From positions 1-44,889 of the IMG/VR virus record IMGVR_UViG_3300043436_000184: a DNA stretch of 44,889 nucleotides; one strand, 5' to 3'. A program made the position numbers and the translations under genes. The notes beneath the pieces are model-generated. The model had not been told where the DNA came from and did not search any database. It saw nothing but the letters and a program-made list of their open reading frames with translations. This DNA is from a virus. Taxonomy: Duplodnaviria > Caudoviricetes. Shown here piece by piece: positions 1 through 44,889 of this stretch; position 1 is the first letter of the stretch; each line of letters begins with the position of its first letter.

Positions 1-2
1 CG

Positions 3-545
3 GTACACAAAGCGGCAGAGGAATACATGCGGGATGGTACGCCCATCCCAGCTAAGTACAGCTACTTGCAAAAACAACTCGATCCGCTGATGAAGATTCA
101 GGGCACCCGGTATTGCGAGTATGAGATGGGGCTGACCAAGAGTCTGCAAGCCTGTAAGTTCAAAGCAGATGATGCGTGGTGGCGAGGGATTGCTGACCTG
201 ATTATTATTGACGAGGAGAAAGCCTTTCTGGTTGACTATAAAACCAGCAAGTCCAGCAAGTACGCAGACACCGCGCAGTTAGAGTTGCTGTCGTTGGCAA
301 TCTTCAAGCACTTTCCACAAGTCAAGAAGGTCAAAGCGGGATTACTTTTTGTGGTGGTTGAAGACTTTGTGAAGGTAGAATATACGAACGATGAAGGCAA
401 AGGTATGGCGTGGCTCAAGTGGTTAGAAGTCACCCACACATTGGAAACCTGCATGGCAAACGGGGTATGGAATGCAAAGCCAAACTTCACATGCAAAAAC
501 TTTTGCCCAGTGGTGGACTGTATCCATAATGGAAGGCAGCATTGA
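3..545 (+). CDS. PD-(D/E)xK (Cas4/RecB-like) exonuclease, 5'-truncated by the window edge
   Basis: Frame is open from nt 3 (VHKAAEEYM...). It has RGIADL...LVDYKT and Q-L-x-L motifs and a C-terminal Cys cluster (CKNFCPVVDC). Confidence 0.85.
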   Translation, partial: VHKAAEEYMRDGTPIPAKYSYLQKQLDPLMKIQGTRYCEYEMGLTKSLQACKFKADDAWWRGIADLIIIDEEKAFLVDYKTSKSSKYADTAQLELLSLAIFKHFPQVKKVKAGLLFVVVEDFVKVEYTNDEGKGMAWLKWLEVTHTLETCMANGVWNAKPNFTCKNFCPVVDCIHNGRQH

Positions 546-546
546 G

Positions 547-858
547 ATGGCTTATACTAAATCCCCGCGCCCGTACAAGCACGAGTACGAGATGCAAAAG
601 AAACGTAACGAGCACCCTGATAGGATGGAGCGCCAACGCGCCCGCCGTGCGGTAGATAAAACAGGTGCAGATAAGAACGGTAACGGCAAGGCTGATAAGC
701 GTGAAGGCAAAGACATTGCACACGTAAAGGCGTTGTCCAAAGGCGGTACAAATAAAGACGGCACTCGCATCCAGAGTGTGGCAAAGAATAGATCTTTCAA
801 ACGCAGTTCATCCGGTGCCTTGGTATCGGAAACAAGTAAGCGCGAGAGAAAAAAGTAA
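547..858 (+). CDS. Small basic HNH-like endonuclease-fold protein
   Basis: ATG at 547 directly follows the upstream stop. DIAHVKALSKGG...SVAKNRS resembles the HNH beta-beta-alpha motif without Zn-binding Cys. Confidence 0.6.
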   Translation: MAYTKSPRPYKHEYEMQKKRNEHPDRMERQRARRAVDKTGADKNGNGKADKREGKDIAHVKALSKGGTNKDGTRIQSVAKNRSFKRSSSGALVSETSKRERKK

Positions 859-873
859 AAGTTACGGGCAAAA

Positions 874-1154
874 GCGGATGGTGCTGGCAGGGGACTTTGG
901 TCAGTTCACCCCACACTGAAGCGAGTAGCCCACCAAAACGCATGACCATTGCTGGACGTGAAAACGTAAAGCGGACTAACCCAGAAGCGGAAAGCCCTGA
1001 GTTCTAGACACCTCAGTGGTAGCAAGACGGAGAAATAGCAGTGGTCAGCCGTGTTGGTGTCAGTGAATAGCTGGCAGTGGCATATTGCACACGGGTAATA
1101 GGGAATAGCTGTCACCAACAACCCTTTGGTTGGAATGAAAACTTCATTCCAGCC
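874..1154 (+). ncRNA. Putative multi-domain structured RNA (leader of the helicase gene or standalone ncRNA)
   Basis: Four consecutive closed helices: 879-888/928-935, 943-953/1037-1047, 1052-1063/1109-1120 and 1128-1139/1143-1154. Includes an internal ACGT-GAAA-ACGT GNRA hairpin and G-U pairs that favour the + strand. Confidence 0.6.
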
Positions 1155-1175
1155 TGTTATCCCTTGGAGAATCAC

Positions 1176-2732
1176 TTGCAAATAATAGAAGACAAAGCGC
1201 TCTTGCTAAAAGTACGGGAGCCGCAACGCATCACCGAGATAATCCCGAAGAGCAAAATGCTGGAGACCGGCGAGGTGCTGGTGAAGTGGGGGCTGGAAGA
1301 AGCACAGGTGCTGAAGAACCTGCGTATCAAGAACGTGCCGTCCCCCATCATGTCGCACTACAAGTGGCCGGGTCTATACCGTCCGTTCGATCACCAGAAA
1401 GAAACCGCATCATTCCTGACGTTGCACCGCCGTGCGTTCTGCTTCAACGAGCAAGGCACCGGGAAGACAGGCAGCGTCATCTGGGCGGCGGACTATCTCA
1501 TGTCGCTGGGTATTATCAAACGTGTGCTGATCCTGTGCCCCCTCTCCATCATGCAGTCCGCATGGCAGGACGATCTGTTTCGATTTGCGATGCACCGCAC
1601 AACGGCGCTTGCCCACAGCCACTCTCGGGATAAGCGGGTCAAAGCCGTACAGTCAGATGCTGAGTTTGTTATCTGTAACTTTGATGGGCTGGACATCATC
1701 AAGGATGCCGTTATCGATGAAGAGTTTGATCTCATCGTGGTGGACGAAGCCAACGCCTATAAAACCGTTTCCACAAAACGCTGGAAAGTTCTCAACTCGG
1801 TGGTTAAACCAAGCACATGGGTATGGATGTTGACAGGTACGCCCGCATCACAATCCCCCACAGACGCTTATGGTCTGGCAAAGGTTATCAATCCTACCGG
1901 GGTGCCGAAGTTCTTTGGGTCGTTCCGGGATATGGTGATGCAGAAGGTCACCCAGTTTAAATATGTCCCACGCCCTCAGTCAGAATCTATCGTGCACAAC
2001 GTCCTGCAACCTGCGATCCGGTTCACCAAAGAAGAGTGCCTTGACCTGCCTGAGATTACCTACACCACACGAGACATCCCACTTACGCCGCAGCAGTTGA
2101 AGTATTACGAGCACCTACGTAAGCACATGGTAGCGGTTGCAGCGGGAGAAGAGATCACGACGGTCAACGCAGCAGCAAGCCTCAACAAGTTGCTACAACT
2201 GTCTTGTGGTGCGGTGTACTCAGATACTGGAGAGACTGTTGCCTTCGATGCATCTAACCGCATGGCAGCACTGAAAGAAGTTATTGACGAGGCAAGTCAC
2301 AAGGTCATTGTGTTCGTGCCCTACAAACATAGCATCCAGATAATTAGCGAAGAGTTAAAGAAGTCTGGCTACACAGCAGACATCATCAGTGGTGAGGTGT
2401 CGGTAAATAAACGTACAGAAATCTTTAGCAAGTTTCAGACTGAGCCTGACCCCAAGGTATTAATTATTCAGCCGCAAGCAGCCTCACATGGTGTAACCTT
2501 AACTGCTGCGAACGTTGTGGTCTATTGGTCTCCTGTGATGTCCGTGGAGACTTACCTCCAGTGTAACGCCCGTCCGCACCGCGCAGGCCAACGCAATCCC
2601 GTCACTGTAATCCATCTACAAGGCTCACCTGTAGAGAAACGTATGTACGCCATGTTGGAGGCGAAGATTGATATTCATTCTAGAATGATCGATCTTTATA
2701 AAAATTTGCTGGAACCTGAAGAAAGTCCTTGA
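1176..2732 (+). CDS. SNF2-family (superfamily 2) helicase/ATPase
   Basis: Motifs NEQGTGKT, VVDEA, LTGTP, AASHGVTLTAA and QCNARPHRAGQ. Start reassigned to TTG 1176 behind GGAGA (1166-1170). Confidence 0.92.
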   Translation: MQIIEDKALLLKVREPQRITEIIPKSKMLETGEVLVKWGLEEAQVLKNLRIKNVPSPIMSHYKWPGLYRPFDHQKETASFLTLHRRAFCFNEQGTGKTGSVIWAADYLMSLGIIKRVLILCPLSIMQSAWQDDLFRFAMHRTTALAHSHSRDKRVKAVQSDAEFVICNFDGLDIIKDAVIDEEFDLIVVDEANAYKTVSTKRWKVLNSVVKPSTWVWMLTGTPASQSPTDAYGLAKVINPTGVPKFFGSFRDMVMQKVTQFKYVPRPQSESIVHNVLQPAIRFTKEECLDLPEITYTTRDIPLTPQQLKYYEHLRKHMVAVAAGEEITTVNAAASLNKLLQLSCGAVYSDTGETVAFDASNRMAALKEVIDEASHKVIVFVPYKHSIQIISEELKKSGYTADIISGEVSVNKRTEIFSKFQTEPDPKVLIIQPQAASHGVTLTAANVVVYWSPVMSVETYLQCNARPHRAGQRNPVTVIHLQGSPVEKRMYAMLEAKIDIHSRMIDLYKNLLEPEESP

Positions 2733-2757
2733 CAGTGTCAAATGATAGTTCTATTCT
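2729..2757 (+). promoter_or_regulatory. Sigma70-type promoter with a palindromic operator over the -35 element
   Basis: TTGACA(2729-2734)-17 nt-TATTCT(2752-2757). TTGACA-G-TGTCAA (2729-2741) is a perfect inverted repeat. Confidence 0.8.
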
Positions 2758-2785
2758 GTAGCTGTAGTAACCCTTGGAGAAAAAC

Positions 2786-3199
2786 ATGAGTGAAGTAATT
2801 GATGAACCAAAGACCATACCGACTGATAGATTGGTAAAGGCGTACGTCAAGATACGCGATGCCCGCAAAGAACTAGCAGACGAGTATGAAAAGCAAGACG
2901 GCGAACTCAAAGAATCGCTGGAAACAATTGAAGCGCAATTGCTGGAAGCCTGTAAGACAATCGGTGCCGACAGCATACGCACACCTTACGGCACAATAAG
3001 CCGCACTGTGAAGAAGCGTTACTGGACGAATGATTGGCATTCGTTCTATGCATTCTTGAAGGAGCATGAAGCATTGGAACTGTTGGAGAAGCGTGTAGCA
3101 CAAACCAACATGTCCACGTTCCTTGAAGAAAACCCTGACCTGCATCCGCCGGGTCTCAATGTTGACAGCCGTTACTCGGTTGTTGTTCGTCGTAAATAA
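2786..3199 (+). CDS. Phage replication-module protein with N-terminal coiled coil (loosely Gam/Gp157-like)
   Basis: GGAGA RBS and ATG at 2786. Coiled coil followed by SIRTPYGT...PPGLNV. Function is inferred from context only. Confidence 0.6.
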   Translation: MSEVIDEPKTIPTDRLVKAYVKIRDARKELADEYEKQDGELKESLETIEAQLLEACKTIGADSIRTPYGTISRTVKKRYWTNDWHSFYAFLKEHEALELLEKRVAQTNMSTFLEENPDLHPPGLNVDSRYSVVVRRK

Positions 3200-3210
3200 G
3201 GAGAGTACAA

Positions 3211-4104
3211 ATGAGCGAACTTACCCTGCTCAACAAAGGTCTGCCCGCGCACCTTAAAGCCGTGGAACTCGATGACACAACCAAAGCCCTGATGGGTGGC
3301 GGCGGTGGTGATAACAAACGTATCTCCATCGAAGGTGGCGTCTGGCGCATGATGGTCAACGGTAAAGAAGTTGCCCAGAATGAAGAACGTGCAATGAATG
3401 TAGTCATCGTTGCCGCAGCCCCCAAGGTATCGCGTATCTATTACGCAGGCACCTACAAGAAAGGCGTTGTAACCCCACCCGATTGCTGGTCGGCAGATGG
3501 TGATCTTCCAGATGCTAAAGCAAAGAACCCACAGTCTAAGAAGTGCGCAGACTGCCCACAGAACATCAAGGGTTCGGGTCAGAACGAGAGTCGTGCTTGC
3601 CGCTTCCAACAGCGTCTGGCTGTAGTCTTGGAGAACGATGTTGACGGTGACGTGTATCAGTTGACGCTGCCTGCCACTTCAATCTTTGGTGCTGGCGAAA
3701 ACAATAAGTGGCCTTTGCAGACCTACGCAAAGATGATTGCAAGCAAGGGCATTCCTATTACATCCGTAGTCACCGAGATGCGTTTTGATACGAATAGTTC
3801 CACACCAAAGCTGACCTTCAAGCCAGCACGGTTCTTGGAAACTGAGGAGTTCAATACTGCACTCGATCAGGGTAAGTCCCCTGACGCTACCAAAGCGATC
3901 ACCATGACAGTTGCGCAGGTTGATGGTGTGAAGGATGACGGCGAAGAGTTTGAAACTGCTGCTCCCGCAGCAAAGAAAGCAGCACCCGTTGCTGAACCGG
4001 AAGAAGCTGCCCCAGAACCGGTGAAGCGTTCCAGCAAAAAGGAAGAAGCACCCGCCCCCAAAAAGGACGTGAGCAAAATCCTTGAAGAGTGGGACGATGA
4101 GTAA
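3211..4104 (+). CDS. Putative ssDNA-binding/annealing protein
   Basis: TAAGGAG RBS, Cys motif (C..CADCP..C), Ala/Pro/Lys linker and acidic aromatic C-terminus (EEWDDE). Lies between helicase and primase. Confidence 0.6.
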   Translation: MSELTLLNKGLPAHLKAVELDDTTKALMGGGGGDNKRISIEGGVWRMMVNGKEVAQNEERAMNVVIVAAAPKVSRIYYAGTYKKGVVTPPDCWSADGDLPDAKAKNPQSKKCADCPQNIKGSGQNESRACRFQQRLAVVLENDVDGDVYQLTLPATSIFGAGENNKWPLQTYAKMIASKGIPITSVVTEMRFDTNSSTPKLTFKPARFLETEEFNTALDQGKSPDATKAITMTVAQVDGVKDDGEEFETAAPAAKKAAPVAEPEEAAPEPVKRSSKKEEAPAPKKDVSKILEEWDDE

Positions 4105-4336
4105 CGGATACTCATCCAAATTCGCGAGGATAGTCAATTCAGCGGACACCGGTAAGTTAGGTGTCCAGCTTGGCAACCTGTGTATTGATCGTGACATTCC
4201 GGCTGTAGATGTAGCAGAGCATTTCGGGGTAACTCGAGCCACTATCTACAATTGGTTTAAGGGAGAGACCAACGTCCCTCCTTCACATCAAGAAGCAGTT
4301 GCCAAGGTAGTGAAACAACTACTGAGTAAGACTTAG
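4097..4336 (+). CDS. Cro/XRE-like helix-turn-helix regulator
   Basis: AVDVAEHFGVTRATIYNWFKG HTH motif. ATG at 4097 overlaps the end of the upstream gene. Confidence 0.85.
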   Translation: MSNGYSSKFARIVNSADTGKLGVQLGNLCIDRDIPAVDVAEHFGVTRATIYNWFKGETNVPPSHQEAVAKVVKQLLSKT

Positions 4337-4345
4337 CGTAAAGGT

Positions 4346-4435
4346 TAAGGAGGCTAGGGAGCGCACCCGAAAAGGGTAGTTCGCCGTCACTATCCCTGCC
4401 TACCTTATTTTTAAAAGACGGCTGATGGGGCGGCT
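4346..4435 (+). promoter_or_regulatory. Structured leader/attenuator-like element upstream of the primase-helicase
   Basis: Stem 4346-4360/4393-4407 followed by T5, internal hairpin ACCC-GAAAA-GGGT, and GCCGTC (4383-4388) complementary to GACGGC (4417-4422). Confidence 0.55.
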
Positions 4436-7273
4436 ATGCTGACGAGGACAGACTTTCTGTCTTTGGTTCTTCCACCGACAGGTACTTACTGCGTGGTTGG
4501 GCTGAAGAAAGATACAAAACCAAAACAAATATTTGTCACCTCGGTTGAGGAGATTAATAACTATGCAGACGCGTTACTACACAAAGGCTACGATGCTTAC
4601 TTTGCATTGGCTTCTTTTGGTGATGACTCGGGGCGCACGAACGCTAATGCGTCACACCTAAACTCATTCTTCCTTGACCTCGATTGTGGGTTGGGGAAAC
4701 CATACGCAGATCAATCCGAAGGGGTTGCTGCACTTAAAGTATTCGTAAAGAAGGTAGGGCTACCCAAGCCAACCGCTATCGTTAATTCTGGACGAGGCGT
4801 TCACGCGTACTGGGTAGTTGAGCAGCCGGTGCCAAAGGATGAATGGCGTGGGTTGGCAGAAGGCTTCAAGGCGCTATGCAGCGCACACGGTCTCCATGCT
4901 GATCCGGCAGTCACCGCTGACACTGCGCGTATCCTGCGTATACCAGACACACTGAACTTCAAGAACCCGGACGATCCGCAGACAGTCAAGCTAATGATGG
5001 CAGGTGCCCGTGTGGGTATTGAGGCACTGCGTGAGAAGTTTGTAATTAATGAACTGCACATCCCCGGTGAGCGTCCGTTCCAGCGCACCATTGATCCGAC
5101 TACGCTGGCTCTGCTGGGCAACTATCAGTCGCGGTTTAAAACCATAATGATCAAGTCTGTGCAGGACGAGGGCTGTGCGCAGATCAAACACATTTACCAG
5201 AACCAAGATTCCGTAGAAGAGCCGCTGTGGCGGGCAGGCTTATCTATTGCACAGCACTGCGTAGACGGAGAGAAAGGCATCCATGTCCTATCCAACAAGC
5301 ACCCGGAATACAACGCTAACACGACAATTAAGAAGGCTGCGCAGACTAAGGGTCCGTACACTTGCGAAACGTTTAAGAAGCTCTCTCCGGCCCTTTGCGC
5401 CGATTGCACACAGCGCGTCACCTCACCAATTCAGATTGGGCGCGAGATCATTGAGCCTACTGAAGATGAGAAGGTCATTGAGTCGATTGAGCCGGTTACG
5501 AAAGAGATCCGCACATACACGATACCCAAGTTTCCGTTTCCGTTCTTTAGAGGAAATGTTGGCGGTATCTATCGCAAAGGCGATCCAGACATCAAAGATG
5601 ATAAAGATGAACTCATCTTCCCATACGACTTCTATGTAGTGAAACGTCTGTACGATCCAGAAGACGGCGAGTGCATCATGCTGCGCTTGCATCTACCCAA
5701 AGACGGTGTGCGGGATTTCATCATGCCGCTGCGAGATGTGCTGTCCAAAGATAAATTTATCGGCACGATTGCCGAACAGGGCATAACGGCTCTTGGTAAG
5801 AAGCAGGAGAAATTAATGATGTACACGACACGCTGGGTAGAAGAACTACAGGCTATGGGTAAGGCCGAGATTGCCCGCAAGCAATTTGGCTGGCTGTCAG
5901 ACGACAGCGGTTTCATCATTGGAGACCGGGAAATCCGTCCTGAGACAATTGAGTACAGCCCACCATCCGCAGCGACACTGCCGTTGGTGCCAGCGTTTGG
6001 GGTCAAGGGTGACTTCCATGAATGGAAAGATGTGATCAACCACTATCGGCATCCGGGCATGGAGCTTCGGGCGTTCGCCCTGTTCATGGGTTTTGGTGGG
6101 CCACTGATGAAGTTCGTTGCAGGCGGTGCACTGAATGGGTTCCTGCTTAATCTGGTCAGCCGTGAGGGTGGCACCGGTAAGTCTACGTTGCTCTCCGCTA
6201 TTAACAGCATCTACGGTAACCCCGATGCGCTGATGATGTCCTACAAGGATACGCACAACTTTAGGCTGCAACGCTTCGGCATCCTGCAAAACATCACGGC
6301 AACCATCGATGAGTTGACCAACATGAAGCCGGAGTTGATGTCCGATCTGGTGTACGACATTACGTCAGGTAAAGGCAAGGGCAGGATGTCTGCCAAGGCA
6401 AACGTAGAGCGCGTCAACACCACGACATGGAAACTCCCAGCAGTCTCTACCAGCAACAAGTTTATCCGTGACGCGCTTCTGTCCATCAAGTCGTTCCCCG
6501 AGCCGGAACTGCTGCGCATACTGGAGGGCAACCTTGGCACCGATACCTCGATGGACGCAATCCAAGCCAAGCGGCACTTCGGTAGATTGAACAGCAACTA
6601 CGGCCACGCCGCTACTGTATTTATGCAGCACGTGATGACCAACCTGCCAGCGACAGTAGACTTTATTAACCGGGTCAACGAGAAGGTAGACCGTGCTGCG
6701 GGTATCACAAGTAACGAGCGGTTCTGGTCGGCTGGGCTGGCTATGGACTTGGCAGGTGGCATCATTGCAGGACGGCTGGGACTGCACGACATCCCAATCA
6801 AGCCTGTGTTCGACATGGCGGTGCAGTTAGTGAAAGACACCCGGAAGTCCAACAAGGAGTCTATGTTTGATAGCGAGGACTTCCTCGGTGCCTTCTTGCA
6901 GCGCCACTTCCATGAGATTCTGGTGATCAACGGCACCAACGACAAGCGCACAGGGATTGAGAACTCACCCATCCGGGAGCCACGTGGACCACTGACCGTA
7001 CGCTATGAGCCAGATACCAAACTGCTGTTCGTGTCAGTGCGCCCCTACCGTGAGGAATGCAGCAAGTACTCCATGAGTTTTGACGGGTCGCTGGAGCCAT
7101 ACATCAAGGCAGGTGCTTACCAAGGCCAGAAGAAAAAACGCATGTTCGCAGGCACCGTTGCCAGCACCGCGCAAAATGTTTACGCGCTGGTGTTTGATGC
7201 ATCCAAGCTGGGCTTTTTTGACGAAGAGATACTACTGAATGCTCCGCCTCCTGAACCTCTCGGTCTGGATTGA
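4436..7273 (+). CDS. Primase-helicase: N-terminal AEP/RepB-like primase, C-terminal DUF927-type P-loop helicase
   Basis: FFLDLD and SGRGVHAYW primase motifs, Cys-rich GPYTC..C..C segment, Walker A EGGTGKST and Walker B TIDELT. Confidence 0.88.
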   Translation: MLTRTDFLSLVLPPTGTYCVVGLKKDTKPKQIFVTSVEEINNYADALLHKGYDAYFALASFGDDSGRTNANASHLNSFFLDLDCGLGKPYADQSEGVAALKVFVKKVGLPKPTAIVNSGRGVHAYWVVEQPVPKDEWRGLAEGFKALCSAHGLHADPAVTADTARILRIPDTLNFKNPDDPQTVKLMMAGARVGIEALREKFVINELHIPGERPFQRTIDPTTLALLGNYQSRFKTIMIKSVQDEGCAQIKHIYQNQDSVEEPLWRAGLSIAQHCVDGEKGIHVLSNKHPEYNANTTIKKAAQTKGPYTCETFKKLSPALCADCTQRVTSPIQIGREIIEPTEDEKVIESIEPVTKEIRTYTIPKFPFPFFRGNVGGIYRKGDPDIKDDKDELIFPYDFYVVKRLYDPEDGECIMLRLHLPKDGVRDFIMPLRDVLSKDKFIGTIAEQGITALGKKQEKLMMYTTRWVEELQAMGKAEIARKQFGWLSDDSGFIIGDREIRPETIEYSPPSAATLPLVPAFGVKGDFHEWKDVINHYRHPGMELRAFALFMGFGGPLMKFVAGGALNGFLLNLVSREGGTGKSTLLSAINSIYGNPDALMMSYKDTHNFRLQRFGILQNITATIDELTNMKPELMSDLVYDITSGKGKGRMSAKANVERVNTTTWKLPAVSTSNKFIRDALLSIKSFPEPELLRILEGNLGTDTSMDAIQAKRHFGRLNSNYGHAATVFMQHVMTNLPATVDFINRVNEKVDRAAGITSNERFWSAGLAMDLAGGIIAGRLGLHDIPIKPVFDMAVQLVKDTRKSNKESMFDSEDFLGAFLQRHFHEILVINGTNDKRTGIENSPIREPRGPLTVRYEPDTKLLFVSVRPYREECSKYSMSFDGSLEPYIKAGAYQGQKKKRMFAGTVASTAQNVYALVFDASKLGFFDEEILLNAPPPEPLGLD

Positions 7274-7439
7274 TTGGGGGAACTTTAAACCTGAGACATC
7301 GTTCTTCATCCCATGTCTGAACCGGGCAGAGGCGGAGGACTTTGTACGCAAGGAAGCCGAACGGCTACGGATGAAGATTGTCTGTAAACACGTTGTAGAG
7401 AAAGGACGCTACGGGTTGCGTGTCTGGCGTATTGCGTGA
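7239..7439 (+). CDS. Small hypothetical phage protein
   Basis: 66-aa ORF overlapping the primase end; last gene of the + arm. Confidence 0.6.
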   Translation: MLRLLNLSVWIDWGNFKPETSFFIPCLNRAEAEDFVRKEAERLRMKIVCKHVVEKGRYGLRVWRIA

Positions 7440-7445
7440 TAAGCT
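7416..7445 (+). promoter_or_regulatory. Sigma70-type promoter with extended -10 for a small RNA
   Basis: TTGCGT(7416-7421)-18 nt-TAAGCT(7440-7445), preceded by TG at 7437-7438. Confidence 0.6.
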
Positions 7446-7450
7446 ACGCA

Positions 7451-7521
7451 CACTCATATCTTTCTCCAAGGGAAGTTGAGAGTTCGCCCCCCGCTGGCAT
7501 CCGTGCTGCGGGGGGTTTTTT
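7451..7521 (+). ncRNA. Putative trans-acting antisense sRNA against the RBSs of early genes
   Basis: Lies between a promoter and a terminator. 7451-7472 is complementary to 2771-2792 (20/22) and 7462-7473 to 1160-1171 (12/12). Confidence 0.7.
7486..7521 (+). terminator. Rho-independent terminator at the convergence of the two arms
   Basis: CCCCCCGC...GCGGGGGG stem followed by T6. Confidence 0.85.
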
Positions 7522-10500
7522 ATTGCCCGTACTCTTCCATCAACTGCGCCCGCATCTTGCGATCCAGCGTCACTCCATCTATTGACTCACGCTCATTACG
7601 ACGGCGAGTCTGGTAAGACGAAGCTATGGTGTCTGGAGTGATGCGCTTGCCGGGGTTCTTTTCGTTAAAGGTACCGATCTGATCCCGGACTTCATCCACT
7701 CCATCCACATCGCCCGACATACGTGCAGCATCTAGTTTGTCCAGCAGGGCACCGCGACGCTCAAGGATGGTTTTCTCAGCAGTCTTCATGGCACCAGCAC
7801 GTGCTTGTGCTTCCGCAAGATCAGATGGGTTGAAACCAAACACTTGCATAAACGTGTTGTACGCACCGATGTTGTCAACGATAGGTGTGCCGTCTTTAGT
7901 CAGAGCACCTTCAGTACCGAGACGGAACGCCTTCATACCGTTACGTACAAACGATGGGACAAGTGCTTCCATACCACGCTCGATTTGCCCTTCGTTGATT
8001 AACTTCAATCCACGTTCTGCACTGCGGAAGGCACCATACGCAGGACCAGCAGCTTGCTCCAATGCATACAGGGTGGGGCCAACCTCGGACAGACGCTTCG
8101 GATCTTCACGCCACAACAAACCATTGAAGCCGGTACGTGAGGCAATGTCCACACCAAGCAACTGATTGATCGGACCCTTGTAGCCAATGTCACCGAAGGC
8201 TGCGCGAATCTCAGCGTCCATATCGAACGGCTCATCATCGTCACCCATCATCATCTCAGCCAGCAGTGACACTGCACCGTACATCGGCATACCCTGCAAA
8301 CCGGCGAATGCGTAGGCCATACCGGAAATACCCAGCAACTGCCTACGTGCAATCCGTTTTGTTTCAGGGTCTGCGCCACGGAAGGCTTCGTTGAACAATC
8401 TACTCAGCAGGTAAATCTGAGACTGTGCAAACCGTTTGAAGGTGAAGGCAACCTTACCAATACCTTGCTGGAAGAACCGTGGGCCAATCTCTGCCAGTGA
8501 GGCACCGTGCGCATCGTTTACAACCTTGAGCGCCTCGTTGATAGCTTCGTTTACATCCTTACCATTCTGACGTGCCAGATCAAAGGCAGCGATCAGTGTG
8601 ATTTCACGGTTGGCACGTTCGGAGTTTTGGAATATCCAACCAAGCCCGTGTTCAATCTTCGCCCGCTTGCCGGTGTAGTCTTCAACGGAAGTATTACGGG
8701 CTTCAGTAATCTCATACCCGGTTGATCTACGGATAGCAGCACGGGCTACGGCAACATCGTACAACTGCTTGTACTCACCCTTGGCGTTGGTACCGAAGGT
8801 ATGGTCAGGCAGGAACTCGCTGTTGTTATCCTTGCCGCCTTTGTAGTACATGCCTGTAGCGCGTTGCATCGCTGCCGCTGCCTTATCAAACCCGTACTTA
8901 CCACCCAGCATTGGGTACACCACGATAGGCAACTGAGTTAAGTTGACCACTGCCGACGAGACGTTACCGGCGATATACATCATGTAGCTGAAGTAGCTGG
9001 CCTTAGACACCAGACTACCGTTGACCGGATTGCGCAAGAACTCCAACTGCTGTTCAATATTACCCACCACATCACGGATTGCAGTAGTGGGTGTTTCAGT
9101 GGCCTCTTGCCGAATACCTGCAACGGAAGATTCTACGGGATCGGCGTACTCCAAATTACTAAGCTGTTGTGCCATCTTGCTGGCAACGTTTGCATAGGCT
9201 TGGAACACGTCTTCGTTAAAGCCAGCCACACCCTCACGTTTGCGGAACTGCTGACGCAGCGACTCGGCTGGGAACAACGACAGATATGCCTGATATACGT
9301 TATCAATGACCGCAGGGTCTACCTTGTTCTGCACCAACTCTGCAATTACGGAACCCATAAAGCCGGTAGGTGGGGCAGTGCGGAAAGAAATCTGGGACAG
9401 ACGGGCATGGGCTTTTAGTTCCGTACCTCCAGCCTTCAGTGCTTTATCCGCAGCAAGCGCACGTTCCCGTGGGCTATCAAATGCCATAGACACCCGCTCA
9501 CCTGTAGCATCTTTAAACGTCAGCCAGTAATCGCCTTGACGAGTCAGGGGCAAGTAAACCTTCAAGCGGCCAGACTCAAACATGGTGCGCATCTTAGACG
9601 CTGCACTGCCAGACAAGTTCTTGGTCAGGAGGTCCATAAACTCTTTGGCGCTATCGTCGTACTCTTTACGCATCCCGGCGTACACATCCTGCAACCCCTG
9701 CGGTAACTGCTTGAACTGCTTGGTCAGCGGATTGTTTGCCTGTGCTGGGTCGAGCACATCGATCTGATCCAACGTGGTCTTGTTGGCAATATCAAAGAAC
9801 GTTGGCAGCGAAGCCTTGTGCTGGTTGGCAATCTTGTACCACTTCTGGATGTTCTCGCTGACGTGCTGTCTACGGTTCATCAGGCTAGTGGCCCGGTTTT
9901 CAAGCGCAACGATCAACTTGTTTATAGATGGCAGTTCACCACCATAAACTTCCGCAATCTGCGGCATCGTCATGAAGCCCAGCGCCGCACTCAGTATCGA
10001 GTCAGGTATCTTGGAGAATGCGTTGAGTGCACCTTCCTTGATGTCGTTAGCAAACGGCGGCAGGTTATTAATATCCCCGGTAATACCACTAAATTGGTTC
10101 TGCGCTTGCTTGCGATACGAGATACGCTTGTCCGTTGGACTCCATGTGCCCTGATTGAACACAGACTTGATCTGACTGCTGTCGTAGACAGCGAGGTTCT
10201 TGCGACTACCCTCAAAAACGTAGAACCCGTCAAAGCCAGCCTCTTTGATCGCGGACTGCACCTGCGGCGATTCGATCAAACTCCACGCACCGGATTTGAT
10301 TACTGGAATTTCTTCGCTATAGAGATCTTTACCTGTACTAGTGTTTAGTAATTTTGCTACGTGATCTGGGTTTTCATAATCAAACGGGTTCTGTGTGCTA
10401 ACGTAGACTGGAATAATATTTTCATTAGTTTGAATATGTGGTTCCATGAACTTTCTAAGGTATGGGTCAATCCCATACCGGTTCATGTTGCCGTTAGTCA

Positions 10501-13500
10501 TTGCTGTCTGATAAGCAAACTTCGCGTCTTCTACAGAAATTACACCATTTTTCCGGGCAAGACGTAATGCGTCCTTGATGACCTTATCTTTTATGTTGTC
10601 CGGCAATTTTTGAAATTCTTCGCGGACTATGTAATCCATCGACATATCCGAAAAACGTGCAGCAAACTTTGGACTGTCAGTCAAGAAAATAGCTCCCGCT
10701 TGCTTGGGGCGGAACTCTTCTATGTCACGGGCGGTGCCGTGGTACATAACTTTAGGTGAGCCGTCTGGGTTGCGCACCACAGACTTACCGAACCATTTTG
10801 TAAACGCATCTGTGCCGACACGATATGAAATGTCTTTACCACGGAATGCACTGATGCCTTCTCGCGTTGGGCCTGCGGCTACTACAAATCGTTGTGCGTT
10901 TGCCAGCAGTTCACGGATTTCAGTATCCGTAACCTTACTCATGGGTACGCCAAGACGGCGCAGGAACTGACGGATAGCATTAAAGACACGCTGTATAGCG
11001 TTGTTATACACACCCATCTCGGCCATCTCGGCCAGCACTTCCTCAACTGCTTCGTGCTTGGGCAGACCCGCAGCCATCTTTATCTTTGCAGCATCGCGCA
11101 CCTTAACGTTGCCGTTATAGATGTCGTCCATCACCTTGCCGTAGGTGTTACCCAATATGGACTGCAAACCAAAGTGGCCTAATGCTTCGTGGGCAAGTGT
11201 CAGTTTTGCTTCAACGTCGTTGGGGATATTGTCCGCAATCAGATAAACCGTTTTGGTATTTGGATCGTACAAGCCCGGTGCGCTGAACGCATTGTCCCGC
11301 ACCATCTGCTGATACAGCTTCGGTGGGAGTTCCTGAATGTCCTGAATAACTTTAATAGCAGGCGCATTCTTCCAACGGGCAACGATGTTGTCTACGATCT
11401 TTTGCACCGCAGACTTAGGCATCCCCTCTTCGATTGGATCTTCTGGTGTACGGTACAACGCACGTTTGGTAGCCTCGTCGGTACCTTTGCTTTCGGCTGG
11501 TGTTTCTGTATCTTGTGCAGGTTGCTCTGTTACTGCGGGCAGTTCAGTAGGTTGCTCTGTTACTGCGGGCAGGTCAGTAGGTTGCGCCGCAAGTGATGGT
11601 TGTACTTCTGGTGCAACCGTAGACGACGCAGGGAGTGGCACCTCGGGGGCCGTAGGAGTAGCGGCAGTAGGTTGTTCAGCCAAAGCAAGTGGTTCACCAA
11701 CAGGGGCAGGGGTTTCTAGTGCAGTTGACTGTACCGGCGCTCCTGCATCAGGTTCTCCAGTAGTTGCTGGAGCAACATCCAATCCAGCGGGTCTAGGTGC
11801 TGGAGTTCCTCCGGGGGGTAAGGGTCCGGGCTGTCCAGCCACAGCAGGGCTTGGCTCAGTTGCTGCCACGACAGGTTCTGTAGGCTTGATGACATCGGTT
11901 GCCTCCGGGTATGCGGAAGGAAGAGTATCCAGAAATTTGCTGACTTCGGCAATAGCTTCAGCACTGCGGGTCGGTGCGTTGGCGTAGTCTGTTAATTCCG
12001 CACGTACCTGCTCTACCTGCACGGGGTCTTTCAGGTCTTTGTCTTTAGTAACCTGCTCGATCTTCTTTTCAGCGGGGGTTACTGTAGGCTCTTTGACAGG
12101 CTCAAGCACCCCACCACGTGGACCAAATAGCTCGCCCTGCTGCCCATAAATAGCAAACGCTTGTGTTGCAAGTGAATCTAATGCTGTCTTAGTATCTGCG
12201 GAGAGACGTGAATTACCTTTTGCCCGTTCCACAATTTGCATTACTGCATCGAGGTCTTGCAGGTCTTCTAAGTTCTTACCCAAAAGCTGTTTATACAAAC
12301 CAGATTGTTTTGGCAGGCCGGTGGCATCCAGTACATTTGGGTCAAGTACCGTAGGTGTTTGTTTTCCAGCGGCTTCTGTAGCGGCGGTAGCTTGAGTAGT
12401 TAGTGCATCGTACGCGTCTTGTAGTTCTTTATCTGTATATAGTACGGTGTTGCCAAGGGCTACTGGCCGTGCTTCCGCACCTCTCCGACGAGCTTCAATT
12501 TGCCCAGCAAGATATTCCCGCTGGTTTAGCAAGTCTTGAATCTCTTCCGGCGTTTTTACTGTAGTACCTAACGCGCTGGCTGCACCCATCTCCATACCGG
12601 GGAGAGTACCCTGCGTACGCTCAGAGATTGGCCGAGTCGGTTTATCTTCTTGGAATAGTCCAAGCTGACCATCTTCGGAAGGGGCTACACGCCCCGGTAG
12701 TTCAGGCAGTGCCTGTATCTGTTCTTGAATCTGGGCAAGTGCAGCGTTTGCGTCTTCTGCTTTTTTACGCAGGACATCGATCCGTGCAGGGTCAACAGCC
12801 ATCTGACCATTTGCCATCGCACCCATCTCAGCGTTAATCTGCTGAAGTACTCCACGAATCTGGCGGTCTTGATCTACAAGCGCACTACGCTGGTCGATCT
12901 GTGCTTGTTGGTCAATAGGTTGGCGCAGTGGGGAAAACTCAGGCCCCATTTCTGCTGCGGTAAACATCTCTCCCTGTGTGCCAGCAGGTGGACCTTCTGC
13001 GCCGGGTGGGGCTTGTTCCCCAGCACGTTCACGTAATCTCTCGCCAGCCGCACTGACTGTACCAAAACCACCACCAGCTACCGCACCACGGACGCTGGAC
13101 TCAACCATGCGATTGAATTCTTTACTGCCCCAGACACCCGCGTTCTCATCGACAAACTTTTCTGCTGCGATATTGATCGCTTCCTGCGCACCTTCTGTCA
13201 GACCTTCTTTTGCCGCAGTGGTAGGGACGGTTGCCAGCACCTTACGCAGCAGGCTTGGGTTCATGCCCGAGCGTTCAAGAATCTTTTCTGCAATAGTCAG
13301 CTTGAGCGGCTGTGTCATACCCTTCAGAACTTGTGCAGGCAACACTGCATCCAGCGCGGCGCTAACCGAACCAAACAACGCAGCGACACCCGGCTCAAGC
13401 TTGCCGGTTTCTTGGTACACACTCTGGAATACTTCAGGCGCATTTTGGGCGTACGAACCCAAATAGATACCAGTTGCTTGGCCTACAGCCTGACGCGCAG

Positions 13501-13975
13501 CAAGCTGCTCTGCGCCCAACGTAGCGGCACGAACACCGGCTTTTGCTGCAACCCCACCAACACCGCCTGAAGCAATAATGCCAAGAATATCAGGCGTGGT
13601 TTCACCGATGGTTTCCGCAGCGTACTTTAATGCGCTAGGAATATCTTTTACTTGTGTGTAAGACTCAAACTGTGCGGGGTTAGTTTCTTGGATACGTCGC
13701 TGCGTCTCAGCAGCTTCTCCCATCTGTCGTTCGGCGTACTCGTCAAACCCAAGTGCAGACCCCACCATAGCCGGGATGACATCACCAAACGTAGACCCCA
13801 TGCGGGTAAGGCCACGCTTCGCGCCCCGCATAAAAGTTTCCCCAATACCAAACTCAGGACCGGGGATTTCAAATTCGTACTTTTTTGACAGTTCTTGGAT
13901 GCGGGCATTAACCTGCTCTTGAGACATATTGTCCGCAAACTTTACCGGCCCGAGTTTAGGCAGATTAATGATCAT
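7520..13975 (-). CDS. Large polyvalent (probably virion-ejected) protein with zincin-like, ART-like and PLxRFG-like modules
   Basis: HEALGHFGL (11174-11191); FTKWFGKS...VMYHGT...IFLT...GFDG...SQIKS (~10112-10804); YLPLTRQGDYW (~9524-9557). Last gene of the virion operon. Confidence 0.8.
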   Translation of the reverse strand: MIINLPKLGPVKFADNMSQEQVNARIQELSKKYEFEIPGPEFGIGETFMRGAKRGLTRMGSTFGDVIPAMVGSALGFDEYAERQMGEAAETQRRIQETNPAQFESYTQVKDIPSALKYAAETIGETTPDILGIIASGGVGGVAAKAGVRAATLGAEQLAARQAVGQATGIYLGSYAQNAPEVFQSVYQETGKLEPGVAALFGSVSAALDAVLPAQVLKGMTQPLKLTIAEKILERSGMNPSLLRKVLATVPTTAAKEGLTEGAQEAINIAAEKFVDENAGVWGSKEFNRMVESSVRGAVAGGGFGTVSAAGERLRERAGEQAPPGAEGPPAGTQGEMFTAAEMGPEFSPLRQPIDQQAQIDQRSALVDQDRQIRGVLQQINAEMGAMANGQMAVDPARIDVLRKKAEDANAALAQIQEQIQALPELPGRVAPSEDGQLGLFQEDKPTRPISERTQGTLPGMEMGAASALGTTVKTPEEIQDLLNQREYLAGQIEARRRGAEARPVALGNTVLYTDKELQDAYDALTTQATAATEAAGKQTPTVLDPNVLDATGLPKQSGLYKQLLGKNLEDLQDLDAVMQIVERAKGNSRLSADTKTALDSLATQAFAIYGQQGELFGPRGGVLEPVKEPTVTPAEKKIEQVTKDKDLKDPVQVEQVRAELTDYANAPTRSAEAIAEVSKFLDTLPSAYPEATDVIKPTEPVVAATEPSPAVAGQPGPLPPGGTPAPRPAGLDVAPATTGEPDAGAPVQSTALETPAPVGEPLALAEQPTAATPTAPEVPLPASSTVAPEVQPSLAAQPTDLPAVTEQPTELPAVTEQPAQDTETPAESKGTDEATKRALYRTPEDPIEEGMPKSAVQKIVDNIVARWKNAPAIKVIQDIQELPPKLYQQMVRDNAFSAPGLYDPNTKTVYLIADNIPNDVEAKLTLAHEALGHFGLQSILGNTYGKVMDDIYNGNVKVRDAAKIKMAAGLPKHEAVEEVLAEMAEMGVYNNAIQRVFNAIRQFLRRLGVPMSKVTDTEIRELLANAQRFVVAAGPTREGISAFRGKDISYRVGTDAFTKWFGKSVVRNPDGSPKVMYHGTARDIEEFRPKQAGAIFLTDSPKFAARFSDMSMDYIVREEFQKLPDNIKDKVIKDALRLARKNGVISVEDAKFAYQTAMTNGNMNRYGIDPYLRKFMEPHIQTNENIIPVYVSTQNPFDYENPDHVAKLLNTSTGKDLYSEEIPVIKSGAWSLIESPQVQSAIKEAGFDGFYVFEGSRKNLAVYDSSQIKSVFNQGTWSPTDKRISYRKQAQNQFSGITGDINNLPPFANDIKEGALNAFSKIPDSILSAALGFMTMPQIAEVYGGELPSINKLIVALENRATSLMNRRQHVSENIQKWYKIANQHKASLPTFFDIANKTTLDQIDVLDPAQANNPLTKQFKQLPQGLQDVYAGMRKEYDDSAKEFMDLLTKNLSGSAASKMRTMFESGRLKVYLPLTRQGDYWLTFKDATGERVSMAFDSPRERALAADKALKAGGTELKAHARLSQISFRTAPPTGFMGSVIAELVQNKVDPAVIDNVYQAYLSLFPAESLRQQFRKREGVAGFNEDVFQAYANVASKMAQQLSNLEYADPVESSVAGIRQEATETPTTAIRDVVGNIEQQLEFLRNPVNGSLVSKASYFSYMMYIAGNVSSAVVNLTQLPIVVYPMLGGKYGFDKAAAAMQRATGMYYKGGKDNNSEFLPDHTFGTNAKGEYKQLYDVAVARAAIRRSTGYEITEARNTSVEDYTGKRAKIEHGLGWIFQNSERANREITLIAAFDLARQNGKDVNEAINEALKVVNDAHGASLAEIGPRFFQQGIGKVAFTFKRFAQSQIYLLSRLFNEAFRGADPETKRIARRQLLGISGMAYAFAGLQGMPMYGAVSLLAEMMMGDDDEPFDMDAEIRAAFGDIGYKGPINQLLGVDIASRTGFNGLLWREDPKRLSEVGPTLYALEQAAGPAYGAFRSAERGLKLINEGQIERGMEALVPSFVRNGMKAFRLGTEGALTKDGTPIVDNIGAYNTFMQVFGFNPSDLAEAQARAGAMKTAEKTILERRGALLDKLDAARMSGDVDGVDEVRDQIGTFNEKNPGKRITPDTIASSYQTRRRNERESIDGVTLDRKMRAQLMEEYGQ
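11519..11585. repeat. 30-bp tandem repeat (~2.2 copies) encoding QPT(D/E)LPAVTE
   Basis: AGGTTGCTCTGTTACTGCGGGCAG(T/G)TCAGT repeated within a Pro/Ala/Thr linker. Confidence 0.9.
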
Positions 13976-13987
13976 TTGTATGACCTA

Positions 13988-15625
13988 TTACAAAGTGGAT
14001 TCGTCACGTGCAGCGTGTATCAAAGCGTCGTTCTGGTCAAGATACTGTCCAATATATGCGCGTTGCGCTTGTTGCAGTTGCATTTGCGCATCGGGTACGT
14101 TCATATAAGTGTCCCCGTATTTTTGTTTCAGCATTTGATTTAGACGGCGGTTATCGTCACTACTTTCCCACATCTTACCCGCTTCTAACCGCAACTTACC
14201 AACCCGTGCTTGAGTCGCAGCGTCCATAGATTTCATTCGCTGCTCAGTAAGAGCCAACGACTTACTGTAATACGCGGCTTGGTTGGCAACTTGCTGTTGT
14301 TGGATTTTAATTTTTTGGCGTTCTAGATCGGCTTGTAGATCTTGTCCATACAGACTTATTTCACCTTGACTTCTAATCTTGGCACCTTCCATACCAAGTT
14401 GCGCACGTACTGTAGTAAACGTATTACGGTCTTTAACTGCCTCACGTTGCGCAGCTTCCACACGGTTAAGTTCGTTCTCACGTTTTGTGAGGTCTTTCTC
14501 GGCACCGGTCTGCTTGAACTGCTGGTCTGCCATACGGAAAGAATTAACCCGATCATCCAGTTTTTCTTCTGCGAGACGAAGTTCTTTACCGGCTTCACGA
14601 AGTTGAGCAAGTCCTTTGGTGCCTGCTTCACTTAATGTTTGAAACTCTTGCCCACGCCGCGCACCCAACAGCCCGAGACCCACTTGCATCAACGCCTCAC
14701 CTTTGGCTTCTTCTTTACGCCCCTTTAATTCTTTACGTTTGCCTTCTTCCTTCTCGATCATTTTGTTGTACATATCGGGGTCGATACCCATTGAACGCAT
14801 GTAGTCCATACGTTCTTTACCAATAGCAGGCAGTTCTTGCGCGGCACGAGTGCTAAACGCTTCTGGCTTTAGTTGAGTAAGGTCAGGAAGATAGCTTGCA
14901 GGATCAGGACGCTTCAATGCTGATGTGGATGGTCCAGTCGGTCCAGTAGATACACGAGGGCCATTGTTGCGCCCAGCGCGAGAAGTAGTATCACGACGTG
15001 GTGGTGCAGGTGTAGGCGCGGGTGCTGCATCAGTTTGTGTTGCGGTAGTTGGCACATTTTGTGCGGGTATTGGTTTTGGGCGGTACGGTTTGTAATTGGG
15101 ATCAAACAACATACCAAGCCGTTCATCCAGTCCGGGTTCATCTACCGCAACCCCACCAAAAAGGGGCATCCCCGTTGTGGGGTCGTACACTACGCTACCA
15201 TTGTCACCAGCGTACCCCGGTACTTCGCCGCCTTCGTCAAACGCAACGATGCCACCACCCGCGTAATCTTGTACTTCTACGGGGATATTAGTTAACCCAC
15301 CTGATGCGGCCATAACAGGTGGTTGTTCAACTGGAGCGCCCATTTGAGGGGGCGGCATTTGTGGTTGCGGTTGTGGCTGCGCTTGTGCCATCTGAGGTTG
15401 CGGTTGTGGCTGCATACCCATCTGCGGTGGTGGGGTTAAACCCAGCACGTCTTGCGCAACGGTAGTGGTCGGCGGCTGCGTATCTTCTTTGGCAATGCGG
15501 TCACGCATCATGCCAGCCATCACAGCTTTCTGTGGGTCGATCAGACCCGTCTGAGCCATATTGGCTAATTGCTTCTTGCTGTATTTAAGGGCAAGCGCCT
15601 TTATCTCTTGGATTCCGGGGATCAT
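13988..15625 (-). CDS. Putative internal virion/ejection protein
   Basis: Pro/Gln-rich N-terminal half, coiled-coil C-terminal half, position before the large polyvalent gene. Confidence 0.6.
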   Translation of the reverse strand: MIPGIQEIKALALKYSKKQLANMAQTGLIDPQKAVMAGMMRDRIAKEDTQPPTTTVAQDVLGLTPPPQMGMQPQPQPQMAQAQPQPQPQMPPPQMGAPVEQPPVMAASGGLTNIPVEVQDYAGGGIVAFDEGGEVPGYAGDNGSVVYDPTTGMPLFGGVAVDEPGLDERLGMLFDPNYKPYRPKPIPAQNVPTTATQTDAAPAPTPAPPRRDTTSRAGRNNGPRVSTGPTGPSTSALKRPDPASYLPDLTQLKPEAFSTRAAQELPAIGKERMDYMRSMGIDPDMYNKMIEKEEGKRKELKGRKEEAKGEALMQVGLGLLGARRGQEFQTLSEAGTKGLAQLREAGKELRLAEEKLDDRVNSFRMADQQFKQTGAEKDLTKRENELNRVEAAQREAVKDRNTFTTVRAQLGMEGAKIRSQGEISLYGQDLQADLERQKIKIQQQQVANQAAYYSKSLALTEQRMKSMDAATQARVGKLRLEAGKMWESSDDNRRLNQMLKQKYGDTYMNVPDAQMQLQQAQRAYIGQYLDQNDALIHAARDESTL

Positions 15626-16638
15626 GATTCATCCTTGCTCATGTTATACAGAGCCAAACCTGTCAAGCCACCATCAGCAAAATAACCCGCTTTCTGGGCA
15701 CCCATATACGTCGCCCCTAGACCTGCGACTTGCGCAAGAGGTGAACCCGGAGCTTGATACATAGTCTGTGCTTGTTGGGCTAGTGGTAAGCCACGCAGCA
15801 TGTCAGACATAAACGCCAACTGGGTATATGGGTGCTGGCGTTGCGCTTGGAAGTCTCCGTATTGCTGGGCTAGGCGTTGCTGCTCTAATGCTTGCTGCTG
15901 CGCACCCATGCTGGCTTGGCCTTGGATAATATCTTTCTGCTGACCAAACTGCGTCTGACCCAACTGCCCCAGCGTAGACGCCATCTGACCTGCGGCTTGC
16001 ATACCCTGCAATCCTAAAGTAGACCCAAACTGTTGCGCTCGTTGTGCGGAATCAAAAGCGGACTGCATACCTCTGTTGTAAATATCGGACTGAAGCTGCC
16101 CCAAATTACGCTGGCGTTCTGCTTCTACAAGACCAGAACGTGAACCACCAAAGGCACCTTGCTGAACAGCTTGTGCTTGATTCTGTTGGCCTTGAATAGC
16201 AGAAGCGCGTTCCGCCTCACGTATCTGGGGTGCTAATGCGCTCTCTATATATGGAGACATGTACGACTGCATCGCATAGGGGTTAGTTGCCATTTGTTGG
16301 TACTGTTGCCCAGCACCCATAGCACCCAGCCCGGCGAGTCCTGCCATCTGTGTAGCAGTTCCAAGTTGTTGTGCTGGCCCCAGATTAGCCATACCTTGCT
16401 GGGCTTGCTGCTGCATCGGAGTAAACCCTGCAATCCGTTCGCCTTGGTACGCTTGGTATGGAGCATTAGTAAGCGCCTCCGTCTTACCTATCATCTTCTC
16501 CACAGACGGCTTGGCGTAATCGGGAATTGACGTTTGAGTAACCGTTTGACTAGTTGGCGCTGGGGTACCGCCGCCGCCAAAATGGTATTCCCGTCTACCA
16601 TCGCTGGAGTAACCGTTAAATTTAGTCTTTATTAGCAT
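15622..16638 (-). CDS. Putative DNA-ejection/pilot protein
   Basis: Gln/Ala/Gly-rich helical protein with GAFGGSR motif, GGGG near the N-terminus and a hydrophobic Gly-rich C-terminus. Confidence 0.6.
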   Translation of the reverse strand: MLIKTKFNGYSSDGRREYHFGGGGTPAPTSQTVTQTSIPDYAKPSVEKMIGKTEALTNAPYQAYQGERIAGFTPMQQQAQQGMANLGPAQQLGTATQMAGLAGLGAMGAGQQYQQMATNPYAMQSYMSPYIESALAPQIREAERASAIQGQQNQAQAVQQGAFGGSRSGLVEAERQRNLGQLQSDIYNRGMQSAFDSAQRAQQFGSTLGLQGMQAAGQMASTLGQLGQTQFGQQKDIIQGQASMGAQQQALEQQRLAQQYGDFQAQRQHPYTQLAFMSDMLRGLPLAQQAQTMYQAPGSPLAQVAGLGATYMGAQKAGYFADGGLTGLALYNMSKDES

Positions 16639-16647
16639 GACTACACC

Positions 16648-17100
16648 CTATATCAATTTGGTAAACACTTTGTCGGTGTGTTTGTATCCAAGATATTCAA
16701 ATAATTTTGAGTTATCTAAGTATACTTTTGTTCCGTAAATAATTCGGTTTACGCCAATACGTTTTAACACTTCTTCAGCGTACTTAAACAGCCTAATGCC
16801 AACTCGGCCCTTACGAAATTCTTTTTTAACGTAGTAAATATCTTCGACAGCCGTCAAACAGGTTTTGTAGTGTATGTGTGGTTGAACAAAAAATATGATG
16901 TACCCAATTAATTCACCATCCGCCCTACAAGTAACGCAACGTAACATTCCAGCATCGTCGTATCTTTTGTACGCATCCCAATCAGGGTCCAAAGGAAAAT
17001 CTTTTACTGGGCACAATTCTTCATAATGCGACAAAAGAATTGGCTTCATTTCTTCTAAAAAAGAAAAAAAGTTTGTGTCTTCGTAAACAAGCGTTGTCAT
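16648..17100 (-). CDS. GNAT-family acetyltransferase
   Basis: YYVKKEFRKGRVGIRLF acetyl-CoA binding motif and LFEYLGY. Confidence 0.85.
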   Translation of the reverse strand: MTTLVYEDTNFFSFLEEMKPILLSHYEELCPVKDFPLDPDWDAYKRYDDAGMLRCVTCRADGELIGYIIFFVQPHIHYKTCLTAVEDIYYVKKEFRKGRVGIRLFKYAEEVLKRIGVNRIIYGTKVYLDNSKLFEYLGYKHTDKVFTKLI

Positions 17101-19325
17101 GCTGGCAGAAGCTTCTCTGCCTTGGTGTTACGAGCTACTTGGCCTTTACCAACCGTTTTGCGTCGTGCTCTTTGCACACGATCCATCATCGCGTATAGCT
17201 TACGTGCACCGGCTTCGGTTGAACCATTTCCGATTTCGGACACAATACGTGCGGGTACCACAAACTCACCATCAGCAAGACGAGCAGGTTGCCTGTTACC
17301 AATAGAAGCAGGGATAGAATCCGAAACTCCATCACCGGGTCCTTTCAAAAGACGACCACCATCAGAATAGCCACCCAACGAAGACAAACCACCCACATTA
17401 CCACCTGCTGCGTACCCACCATAGCCACCCATCCCGCCTAACTGCTGGTTCATGTAGTCATAAAACCCACCAAGACCAAGCTGCTGTTCAGGCGTTTGGT
17501 ACGCCGGGATATTTATGTTGGGTATAAGCGGCTGCGACGGAGATGTTGGCTGCGTTACTGACTGCATTACTGGCTGCGCAATACCACCGGTCACTGCGCC
17601 GTTTGCGGGCATAGATGTATCGACGGGGGCTCGATTTGAACTATTCCCTTCGTTCCAATTTGTTATGCTTCTTCCCTCACTATATGGAGTGCTGTTTCGT
17701 CCAGTAGCTACAGGCTGCGGTCTACCCGTCTGTGTAAACTGCATAGTCGTTGGGTCGTAAGAATACGTATACCCACCTTCCGTCTTGGCTTCTCCACCTC
17801 TAGCGAACCGTGCTTCGCCACTGTAAGTACCTACACCTGCATCGGCTGATGGGGCAATTACGTTCGTAGCTTCGGGGCGTTGCATCGCAGGGTTAGAATA
17901 CATTGGCGTATTGATGTTTGCCATAGGGTACCCAGTATTAGCACCGATAGCGTTTTGGGCTGACATACGCTCAACAGAACCGCCAACAGCGTACCCCATC
18001 AAACCACCTTTGGCTGCATACTCAGGACCCGGCGCTGCATAAGGGGTAAGTGCCGTAAACGTTGGCTGGAAATATGTGCGCTCTGCGCTGCCAGTGTAGG
18101 GTTCTTGTTCAATACCGGTTGGGCTGTACGCAAATTCGTACGGACGGACTAACGACTTATCTTTTTTAACTTTGGCCGGTTCGGGCTTCAATGCATCCGC
18201 CAAAGCTATACCCGAGGCAACTACAGAATATTGCGGCATGGCGTTGTACAGCCCTTTAAGCCCCTCAAAGTCTTTGGTAGAGGCTTCAAACCCGCGCCCC
18301 AATTGTGCCATGCGGTCTCTGAATGGGCCAGTAATTGACTGGGGTTGGGCTAATGCTGGATCACCGGGCAGCACATCAATTCGTCCAGCGGGTCTTCCTA
18401 TTGCATTTGACGTTGACGCTGGGGAAGCGTGTTTCGCCCCTTCTGTAAAATCCACGCCCTTATACTGCGCCAACCGATCTGGCTGGGCGTATATTGAAGT
18501 AGGTTTGGGGGTTAACTGCACCGCATTTTTATATTGCGTAAACCCAGTGTTGTCCGGGGCAAGAAGTCCTTGGTTGTAGGCATTGGTGCTAACCGGCGGC
18601 ACGTTTGTTGTTACAAACGCATTTGGGTCCGCCATATTGACAGGGGCGTTCGCTACAATTTGGGAGTTTCTAGCGGCTATATCAGTGGCATTAAACATCT
18701 TTCCGGGAGGGTTCATGCCCGTTGCAAAATTTACTTGTGGGTTTAGTAACGATTGATTAAGCTGAGATGAGGTCATGCCCGGAGCTGGAGGAGTATACGC
18801 CTGAAGCCCCATGTTGGGTGTTGCTGAGTTGGTTACCAAATTTGGCTGACCAAAAACTTGTGCTTGGGGTGCTATGTTGTTGTACCCAGCACCAATCTGC
18901 GAATTAGCCGTAGCGTTTTTACTAGCCAAGGCCACATCATCAACTGCTCCAGCCGCACCTTGCGCACCTTGTGACATCAACCCAGCACCCAGACCAGCGC
19001 CGCCATATGCGCCAATACCGGCCATGATGCCCTTCTTCAAGTCGCCAGTAAGTACAGTGCCCAATGCAGCAGACGCTACCCCCGCCTGCATAGCCGTCAA
19101 CCCAATCCCGGCAGGACCCAACGCAAAACCTGCAATCATTGGCAAGATGGACGACAGAAAGCCTGCTTCAGGCAGGCCAGTCTCTGGATTAACTGAGAGG
19201 GAGCCGCCATGTGCCATAGCTATGGATTGCAGCCCGTTGACCTCACCGGGGGTCATATGCACGAGGACTTTGTCCTCCCCGCGCCCGGCGCTCTGCAAAT
19301 GGTTGGCTAGTGTATGGAGGCTCAT
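17097..19325 (-). CDS. Putative internal virion protein with multiple phi-x-x-GG motifs
   Basis: N-terminal GRGEDKVLVHMTPGE...NPETGLPEA, a Gly/Ala hydrophobic stretch, and C-terminal GPGDGVSDSIPA...ARLADGEFVVPA. Confidence 0.6.
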   Translation of the reverse strand: MSLHTLANHLQSAGRGEDKVLVHMTPGEVNGLQSIAMAHGGSLSVNPETGLPEAGFLSSILPMIAGFALGPAGIGLTAMQAGVASAALGTVLTGDLKKGIMAGIGAYGGAGLGAGLMSQGAQGAAGAVDDVALASKNATANSQIGAGYNNIAPQAQVFGQPNLVTNSATPNMGLQAYTPPAPGMTSSQLNQSLLNPQVNFATGMNPPGKMFNATDIAARNSQIVANAPVNMADPNAFVTTNVPPVSTNAYNQGLLAPDNTGFTQYKNAVQLTPKPTSIYAQPDRLAQYKGVDFTEGAKHASPASTSNAIGRPAGRIDVLPGDPALAQPQSITGPFRDRMAQLGRGFEASTKDFEGLKGLYNAMPQYSVVASGIALADALKPEPAKVKKDKSLVRPYEFAYSPTGIEQEPYTGSAERTYFQPTFTALTPYAAPGPEYAAKGGLMGYAVGGSVERMSAQNAIGANTGYPMANINTPMYSNPAMQRPEATNVIAPSADAGVGTYSGEARFARGGEAKTEGGYTYSYDPTTMQFTQTGRPQPVATGRNSTPYSEGRSITNWNEGNSSNRAPVDTSMPANGAVTGGIAQPVMQSVTQPTSPSQPLIPNINIPAYQTPEQQLGLGGFYDYMNQQLGGMGGYGGYAAGGNVGGLSSLGGYSDGGRLLKGPGDGVSDSIPASIGNRQPARLADGEFVVPARIVSEIGNGSTEAGARKLYAMMDRVQRARRKTVGKGQVARNTKAEKLLPA

Positions 19326-19353
19326 CGTTACCTCATCCTGAAAAATTTGTCAA

Positions 19354-19362
19354 AGTTTATCA
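19354..19362 (-). promoter_or_regulatory. Possible extended -10 promoter for the internal-protein genes
   Basis: TG-A-TAAACT on the - strand in an AT-rich gap; no good -35 element. Confidence 0.3.
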
Positions 19363-19387
19363 TTTATGGCTACATCAAGGCCAAATT

Positions 19388-19687
19388 TTATATTTTCATC
19401 TTAAGAACATTACTTGCCGAAGTGTCCACATACACGTCACCAACCCGCAGGTTTGATAAGTCAGCTTGTGTTGGAAAACTATAGACAGTACCGCCGGAGC
19501 CATCTGGGCGGCTAAAGTTCAACGCTGCAATCACGTTGGCGGTACCCACCCCTTCCGCCGACCCAGCAATTGCACCGGGGTTGTTAAGCTGGTTGAAGTA
19601 CTGCCGCAGAATGTTGTTGAGTGTATCTTGATACGTCCGGTCGTACTCTACGGGGGCAAACGGAAGTGACGGTGCTCTTATAGGCAT
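19388..19687 (-). CDS. Small tail-associated protein
   Basis: 99-aa ORF whose ATG overlaps the stop of the upstream tail gene. Confidence 0.55.
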   Translation of the reverse strand: MPIRAPSLPFAPVEYDRTYQDTLNNILRQYFNQLNNPGAIAGSAEGVGTANVIAALNFSRPDGSGGTVYSFPTQADLSNLRVGDVYVDTSASNVLKMKI

Positions 19688-21918
19688 TAGTTTCTCCCAT
19701 CAGGACGAACATCAATACGGGGTACACCCAACTGCCATTGTGTGCCTACACTATTTGACTCAACCTTGAACGCCATCTGGCGACCCCGCACCCGGCTATA
19801 AATAATCTCCGTAAACTGCTGCACGTTGTAGGTTGTCTGCCCCGCGTAGTTTTGCGCTGACTGCACTGTTGGGGATAGCGCAGTGCCATATCCAGAACCG
19901 GGATTCTGTTTTGGGCGAACCGTAAACTGAACGTAAGGATTTACCGACGTTTCCCCGTTAGTGTCTGACCCGTCAAAAGTAATGTCCGGGATAATCCGCC
20001 ACACAAACCCGTAGTTGTGTCCATCCTCAATATCAAAGTCCGAAGACTGGATATATGCGTTAATCGGGCTAGGCGGGTTGGTTGAACCGTCATCCACTGC
20101 TGCTTCATGGTACACAATAATGTTGCCAGATGTTGCCGCCATAGGATACTGGCGCAGTGGGGAATCTAACCAAGCCGTACGATCTAACGTGCCGTAATAC
20201 CAAACACGATCCAAATAATTAAAAATAACGTACCGGTCAATGACATCACTATTTTTGGAACAGTAGTTCCACCACACCTCAGAGTAGCCCTCGTTGGTAC
20301 CAGCGTTAAACTGCGCTTCCTGATCTTTATTAATGTCGTTGAAGATGAATTGACGCACCGAGCAAGGTAGTGTCTCAACCCGACCCGAGTAAACGTAGAA
20401 CTTATCCACACCCATCCAATACACAACCCCCGCCGCAGTTGCCATAGCGTTAGGTGAAACGATAGAAATGTTGTCAGACAAAAGTGTGAAACCGTACACA
20501 AACGGTGGGCCAAGATATTGCATGGAGTAAATCGCTGCGTCAGTCCAAACTAGAATTTCCTGACGAGTCTGCAATGCCCCGACAATTTCTGAGCCGTTAG
20601 ATAAACGCGTATCCCCGGCTTGATTAGTTGCAGCAGGGGTCCAGTTCGTATAGCTCTCTTGCGCTGTCCATCGAATAAGCAGTGGGTCAAAATCCGCCGT
20701 ACCATAAGCCCCGTAATCGCTGCACCCAAAAGCAATCGTAATACGTGATGTGTCAGACACCATGATTTGGTTAATCTGAGAAGGCACGTCTGTACCGGTA
20801 ATCGCCGTACCACGCGTACCAAATGCAGGGGTCGCCCCAGCGCCGGGGTCCCACGAATAAAGCGCGAAGCCACGGGGGTTGAATAACAAAATTTGACCAA
20901 AATTAGCTTGGCTCCATAAACGCAACTGCAAGCCAATAACAGGGTCTAGGGTATACGCTGTGCCCCATCCTCGGGCGCTACTTGCCGTACCTAACGTACT
21001 GCTTGGGTAATAAACTACAACAGTACCGCCTTCAGAAGCATCGGTTGCAGTAGCTGCAACAGGCGAAATAATTGTGTATGTGTTTGTGCCCGTGTTTGTT
21101 ATTTGGAACGCTCTTATCAGCGGCGTATCCAACGGGGAAGTCGTATTAGGGATACCGCCAACACTTGTATCACTGATTGACGCAAAATAAACATACTGCC
21201 CCGTGGTCAAACCGTGCGAGGCTTGAGTCACAGTAATAGTGGTAGACGTATTTGTTGTAGCGAACGGATTAGTAAGCGTTGCCGTTAAGTACGGCGACCA
21301 AGGGCCAGCACCCCAACCGGTACCTGTGGTGAAAATATTTGCACCTGTGCTTATCTGATAAGCAATCGTTAGCCCAGTCATCGTGGAGCTAGACGCAGTA
21401 GTATTAGCCGTGACGGATAGTGTTACTTGGTATTGTGTGCCAGAAATAACATTAACAATCTGAAACTCGTTATTAAGTACCGCCGCTGTAACATTACCGC
21501 CAAGTGTTGTGGCTCCTGCGAGTGTTACAAAATCATTTACCTGCAAAGACTCAGCATTAGTATCTGTAATCGTTAGCAAGTTTGACCCGCTAGTTACCGC
21601 AAGCGTAATTTGGTTTGAGGGGTTAGTATTGGTTTCACGGATAGGTGTGATGTCGTAATATTCCCCGCCGTTTTCCACATAGAACTTCAGGCTTGTACCA
21701 ATACCCAAAAGATTAAAGTTCTTGAGTGTCACCCAATTCCATAGCGACCTACATACCCCAAGGAAGGTGGTGTAAGACAGCGCAGCCCAGCCACCGATCT
21801 TTTCAGGATACCCAGAACGAAACCGTACCTTGTCGCAGTCAAACCAGCCGCCCTCGTTGGCAAGTGACGTACCTTCGCGGTTTACACCGGGCCTGAATTG
21901 TAGTTTTTGCAGGGGCAT
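19687..21918 (-). CDS. Tail nozzle/DNA stabilisation protein (P22 gp10-like role)
   Basis: Start MPLQKLQFRPG at 21918. Trp/Gly-rich beta-propeller-like repeats, VRFRSGYPEKIGGW, C-terminal GVPRIDVRPDGR. Confidence 0.65.
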   Translation of the reverse strand: MPLQKLQFRPGVNREGTSLANEGGWFDCDKVRFRSGYPEKIGGWAALSYTTFLGVCRSLWNWVTLKNFNLLGIGTSLKFYVENGGEYYDITPIRETNTNPSNQITLAVTSGSNLLTITDTNAESLQVNDFVTLAGATTLGGNVTAAVLNNEFQIVNVISGTQYQVTLSVTANTTASSSTMTGLTIAYQISTGANIFTTGTGWGAGPWSPYLTATLTNPFATTNTSTTITVTQASHGLTTGQYVYFASISDTSVGGIPNTTSPLDTPLIRAFQITNTGTNTYTIISPVAATATDASEGGTVVVYYPSSTLGTASSARGWGTAYTLDPVIGLQLRLWSQANFGQILLFNPRGFALYSWDPGAGATPAFGTRGTAITGTDVPSQINQIMVSDTSRITIAFGCSDYGAYGTADFDPLLIRWTAQESYTNWTPAATNQAGDTRLSNGSEIVGALQTRQEILVWTDAAIYSMQYLGPPFVYGFTLLSDNISIVSPNAMATAAGVVYWMGVDKFYVYSGRVETLPCSVRQFIFNDINKDQEAQFNAGTNEGYSEVWWNYCSKNSDVIDRYVIFNYLDRVWYYGTLDRTAWLDSPLRQYPMAATSGNIIVYHEAAVDDGSTNPPSPINAYIQSSDFDIEDGHNYGFVWRIIPDITFDGSDTNGETSVNPYVQFTVRPKQNPGSGYGTALSPTVQSAQNYAGQTTYNVQQFTEIIYSRVRGRQMAFKVESNSVGTQWQLGVPRIDVRPDGRN

Positions 21919-21932
21919 GTCGTATCCGTTTA

Positions 21933-23315
21933 TTAATACCCAAATGCCAGCCAAGTTATACCGGGAATAACTGCTTGACTTAAACTTTCTGTTTCAAACC
22001 CTGTACTAGATTTTGCAAATAAAGCGACAGGCCCGTTATCCCCAGAAGCATCTCCGTTACCATAAATAGTTATTTGTACTGTGGCACAAGCTGATGGGAA
22101 TGCAATCGGGAATGTGTAATTCCTGTTTTCTCCTTCAGTCATATCAACAGTATCAACCCCCCACTGAATAATTAGTCCACTAGGTAATTTTTGGTACCCG
22201 TTAGTTGCGAACGATTTGGCAAACGACGCCAGAGTGCTTAATACAACCGCGCCGGTATCGGCAGTATCGGTTGTTGCTCCTTTGACGCTTAAAACCCCCG
22301 CGTTTGTAACAGTGGGGTTTCCAGATACTCCATTTCCGTTTGTTACGGTAATTCCAGTACCAGCGGTTATTGTTCTAGGTGTAACTGTTTTATCCGCAGT
22401 TCGGGAAAGTATGCCGTCAGCATTTGGATCGTTAATATAATCAGAGCTGGTTAAAGCGGCGGCTACAAACGCGGTTGTTGCAATCTGGGTATTGTTAGAC
22501 GTAGAAGGTGGTGTTGCAGTAAGGCTGACTCTGGATATTGTTTGCGTACCAGACTGACTACCCGTTGTATTGACCGCGCTTCCACTAGCCGAAGTTGTAG
22601 ATACCGTAAACGTAGTAGATGTCCAACTGCTAGTACGGACATAATAAGTTGTACCCGCAGTCAAGCCTGTAGGCAACGCGCCAGTTGTACTAAAAACAAT
22701 AGTAGCGCCGGGTTTTGGTGATACGCCGGAACTAACAGTGACGACCCCGGGGGTCGCAATACTAATAGTAACCGTCTGAGGAGTCGTATTCCCTAAAAAC
22801 GCAGAATCCGTAATTGTCGCGCTACCCCTAACTGCAATGTCACCGCCAGTAGAAACACCCGTATCGCCGAATGTAATATCACCGACAAAATGATTAATCT
22901 GCTCCGTGATGTCTGTGCCGTCACTTTGCAACAATACGGTTTTGCCCGGCGCTACTACTACCCCATCACCCCCCGGCACAGTAGAGCCTATCGTATCGGA
23001 ACAGTAAACGGTGGCGTTGTATGTTGTATCTGTATTTTTAAAAACGTAGAGCTTGGTTACTGGGGGAACATATATTTCAAAATCCCCAACGTAAGAAGTA
23101 CTTATAGCAAGCGCGGCGCAACGCGCCTGATCCGCACCCCCATTAACCGCAGTTAAAGCATACTTCTGAGTCGCGGTGTTATAAGCCACCAACCCCGAAA
23201 TGGCGTCTTCAATAATTGTGCCAAGATTTGAGTTAGTCGTAGTGCCCCACGTACCGGACTGCTCACCGTTTGCGATGATTTCGATCCGAAGATTGGTTGA
23301 GTATGAACTTGGCAT
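21933..23315 (-). CDS. Tail fibre protein
   Basis: Thr/Gly-rich, with TQIATTAFV and the C-terminal NGYQKLPSGLIIQWG...FPIAFP fibre-tip motif. Confidence 0.8.
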   Translation of the reverse strand: MPSSYSTNLRIEIIANGEQSGTWGTTTNSNLGTIIEDAISGLVAYNTATQKYALTAVNGGADQARCAALAISTSYVGDFEIYVPPVTKLYVFKNTDTTYNATVYCSDTIGSTVPGGDGVVVAPGKTVLLQSDGTDITEQINHFVGDITFGDTGVSTGGDIAVRGSATITDSAFLGNTTPQTVTISIATPGVVTVSSGVSPKPGATIVFSTTGALPTGLTAGTTYYVRTSSWTSTTFTVSTTSASGSAVNTTGSQSGTQTISRVSLTATPPSTSNNTQIATTAFVAAALTSSDYINDPNADGILSRTADKTVTPRTITAGTGITVTNGNGVSGNPTVTNAGVLSVKGATTDTADTGAVVLSTLASFAKSFATNGYQKLPSGLIIQWGVDTVDMTEGENRNYTFPIAFPSACATVQITIYGNGDASGDNGPVALFAKSSTGFETESLSQAVIPGITWLAFGY

Positions 23316-23327
23316 CGCTATTCCTTA

Positions 23328-23840
23328 TTAAGCCAGCATGGTTTCTGCGTGGGTCTTGGCTTCTGCCACCCGGCGCAGCCAGCCTTTACCGAACGTGCCA
23401 AACGTAGGCAGACTGCGGTAAAACGCTTCCTTTTCTGCACTGAATTTTGCCACTAATTCTGCCTGATTGGCATCTTTTAATGCTTGCATGGTCTTGGGGC
23501 CGATAGCGCCATCCGGGGTAGTGCCGATAGCTTTCTGCATGGTCTTGATTGCACGGCCGGGGCCAGCGTTGACTGCAAAGTCAAACATCAAATAGTCCAG
23601 ACCATCAGGCATCTCGTCAGCCTTGACCGCGTCCCAGTACTTCTTCCTGTACATCGGGCCTACCACTTCGGGTGTCAGAGCGCGCATTGCCTTTTCGTCA
23701 ACAGCATGGCCTACCCACTCTTCCCAGACTTTCTTGGTCACGCCCAGATTGGTCATGCCGCCGGGGTCTTTTGGGTGATTTACGAAGCCACCCTCGTGCT
23801 TCAGGATGGCCTTCAGAGCTTCGTCAAAGTTCTCTTTCAT
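23328..23840 (-). CDS. Endolysin, glycoside hydrolase family 108 with peptidoglycan-binding domain
   Basis: HEGGFVNHPKDPGGMTNLGVT, FDFAVNAG, DGAIGPKT and FGKGWLRR motifs. Confidence 0.93.
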   Translation of the reverse strand: MKENFDEALKAILKHEGGFVNHPKDPGGMTNLGVTKKVWEEWVGHAVDEKAMRALTPEVVGPMYRKKYWDAVKADEMPDGLDYLMFDFAVNAGPGRAIKTMQKAIGTTPDGAIGPKTMQALKDANQAELVAKFSAEKEAFYRSLPTFGTFGKGWLRRVAEAKTHAETMLA

Positions 23841-24247
23841 TTCTTTTCTTTCATATCGATGATCTTCTCAAGCGTTCTGCCGCCAAAGTAGAAGGACATC
23901 ACCAGCATCCCCCACTGGCCTAGCAGTTCAACGAATGCGTCAGCAACATCAATTAGTGCCGCGTCCAAAATAGCCAGCGCCATGTAGGCAACCAAGATGT
24001 ACAGAAGCGTCAACGGGCGGATGTTCTTGGACAGCCAGCTATCGCTCGACATGTCGGCCTTCAGCCGTTCGGTCAGATTATTCTGTTCGGTCTTGTACAA
24101 GTCCGTGTCGTTTGCCATTTTGGCAAGTTCACCATCCTGCGCCATCTTGGCGAGTTCCAGTTGCGCCTTGGCCTTGGCTTCTGGGTCAGGAATCAGTTTG
24201 TCGATCAGTTTGCCGCCGATACCCAGCAGCGCATCAAGTCCTAGCAT
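23837..24247 (-). CDS. Holin (3TM, GTA-holin-like)
   Basis: SDSWLSKNIRP, transmembrane segments and FYFGGR; coupled to the endolysin. Confidence 0.85.
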   Translation of the reverse strand: MLGLDALLGIGGKLIDKLIPDPEAKAKAQLELAKMAQDGELAKMANDTDLYKTEQNNLTERLKADMSSDSWLSKNIRPLTLLYILVAYMALAILDAALIDVADAFVELLGQWGMLVMSFYFGGRTLEKIIDMKEKK

Positions 24248-24248
24248 G

Positions 24249-24866
24249 TCAGCCTCCTTGTTGAAACATCCACCACATAACCCAGCAAAACGCAGCGACG
24301 ATACAGGTAACTACAATAACTGTTGCCGCTAACTCAAAGTGCGCAAGCATCTCCTGCTTGGCGCGGCGCTTCTTCATCGCTTCGGCCTTTTCGTGCAACC
24401 GCTTTTCCGTTTCCGCTAAGCGCAGAGCTTCTGCCTTTGCTTCACGGTCGGCACGGAGCTTGCCCATGCGTTGCCAGAACTCGTCCCACATCCCGGCCTC
24501 TTGGAAGTGGTAGGTAAAAATGTGTTTGATGTTGTCGTAGTACTGCTTGATCTGACGATCAATAATCATCAACTCCATGACGTACTCAGCATCAGACACG
24601 TAATCCGGCACGGGTTCGCCTTTTGCAACGGCTGCTTCTTGGGCTACCTTGGCCTCCTCAAGCTGGCTGCGCTTGGTTTCGTACTTGCCAGCCGCTGAGA
24701 AAAACTTGGTAACCCCCGACATAGAGTCGGCTAAATTTTTGCCAGACTCAACCGCGCCGTTGATTTCATCAAACGCTTCTTTAGCTAGTGCCGCTGCTTC
24801 CTTTACCCCGGTTACAACAGCTTTAACCCCGGCAACAGCTAGACCGATTGTCACAGGGTCAATCAT
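24249..24866 (-). CDS. Coiled-coil membrane protein in the lysis cassette
   Basis: MIDPVTIG amphipathic N-terminus, coiled coil and C-terminal TM helix. Confidence 0.65.
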   Translation of the reverse strand: MIDPVTIGLAVAGVKAVVTGVKEAAALAKEAFDEINGAVESGKNLADSMSGVTKFFSAAGKYETKRSQLEEAKVAQEAAVAKGEPVPDYVSDAEYVMELMIIDRQIKQYYDNIKHIFTYHFQEAGMWDEFWQRMGKLRADREAKAEALRLAETEKRLHEKAEAMKKRRAKQEMLAHFELAATVIVVTCIVAAFCWVMWWMFQQGG

Positions 24867-24869
24867 TTA

Positions 24870-24956
24870 TTACTCCAATTCAACGCCAGTAAGTGACTGC
24901 ATTACAGCCAGCCATAAAACCCCGATGACAAGCGCAAGTATGGTTAGGATCAACAT
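24870..24956 (-). CDS. 28-aa single-TM microprotein (absent from the ORF track)
   Basis: MLILTILALVIGVLWLAVMQSLTGVELE; TAATG overlap with the upstream ORF, and its end supplies the GGAG RBS of the next gene. Confidence 0.55.
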   Translation of the reverse strand: MLILTILALVIGVLWLAVMQSLTGVELE

Positions 24957-25117
24957 TACCAGCCCATAGCAACAACATCAGCGGCTCGATCAGGGTAGTC
25001 TGCAATGTACTGATCCTTGTCGGCTTGCAAATACTCCTTGGTTGTCCCATCCTCAAAAGTGATGATGAGCTTGTGTTCCGCATCTGGCGGTGTCCAATAG
25101 GTTAGTGTGTGTTCCAT
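24956..25117 (-). CDS. 53-aa hypothetical protein (absent from the ORF track)
   Basis: MEHTLTYWTPPDAEHKLIITFEDGTTKEYLQADKDQYIADYPDRAADVVAMGW; starts immediately after the tail fibre stop. Confidence 0.65.
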   Translation of the reverse strand: MEHTLTYWTPPDAEHKLIITFEDGTTKEYLQADKDQYIADYPDRAADVVAMGW

Positions 25118-27529
25118 TTAAACCACCTGATATTGAAATGTGTATGAATAAACTCTACTTGCAGCGTCAGCTACAATACCTACAAAGCTTGCTCTGTCAT
25201 TAGTGTTATCAGATGTAACGGAAATAGCATCGCCTTGCTGATTGTTGCATACGCCCCAGCAATTATTACTGATGTCACTTGCTATTGGCAGAGAAAACCC
25301 GAGGGTGATCGATCCTGTTGCTGTTGGATCAATAGTTACACGACCGCTTACCATCACCATGTTGCCAACTCTTGTGTAATAAGTAGTGCTTGGTGTGCTT
25401 GACGTAATGTTTGTTGTGTTAGTTAGAGTTGGCGTATACGTTCCTGATGAAACATTACCTATGTACGCATTTGCTAATGCGGCGGTTGTTGCTGTTGTTT
25501 CGCTGATACTAAATCCTGTATTAGCTTCAATGCTAACGGCATTTTCATCTATCAGAATTCTTGTTGCTACAGCACCAGTTGCGGCTGCTGTCTGCAATCG
25601 AATCGCACTTGGCGAGGTAGTTGAAGTCCATGTACCGGAAGCCTCTGCAAAAATAGCAGCCCCCAACAACATATCTGAACCACTACCGGAATAGCCTTCA
25701 AAAGTAATAATGCCTAAATTAAAGCCGCTTGTTGGAACCGTTCCAAAAGTTCCAACTGTTCCGCCGTTGAGCGACAAAAAGTTCAGGTTCGGCTCATCTG
25801 ATGTAGATGACCCCCAGTTAATTATTTGTACGTTTGCTGTTGCTTCGCTGATTCCGTGTACAGTAAAAGCACCTCTGTCACCATTAGATGTTAAAGGAAC
25901 AGTTGTTGGGAAAATAGTTCCTTGCGCTACATGAACACCCTGCAAACCATCTGCTGCGCCACTTGTTGAATAAACGCGTATCCTATCTCCTTGAGCATTC
26001 GCAGATGTGCCAGACGCTCCGGGCGTACCAGTTGCCCCAATTCCAACATAACCACCAAGTGCATTACCTGTACTATTGCCAGCGTAAATAGTTAAGTTTG
26101 TGCCAGCTATATTTGTTCCTGAGGCATCTGGCGCGCGCAGCGTGTTGCCTACTGGGGTCGCGCTTGCTTCACCTGAACCGACAATTACGTCACCAGAGGA
26201 GTCGATACGCATCCGCTCCGTAGGCGCGGAAACAGCCGCACTTGTACTAAACACCATTGCGTGACCATTATTTGCCCCACCAGTATTTACACCAGCAATT
26301 TCAACTGCTCTAGCTACACCGCCACCACCAGACAAATAAAGTGCCGCTCCAGAACCAGCAACGCCAGCAACGCCGCCTTGCAATAGGAGCGTATCATCCA
26401 CGGCACCGCTTGTCGTGCCCCCAACAACGTCTAACTTTATATCTGGCGAACTCGTACCAATCCCCACGTTGCCGGACGTATCAATCCGTATCCTCTCACT
26501 GCCTCCGGTGTAGAAGGTCATTGGCAGGTAAGTGCCGGAGCCTATTCTGTCTGCCCTGATAGTAGACTCGGTAGAATTTGTTGCAAGAGTTGTTCTAGAA
26601 GAATTTGTTGTGCTGGAAGTACCAAATGACTGAAAACTTGAATCAGTGCTGGTTCCGTTAGGTAGGGCAATAATAGCCGTTGCCCCATCCACTGTACTTG
26701 TCTGAAACGCTACACGGTTAGCAACTGTCGCATTGCTGAAGTCGCCAGTGATACGCGCACCTGTCGTGGCAATATTGACGTTGCCATCAGAACTAAGCTG
26801 CATTACTTCTGAATTAGCCCCATTCGATACGCTAACAAAACTTAACGCAGTAGCTCCTGCACTATTCAATAAGCCAAGACGAAAGCCGTTATTACCCAAA
26901 CCACTATTTACGGTGTTGCTATATGCACCGTCAACTTGAAAAAGTAACGATGCATCTTCCGTACCAGTATCACCAGAATTATCTCGGTCGCCGTTAATTA
27001 CAAGTACCGCAGTATCACCGCCACCAATAATGGCCCTCCCAGTAGTAGCAGTCGGGGCAATAGCAGTTAAAAGTTCCGTCGGCGAACTTGTACCAATTCC
27101 TAGGTTAGTACCATCAAAAGTTAGTGAAGTGCCTGTAGTTAAAGCACTCGTTGATGAGGCGTAAGGAATGCCGTTAGCTGTAAGGTTAGCAGCGGGGGAG
27201 GCGAGAGTAGTACCGTCAGCATAAACAGAGCGTTCAGCAGGGTACGTACAGAATACGTCTTTAGTGCCAGCGATGAACGGCACAAGCGCACCGCTATTTG
27301 AAGACTCTAGTACTGTGTCACGGGATAGTGTAGTGCCTGAAAGCGTGTAAGTGCCGATACCTACTTCCCACTCGCCGGTTGCAGCATCGACAATTGCGTA
27401 GTACGTAGTATTGGTGTTGCCAATAACGGAGAAAGATTGAAAGCCGGTGACCGGACCGGCTAATGTGACAGTACCTGTACCCGTAGTGGTTGTGGTTTCC
27501 CGTACACGATCTTTTACGACTAAAGCCAT
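25118..27529 (-). CDS. Long tail fibre/receptor-binding protein
   Basis: MALVVKDRVRETTTTTGTG N-terminus, repeated GIGTSSP and ER(I/M)RID(T/S)SG modules, C-terminal GTYTPT...YTRVGNMV. Confidence 0.8.
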   Translation of the reverse strand: MALVVKDRVRETTTTTGTGTVTLAGPVTGFQSFSVIGNTNTTYYAIVDAATGEWEVGIGTYTLSGTTLSRDTVLESSNSGALVPFIAGTKDVFCTYPAERSVYADGTTLASPAANLTANGIPYASSTSALTTGTSLTFDGTNLGIGTSSPTELLTAIAPTATTGRAIIGGGDTAVLVINGDRDNSGDTGTEDASLLFQVDGAYSNTVNSGLGNNGFRLGLLNSAGATALSFVSVSNGANSEVMQLSSDGNVNIATTGARITGDFSNATVANRVAFQTSTVDGATAIIALPNGTSTDSSFQSFGTSSTTNSSRTTLATNSTESTIRADRIGSGTYLPMTFYTGGSERIRIDTSGNVGIGTSSPDIKLDVVGGTTSGAVDDTLLLQGGVAGVAGSGAALYLSGGGGVARAVEIAGVNTGGANNGHAMVFSTSAAVSAPTERMRIDSSGDVIVGSGEASATPVGNTLRAPDASGTNIAGTNLTIYAGNSTGNALGGYVGIGATGTPGASGTSANAQGDRIRVYSTSGAADGLQGVHVAQGTIFPTTVPLTSNGDRGAFTVHGISEATANVQIINWGSSTSDEPNLNFLSLNGGTVGTFGTVPTSGFNLGIITFEGYSGSGSDMLLGAAIFAEASGTWTSTTSPSAIRLQTAAATGAVATRILIDENAVSIEANTGFSISETTATTAALANAYIGNVSSGTYTPTLTNTTNITSSTPSTTYYTRVGNMVMVSGRVTIDPTATGSITLGFSLPIASDISNNCWGVCNNQQGDAISVTSDNTNDRASFVGIVADAASRVYSYTFQYQVV

Positions 27530-27541
27530 AGCTATTCCTTA

Positions 27542-28546
27542 TTAAGTAGTCGGGATAGTGTTCCAACCCGCCTCTTCAGAACTATCTATTTCCCGCCATA
27601 CAGCCGGTGCGGTTGAGAAACTCGAAGACGACCCTAGGTTATCAAACGATCCCGAAGCAAACGCACCTTCTGCAAAAGCCCCGCCATTACTGGAAGCAGC
27701 AGTTACTACACCCGTTGGTATTGTGCCCCATTCCGAACCCCCGTTTGCGCCTATACTTTGCCACGTTACGCCCGAATTTGCAGTTATCGCAGTCCATTCT
27801 GCATCGTCGAACGTATCAATTACTTCCCACAGGAACCGAGCAAACGCTGCGTCAGAAGCCTCTACGCTCTCCAACACTTGCGCAATAAACGAAGCTGCTG
27901 CGCTTGTCTGATCCGCCCCGCTCGCTGTTTCTTCTACCGAGCACGGATATTCCGGGGTACTGGATATAGTGTCACTACCCGCCGCGCTTTCAGAGACAGA
28001 TACACCAAACTCTTGCGCTACCGATATTGCGTCACTACCCGTTGCACTTTCAGAAACCGAAACTACAAAACTCTGCGAACTTGATACCGTATCTGCGCCA
28101 GTAGCAGTTTCATCTACAGAAGTTGCGTAAAGAATGCCGCCAACAACCGTATCTGCGCCCGTTGCAGTCTCGCTTACGCTCGAACTAAACTCAGCTTGAG
28201 CAGCAACTTGATCCGAAGCTGTACACGATTCAGATACCAAACCACTTAACTCAAATCCAGCCGCAGTTGTGTCCGCACCTGTCGCGGTCTCGCTTATGCT
28301 TACTGCAAAATCTGCACTAACTGATACTTCTTCACTGCCGGTTGCAGCTTCACTTACGCTTACCGCAAAATCCGCACTGACTGATACCGCTTCACTACCT
28401 GTTGCAGCTTCGCTTACACTTACTGGAAAATCTACATTTGCTAGTACTTGGTCAGACGCAGTAGCTGTTTCTGCTACAGAGGTAACATAAATAAATCCCG
28501 GTGCTGACGCAAACGGGACTGTTGCAAATGGCGAAGCTGCAAACAC
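27542..28546 (-). CDS. Acidic Ser/Ala/Thr-rich repeat protein, tail-associated
   Basis: About 11 degenerate 20-aa repeats (F.VSVSE.ATG.D.V). Confidence 0.7.
   Translation of the reverse strand: MFAASPFATVPFASAPGFIYVTSVAETATASDQVLANVDFPVSVSEAATGSEAVSVSADFAVSVSEAATGSEEVSVSADFAVSISETATGADTTAAGFELSGLVSESCTASDQVAAQAEFSSSVSETATGADTVVGGILYATSVDETATGADTVSSSQSFVVSVSESATGSDAISVAQEFGVSVSESAAGSDTISSTPEYPCSVEETASGADQTSAAASFIAQVLESVEASDAAFARFLWEVIDTFDDAEWTAITANSGVTWQSIGANGGSEWGTIPTGVVTAASSNGGAFAEGAFASGSFDNLGSSSSFSTAPAVWREIDSSEEAGWNTIPTT
27860..28480. repeat. Degenerate 60-bp coding tandem repeat
   Basis: Successive 60-nt blocks align, e.g. 28321-28380 with 28381-28440. Confidence 0.8.
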
Positions 28547-28550
28547 ACTA

Positions 28551-29126
28551 TTAAGTTCCTGTTAGGCTAAAGCTGTACGTCACCCTAAGAATGTCGCCGT
28601 TTACTACGGAACGGTCACCGGGTGAAGAAAACGCTTTGCCTGAAAACAAAGTGCCTGTAGTGCCACCTTTAGTGTTATCCGAAGTTAAAAATGCCCCACC
28701 AACTGTAGCAGTGCCAGTCATATCAAACTGTGCAGTGCTTGCCGTGTTATTAATCACAGACGGGTTTGCAGTAGTAGCCGTACCAAAAACACATTGAGGC
28801 CGGGTTGATTGGCTGTACGCAGTTACTTCTGTAAAACCTAAAGCCGCCATAGTGTCAGTGCCAGAAACCGTCGCGCCGGGGCCTTGAATTAAACCCAAAT
28901 ACCAAGAAGTAGTTTGTGCGCCAGCATCCAGAGAAGTGGCTACCATGTACTGCAAACCGGTGTTTACTACCAGATTGGAGCCTTTTTCTTCCCACTTCAA
29001 ATTACCGTCTCTATCAAAGCATGTAAGCGTAAATACGCCAGCAGCACCAACGCCTTCACTTGCGCTAGTTTTAGCAATAAGACCCGATGCCACGGTGTCT
29101 GTAGATTGAGTTTTTTCAATAGGCAT
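28551..29126 (-). CDS. Tail-associated structural protein
   Basis: NLVVNTG...WYLGL...GTLFS...VVNGD beta-rich protein preceded by a GAGG RBS. Confidence 0.6.
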   Translation of the reverse strand: MPIEKTQSTDTVASGLIAKTSASEGVGAAGVFTLTCFDRDGNLKWEEKGSNLVVNTGLQYMVATSLDAGAQTTSWYLGLIQGPGATVSGTDTMAALGFTEVTAYSQSTRPQCVFGTATTANPSVINNTASTAQFDMTGTATVGGAFLTSDNTKGGTTGTLFSGKAFSSPGDRSVVNGDILRVTYSFSLTGT

Positions 29127-29135
29127 AATGACCTC

Positions 29136-29570
29136 TTAAGGTAAACGAATTAGTGCCGTTGTCGCCGTGTTTGCTGGCATCGTAACGGTGTTGTTGGTGG
29201 AAGTAAAAACTTTATCGGAGCCAAAATCAATCACAGCGACAGACTTGTCATTACGAGTGGTGTTGTAGATCAACGCGCCACGCGCCGTAAAGTTAGCATT
29301 AGGCCATGACACATTGTCAAAATTCACGTACACCGTTCCCGCGTTAGGGCCAGTCGTCTGTGTACTTAATACCGCACCGGTCACTTCAACCCCGCCCGCT
29401 GTGTAGCCCGTGCCGGTTACTTCGTTATCCGTTGTGTACACCGTGGTCAACTGCCCGATGTCAGAAAACGCTGTGTACAGCGCCATGTACAGCGTATCCG
29501 TGATGATGTTCTGACCTGCTTGCAGCATGTCTTGCTTGAAGCTGTTTGTCAGTCCTTGTTGAATTGCCAT
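29136..29570 (-). CDS. Tail-associated structural protein
   Basis: LTNSFK...MALYT...GTGYTAGG...ARGALIYN...DFGSDK; position among tail genes. Confidence 0.6.
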   Translation of the reverse strand: MAIQQGLTNSFKQDMLQAGQNIITDTLYMALYTAFSDIGQLTTVYTTDNEVTGTGYTAGGVEVTGAVLSTQTTGPNAGTVYVNFDNVSWPNANFTARGALIYNTTRNDKSVAVIDFGSDKVFTSTNNTVTMPANTATTALIRLP

Positions 29571-30298
29571 TACGGATTCACCTTAATCTTAGCCTGACCA
29601 TCACGGTACGCATCACCACGCTCAAGACCTGTACCCAGACGATTCAACTGCGCAAGAGCTTCGTCATACTTACCCTTATAGGTCGCCATCATATCGGTCT
29701 CACCCTTTAAGAATATGTAGGCTTCCAACATAGTGCCGTACAGAAGTGCGGGTGAGTAGTTATCACCAAGCCACGTGCGCCCAGTAGGTGAAACAGTGAT
29801 TGGTGTTGGGTAGTAATAGTAGTGAAGCTCTACTGTATACCCACTATTTGGTGTAGGGCCAAGAAGAAACGTCAACTCGTTTGTGATAACCGGGGTTACG
29901 TCACTTGTAGTGGCTGGACCAAACAAAGCGTAATACTGCGGCAATCCCGTGCTTGAAGGGTTAGGATACGCCGCTCGGATAAAGTTCACATCTTTATTAA
30001 GTAGGTACTCATAGTTGCCGCTACCGTCAATGACCGCCATAGAAAATACTGACAAGAAGTCGTCAGGACAGGATAAATACTTATTTCCGTTGGCGGTAAG
30101 TCCTGTGACGTTTTTACGTAAAGCCGGAATCTGCACTGTGTTATAGATGCGCTCTTCAGCTTGCGTAATAAACAAATTGATCTGTTCAGTGCCGTCAGAC
30201 GTAGTTGTGCCTGTACCTGCTACGTTCGTCCACGTATTCGACGGGAAGTCGTTTTGCAGGTAGTTCTTAACAGCAATGAACAGTTCGTTGTACGTCAT
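29570..30298 (-). CDS. Head-tail adaptor/tail tubular-like protein
   Basis: MTYNEL..., FITQAEERIY, G-P-T-P...VELHYYYYP and ALLYGTM motifs; position. Confidence 0.6.
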   Translation of the reverse strand: MTYNELFIAVKNYLQNDFPSNTWTNVAGTGTTTSDGTEQINLFITQAEERIYNTVQIPALRKNVTGLTANGNKYLSCPDDFLSVFSMAVIDGSGNYEYLLNKDVNFIRAAYPNPSSTGLPQYYALFGPATTSDVTPVITNELTFLLGPTPNSGYTVELHYYYYPTPITVSPTGRTWLGDNYSPALLYGTMLEAYIFLKGETDMMATYKGKYDEALAQLNRLGTGLERGDAYRDGQAKIKVNP

Positions 30299-30301
30299 GA
30301 C

Positions 30302-30556
30302 TTAACCCATAGGACCACGGCACATAAACCCTTTAGTAGCAGCACCCGCGCCGCGCATCTTAATGCCTGAAGTTTTGGTAGGTTTAATGTTGCCTTTATT
30401 GACTGTGCCTACACCAAGATTCAGGCTATCCATCTGGCCTACACCAGAGATTTCACCTTGCGCCGATAAACGCTTGCCGTCCATTGTATGTGGCTCCGCG
30501 TACACAGCGGCTTGGCCTACTTCCTTGCCTTTAACTTTCTGAGAGAACTTAGCCAT
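30302..30556 (-). CDS. Small basic protein with RG.GAA.KG C-terminal motif
   Basis: KMRGAGAATKG; overlaps the upstream stop. Confidence 0.65.
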   Translation of the reverse strand: MAKFSQKVKGKEVGQAAVYAEPHTMDGKRLSAQGEISGVGQMDSLNLGVGTVNKGNIKPTKTSGIKMRGAGAATKGFMCRGPMG

Positions 30557-30741
30557 TATCGACCCCTTCCGCCGCTGCGCTGGTTCATAGCACGAGCCAT
30601 GTTACGACCCATTTTTTTCATGGCTTCGCCAGTCACACCGCCTTTTTTCATGCCGTGCATTTTCTTCTCATGGCCCTTGACCGCTTTTTTGGCGACCTTC
30701 TCCATGAGTGGTTTGTCTTGTTTTGCGTCTTCGTGTTTCAT
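30556..30741 (-). CDS. Small basic protein with MKKGG motif
   Basis: AGGAG RBS; Lys/Met-rich 61 aa. Confidence 0.7.
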   Translation of the reverse strand: MKHEDAKQDKPLMEKVAKKAVKGHEKKMHGMKKGGVTGEAMKKMGRNMARAMNQRSGGRGR

Positions 30742-30750
30742 GGTTTACTC

Positions 30751-31173
30751 CTAAGTAATTGTCACACTGCCCACTGCACCGAAAGAAGTTAGAGCGTTTG
30801 GCGTTAGCCCCACATCATTCCCACTTGCCCCACCTATCGGTGCCCAACCCCACTGGAACACTCGACTACCACCTTCTGGGTATCCATTTTCGTCTACAGC
30901 CGTACCCGAAGTAGCCGATGTTTGCAGCCCAGAATATCCAGACTGCCTATAGCTCACATCTGGTCTTGGCTCCCGAACTGCTTGCGGGTCATTCACTGGA
31001 TACAGCCCTAATGATAACTGCGGCTGATCGGGTTCCCAACACGTCTGGCATACTTTAATCGAAACCTGCTTGGTTTTGATTGTCAGCTTGCGTAATTCTT
31101 TCAGCTTATACCGGAATCCACAGCGGTCGCATTCCGCAATTGAGTGTTTTCCGCTTGAGTACTTACTTGGCAT
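30751..31173 (-). CDS. Zn-ribbon protein (CxxC...CxxC)
   Basis: CDRCG...VCQTCW followed by DPQAVREPRPD. Confidence 0.7.
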   Translation of the reverse strand: MPSKYSSGKHSIAECDRCGFRYKLKELRKLTIKTKQVSIKVCQTCWEPDQPQLSLGLYPVNDPQAVREPRPDVSYRQSGYSGLQTSATSGTAVDENGYPEGGSRVFQWGWAPIGGASGNDVGLTPNALTSFGAVGSVTIT

Positions 31174-31176
31174 ACA

Positions 31177-31920
31177 TCACCGATAGAACGTGGTACGCGG
31201 CACAAACCGATCCGGCGCTTTTTCCCGGTCTTCCTGCGACGCCAAATCCCATGCCTCGGTATACTCAGCCTTCAATATATTCATTCGATCCAACGACACA
31301 TCTGGCAGCTTTAAAGACAATTTTAAGGCCAGCCCAGCTATCAAAGCATTCTGGAAACGGAACGGAATCTCTTCAACGTTCACACCGGTGCCCGCATCTA
31401 CAATACGACGCAACCGCCAGTACACAAAGTAATAGTACGGACTAGCCAAAGTACCCTGATCGGGTGACGGCCACACATTAATCTGCGGATACGCAGGGGT
31501 TGCGCCCACCAAGTCCGAGGTCTGTCCTGAACGGCGGTTTACCCACACCTGAATTGGACGGCCTTGTGTCAACTTGTTTGGGATTGTGGAGTAGGTCGAG
31601 ACACTGATACGGCTGATATTGATATCGGTCTGATTGGCTACTTCCCCCGGCTGGGTACGGATAACGTGTTCAAGAAGATCTACCGTATCGTTGGGTAGAT
31701 CATAAACGTATTGTCCTTGTACTAACGGAATCTGCCCTTGCTCAATCGTCCACAGGTTAATACCACGGTTTGCCCACTCAGTAATAAGCAGGTTGAGACT
31801 ACGCCGCGCTGTACGGAAGTCATAGCCAGTACGCAACTCTTTGCCACAACGCTCAAAAGCCTCTTCGAATATCTCGTTGAGGTCTGGGTTGAACGCTGTT
31901 GTGCTTGTGGTTACGGCCAT
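31177..31920 (-). CDS. Head completion/head-tail connector-like protein
   Basis: EEAFERCG...ARRSLNLL..EWANRG, GRP, VWPSPD and PFRF motifs; position. Confidence 0.6.
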   Translation of the reverse strand: MAVTTSTTAFNPDLNEIFEEAFERCGKELRTGYDFRTARRSLNLLITEWANRGINLWTIEQGQIPLVQGQYVYDLPNDTVDLLEHVIRTQPGEVANQTDINISRISVSTYSTIPNKLTQGRPIQVWVNRRSGQTSDLVGATPAYPQINVWPSPDQGTLASPYYYFVYWRLRRIVDAGTGVNVEEIPFRFQNALIAGLALKLSLKLPDVSLDRMNILKAEYTEAWDLASQEDREKAPDRFVPRTTFYR

Positions 31921-32153
31921 TATCTAAACCCCGCTGTCTTCTTTGCGATGCCTTTAGGCTGCGCTACGAATTGCTTTCCTGCTTTCTTCCCTGCCCGCTT
32001 TGCCTTCGTCGTGGCGGCATACTCGGCTGGGCTTAGTGCCTTGATTGCCTTTTCCGGGAGGTAACGCTCCCCGGTCTTTGACGATGGCTTTCCGCTTTTG
32101 GTTCGCCATTTCTGGTCTCCCCAGTCTTTCAGCGACTTTTGCGGGGCTTTCAC
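31920..32153 (-). CDS. Small basic protein resembling the C-terminal half of DUF5872
   Basis: QKSLKDW...W.TKSG...ERYLP...GKQFV. Confidence 0.6.
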   Translation of the reverse strand: MKAPQKSLKDWGDQKWRTKSGKPSSKTGERYLPEKAIKALSPAEYAATTKAKRAGKKAGKQFVAQPKGIAKKTAGFR

Positions 32154-32530
32154 TTCATCATACCTCGCGTCTTACCACGCTGGGCTATGCCGTCAGCGCG
32201 GGATGAGGCTGACTTAACTTTGCCGCCTTTTTTGTAAGTATCCCCAGCAGGGTTTGTGTTTTCCCCCGTGTTGCGCTGGCGTTTTACACTTTTAGCGCGT
32301 TTTACATCGGCTTCAAACTCTTTGCCCGCCTCTTCTAAAGCCTCTTTATCCTGCATGATTGTGTTGTATCCAACACGCGCGCCAAGCTTACCAGCAGAAA
32401 TTACCGGAACGTCTGGTTGGCTACCCAACAACGCCGCAGCAGCAATACCACTAGGCACAGCCATAATTGGGGCCATTATCCTGCGACCTAGTTTAGAAGG
32501 CGCTTTTTTGTCGTCGTCATCTTTAGCCAC
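32150..32530 (-). CDS. Small protein with YKKGG and RADGIA.RGKTRG tail
   Basis: GTG start at 32530 behind GGAGG; C-terminal YKKGGKVKSASSRADGIAQRGKTRG. Confidence 0.7.
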   Translation of the reverse strand: MAKDDDDKKAPSKLGRRIMAPIMAVPSGIAAAALLGSQPDVPVISAGKLGARVGYNTIMQDKEALEEAGKEFEADVKRAKSVKRQRNTGENTNPAGDTYKKGGKVKSASSRADGIAQRGKTRGMMK

Positions 32531-32798
32531 GATATCCTCCACCTGCTGCTTTATATTTCTTAGCCACCAACTGCGCTTTACGGGCTGACCACTGACCTGC
32601 ACCCGTGCCATGAGTTGCTGCGGACTTTACCTGCGACACGATCTTCTTGCGAAGTTCAGGCTTAGTGTAGTTACCAGCAGCATTGACCTTCCCACCTTCT
32701 TTGTACTGCGTAAAGTCGGTGTCATCCCGACGGGCTTTCTTCTTCCCGCCGGGCATCTTGGAAGGGTTTACGGCACCCATGCCGCGTGAGGGCATCAT
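32523..32798 (-). CDS. Small basic protein resembling the N-terminal half of DUF5872, preceded by YKEGG
   Basis: YTKPELRKKI...GQWSARKAQLV..KY..AGGGY. Confidence 0.65.
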   Translation of the reverse strand: MMPSRGMGAVNPSKMPGGKKKARRDDTDFTQYKEGGKVNAAGNYTKPELRKKIVSQVKSAATHGTGAGQWSARKAQLVAKKYKAAGGGYRG

Positions 32799-33310
32799 TT
32801 TTTAACTGCCTTCTTAACCGTGCCGCCAGCTTTTTTACCCATTGCTCTACCCAGTCCAACCGGTTTACCGCTAACTTGCGATGGGGGGCGTGGCCCCATA
32901 CCACCGGGTTTAGGTATGCCACCGGGTCTAGGCATAGAACCTGTACCAATATCTCTTATAGGCATTGGTCTTGGCGCGGGACGGCCTCCACCAACCGTAG
33001 CGCCTCTAGGGCCTAAGCCGGGTGCAAAAGGGCTACCTGCCTTTGGTTTGGGGGGTCTACCATCGCCAAGGTCTCTTAGGGGTCTTGATTTGCCAGCCAT
33101 AACTCCACCAGCCAATGTTTTTGCTGGCGATTTAATGGCATTTTTAGCAAACGCGCCAGCCACACCCATTGAAGGTTTTGCCGCGCCAATACCGCCAGCC
33201 AACGCTTTTTTTACTGGTGAGTTAGAAATAGCTTTTTTGACCGCCTTAGCGCCGCCACCTAGAACACCACCCAAGAAACCACCAAAACCCATCTTCTTAG
33301 TCTTAGCCAT
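32795..33310 (-). CDS. Very basic Gly/Pro/Lys low-complexity protein
   Basis: Almost no acidic residues; MGFGG, two LAGG and KKAGGTV motifs; tightly packed with its neighbours. Confidence 0.65.
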   Translation of the reverse strand: MAKTKKMGFGGFLGGVLGGGAKAVKKAISNSPVKKALAGGIGAAKPSMGVAGAFAKNAIKSPAKTLAGGVMAGKSRPLRDLGDGRPPKPKAGSPFAPGLGPRGATVGGGRPAPRPMPIRDIGTGSMPRPGGIPKPGGMGPRPPSQVSGKPVGLGRAMGKKAGGTVKKAVKK

Positions 33311-33312
33311 GA

Positions 33313-33582
33313 TTAAGCCCTCGTAAGTCCACGTTTTGCAATACCGTCAGCGCGTTTGGATGCCGACGACCTAGATACCTGCCCACCCTTTTTGAACCCA
33401 GACGGCGCTGGCGCAGCAGGTTGCGCTGTTGCTTGGGGTTGCATATTGAATGTTTGATTCACACCACCCGCAGCTTGTGTATCCGCAGGAGCGGCACTTG
33501 GCTGTACATTTGTACCAAACGGATAGGTGGGTTGTTGGGTAGCACTAACCACCCCACCATCGTCAAAACGTTTCTTTTTCAT
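33313..33582 (-). CDS. Small protein with FDDGG/FKKGG and RADGIA tail
   Basis: FKKGGQVSRSSASKRADGIAKRGLTR. Confidence 0.7.
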   Translation of the reverse strand: MKKKRFDDGGVVSATQQPTYPFGTNVQPSAAPADTQAAGGVNQTFNMQPQATAQPAAPAPSGFKKGGQVSRSSASKRADGIAKRGLTRA

Positions 33583-33872
33583 ATCATTTTCCCACGAGTT
33601 TTACCGCGTTGGGCTATACCATCGGCACGTTTAGATGCGGAAGATACTTTTACCTTGCCGCCTTTTTTCATGCCACCAGCATACCGCGCTGTAATCTCTG
33701 CCTGACGTTCGGCGTTAGCTTGTTCAGCCGCTGCTTCTTGGCGCATTTGCTCTTCCCGCGCAATCTCTGCGGCTTTATCAGGATTAAGCATCTTGCCCAT
33801 CGCGCCTTCACCAGTAACAGCGCCGTACAGAGGGCTTACCGCCCCGAGAATATTTTCAATTAATTTAGCCAT
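33579..33872 (-). CDS. Small protein with MKKGG and RADGIA tail
   Basis: MKKGGKVKVSSASKRADGIAQRGKTRGKMI. Confidence 0.7.
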   Translation of the reverse strand: MAKLIENILGAVSPLYGAVTGEGAMGKMLNPDKAAEIAREEQMRQEAAAEQANAERQAEITARYAGGMKKGGKVKVSSASKRADGIAQRGKTRGKMI

Positions 33873-33884
33873 GACGGCCCCCTA

Positions 33885-34175
33885 TTAGCAGACTTTGCCG
33901 CCCTTTTTCATGCCCTTGTTACCGGCCATGGCGATTTGCTTGCCTTTGGTTTTGCCTTTAACAGCAACGCCATCACGGCTAGGAGCCGCAGTTTTAACAG
34001 CACCCATCTTTGACGCAGCCACACCGCCGCCTTTAGACATCTTCTTCATACCGCCTCCTGATTTAGTGAACTCTTTACCCACGGATTGTGGAACTCCTGC
34101 TGCCTTAGCAAACTTAGGGTTATGAGCCACAGCTTGCATGAATTTTTCCTGCTTTTTAGATACGGTTGGCATCAA
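33885..34175 (-). CDS. Small basic protein with MSKGG/MKKGG motifs
   Basis: SKKQEKFMQAVAHNPKFAK...RDGVAVKGKTKG...MKKGGKV. Confidence 0.7.
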   Translation of the reverse strand: MMPTVSKKQEKFMQAVAHNPKFAKAAGVPQSVGKEFTKSGGGMKKMSKGGGVAASKMGAVKTAAPSRDGVAVKGKTKGKQIAMAGNKGMKKGGKVC

Positions 34176-34414
34176 TGCACCTTACCACCAAGAAAACCAA
34201 GCACCGCGCCTACAACCCCACCAGCAAAACTGCCAATGGCAATCAGCATTTTCCAACCACCTTCAGCGGAGGCCAGCTTTTTGCTGATGTCTTCCAATGA
34301 TTTGCGAATGGCCGCAACATCTTCACGCATAGCATCCATGTCTTTTTGCAAATGTTGAATGTCATTTGCATGGGTTGCAAGTTCACGCGCTGTTTCAATT
34401 TCTGGGTTCAGCAT
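34172..34414 (-). CDS. Coiled-coil plus C-terminal TM protein (holin/XhlA-like architecture)
   Basis: Heptad repeat followed by GGWKMLIAIGSFAGGVVGAVLGFLGG. Confidence 0.6.
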   Translation of the reverse strand: MLNPEIETARELATHANDIQHLQKDMDAMREDVAAIRKSLEDISKKLASAEGGWKMLIAIGSFAGGVVGAVLGFLGGKVH

Positions 34415-34662
34415 TTCCAAGCCCTCAAACTTTTATTGATCCGGCTGTTCGGGTCGTTCGCGGTTTTCGACGAGGTGAGCTTCTTTTTCATCCCTTCCAT
34501 TCTGGAACAGAACGATTTTTTCCTTGCGCCGCCTTCCGGCTGGGGGGCTTTCAACCCCGGCTTCCCCGGATTCGCTGCGTTGTAGGAGGCTCGCCCTTTG
34601 GCGTTTAGACCACCCTTGGGATTTTTGCCCTCTTTCCTCTGCCATGCTGGTGATTTAGCCAT
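34408..34662 (-). CDS. Small basic phage protein
   Basis: AWQRKEGKNPKGGLNAKGRASYN...RKKSFCSRM...SRINKSLRAWKC. Confidence 0.7.
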   Translation of the reverse strand: MAKSPAWQRKEGKNPKGGLNAKGRASYNAANPGKPGLKAPQPEGGARKKSFCSRMEGMKKKLTSSKTANDPNSRINKSLRAWKC

Positions 34663-34673
34663 AATTAAGTATG

Positions 34674-35465
34674 TCAGGCATCGTAGCTATTAGCCACTAG
34701 TAACAAAATAAACAGCGAAGAAACAGCGTTGTTGTTAGAACTGCCAATCGCTGTCGCCTCAAGCGTAGTCTTTTCTGGAACAGCCAATGGGTATTCAAAC
34801 ACGTAGTTCGCTACACCATTGTTGATACTTGTGACTGCGGCAGTGCGACGAATGTTGTCGGTACCACGGGTTAAAAGCCGCCCCTGAACTTGATTGGAGC
34901 CACCTGCTTGACCAGAGGAGAATAGTCCCTGAGAGACATATGCGGTGTATCCAGCAGGAACCGTCCAACTGCCCGTGATCGTGGTGTTGTAGTCAAACTT
35001 GATGATGTCGTATGTGGTTGCAGGGACACCAGCAGTCACGGTACCTGTGCCGATGTAAATATCACCGGCTGCGGCATTTCCAGAACCCGCCGTTAACACA
35101 TAAGCATAATTCACGCGAAGCAACGACGTAGCCATCGTCACAGCGGTTTGACCATTCAAAACAACAGTTTCTGAAACTTCATTGTAGTTGGCGTCCAAAC
35201 CCTGCACAACAACTGAACGCGCACCGGTACCATTACTTGTATCATTTGCACTTGTGGAACTGACAGTCATCTGAAGCGCAGACGCAGGAAAAGTAATCAA
35301 GCTCGGCAAAGGCCAGACGGTAGCTTGAGCTGTGTCTACATCAGGGTTAAAGCCAAACACCGTCACATTGCGATGAAAGGCAATTTGCCCGCGCGCGACT
35401 TGCAACTCAAACGGCTCGTACAAGCCCCTCTGGGTTACGGAAGAAACTTTTCCGTAATTAGCCAT
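34674..35465 (-). CDS. Beta-rich virion structural protein
   Basis: Start MANYGK at 35465 overlaps the upstream stop; Thr/Gly/Ser-rich. Confidence 0.6.
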   Translation of the reverse strand: MANYGKVSSVTQRGLYEPFELQVARGQIAFHRNVTVFGFNPDVDTAQATVWPLPSLITFPASALQMTVSSTSANDTSNGTGARSVVVQGLDANYNEVSETVVLNGQTAVTMATSLLRVNYAYVLTAGSGNAAAGDIYIGTGTVTAGVPATTYDIIKFDYNTTITGSWTVPAGYTAYVSQGLFSSGQAGGSNQVQGRLLTRGTDNIRRTAAVTSINNGVANYVFEYPLAVPEKTTLEATAIGSSNNNAVSSLFILLLVANSYDA

Positions 35466-35742
35466 AGAACACCGTTGCCGTTGCACCAGCAGGTGTAGTC
35501 ACGTAAACGTCGGTGGTGCAAAGAATACCTTCGCCCGGAAAGAGCATATACACGCCCTCCGCCACAGCAGGTGTAGTGTAAGAAAACACCACAGAACCGC
35601 TTGTGCCGCCGTCCTTGATCGTAATTGAACCGGGGGTAGCACCATGACTAATCGCAATAGCGCGTACTCGAGTACGGTCTGCGAATGCCGTAGTGCTAGT
35701 CCCCGCAGCACATGCTGCCGATTTAACGTCTGTTTGCATCAT
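35458..35742 (-). CDS. Small virion structural protein
   Basis: AAAGGAG RBS; beta-rich 94 aa ending TVFYG. Confidence 0.6.
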   Translation of the reverse strand: MMQTDVKSAACAAGTSTTAFADRTRVRAIAISHGATPGSITIKDGGTSGSVVFSYTTPAVAEGVYMLFPGEGILCTTDVYVTTPAGATATVFYG

Positions 35743-35758
35743 GATGATGCTCCTTTAC

Positions 35759-36223
35759 TTAGACGTTCTGCTGACCAACCAGCGGATCGGTGACGAAGTA
35801 AGTGATTACGCCAGCCACAGTGCCCGAGGCCGAAGTATTGTCAGTAACAGTCACATAAGACATTTCAGTCAGCGCCGCGCCTGTCACAACCGAGCCAATT
35901 GAAGTGGTGCCGACAGCAGATACGTCCAGCGCAGAAGCGAAGAAGTTGTTGTCAGCCGTGCCAGAGGTGTAGCCGGTTGCGCCAATATCGCAAGTACCAG
36001 CACCAGCATCAGTTACCGAAATAGAAACGATAACAGCGCCAGACGGGAGAATGAGGTTTGCTGCGCCCGAAGCAGACGAGACTTTGACGTTAGTGCCAGC
36101 AGTAGCTGGGGAAGCATCAGCGATGTAGAACTGTGCAGCCATCAGGCCGGAACCACAATATGCGGTGCGAGTTTGATCGCCGCCGCCCGAACGCCAGATA
36201 CTTTGGGTAGTTGAGAGTGCCAT
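35759..36223 (-). CDS. Capsid decoration-like structural protein
   Basis: ATG at 36223 behind GAGG; LILPSGAVIVSI jelly-roll-like pattern; follows the capsid gene. Confidence 0.55.
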   Translation of the reverse strand: MALSTTQSIWRSGGGDQTRTAYCGSGLMAAQFYIADASPATAGTNVKVSSASGAANLILPSGAVIVSISVTDAGAGTCDIGATGYTSGTADNNFFASALDVSAVGTTSIGSVVTGAALTEMSYVTVTDNTSASGTVAGVITYFVTDPLVGQQNV

Positions 36224-36229
36224 ATTTTT

Positions 36230-36304
36230 CCTCATGCGGTTAGGTGCGTCGATCTGCATGAAGTCAGGCGGGGGGCCTGTTCGAACGCACCGGGTATCCC
36301 CCGG
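36230..36304 (-). ncRNA. Structured RNA downstream of the capsid gene (candidate Mu-gpT-DE-like motif)
   Basis: Stem 36281-36291/36243-36252 enclosing hairpin CAGGC-C5-GCCUG; UUCAUGC can pair with GCAUGAG overlapping the RBS. Confidence 0.6.
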
Positions 36305-36324
36305 AATTCTGTACTTTATATACT

Positions 36325-36354
36325 AAAAAAGGGGAGCCGTAAAGCTCCCCTTTT
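36325..36354. terminator. Intrinsic terminator after the major capsid gene (bidirectional shape)
   Basis: A6-GGGGAGC-CGTAAA-GCTCCCC-T4. Confidence 0.88.
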
Positions 36355-36357
36355 GTC

Positions 36358-37266
36358 TTACGCGCCTTGCGAACCGTACATACCCAATGGGTCTGACCAG
36401 CCGAAGGAATAACGCTCACGAGCCTTGTAACGGACGTTGCCGGTATCAAAGTCACCGTCCATCGACTGAGCCAGCGGGCTACGAACAAAGTGCTTCATGC
36501 CGTTTGGAACGTCAGTGGTCAGGAACCATGCGTTTGTATCGGTCAGGAAGTGGTTGATCGTATAGCCTTCTGGGATCGAGCCGTTGTTCTTCAGAGCGTT
36601 GATGTCGTTGTCATTGGTACCGACGCGGAGTTCGGTTTCCAGCAGACGAGTTGCAACGAACTGGAGAGCAGGAGGAACGACCAGCTTACGTGGCTTGGCA
36701 GCGATCAGCAGACCACGTTCGTCTTGCCATGCAGCGATTTGAATCACAGCATTTTCCAACGAAGTTTCGTTCAAGTCAGCAGCAGTCGAAGGGATATTCG
36801 AGTTGGTGCCACCGGAAACGAGTGGGTGGTTAGCCGAAAACAGAGCCTGACCGTCACCACCCGGATACGACGACGAGAAGCCGTTGTTCAGGATAGCAGC
36901 AGCCTTGACCTGCTTGGTGTACGCCATAGCACGAGCCAGACCCTTGGTATAACGAGCCGAGAGGCTGTCATACAGGTTATCTTCGATGGCCTCTTCGGTC
37001 AGCGAGAAACCCAGAGCGATGGTTTCGTGGTTGTATCGAGCAGTCCAAGCTTCCTGCGCATTGTCATAAGCAATCGCAGAGCCTTCGTTCTTGACTGGAG
37101 CAGCCGAGAAGCCAGACAGCTTGGTCTCTTCTTCGAATGAACGCTCAGAGGTCTCGGTTTCGTAGATCTCTTTGTGCTCTTCGCCATAACGGGCATACTC
37201 CAGACCGAACAGGGCGTTCAGGCCGGGGAGCAGCTCTTTCAGTAGTTGTGCGCGTGAAATAGCCAT
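36358..37266 (-). CDS. Major capsid protein (HK97 fold, Mu gpT-like)
   Basis: MAISRAQLLKELLPGLNALFGLEY, DGQALFS..HP, P.KLVVPPAL and RYKARERYSFGWSD; strong codon bias; followed by a terminator. Confidence 0.9.
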   Translation of the reverse strand: MAISRAQLLKELLPGLNALFGLEYARYGEEHKEIYETETSERSFEEETKLSGFSAAPVKNEGSAIAYDNAQEAWTARYNHETIALGFSLTEEAIEDNLYDSLSARYTKGLARAMAYTKQVKAAAILNNGFSSSYPGGDGQALFSANHPLVSGGTNSNIPSTAADLNETSLENAVIQIAAWQDERGLLIAAKPRKLVVPPALQFVATRLLETELRVGTNDNDINALKNNGSIPEGYTINHFLTDTNAWFLTTDVPNGMKHFVRSPLAQSMDGDFDTGNVRYKARERYSFGWSDPLGMYGSQGA

Positions 37267-37277
37267 TTATATGCTCC

Positions 37278-37919
37278 TTAAATGCCGGTGGCGTTGTAAT
37301 ACGAGTGGTAGCCGAAGTTGAACTTAACGATCACTTCGAAGAAACCAGCCGAGGTTGCGGTGTCAGGCACCATATCGACTACACGCATTGGCAGGGAAGT
37401 CGTTACGCCGTTAGCGTAAATGCCGATACGGGAATCACCAGTAACAGTCGAACCGGTGTTCAACACCAGAACCACGTTGTTACCCAGAGTGGACTGAGAC
37501 AGTGCCACAGGGGTCAGGCCGGTAGTGCCAGCAGTATCGCCAACCGAAACAGCCTTATAGAGCTGGTCAGGATCGTCAGCAATGTATGCCTTGGCATCAG
37601 TTACGCCAGAGGCGAAACCGGGCCAGTACTGGGAGAAAGTCAGTTGTTTAGTCACCGGATTGGTGTAAGTGCATCCGAGGAATACACCGACAACACCTGC
37701 AACTGGGGAAGTATCAGTGTCCAAGGTGCCAAGGGCCACCACACCATCAGCCGTCAGAGCAACCACGTCACCGTTAAAAATAGCAGTGTTGTAGCTGACC
37801 GAAGAGGTCGTGATGGGGAGTTGGCGAGTTGCACCTGCGAACACCTGTCCGCCAATCAGATTGATTGGCTTTAGGCCGTAAGGGGCCGTAATCGCTGGGT
37901 AAGGCGCGGTTTGTGCCAT
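37278..37919 (-). CDS. Capsid-associated (cement/decoration-like) protein
   Basis: APYGLKP...IFNGDVV...GVFLGC.Y...DDPD; immediately upstream of the capsid gene with similar codon bias. Confidence 0.6.
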   Translation of the reverse strand: MAQTAPYPAITAPYGLKPINLIGGQVFAGATRQLPITTSSVSYNTAIFNGDVVALTADGVVALGTLDTDTSPVAGVVGVFLGCTYTNPVTKQLTFSQYWPGFASGVTDAKAYIADDPDQLYKAVSVGDTAGTTGLTPVALSQSTLGNNVVLVLNTGSTVTGDSRIGIYANGVTTSLPMRVVDMVPDTATSAGFFEVIVKFNFGYHSYYNATGI

Positions 37920-37940
37920 GATTAAACTCCAAAAGTTTGG

Positions 37941-38390
37941 TTAATTACCTTTACCAAACGATGTCGAAGATTTACGTTCATTAAAGAGCGGCATCCTCGG
38001 ATCGTTCTGGCGCATCAAGTTGTTATCTACAGACTCAATCTGCCCTTCAGATTGGCGCTGGTAGTGGCTATTACGCTGTTCTACCAACTCCTGCGGAGTC
38101 TTGCAAAGTAACAACCCACCGACCTCGACATTGTCCTTAAAGCGACTATTCGGGTCGATTAGCAGTTGAAATTTTGGCTGTTCCTCAATCTTGACTGGCT
38201 CCCAACCTTCACGCAATTTAGCGGAAAGGTTACGCGGGTCAGCGTTGTTCAGGGTTGAGACACGAATCCATCTGTACGCGAAACCGGGTTGCTTGTCTGG
38301 TTCAGGCAAAAGCTCAGGGGGTGTCCACTGCTTGGGACGTTCCTGCACGGCACGAGTTTCAAGTTCACGACTAAGTTTGTTTTCAGCCAT
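37941..38390 (-). CDS. Head-module hypothetical protein
   Basis: YRWIR...REGWEPV...VGGLLLC; lies between scaffold and capsid genes. Confidence 0.7.
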   Translation of the reverse strand: MAENKLSRELETRAVQERPKQWTPPELLPEPDKQPGFAYRWIRVSTLNNADPRNLSAKLREGWEPVKIEEQPKFQLLIDPNSRFKDNVEVGGLLLCKTPQELVEQRNSHYQRQSEGQIESVDNNLMRQNDPRMPLFNERKSSTSFGKGN

Positions 38391-39333
38391 TGTTGGCCTC
38401 CATTTTCATAATTTCACGGGCGTATTGCTCGGGGGTTAGCCCAAGCTTCTTTGCAATGCTCAACTGCGATTGCTTAAGCACAATCTTTTTGGAGCCTGTG
38501 CTACGGGTCGCAGGAGCGACGACCGTGGATGATTTTTCTGTGCGCGAACCAGATTTCTCGGGTTGCGATTTATCTTGGAAGTAGTCCGGGAAGCGTTGAC
38601 GCATAGTGCTATCAACCTTCTGCCAGTACTCGTCGGTGGACGGATAGCTGGAACCGTACTGTTTGACTAGCTTTTGGTGTAGCCCAAGTGCAAGACTAGT
38701 CATCTCCTCGTCCTGACCGAACCATGTGTTGCGCTCTTGCCACGCAACCGACCTTGGGTCAGGACGAGCCACTTGTGCTTCTGGAATGTCTTTTACATCA
38801 TCTTCTTGACGTTGTAAAGAGGGTACGTACTCTTTTGCTTTCTGCAACTTATAGTTGGCGTTGGTAATCTTCTCCTGCGCCTCAATAAGTTTGTCTGTAT
38901 CCCCTGCGTCATAGGCTTCCCGGTAGATACGTTTAGCCGCGTCCAACTCCATCTCGGCAGCGGTTTGGTAGGTCTGGAGGTAGTTTCTCTCACCTTCGGA
39001 GAGCCTATTTTTAAGTGCTCTATTCTCTTCTAATACTCTTTTGGCAAGATCTTCTGCCGCCTGACGTTCCCGCTGGGCTTGGTCTTTGTCCCGGCGCTCG
39101 TCGTGCCAGACCTTTTTCATCTGTTTTAGGCGAACTTTGACCTTTTCGGAGTAATCCTCAAGTTCATCTTGTTCAAGTTCTTGTACAATTTCCTTGGGTA
39201 AAGGCTCTCTGCCCCGGTCTTCTGGTGGGGTATCGTCTTCAATTTCAAAGTCAAAATTGTCTTTTTTGGCTTCTACTTTGCCACCTTCTTTTGCTTCCCG
39301 CTCATCGGGAAACTCAAATTCTGTCTTTTCCAT
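38383..39333 (-). CDS. Putative capsid scaffolding protein
   Basis: Acidic N-terminus, long coiled coil and C-terminal IAKKLGLTPEQYA. Confidence 0.7.
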   Translation of the reverse strand: MEKTEFEFPDEREAKEGGKVEAKKDNFDFEIEDDTPPEDRGREPLPKEIVQELEQDELEDYSEKVKVRLKQMKKVWHDERRDKDQAQRERQAAEDLAKRVLEENRALKNRLSEGERNYLQTYQTAAEMELDAAKRIYREAYDAGDTDKLIEAQEKITNANYKLQKAKEYVPSLQRQEDDVKDIPEAQVARPDPRSVAWQERNTWFGQDEEMTSLALGLHQKLVKQYGSSYPSTDEYWQKVDSTMRQRFPDYFQDKSQPEKSGSRTEKSSTVVAPATRSTGSKKIVLKQSQLSIAKKLGLTPEQYAREIMKMEANNG

Positions 39334-39343
39334 TTACTTCTCC

Positions 39344-39736
39344 TTATGCGCGGCGAATGCCACGTGGGTCTTCAACGACTGCTTCAACAGTATCGTCATT
39401 GATCATGCGAAACTCTTTGCCATGAATCTTTAGGCGGGTGCCACTATTAGGACGAGCCAAAATGAAATCCCCCGGCTTACACCACGGGCCACTTGGAAAA
39501 CGCTTCTCATCTTTGTAGCAGTCAGGGCCAAGAGCCACGACAAAAAATACCGTTGCAAGTACTTCTTCAAAGTGACGGGTTTGGTCTGCTTTAATCAGGC
39601 CGCTCTCGTATGCCTCTTCAATATCCGGCAGCGTCACGAGGATGTGATACCCCGATGGCTGTGGTAATTGTTTGGCTTTCTCTTCTGCTGTTTGTGGTAC
39701 TTCACCGCTTTCTGTAGCGATTAGTATTTCACTCAT
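39344..39736 (-). CDS. groES: GroES-like co-chaperonin
   Basis: P.GYHILV...ESGLI...VVALGP...CKPGDFIL...GT...GKEFRMINDDTVEAVV; ATG at 39736. Confidence 0.8.
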   Translation of the reverse strand: MSEILIATESGEVPQTAEEKAKQLPQPSGYHILVTLPDIEEAYESGLIKADQTRHFEEVLATVFFVVALGPDCYKDEKRFPSGPWCKPGDFILARPNSGTRLKIHGKEFRMINDDTVEAVVEDPRGIRRA

Positions 39737-39923
39737 CGTCGTGCCGCTCCATTTGGTCTGCAAGGTCTAAGATAAAGCCTTCTGCGATGGATAGACCCCG
39801 AATCTCCCCGCACATTGCGCGATACTCCGCGTAATCTTTTGCAGACGCCCCGCTCATTGCAGCAGCGAGTTGCGCCTGTTTATCGTTAATTTTGTCTTTA
39901 ACAATCGCCAGTGTTTTGTCCAC
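39729..39923 (-). CDS. Small helical hypothetical protein
   Basis: TAAGGAG RBS and GTG start; DYAEYRAMCGEIRGL. Confidence 0.7.
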   Translation of the reverse strand: MDKTLAIVKDKINDKQAQLAAAMSGASAKDYAEYRAMCGEIRGLSIAEGFILDLADQMERHDDE

Positions 39924-39926
39924 TGA

Positions 39927-42407
39927 TTACTCCTTAGTTGGTTTTGCTTTTGCCCGCATCTGTTGTTGAAGTTGCGTGTGTGATTTTGCTACGTCAATAC
40001 CCATACGAACACCTGCTTCTTCCTGACGTGCTGCAAGCTCCGCTTTGTCTTTTGCGGCTTTAGCGCCCACCTGCATACCTGCGATTTCTTTCTGGGCTGC
40101 GATGCGTTGCTTCTCAATCTCCAGTTGATCTGCTTTTGTCGCAGCGTCAATCTGAAGTTTGTTCTTCTTGATCTCCACTTCTTCTTTCTTAAGCTGCAAC
40201 TCTTGCATCTGCATCTGGATAACAGGGTCTTGCGCAGCTTGTTGAGCTTGTTGCTGTTGTGCTTCGGCAGAATCTTTCTGCAAGAGTTTCTGTGCAGCCA
40301 TTGCCATCATGCGTGAGATTTCCAACTCAACTTCTGCTGGAAGCTCTTCATCCATACCCGGTAATGGGATACCAAGTTGCTGCTCGATCTGCTTGCGGTA
40401 CTCAAACGCCACGTGCTCGTTAATATGGGCCATAGCAGCGGCCATAATTGTGGATGCATTTGGGTTTTGTCCCACCATTGCAGCAATCTTGGGGTCTTTC
40501 ATTGCTGATATGTGCACTTGAATATGGGCTTCGTGATCCTGATAAATGAACGCCTTAACAGGCTGCATATTCAGAATTGCCATGTTCTCGGACACAGGGT
40601 CTTTGGGTTTCTGTTCTTCAGCACTTGGTACAAGCTTGCCGATATTCTTAATGCCCAACACCTCAAGCATCTGCCTATTCAACTCCACCATGTCGTAAAT
40701 CTGTGGGTTGGATTGCGCCATCTGCATCACTGCTTGATACTGAACCACCTTCTGCGACATGGTCGCCGCGTTAGGATCAGAGACCGGGATTACTTCTACG
40801 TTGTCGTAGTCAGACTTCTTGGCACGGCGGGAGCCTTCAGTTGGCTCGTAGCTGTACTCTTCTGGTGTGTAGTCAGCAATGATTACCTTGAGGAGCTTGA
40901 ACTCCTGCTTCATTGCGTAGTGGATGCGGGCCTGAACAGCCGACATGATCTTTAACTGACGCTCAAGAATAGCCAGTGTAGTACCGACCGGCGACTGTGA
41001 AGACATATCCGACACTTTAAGATCGGCAGCAGACGCGAAGCGACGGCCCTCGTCCACAATCTGATTCATCAGCGACATCAACACCTGCGATGGCTCTTTA
41101 TATGGCAGCGGCAAAATGTTGTCGCGTATGGTGCCAGACGCCACATCCACGTCACGGAACTCACCCGGAGCAATAGGCGTGTCATCTCCCTTGGTACGCA
41201 TACCTTTGGACTTCAGACCCCCCGGCAAGTTTGCCAACGTACCCGCATCAACCAACTGACGAATGAGCGATGTGCCCGACTTAGCGTACGCACCAATCAG
41301 ATGGATCAAACCAAAGTGATAAAAGCCAAAACCGGGGATATAGCCGTAGTGTACGAAGTGGCTACGCTTTTGTTTTGTCTCATCATCAGGCTGATAGTTG
41401 CGGCGAATAGCCAACACTTCTTGTGACGTTTTATCAATAGTGACGATGTAGGGCAGAGCAATGCCTGTCTCTTTACCGTCTTCATCTTTATCCTCATACC
41501 CCGGCAGGTCAAGATAGACCTGCATCTCGAGGAGTTTGTAGCGGTCGTCAGTAGTAGCGCGGAAGCCCATCTTCTCCGCAATCTTCTTCTCTACTTCATC
41601 TAATGTATTGCTTGGCTCTGGCAGATCAATGTCGCGATAAAAGCCTGCGACCATCAATCTCTTGACCTCGTTCTCAGTCTTACGCATGACATGCGTGACG
41701 CGTTCTGATGTCTCCAGATTAGACGCGCCATACGGCACGACCACATCTTCCGCAGGCACAAACACAGACACCTGACGGTTCAACGATGGATCGAAGTACA
41801 CCTTCTTGAAGGCGTTACCAGACAGACCCAAGCCCCACAACATGCGCTCGTGCTCACCGCGATACTCCACCATCACGTCGGTGAGTTGATAGTTCATGTC
41901 GTCCCGGACGCGTTCCGCTGATGCTTTTTTCTCAGGCGTCTCTTTGCCGATGATCTGCGTTTTAACTGGGCCAGCAGCGGGGAAAGTCTCCATAATCGTT
42001 TCAGACTGGAACTTAACGAGCGCCTCAGATAGCAACGGATGGTATACCCCACAGGCTCCCTCCCAAGGTTCAGACCGCTCCTCGATCTTCATCCCCAGTA
42101 GCTCAAGACCGTCTACATAAGTCTGCATCCAGTCTTTGCGTGAGGACACGTCTTCCTCATACTCGCCAATCAAATCACCCGCAATCTCTGCCAACACGTC
42201 TTCCGAGATGTCTTCCGCAAGGTTAGCGTTGAACTCTTCGTCTTCTATCTCTTTGTTGGGCTCGAAGGATATCTCTATCCCACCTGCGGTAATACCTACA
42301 CTCTCCGGGTCCTCGATCTCAATCTCGATCTCTGGCCCCATGTCTTGCTCCATCGGATCATCCTGCATACCCAGCGGGGCTTGGTTTAGCGCTTTATCAA
42401 TTGCCAT
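39927..42407 (-). CDS. Portal protein (P22-like, with long C-terminal coiled coil)
   Basis: Follows TerL; SRKDW, HPLLSEA, GNAFKKVYFD and GFYHFGL motifs; Gln-rich tail. Confidence 0.85.
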   Translation of the reverse strand: MAIDKALNQAPLGMQDDPMEQDMGPEIEIEIEDPESVGITAGGIEISFEPNKEIEDEEFNANLAEDISEDVLAEIAGDLIGEYEEDVSSRKDWMQTYVDGLELLGMKIEERSEPWEGACGVYHPLLSEALVKFQSETIMETFPAAGPVKTQIIGKETPEKKASAERVRDDMNYQLTDVMVEYRGEHERMLWGLGLSGNAFKKVYFDPSLNRQVSVFVPAEDVVVPYGASNLETSERVTHVMRKTENEVKRLMVAGFYRDIDLPEPSNTLDEVEKKIAEKMGFRATTDDRYKLLEMQVYLDLPGYEDKDEDGKETGIALPYIVTIDKTSQEVLAIRRNYQPDDETKQKRSHFVHYGYIPGFGFYHFGLIHLIGAYAKSGTSLIRQLVDAGTLANLPGGLKSKGMRTKGDDTPIAPGEFRDVDVASGTIRDNILPLPYKEPSQVLMSLMNQIVDEGRRFASAADLKVSDMSSQSPVGTTLAILERQLKIMSAVQARIHYAMKQEFKLLKVIIADYTPEEYSYEPTEGSRRAKKSDYDNVEVIPVSDPNAATMSQKVVQYQAVMQMAQSNPQIYDMVELNRQMLEVLGIKNIGKLVPSAEEQKPKDPVSENMAILNMQPVKAFIYQDHEAHIQVHISAMKDPKIAAMVGQNPNASTIMAAAMAHINEHVAFEYRKQIEQQLGIPLPGMDEELPAEVELEISRMMAMAAQKLLQKDSAEAQQQQAQQAAQDPVIQMQMQELQLKKEEVEIKKNKLQIDAATKADQLEIEKQRIAAQKEIAGMQVGAKAAKDKAELAARQEEAGVRMGIDVAKSHTQLQQQMRAKAKPTKE

Positions 42408-42633
42408 GTTCAAATTCCTTAAATGTTGTAACAGACGGGGCTGTCACTTGCGTCATATGGCTCACGTTTAAATCTTCACGTGTTATGCCAAAAGGATTGG
42501 TTCTAATCCATCTATCAATATCTTCTTTAGTTATGACATGTGGGGTTTTGTCCGCCGCTTGTACCTGCTTGAGCAAACGACGGTTGGCTTTCTTGACCCG
42601 CCACCAAAATTTAATAGTTTCAAAGAAAGCCAT
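42397..42633 (-). CDS. Hypothetical protein between TerL and portal
   Basis: 78-aa ORF overlapping both neighbours; visibly AT-richer. Confidence 0.55.
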   Translation of the reverse strand: MAFFETIKFWWRVKKANRRLLKQVQAADKTPHVITKEDIDRWIRTNPFGITREDLNVSHMTQVTAPSVTTFKEFEHGN

Positions 42634-44153
42634 CAGTAATAAACCCTCTTGCGTTTAAATTCTCTAATCTCTTCCGGCTCATCCAAGTCAGTGCGGATGT
42701 AGCCACCTTTTCTAAATCGCATCAATGCCATAGACACGGAGTCCACATAGTCATCGTGTTCTCCGCCGGGGAAAGAAGCAACTTCATCGACCACTTCTTC
42801 TGCCCACCGCGTCTCTGGTACCCACACCCGCTTGCTTGCGAACAGATCAGACACCGCGTTGAGACGACTGATCTTGTCGTTACCCTTGCTCGGCGTGAAC
42901 TCCTGTACAGGAATGCCCATCGCCCGCATCTCGTATATGAGAGGCGCTCCACTTGCCTTCTTCTCAATGATTATTGAGTCAGGCTCCCACTCCTTATATT
43001 CTTCCACGGCTCTGCGTTTTAGTGTCGGAAACTCCATCCTGTCCCGAAACGCATTGAGCAATATGATATTTGCTTGGGTTACCCCGTTGTCATCCGGCTG
43101 ATAAAACACACCCCAAGTAGTACACGCACTATAGTCGGCCCGATTATGCTTCTCGAACGCCGTATCCCAGCTTTGCAGCACAAACTCACACTGTGGAGGG
43201 TGCTCGTCTTCCCAAATCTGCCACCATTCCCGTTTAACAATCGCCGAAGCGTCGGAGGTGGGGTTCTGCATGTACTGCGCCATCCATTTCTGGTTGGGCA
43301 GTTCGTTTTTGAGGACAGTAAGTTCTTTAAGTGACCAAAACTCAGGCCATAGCGGGCTACCCGAGGGCAAAATCGCTGGAAACTCGATCACTTCCCACTC
43401 ATCACCGTCACGCTGCGCTGCGGCCTTCAAAACTTGGGCGGTCAAGTCCTTCTTAGACCAGCGCGTCATCACAATAATGATAGACCCACCCGGCTGGAGT
43501 CGCTGCCGTGGTCCTGATGTGTACCACTCGTAGGTTTTGTCGTAGATTTCCGGGTTCACTTCGGCCAATGCGGCCTCTTGTTCGCTGTGCGGGTCATCAA
43601 TAATGAGAATATCCGCACCTTTACCGGTCACAGCACCCCCAACACCGATAGCGAAGTAGTCACCACCCTTGGATGTGTTCCATCGACCCGCCGCTTTGGA
43701 GTCTGATTGCAGTGCAACATCAGAAAAAATGCCTTTATAGGTGTCTGAGTCCACCAAATTTCGGACTTTTCGACCAAAACCCACCGCAAGTTCTGCTGTA
43801 TGCGACGTTTGAATTACTTTTTTGTGAGGAAAATTGCCCAAAAACCATGCTGGCAGCAGGTATGAGGCGAATTCTGATTTCGTGTGCCGTGGTGGCATGT
43901 TGATGATGAGTCGTTTGCACTCCCCCCGAGCCACTCTCTCAAACGCCCTAGCCATCTTGACATGATGTGCTCCATTAATAAATGACGGCCAGACGGTATG
44001 CACAAACTGCATGAAGTCATGCCGAGCCAAATCTGTCTTCTTGCGTTCCTGAAGTTCCTCCAGTAGCTCCGCCACCCGTAGCTGCACTTCTGCGGGCAGG
44101 GTTTGTATAAGCGCCGGGTTACTTTTCAGGGCTTCAAGGACAGGAGCGTTCAT
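42633..44153 (-). CDS. terL: Terminase large subunit
   Basis: MPPRHTKSE (Walker A variant), ILIIDDP (Walker B), MTRW, SWDTA, IEKKASG and HDDYVDS nuclease motifs. Confidence 0.95.
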   Translation of the reverse strand: MNAPVLEALKSNPALIQTLPAEVQLRVAELLEELQERKKTDLARHDFMQFVHTVWPSFINGAHHVKMARAFERVARGECKRLIINMPPRHTKSEFASYLLPAWFLGNFPHKKVIQTSHTAELAVGFGRKVRNLVDSDTYKGIFSDVALQSDSKAAGRWNTSKGGDYFAIGVGGAVTGKGADILIIDDPHSEQEAALAEVNPEIYDKTYEWYTSGPRQRLQPGGSIIIVMTRWSKKDLTAQVLKAAAQRDGDEWEVIEFPAILPSGSPLWPEFWSLKELTVLKNELPNQKWMAQYMQNPTSDASAIVKREWWQIWEDEHPPQCEFVLQSWDTAFEKHNRADYSACTTWGVFYQPDDNGVTQANIILLNAFRDRMEFPTLKRRAVEEYKEWEPDSIIIEKKASGAPLIYEMRAMGIPVQEFTPSKGNDKISRLNAVSDLFASKRVWVPETRWAEEVVDEVASFPGGEHDDYVDSVSMALMRFRKGGYIRTDLDEPEEIREFKRKRVYY

Positions 44154-44776
44154 TTGCCGTCGTCGTCCTCGTGGTCACCTTCTGGGTCTGCTTCTTCTAA
44201 TTCGGATATCTCACCCTGATCATCCAAGGCAGCAAGCTCCGCATCCAAGTCCACCAGCGGGGTGGTGCCGTTCTCAATCACATCTGCATCCCCCATATAT
44301 TTAGAAAGCAGCGTGGTGAGTTCTGTTTCCAAATCTTCCGTGGGTTTTTGCTTGACCGTGATCTCCATCTGCTCACTGAACAGATTGACACCCTTGCGCT
44401 TACCTAATAACTCCAGCGCCTTTAATCTGACCTTGGGGTCTTCGTCTTCTGTCTCTTCCAGCAAACGGTTTGTCACGTAGTTGGCGATGCGCCTATTGGC
44501 ACCCAGAAACTCATGGTCGTAGTGGGACAGCATGGCTTCTAGTTTGAGAATAGCACCGGGTGGAGTCCTGCCGATTCTAAGCGGTGCTTGGTGGGCAAAG
44601 ATCTGATGTGCTGTCGCGCTGTCCTCGTCGGTAAGTTCTACCTCACCCCCTGCACCCATCAACTCCTTTATGGTTGCACATGCGGCAGCGGCTCGTTCAC
44701 GGAACTGTTCCACCTCTTCAGGTGTTACGTCAAGTGGCAGGGGTATCCCTACTTCCGGTGTGATGACGAGTGGCAT
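44150..44776 (-). CDS. Putative terminase small subunit
   Basis: Directly upstream of terL with a 4-nt overlap; RLKALELLGK..GVNLF motif; start reassigned to MPLVITPE at 44776. Confidence 0.55.
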   Translation of the reverse strand: MPLVITPEVGIPLPLDVTPEEVEQFRERAAAACATIKELMGAGGEVELTDEDSATAHQIFAHQAPLRIGRTPPGAILKLEAMLSHYDHEFLGANRRIANYVTNRLLEETEDEDPKVRLKALELLGKRKGVNLFSEQMEITVKQKPTEDLETELTTLLSKYMGDADVIENGTTPLVDLDAELAALDDQGEISELEEADPEGDHEDDDGK

Positions 44777-44855
44777 AGTTTCCCTACATGTGTACAACCC
44801 CCCGTCCATATGGGAACCCATTTAAAAAGTCAAGGGGGGTGTTTCTATAGCGCGG

Positions 44856-44883
44856 AGTATAGCTTGCCTTGTGGATTTTGCAA
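44856..44883 (-). promoter_or_regulatory. Sigma70-type promoter for the packaging/structural arm
   Basis: TTGCAA-16 nt-TATACT on the - strand. Confidence 0.6.
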
Positions 44884-44889
44884 GGGGGT

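Follow-up and report, generated by a model that had tools for sequence, protein, structure and literature searches.

Gene arrangement around the predicted small RNA unit

The DNA analyzed here, referred to throughout as the window, is a linear virus record of 44,889 nucleotides that is 71% complete. Its early arm, on the plus strand, encodes an exonuclease fragment, an SNF2 helicase, a 137-aa protein, a 297-aa protein, an HTH protein and a DUF927 primase, and converges on a virion arm carried by the minus strand. The predicted small RNA (sRNA) unit lies where the two arms meet (Table 1). Its promoter has the geometry that an earlier inspection of the letters and open reading frames, hereafter the sequence-only reading, had assigned to it, namely TTGCGT and TAAGCT separated by 18 nt with a TG before the -10 hexamer. 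The 66-aa gene was absent from that reading; the -35 hexamer lies in the last codons of this gene, and its TGA stop provides the "extended TG". A consensus promoter scan of the window did not list the sRNA promoter, which is too weak, so that support for it comes from its conservation in relatives and not from its consensus score. Refolding agreed with the earlier description of a weak seed hairpin exposing CCAA and a strong terminator: positions 7451-7523 fold with -33.5 kcal/mol (z -4.6) with CCAA contained in a loop, and the first hairpin is weak when folded alone (z -1.3).

Table 1. Positions in the window of the predicted sRNA unit, its putative targets and associated genes
Feature	Position	Strand	Remarks
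Hairpin with A-rich loop, just upstream of second target	1131..1151	+	Seed-matching ribosome-binding site follows even with a gene inserted before the helicase
Second predicted target: Shine-Dalgarno of SNF2-type helicase, TTG start at 1176	1160..1171	+	Second of 44 starts, -12.4 kcal/mol
SNF2-family helicase gene	1176..2732	+	Pfam PF00176 and PF00271
Sigma70-type promoter TTGACA-17-TATTCT of the 137-aa gene operon	2729..2757	+	TTGACA kept here in most relatives
Main predicted target: extended Shine-Dalgarno and start of 137-aa gene	2771..2792	+	Best of 44 starts, -18.1 kcal/mol
137-aa protein gene	2786..3199	+	Weak Mu Gam/Gp157-like match, 26.7 bits against a cut-off of 27; phrog_13900
DUF927 primase/helicase gene	4436..7273	+	Last large gene of the operon ending in the sRNA
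66-aa gene hosting the sRNA promoter	7239..7439	+	Conserved; no Pfam family; missing in L332, L334 and L335, which keep the unit
Predicted -35 hexamer TTGCGT	7416..7421	+	Shares the Leu-Arg codons of the 66-aa gene
TG extension, from the 66-aa gene's stop codon, with putative -10 hexamer TAAGCT	7437..7445	+	
Predicted sRNA, about 70 nt	7451..7521	+	Composed of seed hairpin, short linker and terminator; 5' end +/-2 nt
Seed (anti-Shine-Dalgarno)	7461..7473	+	CCAA loop at 7466-7469; 12-bp helices with both window targets
Intrinsic terminator	7486..7521	+	GC stem and U6; U-tract overlaps stop codon of convergent 2151-aa gene

The stop codon of the convergent 2151-aa virion protein (7520-7522) falls within the U-tract of the sRNA, and a U-tract on the minus side of the terminator hairpin was present in only 1 of the 81 dereplicated units described below. 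Because of this overlap, and because the hairpin has no U-tract on that side, late transcripts may cross the sRNA gene, and late transcription may thus yield RNA antisense to the predicted sRNA.

The 66-aa protein belongs to a family with the motif SxFxPC...YGLRxWR, a pattern matched by about 1,500 IMG/VR stretches. It gave a confident model of a small alpha/beta protein (pLDDT 90), with which a fold search returned no clear match, and it had no match among 50,697 phage records. A fold search with the 137-aa protein likewise gave no clear match, and the Atlas matches of the 137-aa and 297-aa proteins were hypothetical proteins only. In Rollin, a cultured distant relative, other genes follow the primase. 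Just upstream of the primase, whose start has no clear Shine-Dalgarno (SD) sequence, positions 4347-4421 resemble the int-alpA structured RNA (31.6 bits against a gathering score of 35.8) and fold with -24.8 kcal/mol. Elsewhere in the window we observed a GroES-like gene in the head module (39344-39763), ART-PolyVal and LPD39 domains in a large virion protein (7520-13975) and degenerate 30/60-nt repeats inside a 334-aa gene of the tail region (27909-28481).

Complementarity to two ribosome-binding sites in the window

According to the sequence-only reading, the unit encodes an RNA that is complementary to the ribosome-binding sites (RBSs) of two early genes. We recovered both complementarities. 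Positions 7451-7472 match 2771-2792 at 20 of 22 nt, the next best site in the window having 6 mismatches, and positions 7462-7473 pair with 1160-1171 at 12 of 12. None of 300 shuffled 22-mers reached 20 of 22 anywhere in the window, and the best score, 19, was obtained once. When the 44 starts of the window, a few of which were placed approximately, were scored with opening costs included, the two named targets took the first and second ranks, and the third-best start reached only -5.5 kcal/mol. Pairing that extends to the start codon is special to the closest kin of the window, being found in 4 of the 67 helices assembled from relatives (see below).

The hairpin at 1131-1151 is kept in many relatives with stems that vary, and could be a protein-binding or processing site. 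It lies in a partly structured, non-coding leader of about 315 nt before the helicase (860-1175); the corresponding exonuclease-to-helicase leader ranges from about 250 to 1,100 nt in relatives and contains inserted genes.

Conservation of the unit

In a large family of uncultured phages, the unit is kept downstream of the primase module, in 130 and 87 parsed loci of two sets. The first set, drawn from IMG/VR, comprised 137 loci (window included) with the 66-aa gene and enough downstream DNA; a promoter, a short unit and a terminator were present in 130 of these and not in the other 7. The 87 units of the later set were obtained from 196 loci, the remainder lacking the primase end (89), being short (2), failing the motif filter (15) or having no terminator (3). 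When the 15 filter failures were inspected, seven turned out to carry a unit, in three cases with the 66-aa gene missing; three had no unit, and five were truncated. Dereplication at 85% similarity reduced 119 units to 46 and the 87 to 35 new ones, giving 81 in total; L181 was excluded as a false unit.

Both promoter hexamers stand out in these 81 units. A TAnnnT hexamer at the right spacing was found in 71, against a background of 4.4%, and the -35 hexamer begins with TTG in 62, whereas TTG makes up 19% of the Leu codons in the primase and is found here in 0 of 8 lineages that have no unit, lineages that are not strictly independent of each other. The usual layout is a C/U-rich 5' tail, a hairpin, a short linker and a terminator, with a median length of 61 nt (51-113 nt) and terminator stems of -10 to -22 kcal/mol, the U-tract having been a parsing criterion. 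The 5' hairpin is more stable than shuffled sequences (median z -1.8), and within the 5' domain pairing is lower in the seed (0.63 unpaired) than in the remainder (0.53, p = 4e-4). RNAalifold, applied to a MAFFT alignment of 36 units, returned 3 terminator pairs and no covariation, because the stems differ in both length and sequence. Natural variants without the sRNA also occur (L101-L104, L178, L179, L181, L188, L251, L315, L316, L323 and L377); in these the 66-aa gene abuts the convergent gene, and no TTG is present at the -35 position.

Co-variation of seed and ribosome-binding sites

Joint change of seed and target RBSs in related phages had been put forward by the sequence-only reading as a test of the pairing. 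The seed does co-vary with the RBS of the 137-aa gene, and this was replicated in a held-out set. Among the 81 units, 67 form a helix of -8 kcal/mol or better and 14 form none; the 67 helices involve 61 distinct sites, for example CCTTGGAGAA (the clade of the window), GGAGAGTGAA, GGAAGAGTGC, GGAGAAGAGT, GAAGGAGCTAAC, ACCAAGAGG, AGGAAAACGAA and GAGAGAGAC. The median helix is 10 bp long, and helices of at least 8 bp are found in 61 of the 81 units. For the RBS of the 137-aa gene, cognate partners had a helix energy of -12.7 kcal/mol and non-cognate partners one of -8.3 in the first set (n = 46, z -10.7); the corresponding values in the held-out set were -13.3 and -6.6 (n = 35, z -12.4).

Related phages have seed and target in common, so a second comparison exchanged the partners between the members of independent sister pairs, taken from a primase tree. 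By the helix metric the cognate partner was better in 12 pairs, worse in 2 and tied in 9 of the first set (p = 0.0065), and better in 13, worse in 2 and tied in 2 of the held-out set (p = 0.004); in the combined set it was better in 22 and worse in 7. The full-duplex metric gave 15 better and 7 worse (p = 0.067) in the first set, 12 and 4 in the held-out set, and 26 and 12 combined. The RBS of the 137-aa gene ranked within the top 3 helices of its own locus in 20 of 46 cases.

Of six control starts, four (those of the exonuclease (ATG), HTH, primase and 66-aa genes) gave mostly no signal. The exonuclease control is probably an internal ATG, the homologue in complete relatives having 222 aa. 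For the primase start the sister-pair counts were 14 to 4 in the first set and 7 to 7 in the held-out set; modest global scores were obtained for the HTH start (z -2.6 to -2.7, duplex metric) and the 66-aa start (z -2.2, combined helix metric). The 297-aa start had a weak global signal (z -1.9 to -4.9), and its pair test was not significant. The helicase start was significant globally (z -4.3 to -9.6), but its sister pairs went from 12 to 3 in the first set to 4 to 5 in the held-out set and 13 to 10 in the combined set, so that the held-out and combined tests fail. When any start within 600 nt before the helicase was admitted, helices of -10 kcal/mol or better were found in 31 of 53 cognate cases against 26% of non-cognate ones, with pairs of 12 to 9. 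Judged by these comparisons, the 137-aa gene is a near-universal predicted target and the putative helicase site is limited to some clades.

Gene insertions near the predicted targets give a further view of their placement. The first gene behind the promoter keeps the matching RBS in L004, as does the 137-aa gene in L003; in L004, L046, L049, L051, L127 and L144 the matching site remains after the conserved hairpin upstream of the helicase. Two other tests were neutral. G:U pairs were not enriched over A:C mismatches (18 vs 43 in cognate pairings; 658 vs 1300 in non-cognate ones), and folding of the 5' domain gave the plus strand no advantage over the minus strand (40/40); these two tests thus do not separate RNA pairing from similarity at the DNA level.

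Seed matches among early genes of near-complete relatives

Ten relatives of 60-68 kb, 95-100% complete, were examined almost whole. With seeds fixed by hand from the pairing with the 137-aa gene, matches were found at 42 of 403 early starts and at 1 of 508 late starts. An unbiased test that took the best 7-mer of each RNA was positive in seven of the ten genomes, five of the seven being close kin. It identified 7-8 early starts in the five genomes of the clade of the window, 6 in G007 and 4 in G005; the late starts identified numbered 0-2, and among 56-73 other RNAs no more than 2 did equally well. No regulon signal was obtained by this test for G008, G009 and G010, and at 8 nt the clade of the window alone stood out. 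The early genes with seed matches include those for an AAA ATPase and a DUF3150 protein, and other leaders, as far as about 23 kb upstream, also contain RBSs that match. The early leaders also share longer AT-rich repeats, which can explain the likeness of the putative targets to each other but not an RNA that mirrors them.

These matches suggest that the target set is probably larger than two genes; the fact that two are visible in the window is probably due to the part of the early arm that is missing there. As to lifestyle, no tyrosine integrase was found in the ten near-complete relatives and no resolvase in five, and PolA is encoded in all five that were tested for it. Latency by integration, an extension of the sequence-only reading, therefore finds no support.

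Proposed mechanism and alternative explanations

Taken together, these data lead us to propose, with a probability of about 0.8, that positions 7416-7521 are the gene of a trans-acting anti-SD sRNA of about 70 nt that damps early translation. The sequence-only reading had one sRNA silencing two entry points of the replication module. Its trans-acting, anti-RBS part is strongly supported by conservation and co-variation; the restriction to two targets is not, the set probably being larger and the helicase site clade-limited. The predicted sRNA may have a role in early-to-late switching.

In the model that we favor, the host sigma70 polymerase would transcribe the predicted sRNA from injection onward, and the sRNA would accumulate with a delay, after early proteins are made; because the RNA and its targets both have host-type promoters, a delayed negative loop would result. 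The sRNA would nucleate on exposed C/U residues, located in the loop here and in the 5' tail in other clades, zip 8-12 bp over the SD and repress translation, possibly with host Hfq. Pairing of bacterial sRNAs with the SD is known to block 30S loading. The predicted outcome is that early and replication genes are shut off with a delay and according to RNA dose, while virion genes are spared.

The same RNA and the same pairing could serve another purpose, either exclusion, in which RNA from a resident genome would silence early genes of arriving kin with the same RBS "barcode", or maintenance of a carrier state that does not integrate. As an alternative for function it is compatible with the same molecular mechanism, and we consider it unlikely but not negligible. 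Self/non-self specificity would lead one to expect the fast, joint diversification of seed and RBS (61 site variants), and the host-type promoter requires no phage protein. RNA-based exclusion also has a precedent in STnc6030 of BTP1, as described in PMC12197685. However, drift of a co-adapted pair would explain the diversity too; in near-complete relatives neither a tyrosine integrase (ten examined) nor a resolvase (five examined) was detected, the five tested for it encode their own PolA, and the 8 genome hits were all MAG contigs of unrelated taxa.

That the element acts only in cis, the long replication mRNA's 3' end folding back on its own 5' RBS and no separate sRNA being made, is improbable. 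Fold-back inhibition of the hok type is the model for such an arrangement, and since the 2729 operon has its end at this same terminator, its mRNA must include the seed, and its first gene is the most consistent target. A separate promoter is nevertheless conserved right before the seed, and RBSs that match are also present far upstream, in other leaders.

About equally improbable, and by our estimate a shade behind, is a feature of the DNA itself, that is, a repeated leader cassette or an operator for a phage regulator with one copy inverted downstream of the sRNA promoter. The AT-rich repeats common to early leaders, the neutral wobble and strand-asymmetry tests and the HTH protein encoded in the operon would all be in keeping with it. 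Yet the site lacks palindromic symmetry and in every case includes the SD; its inverted copy occupies unpaired parts of a conserved hairpin between promoter and terminator, and the mirrored stretch of the leader repeat is as a rule confined to the 8-12 nt nearest the SD. The view that the site serves only a 30-aa minus-strand ORF (7365-7457), as its RBS and start, is largely refuted, since that ORF, although it has an SD and ATG in the window, is not conserved: the closest relatives, L003 and L004, have ACG at that codon, a minus-strand SD with ATG occurs in just 9 of 131 and 18 of 81 units, and the ORF has no PHROG match.

Comparison with known phage RNAs

A search of window positions 1-10000 against Rfam gave no match above threshold for the unit, and the covariance model RF01695 (C4/CI RNA) had no match up to E 5 over the same positions. 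The anti-hemB RNA (RF02837) was rejected as a candidate (20.9 bits, E 0.29, against a gathering score of 49.5). The titles and abstract openings of papers retrieved by literature searches held no description of this RNA; it may correspond to an unnamed motif in the partly searchable data of PMC10690425 or PMC5737381, the former reporting, in its account of mining IMG/VR for structured RNAs, 10,006 candidate viral RNAs.

The unit shares with trans-encoded sRNAs a promoter (by conservation), a terminator and an accessible seed that shows compensatory change at initiation regions. PreS/LPR1 of lambda, VpdS of VP882 and the prophage-encoded DicF likewise have their own promoter, a short seed and an intrinsic terminator, and pair imperfectly with multiple distant mRNAs, as described in PMC12197685 and 10.1101/2024.10.31.621285. 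Those sRNAs are encoded by temperate phages and, among their targets, host mRNAs are the best studied, whereas the seed described here is predicted to target, and co-varies with, early RBSs of the phage itself, in a group where no integrase was detected. A further likeness is to the C4 antisense RNA of P1/P7 and the CI RNA of P4, although their covariance model had no match here. C4 is a phage RNA that acts on phage mRNA through short, non-overlapping complementary sites; C4 and CI RNAs, which are cut from a longer transcript, control a single immunity operon in temperate elements. The C4 RNA family is listed in PMC2864571, where the original paper is cited. The cis-antisense RNAs OOP and aQ of lambda, sar of P22 and STnc6030 of BTP1 also repress phage genes post-transcriptionally, and sar is stated in PMC12197685 to interfere with translation initiation. 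These RNAs lie opposite a single target, in contrast to the unit described here, which is on the same strand as its predicted targets and 4.7 and 6.3 kb away from them. On sequence grounds, the predicted sRNA would work like the trans-encoded sRNAs and P1 C4 and is a member of neither the C4 nor the cis-antisense families.

A possible parallel in Cluster K mycobacteriophages

Proteins are usually held responsible for the shut-off of phage early genes, and the number of regulatory RNAs known to be encoded by phages is small (10.1101/2024.10.31.621285). If our reading is true, a self-targeting sRNA regulon in an abundant family with no integrase detected adds an RNA timer to phage development, and the 81 natural seed/target pairs form a ready set of compensatory mutations and possibly of orthogonal RBS/sRNA parts.

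The repeated extended SD invites comparison with the long-unexplained start-associated sequences (SAS) of Cluster K phages, described in PMC3203893 as a non-palindromic extended SD repeated before non-structural genes. The same text reports one inverted copy per K1 genome and leaves open whether the partner of SAS is an RNA or a protein; the passages of PMC12699233 on the subject still call its function unverified, and neither account, where it deals with SAS, describes a cognate RNA. Here, too, a repeated extended SD precedes non-structural and not virion starts, in 7 of 10 genomes (G008, G009 and G010 being the exceptions). Cluster K SAS differs visibly in sequence, as well as in host and phage group, and is characterized by a 13-bp consensus and its ESAS inverted repeats. 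We tentatively suggest, at somewhat less than even odds, that phages widely tag early genes with a private extended-SD "barcode" and carry one matching master-off sRNA, the two co-evolving as lock and key with possible kin discrimination, and that Cluster K SAS would be explained likewise. The sRNA reading makes the SAS question testable in a cultured phage.

The right 36 kb of the mycobacteriophage Anaya (JF704106) contain 16 direct SAS sites and 1 inverted one. The inverted site lies between gp96 and gp97 (L423:34848-34905), and folds into a hairpin (z -2.7) with the anti-SD in its 10-nt loop; 128 mycobacteriophage records contain this stretch, a number that close genome similarity alone could give. 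From its sequence, this hairpin is a candidate RNA partner for Cluster K SAS.
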